A stretch of 63,703 nucleotides of DNA, the filler included, from Hausera hauseri (Eukaryota), in NCBI GenBank assembly GCA_046269625.1. It is 12 parts of 12 records of this genome, joined end to end, with 100 filler letters (N's around TTAATTAATTAA, not from the genome) between each part and the next. Parts side by side here need not be neighbours in the genome. Positions count along the whole stretch, not along the records: positions 1 to 4,794 come from JBJURY010434472.1; 11 more parts are not named here. One strand, written 5' to 3'. Numbering within the stretch: the stretch's first letter is position 1; each line of letters begins with the position of its first letter. The translations under genes and the position numbers were made by a program. This document shows positions 1 through 63,703 of the stretch, piece by piece. The notes below the pieces were generated by a model that saw nothing but the letters and a program-made list of their open reading frames with translations, did not search any database and was not told where the DNA came from.

Positions 1-1107
1 CGACTGATTCACAACTTCAACTCGCAGTTAACGTTATCACGTTTCCAAACGTTTCAATAAGCTTCGACTGTTTCAACCGTTTCAAAAATTTAGTTTTCAA
101 GCTGTTCTCAACAATGTTTTCAAAAATTTACAAGTTCGAAAATGTGACTTTTGGCTTCGTATATATACAAGTTGCCTCATGCAGCTGACCGCCTCATTTC
201 CATGTTCAAATAATTAATTGACAATTTAAATTGGTTATTAACAAGTTTGTTAATAAATCTACTGATTATTCCAATAAATAACTGATTATCAATAGTCCAT
301 ATACACTGTTCACATAATAAATAATATGTACAATTAAATGTGCAAATAATCAATTATATACAATACCGAACAATAGTTAATAATCATTATTTACATTTAT
401 TCTTTCCCGTGACTGCACTGACTTAATATCAGTATGTTCATGACGCTATTCACGAAACTGTACATCTCTCTCTCTCAACAAGGATTAAAACAAATAACGA
501 ACTATTAATCCGCATTTCAAACACCAAAGTGAATTTACATGCAACATGCAATTTTTCTGTCATTTGGACATCAAAAGTTAATTTAATTTTAGGTTATTGA
601 CGTCAGCCTTCAATGAAATGTCAGTTGATTGAACAATATTCAACTGTTTTCTCATGTAATGCTTTGATATCTATGGTTTTATTCTATTATTTTTGGAGCG
701 TGACTAATTATTTCGAACAGATATTCATGTTGAATTGTCTTACTTAAACGGTTTGATATCATTCATTCTTCTAGATGTTGAAAAGTACATTGTGAACTAT
801 AAATTCATACAAAAGTTTCAGCCCATTTCTTTGAGTTAGATTATTGATTGTACGTGAATAACTTACAGGAGCATAATTATTCTTATATGATTGTAATAGA
901 ATTATTGCACATTCCCAACATTTGTATAACGTCCAAGCAACATAATTATATGTATATCAATTAATACAAAATCATTAATTGTCGTGATTTAACGGACTTT
1001 AAGTTAATATCGGAAACAAAGAATTTGTATTGGGAAGGTTAGATTGAACCTATTTAATAAAAATTTTACAGCTACGCCATCGGTTTAGTAGAATATACTT
1101 TTACAAA

Positions 1108-2044
1108 ATGAAACAACTTCAAGGTGTGAATTATTTGAAAACATATTTTTGTAAGTCTTACATTAATAGATCAAATGAAAAGTATATTGGGAATATTTTA
1201 TACTCAAAAAACGTTGGAATCGGGCATGAGAGCCCTTCAGACAATATTACATTATTGACAACTACTGCTGGACTTCGTAATTTTCAAATTGCTTTACAAC
1301 CAATATTCTCAAGACTGTTCAATTATGAACGCGATAAACAGATTTTAAAATCGTGCAAGTCCAACAGTAATATTGTTCACTCCTGTGTTGAACCAAAGCA
1401 CGATTTAACTAAATCCCACAAACTGAAAAAGGCATTTTGTTCAGTTCAAAATGACACAATCCGGCTGTTATCGAATTATTCTGGTTTGAAACAGATAAAT
1501 AGCAATATTTCAAATTCCCGAAGGCATCAGAGTGGAAAGAGTTTAAAAATACGAATTGTAATAAGAAGAAACTTTGTTGAAAGAGATGATGACAAAATAA
1601 AAGTCAGACATGTTCCGAGGCGATTCAGGAATCAGGATGTTGAGGATCAGAATATTGATTTATCTGAAGGTGAGTCACTAAATAGTATATTCAATAGAAG
1701 AATGGAACCTAACAGAGTATGATTATTTAGAGATTAGTACAGAGATCGATTCAATGGATCTGAAGAATGATTATCACTATAAAAATCAAACTAAATTTGT
1801 TCAGAAAAGTTCTAGATTAAGTTCATTAGAAAGCTATTATTATGATCTCGGTGGTTAAAAAATGAAAATTAAAGAACTTACTTCAGATTTTGAATTAAGT
1901 TCGAAATTTGGTCCAATGGACGATTTCGATTACAATAAGAACGTAGAAACCACCAAAACCACACACTGGTACTTCAAGTCGGACAAACATGAAAATGAAA
2001 AGAAAAGATTATTCAGAAATCAGTTCCAGAATATGTTCACTTGA
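1108..2044 (+). pseudogene. Disrupted 5' extension of the tau-like gene (further degenerate repeats)
   Basis: After ORF 1108-1722, another frame reads SSRLSSLESYYYDLGG*KMKIKELTSDFELSSKFGPMDDFDY. These are degenerate SK.GS.D units interrupted by frameshifts and a TAA. Confidence 0.5.
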
Positions 2045-4121
2045 TAGTTTCTGTCGCAATCAAGGAGGTGGTCAAAATCAAATTTTTCAAGAAAAGAAAG
2101 CCCACAAAAATGTTCCTTCAAAGGTTGATTCAATGGACAATTATTTCCTCATTTCTGGAAGAGAAAAATTTAAAATTCTTGACGGAAAGTCACGTTATGC
2201 AGATGCTAAATCGAAGGTCGACTCGATGGATAATTACTATCATGTTCCAGGAAGAGAACAGAAAAAACACGTTTTTCACGAAAATGTGGATAATAGGTCG
2301 GTTCTGTCGAAACTCTCATGGCTAGATAAATATTTCCACGTTCCCGGGAAAAGAAAAAACAAAATTGAAGTCGAAAAGTCAGACTATTCAAATGCCAGTT
2401 CAAGGTTTGGTTCAATGAACAATTACTATTACGTACAAGGAGGAAATCAAAACAAAGATTTTCATGAAAAAGTGAATCAAAAGCCTGCTCATTCAAAAGC
2501 TGGATCACTGGATAATTATTTCCATGTTCCTAGTAGTGGAAAACTGCAACTACAAGAAGGAAAATCAAATTACTCAAATATCAGTCCAAACATGGGTTCA
2601 TTTGATAATTATAACAATATTCCAGATGGAGAACAAAAAAGTGTATTTGAAGAAAGATTAGATTCTAGCAGTTTTCCGACGGAACTGGATTTTTGGGACA
2701 ATTACTTTTATGTGCCTGATGGAGGTATGAAAAAATCAATTGATGAAAGATCTAGTTGTTCAGATACTCTATCAAAGATAGGTTCGTTGGACAATCACGA
2801 TCATAGCCTAACTGGTAAACAAAATAGAATATGCGAAGTGAAGTTAGATTCCAGTCATGAATCTGTTAAAGCAGGGCCTCTTGACTGCTACTACCATATT
2901 CCAAAAAGTTTGCAGACCCAGATTACCAAAAACAAACTTGATTATAATCAAATTGTGGCGAAAGTAAGATCAGTAGACAATTGTCATCGTCCTAGAAAAA
3001 TTGTACAGTGTAAAATTTTTGATGAAAAACTAGACTATAGTCATGTACCAGCAAAGGTTGGATCGCTTGAAAATTTGCGTCACATTCCAGGAGGAGGACG
3101 ATCTAAAATTTTCAGAGAAAAACTTAATTATTCGCATGTACAGGCAAGAGTAGGATCAATGGTTAATGCCCGACATACCCCAGGAGGAGGAAAGCTTAAA
3201 ATATTTCGAAGAAAAGTTGATTATAGTCGTATTCCTGCAAAAGTTGGATCACTTGTAAATTTATGTCATATCCCAGGAGGGGGAGAGAAGAAAGTTTTTG
3301 ATGAGAAAGTTAAATATAGTCATATTCCTTCACGTGTCGGGTCACGTATTAATCTACATCATATTCCAGGAGGAGGTAAGAATAAAATATTCGACGAAAA
3401 ACTTGATTATGGTCATGTTTCATCGAAGGTTGGTTCATTAGATAATTACTACCATATACCAGCAGGAAGAAAAAATAGAATCTTTAACGAACGACATGAT
3501 TATAGCCATGTTCCTTCGAAAGTTGGTTCATTAGACAATATTAGTCACGTTCCTGGTAGTGGAAAAAATAGAATCTTTTACGAACAACATGACTATAGCT
3601 CTGTTTCTTCGAAAGTTGGTTCATTAGACAATATTTGTCACGTTCCAGGCTGTGGTAAAAATAAAATATTTGATCAAAGATCTTCGTATTCAGATGCTAG
3701 TTCAAAGATAGGCTCTTTTGACAATTCTGATTATATTCCCGGAGGTGGACAAAGTAAAATCTGCGAAACCAGACAAGATTATAGTTATGTTCCAGCAAAG
3801 GTTGGGTCGTTAGATAGCTTCAGTGTACCTGGTGGGGACCAAAAGAAAGTATATGAAGAAAAATCAGAATATGCTGACATAAGTTCTAAGGTTAATTCTG
3901 TGGATAGCTATAATAATGTTCCTGGGAGAACAAAAAGCAAACTGTTTCCCGAAATTACGGAATACAAACAGTCCTTGTCTCAAGTTGAACCATTGAATAT
4001 TTACCTCCATGTTCCTGAGGATGATAAACCGACGGTAAATGAACAAAACTATAAAGAACCTCTTGACAATCATTATCTTGTTCCAACAGACGAGAAACAT
4101 CGGCATTCAAAGAAGAGGTAA
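1989..4121 (+). CDS. Tau/MAP2/MAP4-family microtubule-binding-repeat protein with ~22 tandem 31-aa repeats, intronless
   Basis: 710-aa ORF built almost entirely of 31-aa units, e.g. KLDYSHVPAKVGSLENLRHIPGGGRSKIFRE, matching the tau consensus (V.SK.GS..N..H.PGGG). I count 22 full units and one partial by eye. Confidence 0.9.
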   Translation: MKMKRKDYSEISSRICSLDSFCRNQGGGQNQIFQEKKAHKNVPSKVDSMDNYFLISGREKFKILDGKSRYADAKSKVDSMDNYYHVPGREQKKHVFHENVDNRSVLSKLSWLDKYFHVPGKRKNKIEVEKSDYSNASSRFGSMNNYYYVQGGNQNKDFHEKVNQKPAHSKAGSLDNYFHVPSSGKLQLQEGKSNYSNISPNMGSFDNYNNIPDGEQKSVFEERLDSSSFPTELDFWDNYFYVPDGGMKKSIDERSSCSDTLSKIGSLDNHDHSLTGKQNRICEVKLDSSHESVKAGPLDCYYHIPKSLQTQITKNKLDYNQIVAKVRSVDNCHRPRKIVQCKIFDEKLDYSHVPAKVGSLENLRHIPGGGRSKIFREKLNYSHVQARVGSMVNARHTPGGGKLKIFRRKVDYSRIPAKVGSLVNLCHIPGGGEKKVFDEKVKYSHIPSRVGSRINLHHIPGGGKNKIFDEKLDYGHVSSKVGSLDNYYHIPAGRKNRIFNERHDYSHVPSKVGSLDNISHVPGSGKNRIFYEQHDYSSVSSKVGSLDNICHVPGCGKNKIFDQRSSYSDASSKIGSFDNSDYIPGGGQSKICETRQDYSYVPAKVGSLDSFSVPGGDQKKVYEEKSEYADISSKVNSVDSYNNVPGRTKSKLFPEITEYKQSLSQVEPLNIYLHVPEDDKPTVNEQNYKEPLDNHYLVPTDEKHRHSKKR

Positions 4122-4794
4122 TGACTGATATAGTTTAATTGGGGATGGGGTCACATAGCGTATATACGTTCGGGTGGTGGTTAACTGAAGTACAAGAGGA
4201 CGAATAAGACAATTTTAATGTGCAATTAAACTATTGTGGACTTCCGTGGAGCTCAAACAAGCAGTTATTTGAAAAAGTAGATCAATGGAGTTAAACATTG
4301 GATTTTTGGGTACTAATTTGGAGATCAATGGAACAAACTTTGTTTCATTTTGAAATGAAAACATACAACGTACGGCAGCTTTACTTTTAGACATCAAATT
4401 CCTGCGGAAAACAATTTTCACGACAATCATGTTGAAGAAATTCATTTGTGACATTTTACAAACATGTAGCTTCAGCCTTTTAGACGACAGAACTTTGAAT
4501 TTTTAGCTCAAATTGAAATTTTCCGATTCAATCAAGAAAAAGTTCTATAAAACATGGATTTAATGAGTTCACTGAATCTTACTTTTTAATCAAAACGTCA
4601 TAGCCAATTTTCTACTAAGTTGAAAAATATTCAGTATGATTTAAAAGCAATCTCGTAAATATTTAACAATTTTTGGCAAAAATTGATTTTTTTGTTTATT
4701 TAGTGTATTAGTATAATTTTCTCCCACATTTAAAAGGTTAGTAGGATTTTAAAGCAAAGAAGAAGCACAAGTTATACTTGAGTACTACTTCGTT

Positions 4795-4894
4795 NNNNNN
4801 NNNNNNNNNNNNNNNNNNNNNNNNNNNNNNNNNNNNNNTTAATTAATTAANNNNNNNNNNNNNNNNNNNNNNNNNNNNNNNNNNNNNNNNNNNN
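4795..4894. other. Artificial contig spacer (also at 9872-9971, 19782-19881, 24231-24330, 28578-28677, 32776-32875, 37150-37249, 41651-41750, 46519-46618, 51072-51171, 59626-59725)
   Basis: Identical 100-nt N-run/TTAATTAATTAA/N-run cassettes with stops in all six frames. Composition and gene content change abruptly across them. Confidence 0.97.
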
Positions 4895-4996
4895 GGGCGC
4901 TGGCCCAACACAAAAATAAGAGCTTGCGGAAGTAGGGGGGAAGTAGAAGCTCGCCTCGGAGGGAGGACGATTCTGTTGAACAACCTGCTTACAACC

Positions 4997-5746
4997 ATGG
5001 CCACCCCGACATTCACCTCCACTGCTCCAACCTCCGCTACAACACCCACGCTGCCCACCAACTCTACAAGGCCCAAGTTGGGCCCAGAACCCTTTATGGT
5101 GAGTACGCCTGAGTACTACGCACTTCTGTTTGCATGGTACTGTTACTGCCACACCGGAAGATGGAGCACAGACCAGCCACTGCGATTCCTCACAGCTTTC
5201 CAGAGCTCTGTGAAGCTGCTCTTATATGCCTGGTGTAGGAGACAGGAGTTGGCTTTGCCTCTGTTTGTCACCTACATGCAGGGAAGAGTGAGGCTCGGAC
5301 GCACAGGTACAGTCCTGGTAGGGGTCTGGGTTGTGATCGACACCGTGATCATGACCATCGATGTTATCGGCTGTTTCCACCATCGTCAACCTATGAGCCG
5401 CTACACCCCGATACGCATCACTCTGGCTGTGTGGGAAGGAATGTTGGCAGCAGCAGTGGTGGTCCAACTGGTTGCGCTAACACTGGGTCTGGCAGGACGC
5501 GCAAAGAGAATGTGGGTAAAGAAGGCTTGCTGCCTATTCAGTTGGGGTTCCATTTGGGGTGTATACTCTATTCTTTACTGGTTGGGGTTAATCAGTGAAA
5601 TGCCCATTTTGGCCTGGTTCATGACTTATGCAGTGTTCTTCACCGAGTCCAGCCATCCACCTGTGTCCAGCATGGAACACCAGCCTCCCCCTATCGACTC
5701 CGCTTGGCTCCGCTCACTGGTTCTGCGTGGTCAGAGGATGGCCTAA
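4997..5746 (+). CDS. Uncharacterised multi-pass membrane protein with Thr/Pro-rich N-terminus
   Basis: Good Kozak context (accATGG at 4997), Thr-rich N-terminus with an NST sequon, several hydrophobic segments (GTVLVGVWVVIDTVIMTIDVIG; ITLAVWEGMLAAAVVVQLVALTLGLAG; LFSWGSIWGVYSILYWLGLI), no introns. Confidence 0.6.
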   Translation: MATPTFTSTAPTSATTPTLPTNSTRPKLGPEPFMVSTPEYYALLFAWYCYCHTGRWSTDQPLRFLTAFQSSVKLLLYAWCRRQELALPLFVTYMQGRVRLGRTGTVLVGVWVVIDTVIMTIDVIGCFHHRQPMSRYTPIRITLAVWEGMLAAAVVVQLVALTLGLAGRAKRMWVKKACCLFSWGSIWGVYSILYWLGLISEMPILAWFMTYAVFFTESSHPPVSSMEHQPPPIDSAWLRSLVLRGQRMA

Positions 5747-6033
5747 GAGCCTCTGAAGAAAAGCTTAGCTTATGCATGCCACATTTTACATTTATTATCT
5801 TTATTATAATCATTGTTTTATAGGGAAAGAATGTTATATGTAAAAGCCTGATGTGAACTCTTTTTAAGGCCGAGCCTGACTAACGATGGTGTACACTTCA
5901 TTGAGGTGATTCACGTAACAAGTCAGTGGAAAACTCAGATCCCTTGGGTTCACAGCTGAAGGGAGCGCTGAGAGCACCCCCTTAGAAAAAGAAAAAATAT
6001 TGAAAAACAGAAAAATGCTTTTGTTCCTTTCAG

Positions 6034-7602
6034 GGATCAGATGTAACCTGCCGGATCTGCCATGACAAGCTGTCAGATCTCCCCTTCCTATGGGGATATC
6101 GAAAAGCAACTTGGTGTGATCAATGCTTCAAACAGTTCTTCACCACCCCATGTGCCACTACCATCTTGTGGCGCACAGGACCGGAGGACTGCCCAGTGGT
6201 GCAGCCGGAGCGCTGTCGGGAGCTACACCAAGATTGTGGGCTCCTCTGGTGTTCCTCGTGGGATGATCGAGACTACCAACTACCTCCTGTGCCAGCCGAA
6301 CTTCAGAGTCACCTCTTCCAGCTGGTGCAGAAGTTCTGGGGTTCCTACATCACTAAGAAGTTCTATGTCACTCTGCACGCTCCATCCGATGCGATTGTGG
6401 CTATGAGCTCTTTCACCCAACCATTCCTGGAACCCATCTCACCCGGCTCACCAAGTCCCATAAACCTATCAACCCCTCTGGTTGCTGTTGGCACCAGCCA
6501 CAGCATGGTCATTATAGACCCAGAGCTCTCACAGGCAGCACCAAGACAGCCCTTGTTCACTGCTGATCTAGCTAGTCGTACTGGCACCCATGGTCAACAG
6601 CCGGTGCTCAACTCACCAGTGGTAACACAGGAACCCGTGGCCGCCATTCCGCAGGCACGTGAGATCATCATCGAAGACCTTGCCTCGTTTAACTGGGATC
6701 TGACCCAGGCTTGGCCCTTTCCAAGCGAGCTTTCCAACTCTCACCCTCCTTTACCTCCTTGCCCGAGACCTCGGACCCCTGCAGATCCACCCTTGCCGCA
6801 TTCACCCGCGGATGAGGATGGTCATAGCGGTGGGAATGGGATCTCTGTGGTGACAACATATGTGGTAGAGGACGGTATTTCACATGCCGTGTCAACAGAG
6901 TTGGTTGAGGCTGCGAAAGCCGCAGAACAAAGTTCACATGATGTGAGGGCAGGGCCACTGACCACTGCTACTGCTACTGCTGTAGGCACCCAAGATTCTT
7001 TCTGCATGCCTTCTCCTGCTGTGTCTGATCTGGATGATCCAGGCTCTGTACCTACTGATGTGAGCAGAAGTCGCCCTTTCACCCGTGACCACGCTCAGCC
7101 TGGGCCAAGCGGGACTCAGGGTCCTGTTCCTCTACCTAACGTTGATGTGAAGCTGACGGCCAGGAAGAAGACTGCGATGGATGGACCCTTCCACAGAACA
7201 GGCCCACCTAAGAAGAAATGGGGCCCTTATTACACACAACGTTTCCAGCCTCAGAATAGAGATGACTTTAACTTCCCACAGAGAGAGTTGTATCGTTCTT
7301 CTGCTCCCTCCACCTCGACGGACCGCTCTGGCGGCTACTACGGTGTCGACCGGCATGGTCGTGAGTATGGAATACGCCCGTGGTACCCAGCTAGAGGAAG
7401 ACAGGCTCGTTTCCATGAAGGGGGTGACGAAAAACCTGGCCTTAATGATGGAAACGACCCTGTATTTGCTGTGTGGAGGAGGGAAAAAGGTCAAGAACTG
7501 TTAAAAGGTCAAGAACTGTTAAAAATCAACATGACAGTTACTGCTTCACTTTGTGTGCTCCAAACTGCAGCTTCACGCACGCAACAGGACATTGCTCCAT
7601 GA
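6034..7602 (+). CDS. Large exon of an uncharacterised protein: CxxC...CxxC putative Zn finger followed by a Pro/Ser/Thr-rich disordered region
   Basis: The frame of ORF 6166-7602 stays open upstream to a splice acceptor (ttttgttcctttcag ending 6033) and reads GSDVTCRICHDKLSDLPFLWGYRKATWCDQCFKQFF. AATAAA lies downstream at ~7650. Confidence 0.5.
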   Translation, partial: GSDVTCRICHDKLSDLPFLWGYRKATWCDQCFKQFFTTPCATTILWRTGPEDCPVVQPERCRELHQDCGLLWCSSWDDRDYQLPPVPAELQSHLFQLVQKFWGSYITKKFYVTLHAPSDAIVAMSSFTQPFLEPISPGSPSPINLSTPLVAVGTSHSMVIIDPELSQAAPRQPLFTADLASRTGTHGQQPVLNSPVVTQEPVAAIPQAREIIIEDLASFNWDLTQAWPFPSELSNSHPPLPPCPRPRTPADPPLPHSPADEDGHSGGNGISVVTTYVVEDGISHAVSTELVEAAKAAEQSSHDVRAGPLTTATATAVGTQDSFCMPSPAVSDLDDPGSVPTDVSRSRPFTRDHAQPGPSGTQGPVPLPNVDVKLTARKKTAMDGPFHRTGPPKKKWGPYYTQRFQPQNRDDFNFPQRELYRSSAPSTSTDRSGGYYGVDRHGREYGIRPWYPARGRQARFHEGGDEKPGLNDGNDPVFAVWRREKGQELLKGQELLKINMTVTASLCVLQTAASRTQQDIAP

Positions 7603-9486
7603 AAACGGATGTGAACGAGGAGCCCAGGCGAAAAGGAGAACAAAGCATCAATAAATAAAGTTTAAATGTTTTAAGATGTGATATTGAGTAATGAAATGTT
7701 TTAATCAAAGTAATAATTAAAAAGTGTGATCATAATCTGTTATTAAAATGTTGATTATATTGTGAGTACAATGTTTTAAATGTTTTATCAATGTTTAAGG
7801 TTACCAGGATGACCCGGAGGACGAGTGACTAAGGTGTGGGTGGTATTTAGCCACCACGGATGTGGTTGCCAGCCGAACAGTCATGGAGTTGTATAATCTG
7901 TCATGATTCATGAGAATGCTTATTTTTAAAGGTCACCGGATGAGGTTAATGCCTTATTTGTACAGGTGGACTCTAGGAGCTAAAAGGGTTGAGATATTCC
8001 TGCCGTTGAAACCAAATATGGCGTACGTGACTGCTTAGGCGTAGTCTAAGTAGGTGTGAAACTTCCCTATAGAAGGTTTAATAAAAGTAATTGACAGGCA
8101 GAAATTATGCGCAGTTTCCCCGCTTCCAGCTCAAGGGGGAGAAGTACAGAGGCCTGAGAGGACAGATGGGTGATTTTGAGCAGCCTATCTGATCGTGAAG
8201 ACTTCTGTTTCTCTCACCTAGAAGGCAAGTAATTTACAGCAAGAGTTTTTGTACTGGGACTAAGTTAGCTTAGCATTTTTTTTAGCTGTCGAAGAATACG
8301 GGGAGCTAGCCATTTTTCCATTTTGGCTGAGCTGACTTTTTAAGGCAAATCCCAGAGCATCCTCTTCGCTCCTAAAAGGAAGGTTAAACCGATGGAGGTA
8401 TGATCAAACCCTTTTATTACTTGAGTTCACCTAAATTTTTTTATCATTAAGTTTTTCTTACAGTCGATATTAGGGAAAGATTAAATTGGATTAAGAATCA
8501 TTTTGATTATTTTTAATGGTTTGTTAAGTACTGATCAATACACTTAACTGTTGATTTTTCCTTGTTGCTGTAATCCCGCTGATGCTGAAACTGCAAAATT
8601 AATAAAAAGCAAAGCAAGATGAAAATTCTAAAAGCAAAGTGTGGACATTTAAATTTATAATGTGTCACCTTTATCACTACTTGTGTTTAATCCTTCTCAT
8701 GCTGTGTTAAATGAGTAACAAGGTTTTGAGTTCATAAAATCAAAATAATAAGAGATTCTTAAAGGTTACCTTAGCCTCTAAAATAGTTTTAGGTAAACTA
8801 TAAAAAACATCATCCCTGTGGTCTGTTTTCCTGGCCACTAAAATCAATCCGGTCAGTAACAAGAGCATTTGTCATAAGGAGAGGACCGCAGTGAACAGGG
8901 GTTCTCAGGCCACTGATTTCGGCCACGGCTACTCGTGTGAATCTTTGGTCCTGGGTGAGACGGGGTGAGGCCCTTGGATGGTATGTGGTTAGAATTGCTG
9001 GACGAACTCTCCACCACTCACTCGAACAGATTCCTGCCTTCAGCTGCTCAGGTAAGAGCCTCTCGGCGTATGGATGGAATTCGGACCTTATAGACGGCGA
9101 TGTGGGTATAAACTGGGCACTCTTTAGACCTGAGCGCTGCAGGTAAACTGGAGAGTGACCACTGAAGACAAAAACATGGTGCCGAAACCCGGGAGCTAGG
9201 AAACAGATCCAGAACAACGATTTTCAGCCATAAGAAGATTTGGCTGGACATCAGGTGGATGATCAGGATGTTCGAGGAACAGATCATTCAGTGAAACGAC
9301 AGGGCCGTCGTTCACAACCCTCGCAGTAACCACACAGCGTGTGGGTGAGGAAAGGATTCTACTCATCGTGGTCTGAGCTAGGTGAGTAGAAAAAAGTAGC
9401 CAAACAGTTGGCTTTCATCCCAGACCTGAAGAACACGTGTCAGGCGGCTTTGAAAGATCCAACACCTCCAAACAGGACAACTGAAC

Positions 9487-9871
9487 ATGAACGAAGATTC
9501 AACAGAGTCTGATGTGGTGTTTCCCTACCCAATATTGTTATTTGGACAAGAATGCCAAACTTGGCATTCTTCAGCACGAAGCTTATTCTCAAGCTACCAT
9601 TTAGACTACGACCCTGACGAGGCTCAGGACAAATTGGAAAAACACAAACAACAACCAGCAGCAGTGGCTGGAGTCGAACTAGACGCACAGAGTCAGGCTG
9701 AGTTGCCCAGCAGCAGTGACTCAGAGTCCGACAAGGACCAGGATGGGGGAATCCCATCAAAGCCTGAGGTCATTGATATAGATGACTCTGATGAGACTTA
9801 TCCCAGCACATCTGACACAGATGAGGACATGGACAACAGCCGCCTGAAACAGCAAGAGGAAACCCCAGAAA
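9487..9871 (+). CDS. Acidic/Ser-rich uncharacterised protein fragment, truncated at contig end
   Basis: Open frame to the contig end. Contains a SIM-like EVIDIDDSDE motif and acidic runs. A splice-donor-like AGGTGAGT lies at ~9380. Confidence 0.4.
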
Positions 9872-10539
9872 NNNNNNNNNNNNNNNNNNNNNNNNNNNNN
9901 NNNNNNNNNNNNNNNTTAATTAATTAANNNNNNNNNNNNNNNNNNNNNNNNNNNNNNNNNNNNNNNNNNNNGTTTTAAACCGGTTTGAATGCGTTAGGAG
10001 AAACCTATTTCCTTAAATTTTGTGACCACCGAAAACCGGAATATCCATTTAAATATACTACTGGGTTAAGTGGAGTTGTGTTCCTTTCTATCATCTCAAT
10101 ATTTATGCGTAGATTAATTAATTATTTAAATAGGCTGTAGTATTATAGCGTCTGGAATAAAATTATTACAGATTTATAATTGGTCCAGTACTCATCCAGC
10201 AAATTTGGCAGCGATTCGTCATCAGCTAATTCGAACTTTCGAAACAATGCGGATAACATAGGCCCATTCAGACGATACGAATGCCACAGCGTCCACTGGA
10301 TTTATAACTTCTGTTTGGATTTCACTTCCAGTTATCTTGGCTAAATTGAGTCGCATCTTCTGCTGGTTCAGTAATTTATGGTAATTTTCCTCATGATCCC
10401 TTTTCACCTATATGAATATCATAATTAAACAGAAAAATGTCTGGTAAATTATGGGGAAATAGATGAATGTTATATACAAGTTATATGGGTGATATGTGTA
10501 AAATACAGGTGAATTGCAGCTAATACAGCTAATACTTCT

Positions 10540-10810
10540 TGATAGACTCGCAATGTTGACACCTTGCGACCAAGTTTACGAGCACGCACCCAGTTTGACA
10601 GCGATGGATTCTTCACGCCTATTGTCTTGGTGTGTTAATAACACTGTCATCATGGAATTGGCTTGAACAGAGGAGAGCCACATCGTAGAAATCGTGAAAT
10701 GACATTATGGATAGTTCTGGACGGCGCACCGTGAGTTAGAAAATTTTGAACAGTCATTTTACAATCTTCTCCATTCTTCAGGAAAAATTGAATATCGAAT
10801 GGTCCTTGAA
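10540..10810 (-). mobile_element. Degenerate Tc1/mariner-type transposase N-terminal (HTH) fragment
   Basis: Minus-strand reading VQNFLTHGAPSRTIHNVISRFLRCGS...KNPSLSNWVRARKLG resembles the DNA-binding region of Tc1/mariner transposases. It contains stops. Confidence 0.45.
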
Positions 10811-13055
10811 TTGGTTTTTCTGCCGGATCATGGTTGCCTAAAACATGATTGATTTGACAGTTAATGAAATGTAGCTAACACACTTTCAAAACAAAATGTA
10901 AATTTGAACTGTAACTATTAGAAAGCGTGCACAACAGCTTTTTAATTGTGTGCCTCTACTTGCTCAATTATTACATATAATAAACAAAAATCTGTTAGAA
11001 AATAAATAATCTGTTACTGTAAGTGATTAATTTTCTTTTGTAGTAACTGATTTTTTATTATGAAAATGATATAGACTATATTTCAAAATATTAATGTTTG
11101 TGTTTTGATTTAAATGGTTTTCATGAAAACATGAAAAAACAGGAGGTTAGAATACGAAAACATGAAAACGTGGGATGGTTATAATAGTGCGCCCCCTACC
11201 GTATATTGAATAATCATTTTTTGTATTTTGCGAAAGATTGAAAACTTTGTTAATTTCTCTGGAAGAGACTTATTAAAAATTGTTGAGATTAATATTTGTA
11301 TAATATGTATGCTATCACGCGTACTTAAATTACTGGGTTAACGCAGATACCTTAACAATCAGGGTAGATTGGATTCAATAACCTTACCTGGCTATCCTAC
11401 AGGTATTATGTCAGAGGATAAAGTGCGGGTTATTTGAAACTTTAATATCTTAAGGATTAATTGGCTCTCGGTTATTTAAATTAAATGGGACGCAGTGCGA
11501 CAGCAGGTCGGGACCATTCCGAATGCTATCTTAGTAAGATCGAATTATTAGAACGTTAAACAAATAATGTTAGACAAATCCTGCCACATGGTTGTTCTCT
11601 AGAAGACATGTATGACAGTTCATAACCTAATATGTTGCTCCTAAAGAACCCTATTGTTAACTTATAATAAATAGAATTCTTACATGAATTCATTGCGTAT
11701 CAGAAGCAACTAAATTGGTCTAATTGACCCAAATCAACACGAGTATTTATATCCGTAAAACAATCAAAAATTGTCGGTTTATTTCCATAAATGTTCGGGA
11801 AAGTTCAAATTAGATCAAAATAATACATATTAACTAATTTATAATTCACACATTGATCAAATTTATGTCACATTGTTTATTACACATTACATGAAATTCG
11901 TTTGTACAGAATTGTTCCACCTTTTCAAACGGTATCTGGAAATGACATTTCTTATTCAGGTGTATAAAATAAATTTAATTGTTATGATTTTGGTCGGTTG
12001 TCATTCGTGCCGTTAGGCAATGAAAACCATGGATTACGAATTCAAACACTATTTTTCAAAACAAACTCTTATTTAAACAAATTATCGTTTTAATAACTTT
12101 TATGAATTATCACGAATTCATGTTACTGCACTAATACTTACTAAATGCGAATTTCTATTACTCTACATATTGAATCCGTTAAATTTGTATTGTCAGATTT
12201 TTATTCACAGTATTGTTCAGTTTCCACTAATTCAGTTCGGGAGAGCAACACTAATTTATGCAACTTCTGAATTTACTGGTTCAACAAAATGAATCCCCTT
12301 TTATTTACGAGTATCAAAAGAGGCGCGACAAACACGAGGACCTTATCTGATCTTATCTTGCCTTATCATATATAGTAATGTGTAAAGGTCAGTGGCCCTT
12401 AGGACTGATTTTGACTTCCTACTGTTCTGCTCGACTCTCAATTACTTAAACAAGTTGCCGTCAGGTAGGGGACCTGGTCGACGAAGGTTTCAAATTACTT
12501 TCCGCGCTTAATTAATTAATGTTACTTCAAGGGTACACTACGAATGAAGAGTTCTTTAATATAAAATCCAGAGTATGTAATTGAAGAAATCAAAAATGCA
12601 AATACGTATAACATAAAACTCCGCAATGTTTTCTACTAGCACGTAGCCAATACTTTATACCTACGATACTCGATATTATCAATCACATAATAATAATCAT
12701 TAATTATACTTACAATGTTTACGTTCGTCACGATGAACAAGAGTCACTGTTTAAAATTCAGTTTTTTTACAGAATAGTGAAGGTTATATATACTTCCTAT
12801 TTCATCACCCAATCACCACAAGCAAATAAAATAATTCACATGATAAACAAAACAATTGAATAATGTACACGTTAATTTCCACTTTTATTTTTTTTTAACT
12901 ACGGAGAAATATAGATAATTTTACTGGATGGGGCTTTGTATCACAGGCCATCATGCACGAAAACCTCGCTGTCTATTAAGACTTCTTCCTCGATTTCAAT
13001 TCTTCTTTTCGCGATGAAACATTTTTTAGTTTTATTAGTTCTTATTGGTCTTTTG

Positions 13056-14477
13056 CAGTGCTGTGCAGAAGTCATTAATGCAGCATATTTTTAATGATTT
13101 GGTTTGGTATTTTGCTTATTTTTTATACAAAACAACTTAAAACCAAAATAATAACATTATTATTATTGCAACTATTCGTACAAGTAAAAATTAAACAGTT
13201 TATTAATATTTTGTCTATCTATTCCTCGCCTTAATGACTGATTTGATCCTACGTGGCATGGAGCTGATCATATTCTGAACTGTGGCGGGTGAGATTTCAT
13301 TCCAGATGTTCTGTAGATGGACCCATAGTGCATCCTTATTATTAGGATTGGCTCCCAGCAATTTTTTAAACATTATTTCTTATAAGTGTTCTATGGGTTT
13401 GAGGTCTGGACTCTGGGCTAGCCAGTTAAGTGTACGAACATCATGATCCTCGAGATATGCAGTCACAAATCTTGCATTATGACACGGCGAGTTGCCCTGT
13501 TGGAACAAACTCTTCCCCAGTGTTAAAAAGTAAATTGGCTGATGTCCCCATGCAGTTCGCGATAATCCTGACATACCCCTTTTCACTGTTCAACATCCTA
13601 AGCTTCATGTTGCCGCGCAAAGTCCAAGCGGGCTTGTGTGCAACAGTCAAAGGTGGTTTCTTGACCGCCACGCATTCTCTGAGACCGGCTTTCAGGAATC
13701 TCCTGATTGCTTGCAGAGACTTCCACTGTTGACTGTTGGAGCTGCTTGTTGAGGTTGGATGATGTCAGTCGACGATTCTTCAAATTCATCCGTACTAAAC
13801 TTTGATCCTGTCCGATTGTTGTTTTTCTTGGCCGCCCTTGCGTTGGTAGATCACGCACTGAGTTGGTTGCTGCATGTTTCTTTAATATTCACTGTCATGA
13901 AGTTGATTGTCATCGCCTTGGTTACTCCTGATATGAATACCCTTTCTGTACGTTCGTCAACACCATGCATCTCTGTTCCATCGTCAACTTTCTATACGAA
14001 ACCATGTCTAAAAATAATTTCAAAATAATAAAAAATTATAATAAAGGAAAAATACTAAAAATAATATTTAAAATGCACTAGAATATTAAATACGCAACAA
14101 ATCATGTTATTCGAACTTCAATTGTTACTACATATTAAAATTTTGGGTAAGTTTTGACCAAAAATTCATAAAGGTCATGACATGGATTATAAAGCATCAA
14201 TATACCATCCTTTCAATATAAATTTATCAATAAAGTAAAAGTTGACATACCTTTTGATATCCGAATATTGATAATCTACCAGTCACCACAAGAAAATCGG
14301 ATTAAATAAGATAAAACTGATAAAATAACGTAAAATTTGTTTATAAACAATGCCAGTTGCTGCAGCATGAATAGCAAAATGAAATTAAGTGGTATTCGCC
14401 AGATGGCAGCACACTATAGTGTTTTTCTGTGATTTATGCATAATTTTGATGCTGTATTAGACTTTTTCGAAGCTCTG
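13056..14477 (-). mobile_element. Tc1-family DNA transposon, internally deleted and inactive
   Basis: Transposase motifs GRPRKTT, KKPPLT, FQQGNSPCH, LNWLAQSPDLKPIEHL and SMPRRIKSVIKA are spread over several frames. Degenerate TIRs: CAGTGCTGTGCAGAAGTCATTAATGCAGCAT at 13056 versus CAGAGCTTCGAAAAAGTCTAATACAGCAT (reverse complement of the right end), with TA flanking the right end. Confidence 0.85.
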
Positions 14478-15457
14478 TAGTTAGAATTTGGTCACTGCGA
14501 TGACAATAGTTCATTTCTTATTGAACTTATTGAAATTTAAGTCAGAAATTTGAAACAAACTTTGAAACGCCCTTTTTATAAAATTTAAAATGTTTTACGA
14601 AAGTTAATAATTAATATACAATTGAAATTTTATCAACCGAGTTTCCCTTCACAACATGAATTCAAAGCATTAAAATCCGTTTGTTTACCCGTTCTAAATG
14701 TCAAAATATGGATAATAAAATGTCAAGTGACATGTTAACTATTATATAAATTTGAATCATAAATAATAATAGACTGAACAATTGTTTATTATTTCACGAT
14801 CAATACAACGGCACATTGCATATTACGAACTGTGCATTTCGACGATTAATGAGATTTTCATATGCCTAATAATCTGGCATAATATACATAAGGACAGCCA
14901 ATTAACACAGGACCCTTTTGCCCTACGCATTGCTCTGTTGGGATATTCGATAAATAAATATTTAACTTTGTATTTATTTAGCAGGATTTTTAATAATTCA
15001 TCGCTGTCAACGCCTCAAGATGATTTGATTTATTTTTAGAAGTGGTTGTAAACCGCTGCTTCTTATAATTCGAATTCGTACTTTTGTTTGATGTTCTGTC
15101 ACATTACTTTTGTTTGTTTCACCAGAAGAAAATTGCAGGTCACTGCAAATATTGCGATATAGGTAAATAATTTTTAACCAATTTCCTGATTCAATCAGTG
15201 ATTATAAATAGATTTATAATTTCTAGTGTTCTGTATTTGGTACTAAATATTCGTTTTCCTGTCGAAATTACATCAGTAATAAAAATTATCAAATTAAAGC
15301 TTAATGGATGATAAAGGATCTTTGTGATTCTATAATTTGTAATGCATTCAATACAGAAATGGCCCACTAGTTTTCTTAACCTACGGTTATTGAATCCAAC
15401 CGAAGGGCATACCATTGTTTTGAAGCCTCGTCTAAAGAAGTACCGGAGCACGCGCAC

Positions 15458-15952
15458 TGTAGGTGAATAATGAGAAAGAACAGGTTTTTTGTTTGTAAGA
15501 CGTTTTTAGTGTCCCAGAGAACCGTGGAGTGCGCGGTGAAGTGATGGTTGAGTCTCAGAATTGTTTATTGAATACTGAACTCGGAGTATTAGTGGATATC
15601 TGAGGTGTTGAGACAAACTACATAGGATATAGCTTTTGGTCGAGAAGAGATCTGAAGAGTAGTGTTGCTTTGAAGCGTGTTATTGCCCTGGATGGGCTAC
15701 TACCAGTGGAGACGGGGTTTGAAGAGTTTCCTAGCTGCATCAGGTTGGATTTCACATTACCTATAGTTCTATAAGACGGTTTATCCTGTAATATAAAGTT
15801 CTGAAGGAATTTAAGATCGATGTGTGGTGTAGCGGGATTGCATCGAAGAATGCAGCTAAGAAAGTTAAGATGTTGGCTGCACTGTAGAGGAAGAAGGCGG
15901 AGAATTTGGTATTTGAGCTGTCCTTACGTGGTAAGGCTAGAAAGTCCTTACA
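15458..15952 (-). mobile_element. Possible solo LTR
   Basis: ~495-bp unit bounded by TGTAGG...CCTTACA with a minus-strand AATAAA. No matching TSD seen. Confidence 0.3.
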
Positions 15953-17134
15953 CTCGTATCATAATAAAAAAGATACTTGGACCTAATTTTGTGAAACAAC
16001 AAACATAAAGGTTTTATTTTTCAACATAATTCCCTGCAACTCCAAAGTGACAATGCACCAAGTCAACAAGTGGCTGAAAATTTGTATAATTTATGATTTT
16101 CATTTGAAACAAATTATTATGCATTACAACCAATTTTACAAGATAGAAAAATTCATAAAAACGTGTCTTGATACCATACCAGAAACCGAATATGACTTAG
16201 AAGACTTAAGAAGACATGTGCATACATTCTGAAATAATACCAATAAGTGAAGCCGACTATGATGCATGGATACAACATCATGAATTGTTGAGAAAAAAGA
16301 ACATGAAAAAGATCCACAAGCATGGCGAAAGTGTTATGAATAATTGTTAATAAAGTTTAGAGAAAACTTGAAAATTTTGTCAAAATTCAAAATTCCTTAA
16401 CACAGTAGGCAAGATTTAAGCAAGTACCAAATTCTGTTATATTTAAAGTTTCTAATTGCGTTATTTTAACTATCTTGGAAAAATTATTTTCATATTAATC
16501 AGCAATATTTTTTGTATATCACTTTGATTATTTGTTATAAAACCGATGAGAATCAATATATAATATGTAATAAATTTAACTCACTGTAATTTAACTTAAC
16601 TTTTAAAATTTTATATGATTTTACAAGTTTGGCAAGTATGTGTTACGTAATATTTTTAACCATAAATTTGCATTTTAATATTGAAGCTAAAATTAATAAT
16701 AATAAAGCATAATTTCAAGCTGTCAATGTATACTGATGTAAAAATATTTATTAATTTGTGTGTATGTTATTGTAAAATTGTTTAGACAACGACAATATTT
16801 TATTAATTGTATTACAGTATACAAAATTGTTATCAAAAGTTAAAAATTAAAATTTTACACTTTTTATGACAATAAAATTATCCATAAAGTTAAGTAAATG
16901 TATATAGGATCATTAAGCAAATAAATTTACAATTACACGTGACATTAAATCAATTAATTGATATTAGCAATACCTTTTTATTATTTTATTTATTATTCGT
17001 GTACCGATTTGAATCTAGCTCATGAAGAATTGTCCAGTTTTCAATGATTTATGGAATGTGTTTGACTATGACGTTTTTCAAAACAATCCTCAATCGGCTT
17101 CCTTAGAGTTTCAGGGTTCTTCCATGTCGAAGAA

Positions 17135-17638
17135 ATGGCTGAAAAATTCGATCTGACGGTTACGTCTACATTTGATGTTAAGCAAGAGAATGAGCATGAT
17201 TTTCGTCATTCGATTGATATCTCCGTTGGAAAGTTTAAGCCTCCATCTAACAATATATCTAAGAGCAAGAATGAACGTTTCAGCTCTAGTACGACGGCTA
17301 GTCTATTGTCTGATAAACGAATATCCTTCAGTTCCATGTCAACTGCCAGTACATCAAGTTCAGATGTAAATGTGAAAAGCGGAATAGCGGTACTCGAAGA
17401 TAGCAATGACGAGAAGAACGAAACAGTCTCAAAAGAACCGAATATTGATAATGATATTAAAGTATATGCAAGATGGAGAGACGAAAAATATTATTATACC
17501 GGTACTATTAAAGAGTTGCATAATCTACAAACTCAGGTTTACTTTGATGATAATTCTGTGTGGACAGTCAAAATGGAGGATATCTATAAGACTGAATTTC
17601 TTCAACACTTGGAACTGAAATATCTTGTTCAAATATAA
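17135..17638 (+). pseudogene. 53BP1-like Tudor domain gene fragment
   Basis: Ser-rich region followed by IKVYARWRDEKYYYTGTIKELHNLQTQVYFDDNSVWTVKMEDI, matching the first Tudor of 53BP1-type tandem Tudors (V.A.W...Y.Y.G.I.....V.FDD). The frame breaks immediately afterwards. Confidence 0.65.
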
Positions 17639-17736
17639 TACATGGTTGACGAACTCAAAACCAAAGCGATCTTCAATATATGTGTCACCATTTACAAAGT
17701 GCTCTAGTACGAACATTAATCACTTATCTTGAAGCC

Positions 17737-18006
17737 GAGGTCATCTAATATCCCGAAAGAATACGAAATATAGATTGGAGAAAGATGGCACGAGGTCATC
17801 TAATATCCCGAAAGAATACGAAATATAGATTGGAGAAAGATGGCACTAGGTCATCTAATATCCCGAAAGAATACGAAATATAGATTGGAGAAAGATGGCA
17901 CGATGTCATCATATATCCCGAAAGTATACGAAATATAGATTGGAGAAAGATGGCACGATGTCATCTAATATCCCGAAAGAATACGAAATATAGATTGGAG
18001 AAAGAT
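17737..18006 (+). repeat. 55-bp minisatellite, ~4.9 copies
   Basis: Unit GAGGTCATCTAATATCCCGAAAGAATACGAAATATAGATTGGAGAAAGATGGCAC repeated head-to-tail with few substitutions. Confidence 0.95.
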
Positions 18007-19881
18007 AATCCATTTGTGCAGTTTTTTTACAATTGGGTTTTCATGGTTACTGCCGAAAATGATTTTGTTTCAGTAATACAGTATTTTCTTTTAGATATCC
18101 TTTTGTGTAAAGACTCAACACACCAGAAACAGAACATATTTATGAATGACAATCCTTAAAAATGCTTAGAGGAAATGAAACCCGATGAATCATTATTTTT
18201 CTTATAAAGACTAACAGGAGTAAGCAAATAACTTTCACGGAATTTTCCGTGGTACATTAAAACGAATTACAATTAAAATGGTCAAAAATCAAAGGCATAA
18301 TTTTAATGTATATTTTTAATGAAATATCAAAATGGAATTTAAATCAAATTATCGGTGATTCATTCAGAATTTATAAAAACTATTTAATTAGGTAATTTGA
18401 AGAACAGTTTATTGAAAATTTTCCGGGAAACAAAATTTTCTGAAAATCTTGGTTTATAACAAATAATAAGAGATCAACAAAATTTGATGATGGCACTTGT
18501 TCAAATCTCCCGCTGTGTTAAGGAATTTTGAACTTTGACAATATTCTTTCCTTTAGTCATGCTATTTTTTTAAATATGTTATTTTCAAAGTTTGTTTGAT
18601 GTTTTATCAATCTAAAATGTGTTGATTTGATAAATATTGACTATTACATTATTGACCACAGATTCTATTTGATGGATATTTTTTATTTTATCAGATCGTT
18701 TAGAGAAAACTTGAAAATTTTGTCAAAATTCAAAATTCCTTAACACAGTAGGCAAGATTTAAGCAAGTACCAAANNNNNNNNNNNNNNNNNNNNNNNNNN
18801 NNNNNNNNNNNNNNNNNNNNNNNNNNNNNNNNNNNNNNNNNNNNNNNNNNNNNNNNNNNNNNNNNNNNNNNNNNCTGCCAGTACATCAAGTTCAGATGTA
18901 AATGTGAAAAGCGGAATAGCGGTACTCGAAGATAGCAATGACGAGAAGAACAAAACAGTCTCAAAAGAACCGAATATTGATAATGATATTAAAGTATATG
19001 CAAGATGGAGAGACAAAAAATATTATTATATTCCAGACACTCTTTATTTTAGCAGACATGGTTAAACCACTGCAAGAGATTTTCCTGGAGTTAAAGAAAA
19101 TACTGATTTGACCTTCTGAGGACAGCCGGACTCCATATAAACTGTACTGATAAGAACATGAGTATGGTGAGATCAGTCTATTCGATGGCAGCAGAAATAG
19201 TATAAAACAGAAACATGAGTGCTACTGGTTTTCAAAGCCAGCATCAGTCAAACTGTACCTTGTTGACACGTGAATGGAGACCCTGAATGGAGCTATCCAA
19301 CCTGGGACTGACTGGTACTTATATGGTCTTAAAAAATCCTTAGCATGCACATACCACGCTCAATAAACAGACGTTCATCGGCATCCCCTCTCCGCCCTCC
19401 TCTAAACTCTTTCAAGTTCAGTTTAAGTTCCATCAGATATTTTAGGTGTTTTCTTGTTAATATAAGCAGAAACATTCAGAGTGCATAGGACAGTGTTTTG
19501 CACAGATACAATTGTTTTAACTTAAATATAAAACCAGAAATTAGATGCACAGACAGACGGAAAGACGAATGGACACATAGATATAGAACAGGAAGTCAAA
19601 TAGAACTTTTTTTCTTTCTTTTAATTATCCAGATCGGTAACCATCATTTTCTGGACTGCGTGGGTGGACGTCTCATTGAGTGCTGATTCTGGAGCAGGGC
19701 GCAATCCCTACTTCAAATAAGAGAAAAATAAACGGCAAATCTATCAATAATGCAAATATGGATTAATTAACGTCCAACAATNNNNNNNNNNNNNNNNNNN
19801 NNNNNNNNNNNNNNNNNNNNNNNNNTTAATTAATTAANNNNNNNNNNNNNNNNNNNNNNNNNNNNNNNNNNNNNNNNNNNN

Positions 19882-20158
19882 TGTTTAATTCGTCAGAAAG
19901 ATCCACCAGTGACTTGTACAGTCTGGGCCTTAGTGCAATTTCAAATGAGAGCTTGGTGTTGTGCGGAAGGTAATGTAACTACACTTCGTTCTCTAGCACG
20001 TTAAAGGAACTGTTTGGGTACTCAATCTCCACCAAACAGACTTCGTATTGTGAATTCAAGTCTATGATTTGTGGAAGTTTCACGTAAAAGTGTTCGGGTC
20101 CATTATTCGGAAACGTCTTCATAGAGGCATTGCTCGGCAGCATCACGTAAAAACTCAT
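19882..20158 (-). pseudogene. Polinton minor capsid (penton-like) protein, N-terminus
   Basis: MSFYVMLPSNASMKTFPNNGPEHFYVKLPQIIDLNSQYEVCLVEIEYP is typical of the Maverick penton N-terminus. In-frame TAG; truncated by the contig end. Confidence 0.75.
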
Positions 20159-20370
20159 TATTGTCGCAAGCTTGTCTTTGGGTTAGGAAAAAGATAACCG
20201 AGACAACTACACAGTAAAACTATCCACAACTTGTTTTCCTGGTCGCTGCTCGTAGTCAGATTGAAAAGAGACATGCTGATGACGGTATATCACCGAAAGT
20301 TGCGAAATAAACACAACTTCTTCATGGGGAACAAGTTGATCAAACCAATATGTGACGGGTCTTCTTTCTA
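20159..20370 (-). pseudogene. Polinton small hydrophobic (two-TM) ORF
   Basis: Frameshifted reading PHEEVVFISQLSVIY/VISMSLFNLTTSSDQENKLWIVLLCSCLGYLFPNP. I recognise the LW..LL.SC.GYL.PNP motif from Maverick small ORFs. Confidence 0.55.
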
Positions 20371-20606
20371 CTCTTTCATTGAGAGGAGCGGCCTCTTCGG
20401 CCAGGACTAGTCTTTATATCTCGAAATGTGTTTTCCCAAAATCCAATTGTTGAATAAAGAATTATAATCGAACCATTTCACTAAATATTCTTTACCGCCA
20501 GCCATTCATCTTTCTGCTACGATGCTTTCTATTCTGTAAATTTGTTTGTCTCCCACTTTTTGGATCTCTTCTTTGTAAAACGAACCTAAAACTTCTTCAC
20601 TGCTGA

Positions 20607-21622
20607 CTAGACTTTATATCTCGAAATGTGTTTTCCCAAAATCAAACTGTTGAATGAAGAATCATAATCGAACCATTTCACTAAATATTCTTTACCGCCA
20701 GCCGTTCGTCTTTCTCGTACGGTGCTTACTATTCTGTAAATTTGTCTGTCTCCCACTTTGTGGACCTCTTCTTTGTAAATCGAACCTAAAACTTCTTCAC
20801 TGCTGTCATCTTTCAGAACGTAAGTTTTCGGATTCGTTGCATTTATACAAGACACAGTAAACAATTCTTCCGACAATGCTCGAGTGTAGCCTTTCTAAAA
20901 ATATTGTCTCGTTTGTCCGACTCTGACATGGTCTCCTTCCATAAACGCTTTTATTCCGACTGTTTCGCTTGATGAATACAAATTGTTCCACATCACTTCT
21001 TGATTGTCACCGTTTACATCAACAGGGACCATGCGAATACTTCTGTGATAAGACTTGTAATTTAGAAGCAAATAATCGATCGCGTCTAAGTAACGAAGAC
21101 CGTTTGTTTTGGTAAAGTATCACCACATTTTTTCTATTAAAGTTCAGTTAAACCGCTCCACGAGGGCAGCCTTGACGTCCTCATTTTCCACAGTGAAGAA
21201 ACGCATGCCTCGGTCTTTGATAAACTTAACGAATGTTTTGTTGATAAATTCGCTGCCTTTGTCTGTCTGTAGTGCCATAGGCTTACGTTCGGAAAAATTT
21301 TGCTCGTGGCCTTGAGCAGCTCCTTGCCTGTTTTCTTCTTTATCGGAATCGCCCAAGCGTATTTGCAAAAGACGTCTATACACGTCACTAGATATGACAT
21401 CCCATCGCTGAATGTTTTTAATGCGCGCACGTCTATCAGATTGGCCTGAAACTGGTGACCGATGCCACCTGTTACGATTGGTCCCCTCTTAAATTTGTGA
21501 CGAACGGGTTTATGAAGAGCATAAGCATCTTGGTGACTTAACCATTCCTTAATTTTCTCAGATTTTGGTAGCGTGATGTAAGGTGATTGCCCTGCCGTAT
21601 GCCCCCGCTTACTCTGGGTCAT
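20607..21622 (-). pseudogene. Polinton retroviral-like (c-)integrase with C-terminal chromodomain
   Basis: WLSHQDAYALHKPVR, FQANLID, CIDVFCKYAWAIPIK, LQTDKGSEF, KAALVERFN, then YRIVSTVRER...KEYLVKWFDYDSSFNS. Several frameshifts. Confidence 0.9.
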
Positions 21623-21728
21623 AGTAAAGTTTAAGAGTTCGTTTATTCAGCGGGCCATGTTTTCCAATGGGCGTGTTTGTTTCTTTATGTCATTTCCTCA
21701 GGTTACGAAACACGGGTATTCCAGATCT

Positions 21729-22199
21729 CTATTTAGTAGACGAGGGCGGTGTTTGCAAAATTTTGGCAACCAGTGTCAGCGATAGAGATCTTTTGGTATG
21801 GGGCGTTGATACTTGAGGGGTTGACGCTTGAGGCGTTTTGGTAACTGTCGTCGTCGTCGTCGTCAACGGGGTTTGCGGTATTATATCCGAGATTTCGTCT
21901 TTAAGTACGGTTGGTGATATGTCCTCGACGATCGGGGGAAGCGGCGGCATCGGTTCCTTGATGTCGACCAACCCTAGAGATTTGTGTCTGTGCTATTCTA
22001 GTCTATTCAAATAATGCTGGAACATTTGTTGATACAATTGGACTTTGACACGCGGTGATAAATCGTCCCTTTCCAAGATTCGTTGCATTTCATAATCCAA
22101 GTCTCGCAAATTGTCGTTCACAGCGTCGGGCGGAACGTATTGCCTTTGGTTCATAGTCTCCAACAATTGCGGGTCCATCAAAATCATTTTCCTGGCCAT
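21729..22199 (-). pseudogene. Polinton accessory ORF (resembles the adintovirus 'wasp'-type protein)
   Basis: MARKMILMDPQLL...LRDLDYEMQRILERDDLSPRVKVQLYQQMFQHYL followed by a Pro/Thr-rich region. Position next to the integrase. Confidence 0.55.
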
Positions 22200-22201
22200 G
22201 A

Positions 22202-22489
22202 TTAAACGCCCAACACGCCTAGGAAACCTCCTTGTTGAAGAATCTCTTTCCGTATTTTGATCGACAGCTTCTTTATGGTGAGGGCGCGCAGACCCATTTT
22301 GTAATGACGCAAACGACTCTTCTGTTCTCGATTGAGCGGAATGTTACCTTTTAACACGTTGTACCAACACTCTCACAGCTCTCGCTCGAGATTCGGGGTC
22401 GCCGACTTCATTACGGCCTTTACGGCAACTGGATTCATCCACCTCAAGAATCGCAACATTTCACCATGTTGGGTAAGCGTGGAGTTCAT
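22202..22489 (-). pseudogene. Polinton small basic ORF (resembles the adintovirus 'cupiennin'-type protein)
   Basis: Reads ...ECWYNVLKGNIPLNREQK/SRLRHYKMGLRAL...KEILQQGGFLGVLGV* with one stop and one frameshift. The NVLKGN.PL and GGFL motifs are characteristic. Confidence 0.65.
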
Positions 22490-22915
22490 TTCGGAATGTA
22501 CACGACTTGGTTTTCATGGGGGAAAATACAACTGTGCAATCGCAAGTGTTCCAGTGTTTCCTGACAAAGATCGAGAAACAAATAACCGTGAGGTTTTGAT
22601 GTCGCATCCTTAAAACTTTCTTGTAGATATGATCCGTGACCCGGGTACATTTGTTTGACCAAATTGATAATCTGGATGCGTCCCTGGGTTTTTTTTTTAA
22701 AAGACGAGGTAATGGGAATTTAAGCTTATGGTGCGGTGTTCCTTATTTTTTCCACAGGTTTTGGACAATGTACACGATGCTGAGATTCTGGCGGTGACTC
22801 GACTTTGTAAAAAGTTTGGTTATTCGGTCGTCGGTTTCCGACATTAGATCGTCAATAACCACCAATCGCCTCTTGTCCCCGCGCCATTGTTCCACGTCTG
22901 GAAGACCTTCGATGT
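22486..22915 (-). pseudogene. Polinton FtsK/A32-like packaging ATPase, C-terminal half
   Basis: Walker B LVVIDDLM, then KLFTKSSHRQNLSIVYIVQNL, RTISLNSHY and RDASQI. Its stop overlaps the next ATG (ATGA). Confidence 0.85.
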
Positions 22916-23411
22916 GGAGCCATTTGGTAGCAGACAGCGCCTGCCCAAATCTCTATTTCTCTGTCATGCTTTGCCAGTATATTTGATAGATTTCTTTAAT
23001 GTTCGACATTGCCAACTCCGAGTGTGTGTGTGTGCATTTGGGGTGGGGGTGGGGATGATAGTTTGATAATGCACTATCATTATGCCTGGCGTGCATTAAG
23101 GAACTACTTTAGGCGGATTTTGAAATTCACAAAATAATTCAAGAGGTCATTATTTCTCAGACATTCGCATTTTATTCTCCCTTCCCGCTTTAAATGCTGG
23201 GTAATGTGTGGTTCTCTTTCACCGATTAGTTTAACTTCCAATTATTTATTATTATTATTATTGTTTTAATTTTTTTGCTGTTTGACCTTAATATACATAA
23301 TCTCTGTTGTTTTATTCCCTGCCCCGGACTTTAGAAAAAAAAGCATTTATTTCGTTGTATCCCCTTGAGTTAACCACTGTTTGTATACACTCATACACAC
23401 TCAGAGGGAAC

Positions 23412-23690
23412 TCATCATCATCATCAGGTGCCACGTAGGCCTATGCCGTCAGGATCTCCGAATCTAGAAGTCCGTGGTGTCTCCAATCATCTCTTCTGTT
23501 GACGGGCTTCCGACCCATTCACGCAAGCCAACCAGACATGTCATCATATGTCGTCCACTATTTTTATTTTATGGTATTTTGCCAGTGGTGACCGAGTTAT
23601 CCAGACCTTCTTTCCTTAAAATATGGCCAAACATAAACGCTTCTTTTTTTCTGATAGTTCGTAGGAGCTGTGGCGTGCAATGCAGGGAAC
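23412..23690 (-). mobile_element. RTE-clade LINE 3' end
   Basis: FGHILRKEGLDNSVTTGKI...GRHMMTCL on the minus strand, ending in a (GAT)n tail. Confidence 0.65.
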
Positions 23691-26639
23691 TAGGGGACTA
23701 CCCTAAAGACACTTAAAGTAATCTGTGTTACATTTCTATGGGATTTGAAACAAAATAAAATGAGAAATCCGAAATTCTCTGAGCTTCAAATATTAAACGG
23801 TATTCGACTCAATGAACGCTCCCGGAGATCGGTAACACTCGGGTAAAATCGCGTCCCTCTGACGATGGTTAATGCTTGGAGACAATGGAGTAAACACGAA
23901 GGACTGGTTCCCTTCCGTACTACTAAAAACATTACACGCTACGGCGGTGCGTCGTAGGAAAAGTTAGCGTTCGTTTGCTCTCTTTTTTAGTAGATAAACT
24001 GTGTTATTTGAACTCATTATTTATTTCTCATTAATGTAAGGAATTTTCTGATGTATAAAAGTGCTCGGTTTTTAATATAGTTAGACGATTGTTTAAAGAC
24101 GGATATTTGCAATGGGACTCAGTTGAGAAAAGTGTTTCCTCAAAACAGTTCAACACGATTGGTTGAAATGGGTCAGCTGAAAGGGAGTGGCGATCAGGTT
24201 TCGCTTGTTGTATTCTGCCAGACTGTTAACNNNNNNNNNNNNNNNNNNNNNNNNNNNNNNNNNNNNNNNNNNNNTTAATTAATTAANNNNNNNNNNNNNN
24301 NNNNNNNNNNNNNNNNNNNNNNNNNNNNNNTGGGACACAAAATGAAATGAAGATAAATTTACAAGAAACAGGAGTAAATATAGCCAAAAATTGCCGATAT
24401 TACCCGGTTCTATACGAGTTTATGAAAATGATGAATTTGAATGTGTTGTTAAATGTGTGTTTAATTATGAAAACTTTACAAATTACTTGATCGAAATTGA
24501 AATTTTCAAGAAATTGAAATTGAATTCGAGATTGTCGGAAATTCTGAAAACGCCTTTTAGATTATTCTCTATGATTATACCAAACTATGGGATAATGTTG
24601 GATGCAGAAATCTTTACAAAGAGGGTAAGAATTCTCTTAAAATTATATCCCAGTGAAAAGGTAAATGTTTTGTTATTCATAAATGGAAATGAGTTAGACA
24701 ATTATATTAAACATTAGCAATTCATCAATGGCCTTTTGGTTAGAAAATTCCGAATATTGTCTTCCTTGTAATCAATGAAAAAACGACTATTATTGACAGT
24801 TTAAAAGTTCAAAACCCCCTTAAACATACAACGGTGAACAAAAGAATTCAAATGAAATTTATTGAAAAGTTGAAAGACGACGGGGAGAGTGAAAATTGTA
24901 AAAGATTCAGCTATCGATTAGAAAACGTCCCTAATGTAAAATGTATTAGTTATTTGACAAAAGACAAATTTGAAGGAAATTTTTTCACCAGTTTTATTGT
25001 TATGCGAAAAGATTTAAAATACGAAGTTATAGACATACCTTTGGCCTTGTCAAATTTGCTCAGTGTAAAAAGAAAAAAGATGTAAAAGTTAAAAAGGGCG
25101 TACGATTATCTGTCAAAAGTTATTACTAGAGTTAGAAGATATTTTAAAGGTTATTGATGAGAAGGCGAAAATAACATAGCATTGGCTATTAAAACTGAAA
25201 GTAAAGTTGACGAGTTAGGTAGTGATACAGATATTGTCGAAATGTGTTACTCTCAAATAATTCAGAGTGGTGGGAAGAACAAATCAAAGTTCACTTTGGA
25301 AAGTGATGAAAATAAATTGCATCCCGGAGTTATTATATGCTGTATAGATCTGCGTAATGACTATTATTGCTTAAATGTTAATCGACCACTTATGATTAGC
25401 ACATCCCCTCAACAGAAAGTTCTCTATGGAAATTCAGCTGATGATCTTCACTTGTATACTTTAAATTATATGCGACCAAGTAAGCAATTCAGGGGAGTTT
25501 CGAAATCAATTCAAAAGAAATTTGTAACGGATAAATTAAATATAGCAGGGAAACCCTGTTCATCATTTGGATTTTCAACTGGTATTGAGTTTAAAGATAA
25601 AAATTTGATACTTGCCAATAATTCTATGAACGTGTTCAAGAAAAATGACATTAAAAATTTATATCGTGTCGGAAAATTTAGAAAATCCAGATGGTACGGA
25701 TAAAAGATCAATGATGTACAGCGTGTGGAACGGGGGTGTTGATACTACAGGTGAAAATCCCGAGCTCGAGGTGGGAGGTAATCTGATATTGATGAATGAG
25801 GCTAAACGGCGAAACAAACACAATTTATTCCAATTGAAAGACGACACCAATGATGATGGAAATTTTAGTAAACGTTTGTCGGATTTGGAAAATTATGATC
25901 GTAGCCATCGTTGTGCTGCTGTTCAACTTCAGAAGAAAGAAGATTGGTCTAATGAAGAGAAATGGAAAGGATACCAGCGAGATCTCTGAAAAACAACTAG
26001 CAGACTGTGAAAACGGCCAAATGAGAACTAAATTGATTAGAGATAACGTACGGCGAAAAAAGAGTTGCATTTCATATAAATCTAGATCTTTATTACCAAA
26101 AGATGAGGTTAATTTAAAATGACATGTTTCCATCGGTAAACGGAGTTATTCAGTTTCACTTTATCCCAATGGATTTATTGTTTCATTTCACTTGAGTATC
26201 ACTAAACATGTATCGTTTACTGAAGAAAGAGACAAAGGTTATTTACGGTTTAATTTCAATGCTCAGGATCACATTACCTTGAGTAAAATTACTGACAAAA
26301 ACACCAAAGATATCTCAAAGGAATTATCATCAAATCGTCTAATCTCAGGATGGGAAATTCTTTTGTTAATTTAAGGGCGTCTCTATCTTATACATTTCAG
26401 TCGTTTAAAGGAGAACGGTGACGTTATAAAGCTGATGCGTGTCAAGCTCAAGAAAATGCAAACTTAGTGCAACAGGATATTTTACAGTCCAATCCACGCA
26501 AGGAAATACCGAAATTAAAAGACTTATTCATTCAGTCAACAATATCAAAACGATGGGCCACGGGAAATATCGAATGCCACTTATTACAGTGGTTCGTTAC
26601 AATGAAGGAGGAAAGTATAGAATTCCTTTTTAATGAAAT

Positions 26640-27085
26640 AAAGAACGCTACTGAAAATCTTTGTCTTCGGTCAGAGGGTACCTTTATTTTAAAGGTTGTT
26701 CCATTGCTTCAGAATGTTCTTATGTTGACAAATGAAACCGTAAGAGTTCTCTACCTTGTTGACTTATTCATTTTGATTGGGAAACCGGCTATTTTAATTA
26801 GTGATGTTGAGGTTAGAAAAAGTGTATTGTTACAAGATAAAATTGCTCGTCTCCCGGATAAATTTATGGTAGAATGTGCCGTATAAAATTTATACTATGA
26901 GCAAAATGTTACAAATTTTGAAGAAATCTATCAAGGAAAATGCTGGACCGCCGAGTCAGTACCAACCAATATATTTCATACACGACTTGAACATACCCGA
27001 AGCAGATAAGTTCTCTACGGTCCAACCTTACACATTCACTCGAAGATCACAGGTGAGACATTTCATAACTATTTGCTTTCAGAAC
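26640..27085 (+). pseudogene. Degenerate axonemal dynein heavy chain (outer-arm beta type) AAA3 fragment
   Basis: PLLQNVLMLTNETVRVLYLVDLFILIGKPAILISDVEVRKSVLLQDK / NVPYKIYTMSKMLQ..GPP..IYFIHDLNIPEADKFSTVQPYT parallels the dynein motifs ETIRVRYFMDLL..RPVMLVGNAGTGKSVL / VPFNYYTTS.MLQ..GPP..IYFIDDMNMPEVD.YGTVQPHT. Walker A is destroyed and there is a frameshift near 26880. Confidence 0.75.
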
Positions 27086-28401
27086 AATGCAATGACTACT
27101 GAAATTGAACAAATATTACTTGAGGAGTTCCATCGAGTGTTTATTGGATCGAATTCATACGGACCTTTAGAAAGGTACTTAGAATATTTTATACCGTTTC
27201 GATTATTCAGTGAACTGAATTTAACAAAGATCACTATATTAATGGAAAAGAATTCCTCCGAAATTAAATTGTTACAACTTATCAATCAGTATGACATGTA
27301 CGAATCTAATGTAAAGATCATTGAATTTGAAAGCTATGATGCTGATACGGATGACAACATCGACTCAGTATACGTGGTGGTGACCATTGATGACCATTAT
27401 CGAAAATTGTCAATTAGAAAAAGTTGTTGCAACAAGAATAGTGATATAAAAGCAAAATCGTTTGAGAGTGAATCCAAAAGCAAAAACGACAATCTATCGA
27501 TGAAGATCGACTGGTTGGGTTATGGTAATTTTACAATATATCAGACGATAAACATGATCCGAGTGGAGGTGTTCTTGAGAATGTTAATGGCTCTCATTAG
27601 AGCCACAATTGTTGATTTCGATGGGGTTTCGGATCCCCTTAAAAAATCTAAAATATTCGCTTTTCTACTGAATGAAGGTAACGGTTCAATATCAATCCCT
27701 CATTCATCTACACTATGTTTGAACCGAGATCAAAAGGTAAAAATCAAGGCCCATCCTTCTGATTATGTGGAAACCCAATACCATAGTGGAGAGATTTTCG
27801 GGCTTATTCCTGCTCACATTAATTCCGATTATACTAAAGGTGTTGAATTCAGGAACAGAATTACGGAATACGAAATCAAAGAAAAGAAGAAATTAGCAAA
27901 ATGAAAAAAGGTCCGTTTTTATACATTGCCCTATATACTGTCGTCAGTCGCCTTTGCACCCCGCTGTGGACTTTTCCCTGTAGGATATCGCACCAACACC
28001 TATTGGGAAAAATTGCGGATTAATTCTATTGTTGTCTCGCTTTACATAAAGATAAATATCGTATTTACTGATATAATAATAGATTCAGTCTTCTGAAATC
28101 TTGTTACTAGAATTAACCATACGAAGTACAAAACTTGTCATCTTAAATACCTCGTTATTTTTATATCGCGCCAAACCTGAAATAATATCACAACAGATAG
28201 TTGAAGAGATTATAAATAAAAAGAGTAACCAACTATATGTTGAAAGGCATCACCCACTAAATAAACGTTATATAAATTAAGGATACGAATTTAGGTCAGC
28301 TTTACCGAGTAAAAAAATATTAATTCCAAAAGAAAAGTTAAAACAATTAAGGGTATTACCAAAAGGGATAAAATTGTAGAAACAGTCAAAGGAAATAGAA
28401 G

Positions 28402-28577
28402 ATGAGAAAGCAAAAAAAACGAAAGATAAAGTTAGAAAAGAAAAGGATGGATTTCGAAGAACATAAACCTAGACAGATTATCGTAAAAATAAACCAAAAC
28501 ACCCCAATTGTTATTGATGTTGACAAAATAAAAACCATTAATACGTTGAAAAGAAAAATATTTGAAAAATGTTGTAT
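28402..28577 (+). CDS. Basic peptide running into a possible ubiquitin-like domain, truncated
   Basis: RQIIVKINQNTPIVIDVDKIKTINTLKRKIFEK parallels the ubiquitin N-terminus [33 protein letters not shown]. Confidence 0.35.
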
Positions 28578-28677
28578 NNNNNNNNNNNNNNNNNNNNNNN
28601 NNNNNNNNNNNNNNNNNNNNNTTAATTAATTAANNNNNNNNNNNNNNNNNNNNNNNNNNNNNNNNNNNNNNNNNNNN

Positions 28678-29078
28678 AGGCCGTGTTCGTAGGCAGTGGT
28701 TGGAGTCTGTTAGAGAGACAGTGCTGGAAAGAGTCACCTTCATTTTTGTTCCCGACCAAACTGGAGTCAAAGGGAACGAACGAGCAGACAAACTGGCGAG
28801 TACTGCTACGGTTATCAGTGGCAGAGCCATGGACCGAGCTGACATCTTGAATATCCTTCACGAGATCGCCAAGAAGGAGGCATTTGCCAGAGATTCAGAA
28901 TCTGCCCCTCTCCAGAATGCACGAACTTGGGGAGATGATATGAGCGTCACGCTGGAGGTACCCGATGTTTGAACTGTCTGTCGTCGTGTGCTTCCGGAGC
29001 TACTGAGGAGGAGGTCGGAGGACTTATGGACTTGTTCCGCGTGCAATGATGACGATCTGTCGACTAACTAACTAACCA
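28678..29078 (+). mobile_element. Non-LTR retrotransposon 3' end with RNase H
   Basis: VTFIFVPDQTGVKGNERADKLA (RNase H WVPGH.G..GNE.AD.LA motif) and a 3' (ACTA)n tail. Confidence 0.75.
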
Positions 29079-30056
29079 ACCATCATATTTGCGAAAGGGT
29101 TACCGTCTGATGATCAGATACCCTCTTATTGATTCGCTCTCTTCAGAGTTTTCTGTCGTCATATTTCATTAACCTTGGCGCGTTATTGAAGACAAACTGT
29201 TGTGAAATGAATCAATGGAAGTTAAGATCCGTGAAAAGTGCGTGTGAAGCTGGGGTAACGTGCCTTTTTTGTTTTTATCCAGGACATTTCCAGGGACGAT
29301 GTTTGCTAGCAAAATGGTATGCACTCACGGGTAGCACCCAAACGTGCGCGCACATTCACGCATTTAACTGTAATTCACATTTTTGGAGTAATATTTGATT
29401 TAAATTATAGAGGCAAATAATGTATTTAGTGAGCACAAATAAAACCTGGTTTGATCCTGGCCTAACCGATGGTAAAACAATGTCATAATGCATAATGTTT
29501 TTGAAGTCATTATTATACACTTACAAAACAAACTTCACAGTAATCAAACAACATCTAAGACCTATCTAATTACGAGTTATACCTCGGTTTTCGTTGACTT
29601 CGGTTATTGTCGGTTTCGGTTTCGTCGATTTTTTCCGCGAACAATTTGTCTGGGTTTTCGTCGATTGCCTCGGATTTCGTGGCCTTGGCATAAGGCTTGG
29701 CAGTGAGTGACATCCAGGACGATGAACTCTGCCTGGAATAAATTATAGCCAGGATGTGTGAATGAGAGAGATTTTGAAGGGTTTGAGCCTTCCCCTGATG
29801 ACCCTACACATGTGGTGCGGTCAAATGTTGATTTGCGGAAGTCCATGGGTGTGGAGGTGAGTGGTGAGGATGAAGCTTGTCCTAGTGCCAAAAGACCAAG
29901 AAGGGAAGTGACCCAGATAGTGCCTTGATACATAAGGTCCTTATGGAGGTGAGTTCCCCTTCCGAATAAGAATATACCTCTCTCTCCCCTCCTCGACCTC
30001 TTCCACATGCCAAGAGTCTTCAGAAAATGTAAACACCATGTTAAATGCTCGTATTG

Positions 30057-30096
30057 TGCCCGCGCGCGCGTGTATGTGTGTGTGTGTGTGTGTATG
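30057..30096. repeat. (CG)n/(TG)n microsatellite
   Basis: cgcgcgcgcgtgtatgtgtgtgtgtgtgtgtg seen directly. Confidence 0.9.
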
Positions 30097-30449
30097 TATA
30101 CATGGCTGACTTATCATCCACCCATCTATTTATCCACTTAGTCATCGTCCCTAAAACTGAAGATAAATTTCTCAAGATATATGCCGAACGTATAATGCCT
30201 TGGGATAAATGTTTAATTCCTGCACATATGCTCTACATTCGCTCTTCTGTGCACCCAACGACACATTGCCGACTGTACTCGCTGATAAAGCAAATGAATC
30301 CACCAGCACGGCACCTGGAATGTTCTTCTCAAACTACGCTGCTGAAGTACAAGTCCTGAGAATTTCTGTAGAAAAGATTTAAAACGCAAAGACTAATGTC
30401 AGCACGTTGTATTCTTCACGGATGCAATGTAAGTTTGGCAGGCCATTAA

Positions 30450-30997
30450 TGTTGATAAGTTGGCAGAGCTCTCTGTGAAGTAAACAGTAAACAGAAGAGT
30501 AGTGCTGCAGTGGATAACATCTCATTGTGACATACTAGGCAATATAAAAGCTGATATGTTAGCTAAAGAAGGAGCAGAAAAAGACCAGGAAGAACAAATT
30601 ATCACCTTCCATAAAAAGAAGACTCTTATCAAGGCTGTCAGGAAGATACATCAAGTTAATGACAACTACCACTACCTAGATCGTGCAGGACCAGTGATCC
30701 TGCTTCGACTTAGAACGCGACACAACCGAATGAACAGTCATCTGCATAGACTGAAATTAGTACCTTCGTCCTTGTGTATATGCAGACAGACAGCACAGAC
30801 AGTTGAACATGTTCTACAGGACTACCATACTGCGAACTGAACATTAGTCAACAGAAACTAGTTCACACTAAACTGTATGGAAGCATATGTGAACTCACCA
30901 AGACAACAACATTCATCCAGGTAACTGGATTACCTATGTAGACAACATTAAACAACAGCGAACGAGAAGAAGAAGAAGAAGAAGAGGAAGAAGAAGA
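30450..30997 (+). mobile_element. 5'-truncated RNase H-containing LINE (I/Ingi/Nimb group) with (GAA)n tail
   Basis: LQWITSHCDILGNIKADMLAKEG (RNase H), LRLRTRHNRMNSHL, a CCHC remnant (LCICRQTAQTVEHVLQD), then a gaagaagaag tail. Confidence 0.85.
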
Positions 30998-31099
30998 TGT
31001 GGAAAGTCTATGTCTCTCGTGATGTTCCATAAAATTTTTATGGTGTGCACGTTCAAAATCCTTGATGAAAACAAGTGTGAAGGTCTATGCTGTACACTC

Positions 31100-32200
31100 C
31101 GCAGTTCTCGAATGTATTTATCATGTTGCCCTGGCGCCCCTGCTTGGTCTAAAACCAGCTTTTACTTAGTGTGTTTATTATTTTAACTTTTTCCCATAAT
31201 TCGTCAGATAATTTTGTTGGCATGACTTATTAGAGCGATGGTTTGGTAACTGGTGAGTAGCTTCATGTTGCTTTTCTTTTGTAAGGTGATATACACTTAT
31301 TTTTTCCATGCTTTGGGCCTTGGGGAACTGTTTTCGATCTTCATACATGGTGCTTGCGCCTCCCCACCTGCTTGAATTGATCAGTTGGCATCTTATCGCA
31401 ACCTGGTGATTTCCTTTTATTTATGCTTTAATGCTGAGCGTATTTCATCTACCATAGTTTCTTGGCTATCTATTTTCCCTTTTCATCATTACTTCTGGAT
31501 TGATTTTGGCAGTTGAGATTTTATACAGAATCATTTTATTTTGCGTGTGGAAGCTTTTGTGTAAATCACGTATTCTTTCCACGAGCTTTTGAAATACTCA
31601 TCGGTATCGGAGTCTGAATTCATTGGTCTTATGCGTTTGTTGGTGGGCTCGCGGTGTCAGACCCATCATTAACCGATTGTCAGAGAATCTTTAATGTCAA
31701 CGGCAGCGTCAGTTACTGAAATACTTGTCAATGTTCGATCTCTGTCTACAGCAGACACCGGGGCATTTTGTATCGGCCACCTTTACTTTCCCAGAGAATT
31801 TCTCCGGTACTCATTTTTTTGGCTGCGAGAACCCTGACACCGTTTTATTCGGCAAAATTCAACCCTCCACATCTGGAATTGTCTGTAAATCTCTGTCTGC
31901 AGCCATCCTATGTACTACCATTTTAGCTGCAGTCAAAAGACGTGTGATTCCTCTCCAGATGTCCACGAGATGTCCTTTATTTGCTATTTGTTCCTCTATT
32001 CCAATCAGAGGGCGTTGTTTCTGTTTCCCAAATTTGTGTAAACATAAGTACTAATAATTATGTTGCTAGGCCTTTCACCTTAATATATGTCTGCCCTAAA
32101 CAACTTAAAAGTTCTGTTTTTAAATTGTCTTGTCCAGGGGCCTTAACGTTTTTCAAACCTTTGATGGCTTTAATGACTTCTTGTGGTGAATGGCTTTGTT
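31100..32200 (-). mobile_element. Decayed RTE-like LINE reverse transcriptase fragments
   Basis: KAPGQDNLKTELL..IWETETTPSDW and a second piece with KSPGCD....VYITLQKK....SYQTIALISHANKI. Many stops. Confidence 0.65.
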
Positions 32201-32875
32201 AGCTCATTCAGTTCGCATTTTGTCGCACTATGTTCTAGGTCTAAGCACTCTTATCAAAGTGTGATGGTCACTCTGGTGTAATTATGTATCTTGTTTTCAC
32301 TGTATATTTTCAACCACTCAGCTTGGCTCTCATTATTGCATCTGGTTCATATCTTTCCATTACCGTGGCTCTCATTATTGCATGTAGTTCATATATTTTA
32401 TTTCCCATGGCTCTCATTATTATATCTAGTTCATTTCTTTCATTCCCAATTCGATTTCCTTTAACTCGTCTAAGGCCTGATGAAGGGAATAATAAGTCTT
32501 GACCGCAACCGATAAATACAGTTTGAACAAGTACAATGTATTTTTTGCGGAGTGTCTTCGGTGCATCTCAAAATTGCAATTATTGTCCATTTCCTCACTC
32601 CCTTATCTTTGGATCTGTGTTGCCGATAGTGGTAAATCAAGGTCATAACATGATATCAGAGTCCGCATGACTCGTAAAAACGTTTATTGTGATATATCAG
32701 TCATCGTCTGACTTAGAATTGTATTTCTCGTGGACCTTCTGGTGAAAAACTCCCCCCATCTCTGAGTAGTGAGATNNNNNNNNNNNNNNNNNNNNNNNNN
32801 NNNNNNNNNNNNNNNNNNNTTAATTAATTAANNNNNNNNNNNNNNNNNNNNNNNNNNNNNNNNNNNNNNNNNNNN

Positions 32876-35800
32876 TAGCATATGTTGCAAGGTGTTGTTC
32901 CTGAAATTGCCAAAACTAAAATTCACTATGATGCTAAATATATTTTACAATAAATGCTTTATTCCTTAAATCTAAATCCTTATTACCATTATGTGCTCCT
33001 CACTCGGGGCACCAGAAAATGTTCTCGTATGCCAATGATACTTCAATGATGTTGTATTTCCACATTCTCATTATCCGACTTCTTCGACATACTGAACATT
33101 TTTAGGGGAATTTCTACCATGATCTGAGGGGTGAGTCCGTTTGGCGGTTTGGCAAAGTTACCCAGCGCCTATTTAGTTTATTCGATATTCTTATTGTGTT
33201 TCTTATTAAGGCTTTTGGGAGCAGTTTCAGTCTCTATATCCTTTATGGTATTTACATTTTTGTTCGAAAGGTATAAGGGGTTTATGGAATACAGCAAGAA
33301 TTTTTATCTTAATAAAAACAATATAGAATTCATAAATATCTTCATCAACTCGGCTTTCCTTCATTTTGCTTATTCACATTTTCTCAGATTACACTATCTA
33401 AGTATAAACTATATTTCAATAATAGTGATTATGGTCACTGTGGTTTATTATATAAGTATGCATCTCTGATTCTTCGTTCCTTTCATAATTATCAAGGGAG
33501 TATTTATCAGTAGATAATCCCATGGTTTGCTTTCTTTTATCCTGAATATTTCACCGATACCCGTTCATTGCATTTTCGTCATCTTTTAGTGTAATAGCGT
33601 AAGAAAGGTCATCGTTGGGAACCAACATAACAAGCATAGTCATCCTTTCAGTATATGAAAAGGGAATATTCGGTGACTACCCTTGTTGGAGTAATGGAAA
33701 TTCACTTATAACAAAATACTACAACATAATTCTACTATGTCTCTAAACGTTATCATTCCTACAAATATTGATTGACTAAGGATAAATTTCGTGATAATGT
33801 GACTATGGGGTAGGCTAAGATCATTATTTCTGGAACGGGAATTATTTCTGGAACGGGAATTCAAGTATATGCAAGACAGTCTAATATTTCTCTAGTTCTA
33901 TTTGAGTTCATTTCTTCTCATTATTATACTTCAACATGTGTCGAATTAAGGCATTACTGTTGTCAGTTTTATGTTTCTAGTTTGCCAGAGAGTGATCAAT
34001 TCTACGTTCTTTAGAATCTTCTTGATAATGACCCACTCAAAATTACGACTGAATAAGTAATAATAAGGTGGTCGGGATTCCGGGAGGCACCACTGAAGGA
34101 ATAATATTATTATAGGTTAAAGCATTTCGTGCGGTTATACTACGTGTATAATTCTTATTCCCATTAGTACAGGGTTGCGTAGTTCGTACAAAATTTAGAC
34201 ATAACAATTCAATAACCCTTCGCTAACTATACCATAATCATTACTCCATCAAATATCATTTTATATAAAAACACAATACAATTGGGTCTGACTAGATCGT
34301 ATGACCACTATCCATAAGCTTCCTTCTCTGGGATCAATGATGTCCTGAACGGAAAACGGAACCGGATAAAGGCTCCCTCTCTACTCATATATCACTTTGA
34401 GGTTCCACATCAATATCACACTGGCATCTCATCTTGAAAGGATTAAGTTATTTCAACTCCATCATCGTGCGGCCATTATATTCACATCTTATTTTCAAGA
34501 CAAATTTCAGAGATAAAATTGTTCTTATATTTCCAAGAAGAATTTCATAGTCAATATTGTTTTACGATAACACAATTACTATATTGGCGGTGATTAAATT
34601 TTCCACAGGGATGGTAAATCATCGTTATATTGAATAGGAAGATGTAGTTTAATTTCATGGCATTGTTAACTTAATCAGTAAATATCGTAATAGAATCTAA
34701 GGGTCCATTTAACATATACATACTCGTAATAAGAGCGAAAACAATTGCATACAATCAATATATTGTCACTTCAATTACCTTTTATTCCAAATGTTGTGAT
34801 TCAAGATTCCCGTAATGGGATCCATTATATGCAATTGTTCTCCCAATAACATTCTATTTTAATTATTGTAATTTAAGATTTCCATTATGGAACCATTATT
34901 TGTAGATGTACTGATCTTGGAATGTATCATATCCATAGGGTAAATCATCAATCAATCTTTCGTGCAAAAAATGTTTATAATAATTAAGTCCCATCAATAA
35001 CTATAAGTAATATCGTTTAATTAGTGTATAAATCACATTTGTAATTAATTTATAAAACAATTATTTTATCCACATTAGTCCCGTGCTATTTCGAATATGA
35101 CTAGTAATAACCCAGAGACCATTTCTGCTGGTAACTAAGATAAACCCACAACTCGAATCATCTAACTTTGGTTTCCAGATAACGTTTTAAAGGAAGCATT
35201 TTTAGATAACAAAATGATATAGATAACATTATTCATATTTCTGGACAAACGTTATTCTACCGTAGATTGTCTTTATTTCTATAATTCTAAAAGATTATAT
35301 AAATTTTAATCATCAAATCATATTTTTTCTCAAAATGGTTCCCTCCATGTGCATGTACAATTTCGATTAAAAAGGATGTCACCTATTAAGTCATTTCTCA
35401 ATTTAGTACATGCAATTAAAGAGTAGATTGACAATTAATATGTTTAGTGATACGGTCAATACAGTCGAAAAATTTTCTTTAAAATGTTTATAAGATTTTA
35501 CTATGCGATTATCAAATTCATCCTCGAAATATCATATGGACTTAATCACTTCAGATCTCACCAGATTACAACGGCAGTTATTATCATCAATCAAACTCAT
35601 CCTGCCATCAGTAACAGCCGTTGTCAAATGGGCCCGGTTCTAATCAATTCATAGTTACTTCGCCGGCACTTCCGATTCAATCATGATATTGTCGGGGTTT
35701 CTTTATCATTCACTGGAGACCTAACTTTGTCTGTATATGACCGATTAATGCGAATAGCTAAGCAAATTTAACCCATGTCTTTCGAGATAATTCGTTACCA

Positions 35801-36200
35801 TTTACATGGGTCATCGTAATTAGATTTACAAAATTTTATTTACAACAAATTGTACAATTAATAGATGACTATTTGCGGTCAACAATTGAATATAATAAAT
35901 AATTACCATTCCCTGAAACATCAGCCATAACCCGTTCATCGTTTCGGTTCATATCGGACATATTTTTTCGAGCAGAAATAACTTTCTAATAAATTAATGT
36001 CTATAAGTTTGTAACCAAATTTCTTTAAATTACCAACCAAGATTAGACTATCGAATTCCTTCAAAAGATTGTTTTCTACAAGGATCTAACTATCGGTTTT
36101 CTATTGTTAAAATAAATCAAGATGTTATTGGAAAATCACCTCTTCACTTACTTTTAAATTATAGGTGATCAGGTTTCTGACGAATTTCTTCTATATTATT
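32876..36200 (-). mobile_element. Highly decayed Ty3/gypsy internal region
   Basis: Only traces remain: YPVPFSVQDII....VVIRSSQTQ near 34290-34380 (pre-RT), and a VKYSG..ANHGI remnant of the YLGH.IS..GI motif near 33520-33555. Confidence 0.4.
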
Positions 36201-37056
36201 TTCTGGTTAAGTTTATTGTTGTTCGTTTTGTTTTACGGCTAGTTTATATACTAGTCGCTAATTTGTCAAATGTGTTTGTTGATTTCGAATTTCAATTTTC
36301 ATAATTAACTAATTTGTCAATATTCTAAATGTTATATGGCCTTTATGTGGCTGTTTAATTTATAAATTAGATTTGGTAATTGATTTTCGAAAATGGTAAT
36401 TAGTGTGGTAATGAACATATAATATTCTGAAGTAATTGTCTAATTTTACAAGTAATTGTCTAATTAAGTAATTTCATCCATTGTGACTGTCTAATTGCTA
36501 TTGTTTATTACACACATATCCATTGTGACTGTCTAATTGCTATTGTTTATTACACGCATATAATATTCTGAAGTCTGTTTTACAAATTACAAGTAATTGT
36601 CTAATTAAGTAATTCCATCCATTGTAACTGTCTAATTGCTATTGTTTACCATACTCAATCATGACCGCATGTCAACCGCAAACTGGCTAACAACAGTAAT
36701 ACAATAACAGAACATAAAAATACCCAAATCAGGGGTTTCACAATGAGTACAAGAGAGATGGAAGGATTAATGTTTATTTGCAAACACAAATGTTATGGAC
36801 AAGCATAGTAGCAAAATCATTGTTAGCTACATCAAATGTAGTTCACAGTTAGCCTTAGTCTCAAAATTTATTTCTCGAACATTGTCTCTCGAACATTTTG
36901 AATTTTGAATTTATCGAATATTGTTTGAGTCTGAGAATTGGTTTGGGCCATCTATTATTGAGTCTACGAATGTTGTTTGAGTCTACGAATTGGTTTGGAA
37001 TTTTGAATTTATCGAATATTGTTTGGGTTTGGGCCATCTATTAACGTGTCCTAACA

Positions 37057-37070
37057 TTTCTCCCCCCTTT
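37057..37070 (-). promoter_or_regulatory. Polypurine tract abutting an LTR start
   Basis: Minus strand reads GAGGACCGAATCCTTTTTCAAAGGGGGGAGAAA|TGTTAGG, a typical gypsy PPT followed by TG. Internally repetitive LTR-like DNA extends over ~36400-37056. Confidence 0.65.
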
Positions 37071-37799
37071 GAAAAAGGATTCGGTCCTCCGGATCACTCT
37101 GGGTACTGGCATCGACGAAACTGAGGTTTCTGGGTTTAATCGTCAAAGTNNNNNNNNNNNNNNNNNNNNNNNNNNNNNNNNNNNNNNNNNNNNTTAATTA
37201 ATTAANNNNNNNNNNNNNNNNNNNNNNNNNNNNNNNNNNNNNNNNNNNNGATTCGACTCCATCATTTTACCTGAATCATACAGGCTATTGTCATATCCTG
37301 TTTTTTCAAAATTGTCTTGGGAACACAAAGCGAAAACCCGGCGGCGATCACTCCGGCTTAAACGGGTCGGGTGGTAAACCATTTACAGTGGATTGCGGTG
37401 GCGCCCAAGTCTGTGGCACCACACTACTCTCTGTTTCAAAAAATGACATTGAAGGCGAGATGAGGAACAGCCAAAAGNNNNNNNNNNAAAGGAACAGTGT
37501 TTGTGGACTATTTAGTCTTTGTATGAAAAAGACGTTGAATTTTATCGATATTTTGTTCTCTGCTATATTTACTGAAAATAACTGTCTTGCTATGTTTAAA
37601 GTGCTGTTTAATTGTCTGCCGAGATGATTGGGATAAAGTTGGATTTTGGTTTGACATGTCAGCAGCTTGAGAACTGGTCGGTATGTCGTTTAGCGTAGCT
37701 CTTTGAGTTGATGCAGGTTTTGGAGTAACAGGTTGTCGTGTAGGTAGAATGGAGGAAGAATTGAAGGAGTCAAGAAAGTTTCATGTGCACTCAGCTGAG

Positions 37800-40700
37800 G
37801 ATTCAGGTGTGTCATTGACGAAAAATGCGGACTTCACGTTAGTTATGTGCACATTTTGTTCTTTGTCGTTTTTGAGGATTGTAACTATGTGGAAGCAATA
37901 TTGAGGACTTTAAATGGTTTTAAATAGTTTGGTTGGAATCCGGAAGGTGAAGGGTTTTTTGCCAAACGAACTTTGCATTAAATAGTGAATCAGGTAAGTA
38001 TGTTTTGTCACCGTGTACTATTTTGAAGAAAAAATCCTAACTTAACTGAACGAAGTAATTTCGTGCGGATCTAATAGTTTCGTCAGTTTGGGTATTATCC
38101 ACATCGGTAAGTTCAAAACGTGCACGGATTGTGGTACCAAAAAGTGCTTCTGCCGGTGCGCAACCCGTGGTAGTAGACGGTATGTTGCATTATCTGAGCA
38201 AAATGAAAAGAACGATAGTTGTCCAATTTTTATGATTTTCATCCAGGATTTTTAACGAGATCTTTAGGGTACGATGAAAACGTTCCAGTAAACCGTTCAA
38301 TTGGGGATGGTATGGAGTAGTATGAATATGGTTTATGCCCAATCGATTAACTAAGGATTTGAATAGGTTCGATTCAAACTGGGGGGCCTTGATCTGTGAT
38401 TATGTAGCGTGGTGAATCGAACCGACTAATCCAAATTCTTATAAAGGTATCAGCTATGGAGTCGGTATTGATGGAACGCAGAGGAACGGCTTCTGGTCAA
38501 CGAGATGCGCGGTCCATCGTTGTTAGCACAAATTGGTGGCCGTTGTCAGAAGGCAATGGGCCAAAGATATCTATTTTAACTGACTAAAAGCGGGATGTAT
38601 ATGGGAAATGGAATAATGGTGGTTTAAGATATTTAGCTACTTTGAACTTTTGGCAAGATACGCATTGCCTAACCCAGTTTTTCACGTCAGACCTTATTTA
38701 TGGCCATGTTACCTGACGTTTAAAGAGCCGAAACATAGCTTTGAAACCTGGGTGATGCAACGAATGAACATGTTTAAAAGCAGTTTGTTGGAGAGAAGAT
38801 GCCATAACTGGCAAATATTGTCCAGGTGTTGAAGTATCCGTGGCTATTCCATCGATGATTTGCACTGATTTGTATTGCTTCAAAATTTCATTGGGAGGGG
38901 AATTCTGGATTAATTGTTTCTTAGAAAATATTGGCATAACACAAATAGCCCCAATTGCCCGTGATAAGAAATTGGTTATTAGGTTGTCCGTGCCGGAAAT
39001 ATGGCAAATTTTAAATATAAATGTTGACAGATATGTGATATGTCGCTCTTGTCTAAGTGATGGTTGTTTTATGTTCATTACTTGAACAAGAGGTCTGTGG
39101 TCCGTTTGAATGGTAAAAGCGTGAGCAATGAGTAGATATGAAAAATGTTTCAGAGCTAAAACAATGGCCAAAAGTTCTCTATCGAAGGTAGAATAACGAC
39201 GTTTTTGTGGCCGGAGCTTATGTGAAAAGAATTCTAACGGCTTATTTATTCCTTATGATATTTGATGAAGAACCGCTCCTACTGTTGTAGTTGATGCGTC
39301 GGTTGTCAAAATGAGTTCATCATCAGATTTTTGGTAGGCTAAAATCTCGACTGTTTTAAGCTTCTCGCGGAGTTTATCGAACTGGTTAACAAGTTCTGGC
39401 GTCCAATATATAAGTTTTTTTTTCTTCTGCCCTGCTCCTAATTGCGCAAAAGGAGCAGTTAACTGGCTACAGTGTGGGACGTATTTATGGACGAAATGTA
39501 AAGTTCCAAGGAAACTACGCATGTCAGTAGTGGTTTTCGGCAGCTCAATGCTTCGCAATTGATGAATTCTATCAGGCTGTGGGTTGTGATTGTCAGACGT
39601 AACCAAGGAAATTGACCTTTTTTCTGGAAGAAGTAACACTTAAAAAAGTTCACTTGCAGATTATAGTTGTGTAAACATTGGAAAACGAGTCTGAGATGTT
39701 CTTCGTGTTGTTTGTGTGAAACCGACGCGACTAATATGTCATCGATGTACGGGTATGCAAATAACAAACCTGAAAGAACTGAATCAATGTGCCGTTGGAA
39801 AGTTTGTGCTGCGTTCTTTAAACCGAACGGCATGAGTGCATATTCAAAACGACCAAAAGGTGTTATTATGGCCGTTTTTTGGATGTCTTCAGGAGCTACT
39901 GGTATTTGGTGGTAAGCTTTTTCAAGATCTACAGTCGAATAAATTATGGTCTTGTGTAAAGAATGCAATATATCCTTAATCAAAGGTAGAGAATAAGCAT
40001 CCATGGTAGTGACGTTATTAAGTTGGCGATAATCGCCGCATGGATGAAATGTGCCATCTTTTTTGGTATGTCGTAGAGTGGTGATACCCACAGTGATTTT
40101 GACCGTTTTATTATACCGGCTTGCTCGAGTGCAGAGAACTCCGTTTGGACTGCTTTTCGATGGCGTGGAGAAAGTGGACGGAGTTTTTGCCTAACGGGCC
40201 TGGAATTTTCTGTGATGAAATGATGAAATGTTGTGTTAGCTGGTCGAAAAGCTGTCTTTTTACTGTATGGAAACAAGACTGGGCTAAGTATTGTTGCATT
40301 TCCTGGCTAAGCGTAGTAAAAGCTGTTGTTGTTATGGAAGTGGACTGATTGGATTTAGTATGAGAAACGCTAGAAATCGAGTCGCTTAAACCGTCCTTGT
40401 CAATGCCTTTTGCTCCTCTAACATCGGCCTGCAACAAAAATTCTGGATTATTTATATTGGTATTAATGGCATTATTATTTGTGTTGGCTGATGGATCTTT
40501 TAATATCGCTTTAATAGTCGATACAGGCTGCAAAACCGGCTGGTTATTTGTAAAGATCGGCTTTGTTGAATTGCTTTTAATAATTCGACGTTGTATACAA
40601 TTTACAAGGAGGTTGTAGAAAGATAAAAAATCGGACCCGAGTATGGGAGATTGTGTGTCGGAAACGATAAATGTCCAATTGAAGATGTCGGGAAAAAGCG

Positions 40701-41650
40701 GTAAAGTAAATGAGATCTTGGACGAGCCGAAAATGCGTAATGCTTGGCCGTTAACGGTGTATAATTTTGTGGTAGATGGTGAGATGGATAATGTTTTTAT
40801 ATATGGTGGTAACAAAGAAACTGCCGCCCCAGAGTCAATGAGGAAATTGACTGATTAATTGGATTCAGAAGTTAAAGAAGCTTTTAATGTGAAAATGACG
40901 TAAGTACGGCTATCATTATGAAGACGTTTCCCTGTGCCAGCATGTGCCGAAACATCTGGCGGCTTTGTCAGTTTTTCGACTAGAAGGATTTGGGGGGTCA
41001 AAAGAATTACGACGGACTTGGTTAGGTTAATAGGAGAATGTGCAGCTGTTGATGCATTTGCGGGCATTGTCGCTGAACCTGTCACGGTAAATACAAACGA
41101 TGTCAGGTCTTTGGAAAGCGGGTGTAAAGAATTTGCACCCCAAGCAACATTTGTTAAATTGGTTCTTGAATTTATTGTGATAATAGCACACCACAGGTCA
41201 AGTAGGGGACCTAGCGGATCTCGAATTGTGCGATGAGGCGCGGCTATGATTAGGTGCGAATCGATCTTGTCGCGGTATGGATAGATTATCCAGTTTAGTA
41301 GTTAAAACAGAAATGGCTTGGTGTATGGCCGCGTTTTCAGTCAGGAGAGCATTTATTTAATTATTTAATGCTAAGATTTCTGCGTTGGGTGTTGTCATAG
41401 ACGGTTGTAATGTGGCTGCAACGATTGGAGTATTATGAGTATTTAGTATGTCACAGCTTTTATCAGCCACTTGGGCTAATTTCTGCAGTGTAGCAGTGTC
41501 TTCTACGACGGTTAATAGAGCACGTATTTCTTTCGGCAACGATTGAAGGAAATATCTACGTAGTAGATCGGCATTGTTTGTCTGATTTACTCTTAACTTA
41601 TATAATTGAGTTAAAATGTTTGTAAAAATTGTGATGGATTCTGGTTTCTT
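37800..41650 (-). mobile_element. Ty3/gypsy LTR retrotransposon gag-pol, frameshifted
   Basis: gag (FLQSLPKEIRALL..LAQVADK; CYYHNKF..KC..GC), PR (FLIDSGAAVS), RT (CGDYRQLN, MPFGLKNAAQTFQR, YIDD), RH (TDAS, RELLA, TDHRPL), INT (HSLHHPG..CVSC) in canonical order. Confidence 0.92.
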
Positions 41651-42342
41651 NNNNNNNNNNNNNNNNNNNNNNNNNNNNNNNNNNNNNNNNNNNNTTAATT
41701 AATTAANNNNNNNNNNNNNNNNNNNNNNNNNNNNNNNNNNNNNNNNNNNNACCAGACTTTAGGGGTGAAGCTGGAGGTGACCACCCAGGACATTTCAGTC
41801 TACCAGGACAGAAAACAGATCAAGCTGCTGTGGAGTGACACAGCTTCTCTTAAAGGACACAAGTGAGTCATTCTATACATATATTATGTTATTTTTCACT
41901 TGATTTTTTGTTCAAAAGTTTTTGATTATTATTATATTTTCCCCTGAAAATGTTGCTTGCGTTTAGAACATACACAAAAAATATCTACCATCTCAGACTC
42001 CTGTTTAATTAATTGGAAAACAATTTTTGATTACATTTTATTTTCCATAAAAAATAAAAGTTTAGTATCAAGAGGTAATTCAAAATAAGTATGAGTACAA
42101 ATCATTTTAAGCCCTAAAACTGTTGCAGTATGGATCTCCTGGTGACCAAGGATCGTAGTCTAACTGTAACTCTAAAGGACTCCGTCAAGTTTGTGATTTT
42201 GCTACACAAAGTCTGGAAGAAGCACCCGTACCACCGGGACTTCCTGGGCTTCTACACCCTGGACACTCATCTCCTGTCTCCTAGAGTTCATGGTCTGCTA
42301 GGTACAGCATGAAACAAAACAGTGTTTTGTTTTCTACTTTAA

Positions 42343-45300
42343 GGAAAATAAAGGATGCCTTGTTAATGGCAATTCCGTAGAAGTAAATACTTTTTATACC
42401 GTAAACTGAAGCTTTTTATTAAATAGACTAGAAAAACGTTGAATTCGACAATAAATGAAAAGGGTTGCTTCAACGAAACCTGCTATTGCGAATCGACAGA
42501 GGTAATTTGCCGCAAGATTCCTCAGATACAAACATGCAAAGAGACAGAAAAGCAAATTTGTTCAAAAACAGGACCGACAACGTCATGCTGTACATGCGTA
42601 CCAAATGTGAAAGAAATCTTATGCAAATTAGAATACCTATGCAACTACCGATGTGGAAAATGCTTCGACGGAATCGAGAGTTGGAGTAATTCCACAATCA
42701 TGTACAATGCAACGGAATGTGTTTGCAAAGATGACTACCAGTCAGCATTCGAAGAGAGCACAGAAATAATAAAAGGGAAAGAAATTGTTGTCATAAAAGC
42801 AATATGCATGTCACATAAAACAGATAACACCGACTGTGGAATTATAACAACACCAGCAATAATACCAACAATAAGTACTCAGCAAATTTGCAAAAAGTAT
42901 ACATGCGAATTTTATACATGCGACGGCGAATGTCTAAATCCAGAAATGGGATTACGGAAATGCACTGACTTAAAATGTATTGGGGATTACAAAGAAGTAA
43001 AACGACAAGAACAAAAAATAACATGCGCGAGAGAAGTGGAAAAAAATTGCGGAATAACATCATCACGCTATATACAAATGACAACAACAACTATAACACC
43101 TTCAATAATTACAACATCAGTCACAACAACCACGTCAACAACGAAAAGAACAACAACAAGAACTACTACTACAGCAACGCCTCCAACGTCGACATCACCA
43201 AGCACAACAACAACTACGACAAGTGCTGTACCCACGACTACAACTCCATCAACAACAAGCCTTATAACAACACCATACGTAGGTTGCGAGTTGAAGGTAG
43301 TGACGTTAGAAAAGACAGAAAAAATGCAAGTGAACATCATTGACGTGAAGGGCGGAAGTGTGATAGACGTAGAAAAGGTGTTTAATAGTAAGTGACTTCC
43401 ATATTAAAGTAAATAAAATATTACGTTTACGCTTCATTTAGAAGAAAATATATGGAATGCATCAAAACCAAATGCGGAATTTGTCATAGAATTACTTCCG
43501 AAACCAACAACAGTCGTCACAGTTGTAAACGTGCAAATATCTGTTCCAAATCAATCTAAAGTAACTGTAACATTTGGAAATACACGCACAGATATTACAG
43601 AAAAACCATATGTATTTTTCATAAATATCTATTAATTTGATCAGAATGTATTTGTAGACAAAAACTGCAACTGGAACAGTATCAATATATTTTAATAAAG
43701 AGAGTCCGAATGGTGAAAGATACCGATATATAAAGGTTTACGTCGAAACTACAGATGGGTCAAAATTGATAATAACAAATGTTCAACTTAAAGTTTGTTA
43801 TGAGAGTGGTAATATTTGAATAATATCAATTTGTCTGATTAAAATTTCATTTTAGTTACAACACCATCACCATCACCATCAACTACAACAACAACAACAA
43901 CTAAAATAACTCCAACTACTTCAACACCATCCACAACAACAACGTCAACAACAAAAAGAACTACGACAACAGCAACGCCTTCAACGTCGACAACACCAAT
44001 CAGAACTATAACTACGACAACTACTGTACCAACGACATTAACAACTACATCACCTGTAATAGTTGAAATTGAAACCACAACGACTCCCACGACAAGAAAA
44101 ACTACAACTGCAACAACTACACCTACTATAACAACGTCAATAAGTACCGTCTCGCCAACAGCAATAAAAACTACAACAAAGCTTCCAACGTCGACATCAC
44201 CAAGCACAACAACAACTACGACAAGTGCTGTACCCACGACTACAACTCCATCAACAACAANNNNNNNNNNNNNNNNNNNNNNNNNNNNNNNNNNNNNNNN
44301 NNNNNNNNNNNNNNNNNNNNNNNNNNNNNNNNNNNNNNNNNNNNNNNNNNNNNNNNNNNNCCTGTAATAGTTGAAATTGAAACCACAACGACTCCCACGA
44401 CAAGAAAAACTACAACTGCAACAACTACACCTACTATTACACCGTCAACAAGTACCGTCTCACCAACAACAACAAAAACTACAACAAAGCTTCCTACTTC
44501 GACAATACCAAGCACAAAAACAACTAGAAAGACTTCCTTTCCTCCAATTTTTACCCCAATATTATCCACGATATCTACATCTATTCCACCTTCCACGTTA
44601 TCAAGTACTACTGCTACTATCAAGTCAAGATCTTCGACAATTGGTTATTTATCATCAAGCACCTTATCTCTTTCGGGTAGTCCATCTGCTCCAACCACCG
44701 GGTTTCGTATTCCGTCAACTATATTACCTTCTCTTACTTCTGTGAGACCCTTAAGCACAACAGTACCGTTTTGTAATATTGTGAATGGATTACTTCAAAA
44801 GTATCTAATATCCAATCAACAAATTTCTATAAACGGACGACCTGTTGATTCTGAAAGCGTAAGAAATTCGTTAAAAAATGCGGTACTTAAGTTATCAATG
44901 CAACCATTACCCACCGTTGGAATTGTTTTTACAGACAATTCTAATCGAATTGTTCCATTTATTTTTGAAGTAAGAGAATTCTAAACAGTATAAAAATGAC
45001 CTTTTCTTAGATTTTCATCAGCGGTAATGTTCAGACAGTTGAAATAAGTACATATGACAAAAACGGTCAATTCAACGCATTCAAGCGGGAGATACGAGAA
45101 AGTCCAAGCAAAATAATATTAAAAAATTATATATCCCAAATTCAAATTAAAATTCTTTCTACTCAAAACAAAGAAAATAAAGCGGTTTTTGGATTAGAAA
45201 TATTTGGATGTTTCGAGGAAAATAAAGCATGTGTAGTAAACGGGATTGTTGTCGAAGTAAGATTTCATACTGTACAGTAAAATGATAATTGGTAATCACT

Positions 45301-46195
45301 AGAATAAGAAAGTATTGAATGCGACAGTAAATGAAAAAGGATGTTTCAACGAAACGTGTTATTGCGAATCAACCGAAATCATCTGTCGTAAACAACCCGA
45401 GATACAGACATGTAAAGAAGGGGAAATAAAATCTTGTTCAAAAACAGGTCCGACAATGTCATGTTGCACTTGCGTACCAGACGTGAAAGTAGTCAAATGC
45501 AATACGCAGTACTACTGCAATTATCGATGTGGAAAATGTTTTGATGGCATTGAGACTTGGACCAATTCGACAATTGTAAACAATGCAACAGAGTGTGTTT
45601 GTAAAGATGACTACCAGTCATTTATTGAACACTCAACAGAAATAATTAATGGCAAAGAGACAGTGGTGATTAATGCAAATTGCATGTCAATGAAAACTGA
45701 TAACACCGACTGTGGAGTAACGACAACAAGCCCCATTATCACAATGACCCCATCGACTTTGTCAACAAGCGCTACAACAATTCAAGTTATTTCAACACCA
45801 CCGACGATTTGTTTCTACATCTTCTGTGCATCATACAGTTGTGGTGGTGTCTGTCAATTACCGGAGGGTAGGATACAATCGTGTGATAAATTAGAGTGCC
45901 GACCTGGAATGTTTATGGCCGAGAAAAACATAACTCACGTTATGTGCACAAGACGTATGGAGCAAGGTTGCTCATCCACAAGTACAACAACGCTTCCGGC
46001 TTCAACAACATCGGTTGAGATGTGTATTAAAGTTGTTTGTAGCAAATTCACGTGTAAACAAGAGTGTTTATCAAATAGTACGACGAACGTTCCTTGTTCG
46101 TCATTACAATGCGATAGAGATACGAAACAAATACAAAACCTTGGCAAAATAATCGTTTGTACGAAATCTGAAGAAACAAATTGTAATGATGTTAT
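42343..46195 (+). CDS. Multi-exon modular mucin-like extracellular protein (Cys-rich modules, Thr-rich PTS tracts, discoidin/F5-8C-like domains), partial
   Basis: ORFs 42439-43395 and 45315-46271 are paralogous Cys-rich modules. Thr-rich tracts lie at 43080-43275 and 43855-44750. Short (~45-55 nt) GT-AG introns at ~43388-43441, ~43612-43658, ~43809-43854 and ~44970-45010 join the frames. One domain ends in LEIFGC, like discoidin LELYGC. Confidence 0.8.
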
Positions 46196-46199
46196 AAAT

Positions 46200-46518
46200 T
46201 TATTCAATCTAAACAGAATGACAATGCTCTTCCTGCACTATCTCAGTCGCAGACGTAATCTCTCTAATTAGAAGTCTGCCTCGCAATAAATCTAATGGTT
46301 TTGATGAAATTTCACATGTATCTTGCATCTAGCAGCCCCACACCATACAGGTGGCATATTTCTTGTACCTTGTGGGTGGTGTCAACTTAATTTATTCTCC
46401 AATTTTCTATTGCTGTTAAGGCTGCCTGTGAATCTGAGAAAACTACAATATCCTTTGATTTCATTCCTTTTGATTCAAAATGCTCAAAGATTTTTATCAG
46501 AGCTTCATGAATGGCGAC
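46200..46518 (+). mobile_element. LINE RT fragment interrupting the mucin-like gene
   Basis: ISVADVISLIRSLPRNKSNGFDEISH resembles the pre-RT motif V...I..L...KS.G.D.I. of non-LTR elements. Confidence 0.5.
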
Positions 46519-48802
46519 NNNNNNNNNNNNNNNNNNNNNNNNNNNNNNNNNNNNNNNNNNNNTTAATTAATTAANNNNNNNNNNNNNNNNNNNNNNNNNN
46601 NNNNNNNNNNNNNNNNNNTAAACAATAGAGAAATTTACCTAAATTCACAATTTCCCATTTCTTTTTGTCAAATCTCTTAATTTATTGCTTTGATAGAATC
46701 TTTACGTTGCTTCAGCACTCGAATGAATAACAAATTAGAATTTTAAGGCATGTAAGATCAGTGGCGTGCGGATGAGGGGTATAGGGGGTAACCTCCTCTC
46801 CTCGCCCCACGACCGCCATGGAATCTGACATAGATTTTATAGCGTAGTTAATTTTATTTTTGGTAATGTTCTAAAGGTATAAATTTTTGTACGTTTTGTA
46901 AATAATTAAACAAAAGAATAAGAATATATGAAAATTTTCATATTGGGAACCACTATGGAATAAGTGCCGTCACGCAGAAGTCACACGTAGGGGAACTATG
47001 CATACAAGAACACACCGTGTAAGATATATATATTTTGTGCATATTAAATATTTATAACTATATAATTTATTAAGCAAAACCTAACATCAATAAACACTAA
47101 AACTGAAAATAATTCTTACTTTTAAGCATCGCTCTGACACCTTCCGTATTTTTCTTAACCGATTCCATTAAATTTTCAAGTCTGATTTTTTCTTCTATTA
47201 ATCAAAAAAGTAATGAAACCATCACAATACTTTACCTTTATTTTGTTCAGGTGATGACAGGATGCTGAAGATGATGTCACTCCTCCTCCTCGCTCTCCCT
47301 GATGACCGTTTATTTCCACTCGACTCCAGAAGAAGGAAAGCTGCGCGCGTGAGCTCCAGACTGAGCGAGGAGGCGTCACGAGCCGAGGCGAGTGTTTGGA
47401 GCACGTTAGACGGAATCATGACGGAGCCATGGGAAACAAACGACAGGAGAGGCTCTTCAGCTGGAATAACAGGCACCCAGGCTCAAACGCATCAAAGCAA
47501 AACGGCTGCTTTGTTTCCTGCGAGCGTTAATTAACAGACACTCTGCCGTATTCTGACTAGTTAAATACCATACTGTAATACACGAATATTTATTAAAATT
47601 AGTATATACGTACAGAATTTTATAATTATCTTTCATAATATATATTTCCGAAAATTGGGATTTTAGAACTTTTTATAACAACATAAAAACACAGAACACT
47701 GCTATTGCTGCACCAGGGCCACCCCGACCCCACCCAGGGCCGGCCCCGCCTCCACCCAGGGCTGGCTCCGCCTCCACTGGCAGCTCTCTTTTTTTGTGTG
47801 TGATATGTCAGGTCATATTCTGATAAGTGGAAGCGCAGAATAAGTAACAAGCACATATGCTCACCGATATATTTCAAGGAGATGTTTCAGTGGATTGTGG
47901 ATGTGTTTTTACGATATTTCAGAAGAAAGGCATTTCAGTGTATGGGTTTCATGGATCGGCATGTCTTGCCAGGATCTCATCTGGTTTGGCTGATTCATAA
48001 TTTTTTAGTCAGTATTGCCGACCCAATTTGCAGTTTTGTTTTACCTGGCATTTCCTGCCAGGTGCAATGGTGCAATGTCCGCGAAGCATATTTATGCTTG
48101 TTGTTGAATTGAATATGAACAGAGAAGGGCGAGGCGAGAGAATATGTAATCCAAGAGGTGGGATTGATTAGTGCAAGCCTAGGTGTGTACCACACGCCGG
48201 TGAGTCCTGCGCCTTTACTTAAAGGTCTCCATCTACTACTGGTTTTGTGTTCTTTTATTAGTAATTTAGTTCGGCCATGCCTACTGGCACTCACCAGTAG
48301 TTTCCGGAGTCACTGGGGGGAGGGGGGGAATCGATCGACTTGTCCGGCTCACCAGACGAGACTTGATGGTCTCAGACGTCCCAATGTTGTCACTTCCCTG
48401 GTCCGGCTTGTTGTCGGGCGAGCCTAAATTAGTCCATTATTGAGCTTGGCTGATCCGGCTTATCGTCGGACATGCTCGAATCGTCGCTGATCAGGGTCCG
48501 GCTGTTCACCGGACGAGACCTGATGGCCCTCAGCTGTCCCATTGTTGTCATTGCCCTGGTTCGGCGTGTTGTCAGACTTTTCTGTTAATAGACACATCTA
48601 TGTCTGTAATATCTAAGGACGCTTAAGATTTTGGAAAATATTGGAATTATCCTGAGATTTGAATTCTTATAGTGAGCTGGTTGGGTAGTGGCGCCCCTCG
48701 GTACCCCCAACTGGTCGGGAGGAGGAGGAGGACAACCGTCATCTTTATAGGTACATCGTTATCAGATATAATTTTACCGATAGTTTTTTCAGATACATTT
48801 TA

Positions 48803-51071
48803 TTGACCAGCTTTGTTCTTCTTTCACAGAGACAACAACATACTTGTAGTACATGTGGAAAACTTTTTACACGAGCTACTACTTTGCGTATCCATATTGA
48901 GTCTGCTCACGACAAAATTCTACATTCGTGTACTGTGTGTGTACGAAGTTTTACTAGAACAAACAATTTGAAAGCCCACCTGCAGAAGGAGCATGAACCA
49001 TCGCTCAAGACACCAGCGGATGTCCTGATGGTTCAATCAACTGTAGATGAGGGGTAGGCTCCTTCACAAACCAAAAAGCAGAAAGTTTCTATGGGGGCCG
49101 GCCCCTCTAAGAAATAAAATGAAATGTCAGACGAGGAAACTTTGACTATATTGCCTGAAGATGTCAGGCAGCTTTATAGGGAGAATTGGCAGGCTATACA
49201 AACACATTCAAAGATTAAAAAACGCTTTTCAACATACACTTTCTTCCATCGCCCAGACGCCAAACATCGACTCAACTGGTCCTGTCTTTTAGATAACGTA
49301 TTCAAAAGTCAAATCGTAGATGTAAGTTAAATTTCAGTCACCATTTCATTCTTAGGCACAGGGACACGGGGGACCTTAGATTTTTTTTCATGCATCTTCA
49401 AACAACGCATCAGTCTTAGACAAACCAAAACTTATAAACAACAGACACGATTTTAGAGATTTTGTTAGGGAATTAGAGCAACACGATCCACTTAGTTTCG
49501 CATTACATGCGCGTTCAGATGCCAAACATGTCGTAGAGTCAATCCCATCCACTAGTTTTTATATTTACCACCTTAATGATTATCCCATTGGGTGTACACT
49601 AGATGAAATTCCAGTTAATATCATAAATAATAAAGCCATTTATACACTGCAACATGACTCACATTCAAACCAATACACTGATAATCTCTGTTTTTTTGGG
49701 GGGGCCTTAACTGTTTTTAGAGGTAGTGCAGTTACAGACACTAGGCGAAGCACACAAGAACTCCTGCAGCATTGGTATGAGTACCAAGGGTCCGAACCCT
49801 TGGCCAGCTTCCCCGGGGTTAGCTTAATCGATATAGCAGAGCTAGAGGAATGTTTCCAGATAAATGTCGAAATTTTTGAATATTCTTACACCAAAACTTA
49901 GAAGTAAGAGCGAGTATCTGGATACTCTTTATTTATTAGAACACAGGGCGTATTTTATGTACATCTCAAATATTGACCAAGCTTCACATGCCTTTTCGTG
50001 TCCAAAATTCGGCAAGCTTTGGCACCAATATTTTGATTTGACAAGACATGAAAAGAGTTGTAATGGAGGCAAGCCTGTCGAAATCTTTAAGGGTGGAGTT
50101 TATAACCCACCCGAAACTATCTGGGAAGAGATTGCCCTGATTGGAATACCCGTTGACACTAACTTCATTTATCCCTACAGGGCAACATTTAATTTTGAAA
50201 CTTATTTTCAGTAGACAGACTTGCCTTCTGAGACAGCTGCGACAAAATTTATTGCAAAACACATACATTTGTCGTGCTCAGTAGCCTCTAACGTTCCTGG
50301 AATTAATGAGCCTGTTTGTTATATAACAAATGGGGAACCCCAGGAATTGGTCAATAATGTAATTGCCCATCTTGAAGCAATAGCAGATGTGGCATACAAG
50401 CTGTTAAAAGACAGCCTTAAAGATTTAATTAAAATATTAGACAAGTTAGAAGATAAAACTCTCCTTGTTAAGTTATTGTATTATTTTCAACAGCTTCCAG
50501 TTATTGGATTTAACTCGAGAAAATACGATATTAATGTAATAAAACCTTATCTTATTAGTGCTCTTGCCGTTCAAGGCCGTGACAACAAGGATGAGAAGGA
50601 AGAAGAAATCAATGACGAAGAGTTTGGTGAGGATGAAAACGAGGACTGGACTGGAGCTACCTCGGCATCGGTTCAGCCTTTTAAATTTATAGTTAAGCGT
50701 AACAACAACTTTATGTGCATTGCTACACAAACGTTAACATTTCTGGACCTTTGTAATTATCTAGCCCCTGGCTTTAGTTATAGTAAATACTTGGCGGCTT
50801 ATAAAGTAAAGGAAAATAAGGGATATTTCTGTTATGAGTACATAGATGATTTAGCTAAATTAGATTAACCTCAGTTGCCTCCCCGATCTACTCTTAAAAA
50901 CTCTAACATTTCTGATTCTGAATATTCTTTCAATCAGGAAGTTTGGGCCAAAAACCGCATGAAAAGGCTGCGACAGTTTCTCATCTGGTATAATAACAAA
51001 GATGTTGTCCCCTTTTTAGCCGCATTAGACCGACAAATTGGGTTTTATTCTGAGTTAGGCGTTGATATTTT
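48803..51071 (+). pseudogene. Polinton/Maverick protein-primed DNA polymerase B, N-terminal half with two C2H2 zinc fingers
   Basis: Fingers CSTCGKLFTRATTLRIHIESAH and CTVCVRSFTRTNNLKAHLQKEH. Then YRENWQAIQTH, TGDLRFF/HASSNN, ExoI-like FNFET, ExoII GFNSRKYD, NYLAPGFSYSKYL, KGYFCYEY and ExoIII YNNKDV. Many stops and frameshifts. Confidence 0.85.
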
Positions 51072-51848
51072 NNNNNNNNNNNNNNNNNNNNNNNNNNNNN
51101 NNNNNNNNNNNNNNNTTAATTAATTAANNNNNNNNNNNNNNNNNNNNNNNNNNNNNNNNNNNNNNNNNNNNGCTCAGAAGTGAGACTATATTATGCATAT
51201 GCTTGTTTATACCTGTAAATAGTTACTGTTAATAAAGTTTCAGAATTATTTAAACAATCAGGCATTCTCCAGTATATTGTATTGTGCTTGAACTATATAG
51301 AGTTGATTTGGGTTGTGTTGCTTATGGTTGCTATCTGTGTCGTTATTGTGGATGATGTGGTGAACATACGAATCCTGGGGCATATCATTCACCACCGTCA
51401 TATTGACTAGATATGCAAATCCACTAATGATGTATCACACAGCCGTAACATATTAACGGCGCACATTTAAAAGCCTTTCACATATAAGAATTGATGCCGG
51501 TAAGACTGCGGTCACCGACATCATACCACATAACCCACGGAGAAGCAACCAGAAGTGTGTATACACATATAACTGGAGAACTAGCACAGACCAGAGGTGT
51601 GATTATATTGAAGAACTGTGCATAGCGTACATATATATTGAAAGCACAGTATAAAAAGGATAATATATATGTATGACCCTTATAACACTGTTGTCACACA
51701 AGTGATATATTTACTGAGAGCTGGTGATATATTTACTGAGAGCTAGTTAAAAAAAAATTTGTAACTAACATAAAAGATACTGGTTGAGAAAGAAAGTAGA
51801 TACTGAAAGGTTGGAAAGCCAACGAAAATTGATTTCAACCAGTTTATA

Positions 51849-53051
51849 ATGGACTTACAAGAAAGTTTATCAGACAACATGGCAGAAAGTAGCGAACGGG
51901 TGGTGACGGTGCTACAAACACAACTAGACACCATCATGGCTGCACACGAAGCTATGCGCAAGGAGAATGAGGAAATGTGGAAAATGATAGCAGAGTTACA
52001 AACCGGAAGGCAGACTCCAAGCAAAGAAGTGAAAACACGTCCAGCTACACGGGATGATCCTGTACGAAAGGCTCTTGATAAGATCGAGACCATGGTGACT
52101 AAAGTGGATCTCAACAGCAAGTACCAAAATGTGAGAACTTTTGTACAACCATTCACCGGTACAGAGACGAGACAGTTCAAGACTTGGATTGCGCAGGTCG
52201 AGAAATACAGTCAAGTGGCGAAGGCAACGGATGATGAGAAGAAACAGCTTATTTATATGACCACAGACGGTCTAGCTAACGACTTCGTTAGAAGAAGATT
52301 TCAAACACATCCCAATGAAACGTGGGAAGACTTCAAGAAGATTCTCACAAATAGCTACGCCGAGGTGAGCGATATGCAATACGCCATCGCTGCCCTAAGG
52401 AAGGTACACCAGTCGAAAGGTCAAACAGTACGGTTGTACGGAGATGAACTGTTAAACATGGCTGAGGTTGCTTACCCAGGGCAAGATGTATTGTCCGAAG
52501 AAATCGGCAAACTGCTGATACCAATTTTCATCGATGGTTTGAGAAACAAAAGAATCAAAATTAAACTCATGAAAGAAGAGCCCAAATCAATACAGACAGC
52601 GATACAGACCGCTGTTGATGAAGAAAATTTTAGTAAACGAATTGACATAAGGCTGGGAAGAGATAAAGTTGAAGACCATGGCGAAGAACAAATGGAAGTT
52701 GACCATTATAGACACAAATGGCGAGGCACACATTCAGACCATGAACATTATCGAGACAAACGACATGAACACAGACGCATGGTTCATGAAGTAGAACAAA
52801 ACATAAAATGTTACAGATGCGGAAAACATGGGCACATAGGCAAAGAATGTCACAGTAAACACTTCCGAACAGGAAATTCGAGAAGCACAACCCTAAACGA
52901 CAAAAGATGCTTTAATTGCGGGAAAGAAGGTCATTTTGCTAAATTCTGTAGAAATCGCAACACTGATGCACGAAGAGAGATGAATGATCAAGAGAGGCAG
53001 GGAAACGCTTACCCTACTTCGAAAGGAGCTTCCGGCGGAGCAGGGAATTAA
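51849..53051 (+). CDS. gag: Gag with coiled coil, capsid and two CCHC zinc knuckles
   Basis: 400-aa ORF with FIDGL, QMEVD, CYRCGKHGHIGKEC and CFNCGKEGHFAKFC. Confidence 0.93.
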   Translation: MDLQESLSDNMAESSERVVTVLQTQLDTIMAAHEAMRKENEEMWKMIAELQTGRQTPSKEVKTRPATRDDPVRKALDKIETMVTKVDLNSKYQNVRTFVQPFTGTETRQFKTWIAQVEKYSQVAKATDDEKKQLIYMTTDGLANDFVRRRFQTHPNETWEDFKKILTNSYAEVSDMQYAIAALRKVHQSKGQTVRLYGDELLNMAEVAYPGQDVLSEEIGKLLIPIFIDGLRNKRIKIKLMKEEPKSIQTAIQTAVDEENFSKRIDIRLGRDKVEDHGEEQMEVDHYRHKWRGTHSDHEHYRDKRHEHRRMVHEVEQNIKCYRCGKHGHIGKECHSKHFRTGNSRSTTLNDKRCFNCGKEGHFAKFCRNRNTDARREMNDQERQGNAYPTSKGASGGAGN

Positions 53052-53058
53052 AGGAAGC
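53000..53058 (+). promoter_or_regulatory. -1 programmed ribosomal frameshift signal with predicted H-type pseudoknot
   Basis: G GGA AAC at 53000-53006 is in the gag frame and the -1 frame is open into pol. After a 5-nt spacer, stem 1 is CCCTACTTCG (53012-21)/CGGAGCAGGG (53036-45). Loop GCTTCC (53028-33) pairs with GGAAGC (53053-58). Confidence 0.85.
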
Positions 53059-56000
53059 CACACATGATATAAATGAAAATAAACGACATAGAGTACACAG
53101 AAAGCAATTCAAGTCAGAGAGAAACAGTTCAGACACACGGGAAATGTTATATGACGAAGATATGAGAAGAGACAAGAAGAAGTCACACACACGTGTTATT
53201 CAGAGCAAGAACCGGAAGTATCCAGGAGATGAATCGAAAAACACAACATGCAAAGAATATGATAGAAATGTTGAACACACAGACCCACAATACAGAAGGT
53301 CAGTGGAGAAGTGGAAAACGAGAAATGACAGACCAGTAGAAAGAAGACATGGTACAGACAACCGAAAGATGTATCGAAACAGTCAGGCGAGATATAACCT
53401 ACAAAAAGAAACAGACAAGAAAAAGTTTAGTGCACAGAACACCAGATACGATACTCAGCATAGAATCAAGGGTAGAAAGGAAACTACGAAATTTAATAGA
53501 GAAGATTCAAGAAACAAGTTACGACACCCTGATAAAGAGGACATTACGAAATTGGAGAGTCAAGACCTTAGAAACAATACAAGGAGATATGAAGGTCAAC
53601 AGGAACATGAACCCATGGAAGTGGATGAAAGTAGAATGACCAAGTTGACAAGAAACAGAATCCCCAGAAACCTCCCACCCCGACCCACAATAATGAAGGA
53701 CGTTAACACCATCTCCCCACACCCGTTACAACGTCCACTCCCCAAAGAACGAGAACACCAGTCAACGAAGAAGTTTACGGCAGAGAATAAGAAGCATAAG
53801 GTAGAGATCAATAACATCACAGACCCAAGTTCCTGCATCGTTTATTTTGGAAAGATCAAAGTACGTTGTCTCGTGGACACAGGAGCGGCTGTTAGCATTA
53901 TGAGTGAAAGGGTATATAAAATGATTAAGAATCCAGGACCGTTGGTGAAACAGTCGATTGATTTAAGATCAGTTTCCGGAAACGCATTGAAGGTGCTAGG
54001 AAGAACGAAATTGCAATTTGTCATTGGAAGCACAGTTATGACACATAACTTTTTGGTTATACGAAATATGAATAGAAGTGCTATTATTGGTCGAGATTTT
54101 CTACAAAGACATCAAGCACGCATTTACTTCGACTTGAAGAAGATAAGAATCAACAATGAATATGTTGAATTGGAAGATGATGTTCACATTGCGTCGATTA
54201 TTAGAGTGAAACATAAGATATCTATGAAGCCCAATACAGTAAACATTGTGATTGCCGAAATGAAACGTAACGACTATTGGCAACAGGGAGACAACATCCA
54301 TATTATACCGTTGGCAGAACATGAAATAGTTGACGAACCTGGAATACAGACTGTCAGTGGCCTCGTACAGTTAAACAGTAAAAGACAGGCACCGGTCATG
54401 ATAATGAATCACACAGGGAAAACTATTACATTGCAAAAAGGTTGTGTGATCGCCAAAGCAGAGAAACCACAGAATGATGTTTGTGAAACATGTTTATACA
54501 ACAAGATCATCTCTGACGAACAGCAAAAACTGCAGAAATCAGCAGCTGGGAACAGCAACACGAAGATTTCAGAAAAATTACAACATCGAGAGAAAGTTTT
54601 ACAAGAGATTCAACAGGGGCTATGGAAACAAAAACAGCCATCAGTGATAGCAGCGATCACCCAGACTGAGGACAGACTAGAAAAGCTACTAGAATCTTTG
54701 AAAGTCGAAGAGAAGCACAAGGATAGAATCCAACAGTTTGTAACGAAACATGCAGATGTGTTCGCGATATCTGACACAGAGCTTGGACGAACACAGACAG
54801 TGTCCATGACGATTGACACAGGTGATCATGCTCCAATTAGTCTAAGGCCGTACCGTACACCGCTCGGTAACCGAGACATTGTGGAGAAGGCAGTGGAAGA
54901 GATGTTAAGAGATGGGATCATAGAGCGAACAAGGTCACAATGGTCATTCCCCGTGGTGATAGTATCTAAGAAAGACGGAAGTCACAGATTTTGCGTGGAT
55001 TATCGCCAGTTGAATGCCATTACGACAAATGTATCCTATCCCATGCCTTTAATTGACGACATCTTGGGTGCACTGGAAGGGACAACATACTTCACGACGC
55101 TTGACGCCCGTTCTGGATTTTGGTGTATCCCCATGACACCAGAAGCGAAGGAAAAGAGCGCCTTCTGCACACATACCGGTCTTTACGCCTGGAATGTGAT
55201 GCCTTTTGGACTTAAAGGCTCACCAGCCACATATATGGCACTTATGAATATTGTCCTCGAGGGTTTGCAGAGTTACGCCCTTGCCTATATTGACGATGTC
55301 TTAATATTTACGAAAGGCGACATCGAAGACCATTTGAAGCATGTCGAAAAGGTATTTAATCGCATGCGAGAACATAAGGTCAAACTAAAGTTAAGCAAGT
55401 GCGAGTTTCTCAAGGAGGAGACAAAATATCTTGGTTTTGTAATCTCCCGAGAAGGCGTCAAACCTGATGGTGAGAAAGTGCAGGCAATTAAATCCATGGC
55501 TGCTCCCAGAAACACTAAGGAAGTACGAGGTTTCCTTGGAACATGTGGGTACTACAGACGTTTCATTCCGAACTTTTCACAAATTGCTGAACCCATAGTG
55601 GCATTAACACGCAAGTTTGCCAGATTCAAGTGGGAACCCGAATGTCAGAAAGCATTTGACTATTTGAAAGAAAGCCTATCCGTAGTGCCATTGTTGGCTT
55701 ACCCGGACCCTAACAAAGAATACATTTTGTACACAGATGCGTCCGAATATGCCATCGGTGCGGTATTGGCACAAGAAGATGACACTGAACAAATTAATGG
55801 GAAACTGAAAGCAAGAGAAAAACCCATTTACTTTTTGTCACATCGCCTGACAAAGTCTCAAAGAAAATGGTCTGTGGTTGAAAAGGAAGCGTATGCAATA
55901 CACTATGCGTTACAGAAACTCCACTTTTACCTTCACAACAGTCGATTTATTGTAAGAACAGACCACCAACCTCTTAAGGGACTGTTAAAAGGAGACATCC

Positions 56001-58702
56001 AGAACAGAAGAATCCAACCATGGAGCATCAATCTACAGGGATACAATATGAAACTAGAATATATCCCAGGACCTGAAAATACCGTAGCCGATCTACTCTC
56101 AAGAATGCCTGATAAGAACGAAGAAGTACAAGAACCAACAGATAAAGATAGCACACCAGAGATAGATGACCACACACTCCAGATTGCCATCATAAATTCG
56201 AATAACAAGACCACATATGATACCGACAGCGTAGAAGAACCCACAGATACTGAAGATCATGAGCTTAATCTGAAACATGAGCAACTGAAAGATAAAGAAT
56301 TAACACGCATACTAGAAGACCTAACATCCAAAAATGCAGATAAGATCAATAAATGGGCACAATATGTTGTGGAAGATCAAGTTTTGTATCGCATGAACAG
56401 ACATGGTGAATTACAGCAATGTGTTCCACAGCAGTTATGAACAAAAGTTATTCACCAGTATCATGATGAACTCGGACATCTCGGCAGAGACCGAACACAG
56501 ACAATGAATAATCGAAAATACTACTGGAGTAATATGCAAAAAGAAATATATGAATATGCCCAGAATTGTGAAGTCTGTAAACTTCGGGGGATGGAAATAC
56601 TAAAACACCCCATGCAACAACCAGACTATGCTGCATATCCGTCTGAAAAGATAAGCCTGGATCTTTCGGGTTCGCATCCGATAACAGTGTCTGGCAACAA
56701 ACACATATTACATATTGTCGACATATGCAGCTGTTGGCCGGAACTCTATGCTATACCGGACAAGGCTGCAGATAATATCAGAGACATTTTGATTGGACAG
56801 TTCATACCTAGATTTGGAAGTCCTAAGGTGGTTATAACTGATAACGGAACCGAATTCGTGAACCGAGCCCAAAGTGAGACGTTACAAGAACTGAACATTA
56901 AACACGTCAAAACGACATTTTACAATCCAAGGGCTAATGGAATTAACGAAAGGCAGCACACCACATTGTACGATATCATTGCAAAGCACGTCAATGATCA
57001 ACCGAAAGAGTGGGACCTGCACTTGAATAAGGCAGCTATGGTCATTAGATACATGGAGAATGGCAGTCAAAAATATTGTCCTTTTGAAATGGTCTACGGA
57101 CGTGAGCCTATTCTGCCACCGCACAATTTACTCCAGCCAAGACAGAAATATCAGGGAGACGACTTCCATAAATATCTCCTGCAAAAATTACACGAAGTAG
57201 CTGTGAAAGTAAAGAGAAATGTCCGACTTGCATTCGATAAATGAAAAGAACGCAGTGATAAACGTACAGTTTCACAAGAATTTCAGATTGGCGATAAAGT
57301 TTATTACCGAAACCATCATAGAAATTCCAAACTCGAAAATCGATGGAGTCCAGGCTTCCAAATCATAGAACAAAGAGGTCCAGTCACATATGTACTCAGA
57401 AACCAGTACACAGGTCGAACTGCCACAACGACTACAGATTACATCAGGAGAGCTGATCGATCCTGGCCTGCAGAAAACTTGCCTATGAAGGACACTAGAA
57501 CTCGAAAATCAAGATTTGTAGTTCCACCAGCCGACAATGAATCTGAATCATCCAGTGACGAAACGAATAGTGAAGCGGGTGATAGTTCTGACAGTGATAC
57601 CCGATATGAAATAGGTCCAATACCATTATCAATAACACCAAAGAATAAGGTACCACCTATACCACAAACACAAAGAACTGAACCAGCAGATAACACATCA
57701 TACCCGAATACCAGAGCAGCGGCAAGGAAAAGAAGATTTGAAGAAGCCAAAGCCAGACAGTTAAAGAGAAGCCGAAATTTATTAGCTACTTCATCGGAAG
57801 ATAGCGACCTCCCAGAATTTGAAAGAAAGCGAAGGCTACGTGACAGAGAACTCAGACAATCACAAGAAGCTGACGAAGACAAGGATGTAACACAGATGGC
57901 ACTACCACAAGATAGCAACACAGAAGATGACTCATACGATACGGAAGTTGAAAACGATTCAGACACCACAACATCCGAAATGGAACACATTGTGCGGCAT
58001 ACCAAACGAACTAGAGACGCAGAAACGTCTACAGAAGATGCGCCAAGAACCAAAGTCACTCGACAGGAAGCTATACGCAGAAGATACATCCACAGAACTG
58101 ATGATGACGATAGAAAAGAATCGAGAATTCCAATCAGAGCCATGATGAAAAACAAAAGCAATACGATAACACCGATACAAGAAATTATAAAGCAACAAGA
58201 AATAGCCAGAAGCCATGTAGAAGCCAAGATTGCAGAAATACAGGAAATAACACGACACAAAGATGAAGAAATCAAAAATATCCGAGATGGCCTCGATCAG
58301 CTTATAGAAGCCAGAAGAGAAGCAGAGAACCGAACCAAGGAATTGCAAAGTAGGGTTTATGAAACTGAAACCATGCTCCGAGAAATGGAATACCAAACCA
58401 CAAAGCTTCAAGAAGACAATGCCGAAAAAGCAGCAACGATTACGAAATTGAGAAAACAGATAACTGACGTAATCCAGAGAAAAGAATCTAATGCTGAAGT
58501 GAATCACATAACCATACGGCAGAAGCAAGACAATCAAAGTAGGGGCCGACATAAAGAAACTATAGCAATCCATGAAGTTGAAGGCGAAACACAACTTCCG
58601 GGTACAGCTGAACAAAAGGAAGTAGCAGCAGTAACCCAAAATGAAACGAAAGAAGAAAAGGTTATGAAATTACTATTGCAAAATATGCTGAAGTTAGCAT
58701 AA
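53000..58702 (+). pseudogene. pol: Pol (PR-RT-RH-INT plus long C-terminal extension), one frame with two internal TGA stops
   Basis: ORFs 53144-56440, 56504-57244 and 57479-58702 share a frame. Motifs LVDTGA, YIDD, TDAS, HDELGH..CEVC, TDNGTEF, GINER, FQIGDKV. TGA at 56438 and 57242. Confidence 0.92.
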
Positions 58703-58746
58703 AGAATAACCTATAACAGGTTTGTCCACAGACAAACTACAAACGA

Positions 58747-59050
58747 ATGATGGACTGGTATCAGTGGATAACAGTACTCATGTGCTCGGTTATGGTCAGA
58801 GTGACACGCACACCAAGCAAGATCTTTTTCAGTCCCAAGGAACGATTTTTATAAAAGTCAAAGATGTACATACTGTACAAGCCAGAAGGAGCCTAGTGAT
58901 TATACAATCACTGACGACGTTCCGTCACAGCTATCAGATATTGAAACACAGATGAAGAATACCAGATCGTTGCTACACACCTCAGTATGTCACACAGAAA
59001 GAAGGCAGAAAACGACACCAGCGACACATTTTCAGATGATCATGTTAGAA
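58747..59050 (+). pseudogene. env-like third ORF remnant
   Basis: MMDWYQWITVLMCSVMVRVT is signal-peptide-like. After a frameshift it continues QSQGTIFIKVKDVHTVQARRSLVIIQSL, resembling N-termini of errantivirus/F-type Env. It lies between pol and the PPT. Confidence 0.4.
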
Positions 59051-60266
59051 TCTGAAAGGGAAACAAGACCATGGCAGCAATAAGTTCACGATATGAACAC
59101 ATGTCTCCATTGGTTAACACAAAGAAAAAGATTTTCCATTTCCAAGAACAAACAACCACCTTGCCAAAGAACTGTAGTCACCTGATGAATACTTTTTCAT
59201 CGGGTGAGGGGCGGATTATAGTGAGCCGAAACACACGACGAGCAACAAAATGAAACAACGAAGAACCAGAGGAAGAGGAGCAGAGAAAGAAGTTTTGTCT
59301 ACAAGGAGTAGAAAAAACATCTTTCAAATCGGTGAGGGGCGTATTGTCATAGATAACGAAACGCCAAAGCTTCAAATACACCGCCCACCGGATGCAGCTG
59401 CATGAAACTTAAAAGGCAGTCGGTAACACAAAAGACGAATGCCAAAAACACACCTGCACAGGACGGAAATGAGAAGCGAACACTTGAAACGATAGCGTCT
59501 ACTTCAAGCGATAGAGGCGGAATGCGTAGGCGAAACAAAGGGGACAGAAAACAACAAAACGAATGGATACTTAGAAACGAGGAGCAGTGTTGATTGGAAC
59601 TCCAGTGTGAGCAGATGTGCTCAGTNNNNNNNNNNNNNNNNNNNNNNNNNNNNNNNNNNNNNNNNNNNNTTAATTAATTAANNNNNNNNNNNNNNNNNNN
59701 NNNNNNNNNNNNNNNNNNNNNNNNNACCACGAGTAGATAATAATCCTGGGGGCTGCGCCAGTAAAGGTTTTGGTTTCCCGCTCGATAATAACTTTCCCCT
59801 GAATAATTAAACACTGTCCACACTAAGTACACAACACGACTTTGGATTTTAACATAAATTTAATCCACACACACAACTACACAAAAACATAGATATCATA
59901 TATATTCATAACAAAATCGAAAATCGAACCTGACAGCACCCGACTCGCTTCGGGTCTCTCCTTCTTACTCATTGTCCTTTTTTCTTCAAAACCTTTCTTT
60001 ACTCATGCCAACAGTCCACCATTGGCTGATCATCACAGTTTTGGCGACTTTTCTCTTTTGCTTGATGGTCGTACCTTACTCGTCACCCCTCGAGAAGAGT
60101 ATACATCTTCTTAAAGATTATACGATCAGTCTCTATAACAATGTTCCTTCTAATATAACAGGATAATATGAGCGTTACACAATGCATACATGAGATACAA
60201 AAGAAAAAATCAAATAAATTTCACATCGTACAAGAACAAATAATAGTATAACATATGTACAAGTAA

Positions 60267-63200
60267 CTACATGAGGATTACAGCATTAGCAGAGGGCAAC
60301 CTAGATAGTGCATCTGCGTTACTATGCTTATGACCTTTCCGGTAGGTAATGGTCAGGTTATACCTCTGCAGAGCTAAGGCCCATCGAGAAAGCTTGACGC
60401 TATGAGGAACACTCTGGGTGAGAAATGTCAAAGGGTTGTGGTCCGATATCACCTCGATTTCAGCCCCAAAAATCCAGGTGTCAAATTTCTTTAAGGCTTC
60501 AATTACCGCGTACGCCTCGCGTTCTATGGTTGACCATCGTGTCTGAGTTTCACTCAATTTCTTACTGAAAAAAGCAATAGGTTGTTCTCTTCCTTTCTCT
60601 CCGTATTGTGAGAGGACCCCACCAATAGCCGTTAGTGACGCATCTGTGTACAATTGGAACGGTTTAGTAAGATCTGGTGTATATAACGATGGGATTTTTA
60701 TCAATTATGCCTTTACCTGCTGAAATGCGTTTTCTGCTTCTTTGTTCCATGGGATCACGTTCGTAACTCTTTTCTTCGTTAATTCGGTGAGGGGCAAAAC
60801 TATGGATGCGAAATTCTGGATATATTCACGATAATAACTAGTCAGACCCAAAAAGCTTCGTAATTCTCTTTTAGTAGTAGGTCTAGGAATGTTCTTAATA
60901 GATTCTGTTTTCTGTGGATCAGGCGAATGTTGCCCAGATCCGATAATGTGGCATAAAAAATTCACGTGTTTCTTTCCGAATTCACACTTCTCTAGGTTAA
61001 CGGTTAGTCCAACTTGTCGAAGTGTCTGAAGAACGTTTCCCAAATGGTCGAGATGCTCTTCCCAGGAGTTGGAAAAAATAGCGACATCATCCATGTACGA
61101 GCGACAGTAATGTCTGTGTTGCGAGAGTACCTTGTCCATAGTTCTCTGGAAAGTACTCCCTGCATTCTTCATTCCGAATGGCATGACACGGAACTGAAAA
61201 TGGCCGTTATGGGTTGCGAACGCCGTATATGATTTGGCGTCTTCAGCCATAGGGATCTGCCAGTATCCCTTCGTTAAGTCCAGGACGCTGATGTATGCGG
61301 CCTTCCCTACTTCGAACAGTATGTCCTTTGCATTTTTCATGGGATATCCATCCGCTTTCGTGAAACTGTTCAGATATCTGTAATCAAAACACAGTCTAAT
61401 GCTCCCATCTTTTTTTGAGACACACACGATAGGGTGTGACCATTCGCTTTCACTCGGTTCAATTAATCCTAGACGGAGTAATTCATTTATCTGCCGGTCT
61501 ACCTCGTCTTGCAATGCTACCGGTATTTTATACGGTTTCATTTTCTTTGGGGCGAAGTTATCAGTGAGCCGTACATTATGATACCCAACCTTGGCTGTTC
61601 CGGGTATCCTACTGAATATGTTTGAGAATTTTCGCAAAGTCTCAGCCAGTTCAATTTTCCGGAGATCTGTGAGTTCTTCGTGTTTTTCCGCTATATACTT
61701 TCTAATATCTTTCGGGGGTTCGGTGTTTGTGTCTGTAGGTGCATAATGTAAATCCCCAAATTCTGAATCTTGATCAAAAATCAATCCGACCTGACTCACT
61801 CTAGCAATGTACGGTCGAATTTTATTGAAATGCAGCTCTCGTACATCTCCATCTTCCATCTGGACTTTGGCGGAGTGTGGTCGCGTTATCTCGGTTATCG
61901 TCGCAGGACCCATCCACGTCTTTAATAATTTGTGGGATGATGACGGAATAAGAACTAAGACCTTTCACCAATCTCAAACTTCTTTTCTCTTGCTCTTAGG
62001 TTATATCGAGATGCATACTGTTCTTGAGACACGGCGGCATTCTCTGAGGCAATTTCGTGTGCCTTTTCGAACCTTCCGATTAAATCTTCAAGGTAATTCT
62101 CAATAGTTTTGGAGGCCGTTGTCGGTATTTTCCTTTGTCCTGTCCATAACTCCTTCAAGAGTGATAAGGGGCCTGATGGTAATCGTCCGTATACCAATTG
62201 GAACGGGGATACGCCAGTTGTACTGTGCGGGACTTCTCTGTACGCGAAGAGTAAATAAGGAAGGTGTACGTCCCATTCGCGTCCGTTCTCTTGAATGTCC
62301 TTACTCAGCATTTCCTTCAAAGTGCGATTCCATCTCTCAACTGCTCCCATACTTTCCGGGTGTCCGGGTGTGGAAAATCGTGGGGCGACCCCAATGGTTT
62401 CTACAAATGCCTCCGTTAACTTGGACGTAAAGTTTGATCCTTGATCGGTACATAGCAGCTTCGGGAACCCTGTGCGTGTGAATATTTCTATAAGTACGTT
62501 GCAAGTTGTTTTCGCATCTATGCGTCTGACGGGGATTGCTTCTGCCCATCGTGTGCATAGATCTATTGCACAAATGACAAACTTATGGCCTCGGCGAGAA
62601 GGTGGTTCCAGAGGTCCAATGCAATCTACACTCCATACCTCGAAAGGATTCTCGGGTCGGACTAAGGGTTGAATAGGAACCCTATCTCTATAAGTGATCG
62701 TCTTTCGGAGTTGGCACTGTTTACAACTCTGACAGTAAGTCTTTACATCATGTTTCAGGGTTGGCCAAAAAAATGAATATTTTATTCTCTGTCTCGTTTT
62801 TTGTTCACCCAAATGACCTGCTAGTGGGACTTCGTGAGCCATTTTCAAAACGTAATCTCTTTTTGACGTCGGTAATACAACTTGCTTAATTTCCTCACCG
62901 CAAACCACATCATCATGCATCAATATTCCCCTTTCAACAGTGTACGAATTCTTTTCCTTTTCGGCCCAATGCCAAGGTTCCTTCAAGGTTTCATCCTCTC
63001 GTTGTGCCGCAGTAAAAGTCTTTCCTATTTTAGTCTTTTCTTCTATCTCGGATAACCCATTATCGAGTTCATCGGAAATTTCGGGTATGCGTAAATAATC
63101 CTCATTTACAACGTGATTTTCACTACTAATATCATTTATTTTCAATGCGCCGCTCTGCGCTTTATTTCTCTTTTTTATCTCAGAACAGCCAATTTTATTA

Positions 63201-63703
63201 TTTTCTAATTGTAACACAGTCATTTCGGTTTCAGCGCTACAAGTCGAAGAATTATCTAAACAAAGAGTGTCTTTCTTTCCAGACACGCTGGAGCCATCGA
63301 TGTATGAAAAATTTCCTTCGCTGAGTTTCGCATAAACGTTCGGGGGGATGAGACAGGGGGTATTCAATTTTTCGGTTACCGCGACGATTTCTTCAAGCGG
63401 GTGGTATGTGTTCTCGAGGTCATTCTTGCGGCTCATTGTAACCAAGGCCAGGTCGGCTGTAATTTCTTCGCCAAACGCCGATGTCAAAATAATTTTTCCC
63501 TTGCTCCGATTGTTTGATCTGAGGCATTTAGGGTGTATGACTGTTATTTGAGTGCCGGAATCGATTACGGCGTCTATTTCTTTCCCGTCGACCACAAGTC
63601 TAGTATACTGCAGGGGGGTGATTTCCACTTCACTATTTTGGATATATTTCGCATTTGTTTCTGCAATTAAAATGTTTTTCTCACGTGGTTCTGTTTTTTC
63701 CAT
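60267..63703 (-). mobile_element. pol: Gmr1-type Ty3/gypsy pol (PR-INT-RT-RH order)
   Basis: 5'->3' on the minus strand: PR (VIDSGTQIT), INT (HEVPLAGH..CKQC, TDQGSNF, VERWNRTLK), GPA motif after a 1-nt frameshift near 61960, gypsy-type RT (CFDYRYLN, DLTKGYWQI, YMDD), an in-frame TAA at 60705-60707, RH (TDAS, EREAYA, DHNPL, NADALSR). Confidence 0.93.

Follow-up and report, generated by a model that had tools for sequence, protein, structure and literature searches.

A tau-like open reading frame with about 22 predicted microtubule-binding repeats in a mixed-sample assembly

The window analysed here is the whole stretch of 63,703 nucleotides, and its first 4,794 nucleotides, a single contig, carry an open reading frame which, judged by its sequence, belongs to the MAP2/tau/MAP4 family and has about 22 repeats, all in a single exon without interruption. 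Our preferred reading, to which we give a probability of about 0.68, is that this is a genuine coding exon, which purifying selection has kept open since its microtubule-binding region was anciently expanded to at least 22 repeats.

The reading frame and its repeats

The reading frame and its parts are as follows.

1989-4121, plus strand: intact open reading frame with TAA stop, 710 aa, MAP2/tau/MAP4-family, almost wholly repeats
2028-2960, plus strand: repeats R1-R10, degenerate, with the strict 31-aa period retained
2961-3887, plus strand: repeats R11-R20, the canonical core, with KXGS and PGGG
3888-4118, plus strand: repeats R21-R22 (degenerate), partial 23rd core PLDNHYLVP and short basic tail HRHSKKR

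An earlier note on this DNA had described the frame as almost entirely composed of 31-aa tau repeats and had proposed the Pfam Tubulin-binding model as a check. The observation was confirmed: PF00418 matches the 710-aa product with E = 3.3e-108 and 353.6 bits, against a curated gathering score of 27, and ten stretches each exceed this cut-off individually. The open frame spans 724 codons from stop to stop, and the first repeat begins 13 residues after the start Met at 1989. Residues 14-695 form 22 head-to-tail units of about 31 residues, with the K-V-G-S-L-D-N core starting at residues 14, 45, 76, 107/108, 139, 170 and so on to 604, 634 and 665. The spacing is 31 residues except for single +1 and -1 indels, which give a 32-residue and a 30-residue unit, and R22 has only 24 residues, being shortened by the partial 23rd core, which starts at residue 689. 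A rebuilt repeat HMM, trained on 305 units of database relatives, finds 17 units when i-E is limited to 1e-3, 19 at 0.05 and 21 at 1, so that the earlier estimate of about 22 stands, with 22 from the recurrence of the core and 17-21 from the HMM. TRF reports the 93-nt period, but only over the better conserved central part (3144-3671). A higher-order period of several units was rejected, as lag analysis shows just a weak lag-2 signal.

Only R11-R20 are canonical, with the consensus KVGSLDNxxHIPGGGKNKIFDEKLDYSHVPS. The 12 [KR]xGS (KXGS) motifs and five exact PGGG motifs (six PGG) are concentrated there and are lost from most of R1-R10, R21-R22 having lost PGGG as well; the columns conserved across units are K1, G3, S4, D6, N7, H10, P12, G13-15, K18, I19, F20, K23 and Y26. 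R12-R15 align without gaps to microtubule-bound tau R2x4 (PDB 6CVN chain D) over 136 residues, with E = 7.6e-36 and about 45% identity. The whole product has a pI of 9.2 and a net charge of +24, contains 5.5% Tyr, and has neither of the hexapeptides VQIVYK and VQIINK.

AlphaFold2, run with a 40-sequence alignment, gives a mean pLDDT of 46.2 and a pTM of 0.25, and 562 of the 710 residues score under 50. Secondary structure is limited to three short helices (residues 306-315, 319-330 and 361-364), and no beta-solenoid or other folded repeat domain is seen in the model, so that such a fold was rejected. The protein is thus predicted to be intrinsically disordered and moderately basic. Its net charge of +24 over 710 residues, together with several acidic N-terminal repeats, is expected to be less favourable to tubulin binding than that of canonical tau repeats.

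The two halves of the array are sufficiently different that perhaps only the ten or so canonical repeats R11-R20 bind microtubules, with R1-R10 acting as a non-binding projection or spacer arm, or as some other binding site. The effective valency would then be about ten, like that of known multi-repeat relatives. R1-R10 have mostly lost PGGG, score 4.6-34 bits with the HMM compared with 40-50 bits for the core, and include several units with a net charge of zero or below (R7 and R8 are both -4); moreover the sole confidently predicted helices (residues 306-330, pLDDT 76-88) lie at the boundary of the degenerate and canonical halves. We regard this limited binding as possible, with the odds clearly against it, since R1-R10 retain the exact 31-aa period and a frame as clean as that of the core, and also S-x-D-N-x-x-H-V-P and D-Y-S (in the degenerate units generally, S-[LM]-D-N-Y-x-H-V-P and D-Y-S), which would be needless in a pure spacer.

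Age of the array and the sequence around it

Nucleotide identity between units is 55-75%, with none above 75%. Between core units pS is 0.4-0.8 and pN 0.2-0.35, which corresponds to dN/dS of roughly 0.15-0.5 with synonymous sites near saturation; these values compare repeat units of one reading frame rather than species, because two large protein searches returned no orthologue above about 50% identity. A recent expansion is ruled out by these identities and by the near saturation. The frame contains one stop in 725 codons (the terminal TAA), while the other five frames contain 24-85; the probability of finding no stop, calculated from base composition, is 6.5e-26, and none of 3000 simulated arrays that had decayed neutrally to the observed divergence was still open. 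These results indicate that the array is old and under purifying selection on its frame. R12-R18 resemble their neighbours, R2, R4 and R6 are alike, and R7 resembles R16, a pattern that fits internal amplification, one of the two origins offered in the earlier note. The 93-nt unit would thus have been duplicated repeatedly within the gene, long ago, to give at least 22 tandem 31-residue repeats. The other suggested origin, a retroposed paralogue, is not supported: there is no A-run of eight or more anywhere in the contig, a candidate intron is present, and no second copy or multi-exon parental gene was identified in the assembly.

The sequence on either side of the array contains the following features.

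1-640, no strand assigned: interspersed repeats in two stretches (1-445 and 469-640), of which the assembly has at least 23 further copies, 65-96% identical (most 72-88%)
1108-1669, plus strand: ORF1, candidate first coding exon; the reading frame continues to a stop at 1720-1722 (204 aa)
1670-1730, plus strand: candidate 61-nt intron, phase 1, with donor AAG/GTGAGT, acceptor TTTAG/ and CTAAC about 18 nt before the acceptor
1742-1946, plus strand: relics of two to three further repeats (EIDSMDL, RLSSLESYYYDLGG, KFGPMDDFDY), codon starts = 2 mod 3
1856-1858, plus strand: in-frame TAA of the upstream repeat frame, where the PGGG turn would have its third G
1947-1949, plus strand: AAA run; here the upstream repeat frame falls out of register with the 710-aa frame
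4225-4230, plus strand: ATTAAA, possible polyadenylation signal about 100 nt past the stop
4673-4794, no strand assigned: end of a high-copy element, probably an LTR, with at least 40 copies at 76-92% identity

The relics are far more degenerate than the main array, with weak HMM support (E 0.02-0.3) and a register that is clear by eye. The candidate intron would connect ORF1 to their frame, its phase consistency being a matter of arithmetic only. ORF1 is basic (pI 10), rich in Ser, Asn, Lys and Arg, and contains 2.5% Pro, and no proline-rich flank was identified beside the repeats. Its open frame of 224 codons is longer than any in 1000 Markov simulations. It matches no Pfam family and no database relative, and does not resemble the N-terminal domains of 120 tau-like matches. 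The gene probably has, or had, a basic upstream exon at 1108-1669, joined through the 61-nt intron, and the earlier description of the gene as intronless and lacking a projection domain is now doubtful on both counts.

Between ORF1 and the 710-aa frame there are one stop and one frameshift, so that the locus could be newly dead. The ancestral gene would on this account have comprised ORF1, the intron and about 25 repeats, the nonsense codon at 1856 and a 2-nt deletion at 1947 would be new, and the 710-aa frame would be the part that has not yet decayed; the long functional past of such a gene would account for the signature of selection. Both lesions do interrupt the repeat-bearing frame. They are, however, confined to about the first 11% of the putative second exon, and the 2.1 kb that follows has none, an arrangement with a chance of about 0.01 if lesions were uniformly distributed (our own arithmetic). 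The relics, being so degenerate, suggest a leader that has long been relaxed more than fresh decay. Comparison with the variant in sequencing run X1 is informative in both directions. Region 1468-2221 differs from it by 4.5-9%, with mostly non-synonymous changes, which speaks for recent inactivation; ORF1 shows 14 non-synonymous and six synonymous differences, which is near neutral, and the variant has a 2-nt insertion within the candidate intron. The X1 contig nevertheless has two extra A at 1947 (AAAAA rather than AAA), which puts the upstream repeat frame and the 710-aa frame in register, and thus restores the frame in this alternative haplotype. At a depth of 3-5x, the stop and the frameshift may be low-coverage errors, or they may be allelic. 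The sole run found to carry the array sequence is not on record as RNA, a point in favour of a dead locus, but overall we consider recent inactivation unlikely. If the preferred reading of a genuine coding exon is correct, the product in this haplotype would start at Met 1989, unless the lesions at 1856 and 1947 are errors or allelic.

Downstream, a possible splice donor (GTAATG, 4118-4123) overlaps the stop; no coding sequence was found 3' of it in the last 670 nt of the contig, and the contig contains no Rfam family or tRNA. Reading frames for Ty3/gypsy-like gag and RT lie on contigs neighbouring the high-copy element, and the depth of this element in run X1 is about 300, compared with 3-5 elsewhere. 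A search with the gag frame as query found no relatives, and an Atlas search with the RT fragment gave no taxonomic information.

The assembly and the source of the array

The assembly consists of 909,086 contigs with a mean length below 1 kb, and contains at least seven different animal mitochondrial COX1 genes (59-83% amino acid identity), which implies a mixture of organisms. By our own reading, one of these is fish-like, two are heterobranch-gastropod-like, and the others are arthropod- or annelid-like. Random contigs have a GC content of 0.35-0.64 (most 0.36-0.48), whereas the flanks in the window and the contigs sharing their repeats have 0.26-0.37 (mostly about 0.30). Given this difference and the mixed COX1 set, the marker genes of the assembly cannot be tied to the array contig, which from its composition comes from an AT-rich eukaryote within a mixed sample. 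Group-specific repeat HMMs score marginally best with fungal profiles (472 bits summed, compared with 379-428 for animal groups), a margin too small to assign a kingdom. No database relative was found for the flanking reading frame or the transposons, so that the array might be the sole tau-family gene of a poorly sampled AT-rich eukaryote lineage.

Contigs from run X1, in which the array contig has a coverage of about 3-5x, tile 2551-2850 and 3240-4259 with 0-1 differences; X1 may be the assembly's own sample, so that this tiling is not independent confirmation. Although the fragmented, mixed assembly, the low depth and the lack of X1 cover at 2881-3200 would allow for an over-expanded array or for a chimera pieced together from several loci or organisms, an artefactual repeat number is very improbable, because units at most 75% identical, with a longest exact repeated word of 29 nt, leave an assembler nothing to collapse or expand, a chimera would hardly keep one frame and one 31-aa register over 2.1 kb, and the array has uniform composition along its length and a single copy in the assembly.

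Possible function and comparison with known tau-family proteins

In tau-family repeats, the KXGS serine is a target of MARK/PAR-1 phosphorylation. Kellogg et al. 2018, as summarised in PMC13039856, place tau along one protofilament, its repeats matched one to one with tubulin dimers. By analogy, the protein described here may lie along the outer ridge of one protofilament in the same way, and at one repeat per dimer the ten canonical repeats would have a footprint of about 80 nm and all 22 a footprint of about 175 nm. So many repeats would be expected to give very high avidity and a long dwell time, and the protein could thus staple or stabilise long-lived microtubules lengthwise; phosphorylation of the MARK/PAR-1 type, on its 12 KXGS serines, would probably control its release. 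The first ten repeats, which are degenerate and Tyr-rich, would probably bind more weakly, or form a spacer or regulatory arm. A more ambitious suggestion, which we put forward as doubtful, is of a giant disordered tau with 22-25 in-register repeats tracking one protofilament for about 175-200 nm, in which a high-affinity canonical C-terminal half is combined with an N-terminal half, Tyr-rich and binding only weakly, with its own function, for example as a tunable tether, lattice-spacing sensor or length ruler.

Work on how affinity, dwell, footprint and envelope formation depend on repeat number in tau-family MAPs has mainly used engineered constructs and the 3R and 4R isoforms. With its roughly 22 repeats, this natural protein widens the known range (3-13) nearly twofold, and provides a long-selected natural gradient from canonical to degenerate units. 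It offers a test of the model of one repeat per tubulin dimer, of how avidity scales with repeat number, and of aggregation in long arrays that lack VQIVYK-type hexapeptides. For the present, the low-coverage mixed assembly restricts how far it can serve this purpose.

Vertebrate tau, MAP2 and MAP4 have 3-4 repeats, one per exon. Notothenia tau has seven (PMC4815063). The background of 3-5 repeats assumed in the earlier note is therefore incomplete, as proteins with 8-13 repeats are already annotated, but its claim of a repeat count beyond that of known relatives is upheld: among the best matches of a phmmer scan over 1.84 billion representatives the highest count is 13. The annotated cases have 13 (Lytechinus), 11 (Clavelina, Lingula), 10 (Nucella, Rhizopus, Irineochytrium) and 8 repeats (Gigaspora). 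Many described orthologues with similar counts would have spoken against that claim; relatives with 8-13 repeats do exist, but none of the best matches comes near 22, none exceeds about 50% identity, and a scan of metagenomic contigs found no relatives. Thus 22 appears to be a new extreme among the proteins searched. PF00418 arrays of 8-13 repeats are widespread across invertebrates and early-diverging fungi, and to our knowledge have not been studied so far.

The array shares with vertebrate tau, MAP2 and MAP4 (PF00418; 6CVN) the 31-residue unit, KXGS...N..H.PGGG, the linker K-I-x-x-x-K-L-D-x-S, predicted disorder and an overall basic charge. It differs from them in having 22 units rather than 3-4, in a single exon, and also in being Tyr-rich, in lacking the two hexapeptides, and in that half of its units are degenerate. 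Expanded PF00418 arrays are shared with Lytechinus pictus MAP2-like XP_063952560 (13 repeats), Clavelina lepadiformis LOC143466172 (11), Lingula anatina tau (11) and Nucella lapillus (10), which are 43-49% identical to the core of the array. These proteins have N-terminal projection domains of 340-1400 aa and at most 13 repeats, all canonical, and at no more than about 50% identity none is an orthologue.

In early-diverging fungi, namely Gigaspora, Racocetra, Cetraspora and Paraglomus (8 repeats), Rhizopus (10, in a fused gene model) and Irineochytrium (10), arrays of 31-aa repeats similarly start near the N-terminus, and no long projection domain precedes them. The AT-rich context and the short candidate intron with CTAAC are also fungus-like. 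However, fungal units read H-[IV]-P-K-G-G and D-F-S-N-V where those described here read H-I-P-G-G-G and D-Y-S-H-V, and identity to the fungal proteins, at about 44%, is no higher than to those of animals.

Family members without a projection domain do exist, as a spiralian and metagenomic set of small proteins: Lineus longissimus XP_064643782 (321 aa) and the metagenomic P0135 (445 aa, 11 repeats) and P0139 (495 aa). Like the array, they are made up largely of repeats (60-76% of their length) and include degenerate units of the form S-L-[DE]-N-x-x-Y/H-x-P. They have 30-aa units, a conserved linker Trp (xxWxxxxK[VI]GS) and at most 11 repeats, whereas the protein described here has a 31-aa period and carries Tyr where they have Trp.

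The repeat array and its reading frame

The reading frame studied here lies within an open frame of 724 codons, and is assigned by Pfam to PF00418 (Tau and MAP protein, tubulin-binding repeat; E=3.3e-108, with 10 stretches passing individually).

1989-4121, plus strand: ATG-initiated ORF of 710 aa
2961-3887, plus strand: canonical repeats R11-R20, consensus KVGSLDNxxHIPGGGKNKIFDEKLDYSHVPS

The heptad K-V-G-S-L-D-N recurs at aa 14, 45, 76, 107/108, 139, 170 and onwards to 604, 634 and 665, giving 22 units (R1-R22) of 31 residues each. The exceptions are one unit of 32, one of 30, and R22, of which only 24 residues precede a partial 23rd core (PLDNHYLVP, from aa 689), after which the stop comes. 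With a repeat HMM, seeded with core units of the ORF and rebuilt with 305 units from database relatives, 17 units are detected at i-E<=1e-3, rising to 19 at <=0.05 and to 21 at <=1. The suggestion in the earlier note, that about 22 repeats fill the ORF, is thus borne out by heptad spacing and by the repeat HMM. R1-R10 and R21-R22 are degenerate: they retain S-[LM]-D-N-Y-x-H-V-P and D-Y-S, while PGGG is mostly gone and some are acidic. The protein has a pI of 9.2, a net charge of +24 and 12 KXGS motifs, whose serines are of the class that MARK/PAR-1 kinases target in tau. The amyloid-nucleating hexapeptides VQIVYK and VQIINK are absent from it.

Over 725 codons the array frame contains a single stop, which is the terminal one, compared to 24-85 in each of the other five frames; with this base composition, 724 codons would all be open by chance with a probability of 6.5e-26. 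In a neutral simulation, where a consensus unit was repeated 22 times and mutated to the observed per-unit divergence, none of 3000 arrays remained open (mean 32 stops). Nucleotide identity between units is 55-75% within the core and 40-65% elsewhere, and synonymous differences approach saturation (pS 0.4-0.8 vs pN 0.2-0.35; dN/dS approximately 0.15-0.5). The only indels that disturb the 31-residue period are a single +1 and a single -1. The units are old, and the open frame, the simulation, the excess of pS over pN and the kept period together bear the signature of long-term purifying selection on a translated product.

Predicted structure and function

When aa 321-603 (R11-R19) were compared with 6CVN chain D, the tau R2x4 construct modelled on microtubules, R12-R15 aligned without a gap over 136 residues (E=7.6e-36). 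According to Kellogg et al. (2018), as summarised in PMC13039856, one repeat in this model spans three tubulin monomers over intra- and inter-dimer interfaces, and four repeats correspond to four dimers along one protofilament. Extending one repeat per dimer, with an 8-nm dimer repeat, the footprint would be about 80 nm for the 10 canonical repeats and about 175 nm for all 22. The most likely function would be to stabilise long-lived microtubules lengthwise, with high avidity. That the degenerate N-terminal half is a spacer, and does not bind tubulin, is a possible but less likely reading.

AlphaFold2, using a 40-sequence alignment, gave a model with hardly any secondary structure and a mean pLDDT of 46, in line with a disordered chain like that of tau and not with a folded solenoid. 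The sole confident structure is a pair of helices at aa 306-330 (2904-2978; pLDDT 76-88), located in R10 at the junction of the degenerate and canonical halves, where PKSLQTQITKN replaces the PGGG turn.

Upstream sequence and contig ends

The start of the array does not coincide with the start of the ORF, as repeat relics lie upstream. Beyond them is a further reading frame.

1108-1722, plus strand: ORF1, 204 aa, basic (pI 10)
1670-1730, plus strand: candidate intron, 61 nt, phase 1, splice consensus at both ends
1742-1946, plus strand: two to three further, badly decayed repeats, in register (codon starts = 2 mod 3)
4225, plus strand: sequence ATTAAA

The relics translate as EIDSMDL..., RLSSLESYYYDLGG*KMKIKELTSDFELSSKFGPMDDFDYNKN, with weak HMM support (E 0.02-0.3). 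Between the relics and the ORF lie two lesions: a TAA at 1856-1858, exactly where the third G of a PGGG turn would be, and a shift of frame close to the AAA at 1947-1949. In a 5-9% divergent contig from X1, the single public sequencing run in which the sequence occurs, this AAA is AAAAA, which places the relic and ORF frames in register. The X1 variant differs by 9% over 1468-1798 and by 4.5% over 1863-2221 (0-1.4% over the remainder of the contig), with 2-nt insertions after 1713 and after 1946, and could represent either a haplotype with local hyper-divergence or a paralogue that was not assembled. The lesions might be read as wholesale pseudogenisation of a uniformly decaying locus, which is improbable: both fall inside the first ~11% of the putative second exon, with a probability of about 0.01 under uniform decay. 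Because of this clustering, we favour a relaxed 5' leader, allelic variation or low-coverage errors.

An assembly artefact, raised by the earlier note as a concern, is argued against by the limited identity between units (no pair above 75%), the longest exact repeated word within the array (29 nt), and the tiling by X1 contigs, which cover 2551-2850 and 3240-4259 with 0-1 differences (2881-3200 is uncovered; X1 may be the source sample). The array is present only once in the assembly.

The open frame of ORF1 (224 codons) exceeds all 1000 Markov simulations (maximum 194). It matched no Pfam family, no relative in the database search, and none of the N-terminal domains of 120 tau-like matches. 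ORF1 would at best be a weakly constrained, disordered-type domain, since its 14 non-synonymous and 6 synonymous differences from the X1 variant are near neutral. The candidate intron begins at a perfect 5' splice consensus (AAG/GTGAGT, 1667-1675) and ends at TTTAG (1726-1730), with CTAAC ahead of it. By arithmetic, its excision would bring ORF1 into phase with the repeat frame; an X1 2-nt insertion falls within it, compatible with a non-coding sequence. GTAATG overlaps the ORF stop and could serve as a splice donor, and the final 670 nt of the contig contain no coding sequence after the stop. There is no A-run of >=8 anywhere in the contig, and so no hallmark of retroposition. The proposal that the gene is retroposed, intronless and without a projection domain is therefore not supported, given this lack and a candidate intron that would link ORF1 to the repeats.

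Interspersed repeats make up both contig ends, and come from the same AT-rich organism as the array.

1-445 and 469-640: two interspersed repeat families, 23 other assembly matches, 65-96% identity, most 72-88% (L041-L049)
4673-4794: 3' end, high-copy element, at least 40 copies, 76-92% identity, X1 depth ~300 (L021-L039)

Contigs sharing these repeats are all AT-rich (GC 0.26-0.37; random assembly contigs 0.35-0.64, most 0.36-0.48), and one (L048) carries a reverse-transcriptase fragment, RVT_1-like in an Atlas search. The 3' repeat belongs to a Ty3/gypsy-like element. Neighbouring contigs encode a Ty3/gypsy-like gag (PEPTINRNLRSRS...NVYDFKNFKIDIEKFNGQPDK...), for which no database relative was found within the length range searched.

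Origin and relatives

Positions 1-4794 are a complete contig (C434472) of a very fragmented assembly (868 Mb, 909,086 contigs), in which the typical contig is far richer in GC than this one. COX1 genes from at least seven different animal mitochondrial genomes, all apparently intact, are present in the assembly (C677661, C233294, C444356, C688771, C31113, C272174, C215189; L009-L012, L016-L018), with 59-83% mutual aa identity and TGA = Trp; one adjoins an ND2 of fish-like type, and two resemble those of heterobranch gastropods. The assembly thus represents a sample that is mixed or contaminated, and says nothing on the taxon of this contig. Further PF00418 exons in it come from other organisms, some vertebrate-like (GC 0.45-0.48; none looking human) and some spiralian-like with Trp-type linkers.

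C142338:2377-2730, minus strand: tau-like frame, 124 aa, three Trp-linker repeats, cut by the contig end (L015/L019); LIWKVEPKVGSLDNIHHQPK...

This frame is similar to those small tau-like proteins of spiralians that consist of repeats throughout, and its contig, being GC-richer and microsatellite-bearing, is from another organism. Fungal repeat profiles give marginally the best scores for the 710-aa ORF units, and the candidate intron, short and with CTAAC, is fungus-like. The ORF is as close in identity to its animal relatives as to its fungal ones, and no kingdom is assigned for this reason.

The ORF had 507 matches in a word-indexed search and 748 at E<=1e-3 when 1.84 billion representatives were scanned in full with phmmer; neither search found a relative more than ~50% identical or aligned beyond ~355 residues. 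Repeats were counted with one HMM in the best 261 matches, where 4-6 is typical.

Highest repeat counts among the best 261 matches
13 repeats: Lytechinus pictus MAP2-like
11 repeats: Clavelina, a second ascidian-like Logan protein, Lingula, one metagenomic protein
10 repeats: Nucella, Rhizopus, Irineochytrium
8 repeats: Gigaspora, Racocetra

Although the PF00418 family is generally regarded as metazoan, arrays of 6-10 repeats are also present in Glomeromycotina, Mucoromycotina and chytrids (database proteins P0005-P0008, P0123, P0125, P0128, P0161, P0186), and no paper on such arrays in early-diverging fungi was found in the literature searched. That literature gives 3-4 as the canonical tau repeat number, with 7 in an Antarctic fish (PMC4815063) and 3-4 in planarian paralogues, two of them enriched in testes (PMC6743461); no description of more than 13 repeats was found in it. 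The 22 repeats are the highest count detected among the proteins searched, ~1.5-1.7 fold above the next. The earlier note was right about a hyper-expanded tau-family array and overstated its uniqueness: its background of 3-5 repeats is too narrow, given the relatives with 8-13, and an all-repeat build without a projection domain, as proposed for the 710-aa ORF, is also found in small proteins such as the 321-aa tau-like protein of Lineus. It is concluded that the array is real, and is the longest detected in these searches of a kind already known with 8-13 repeats.
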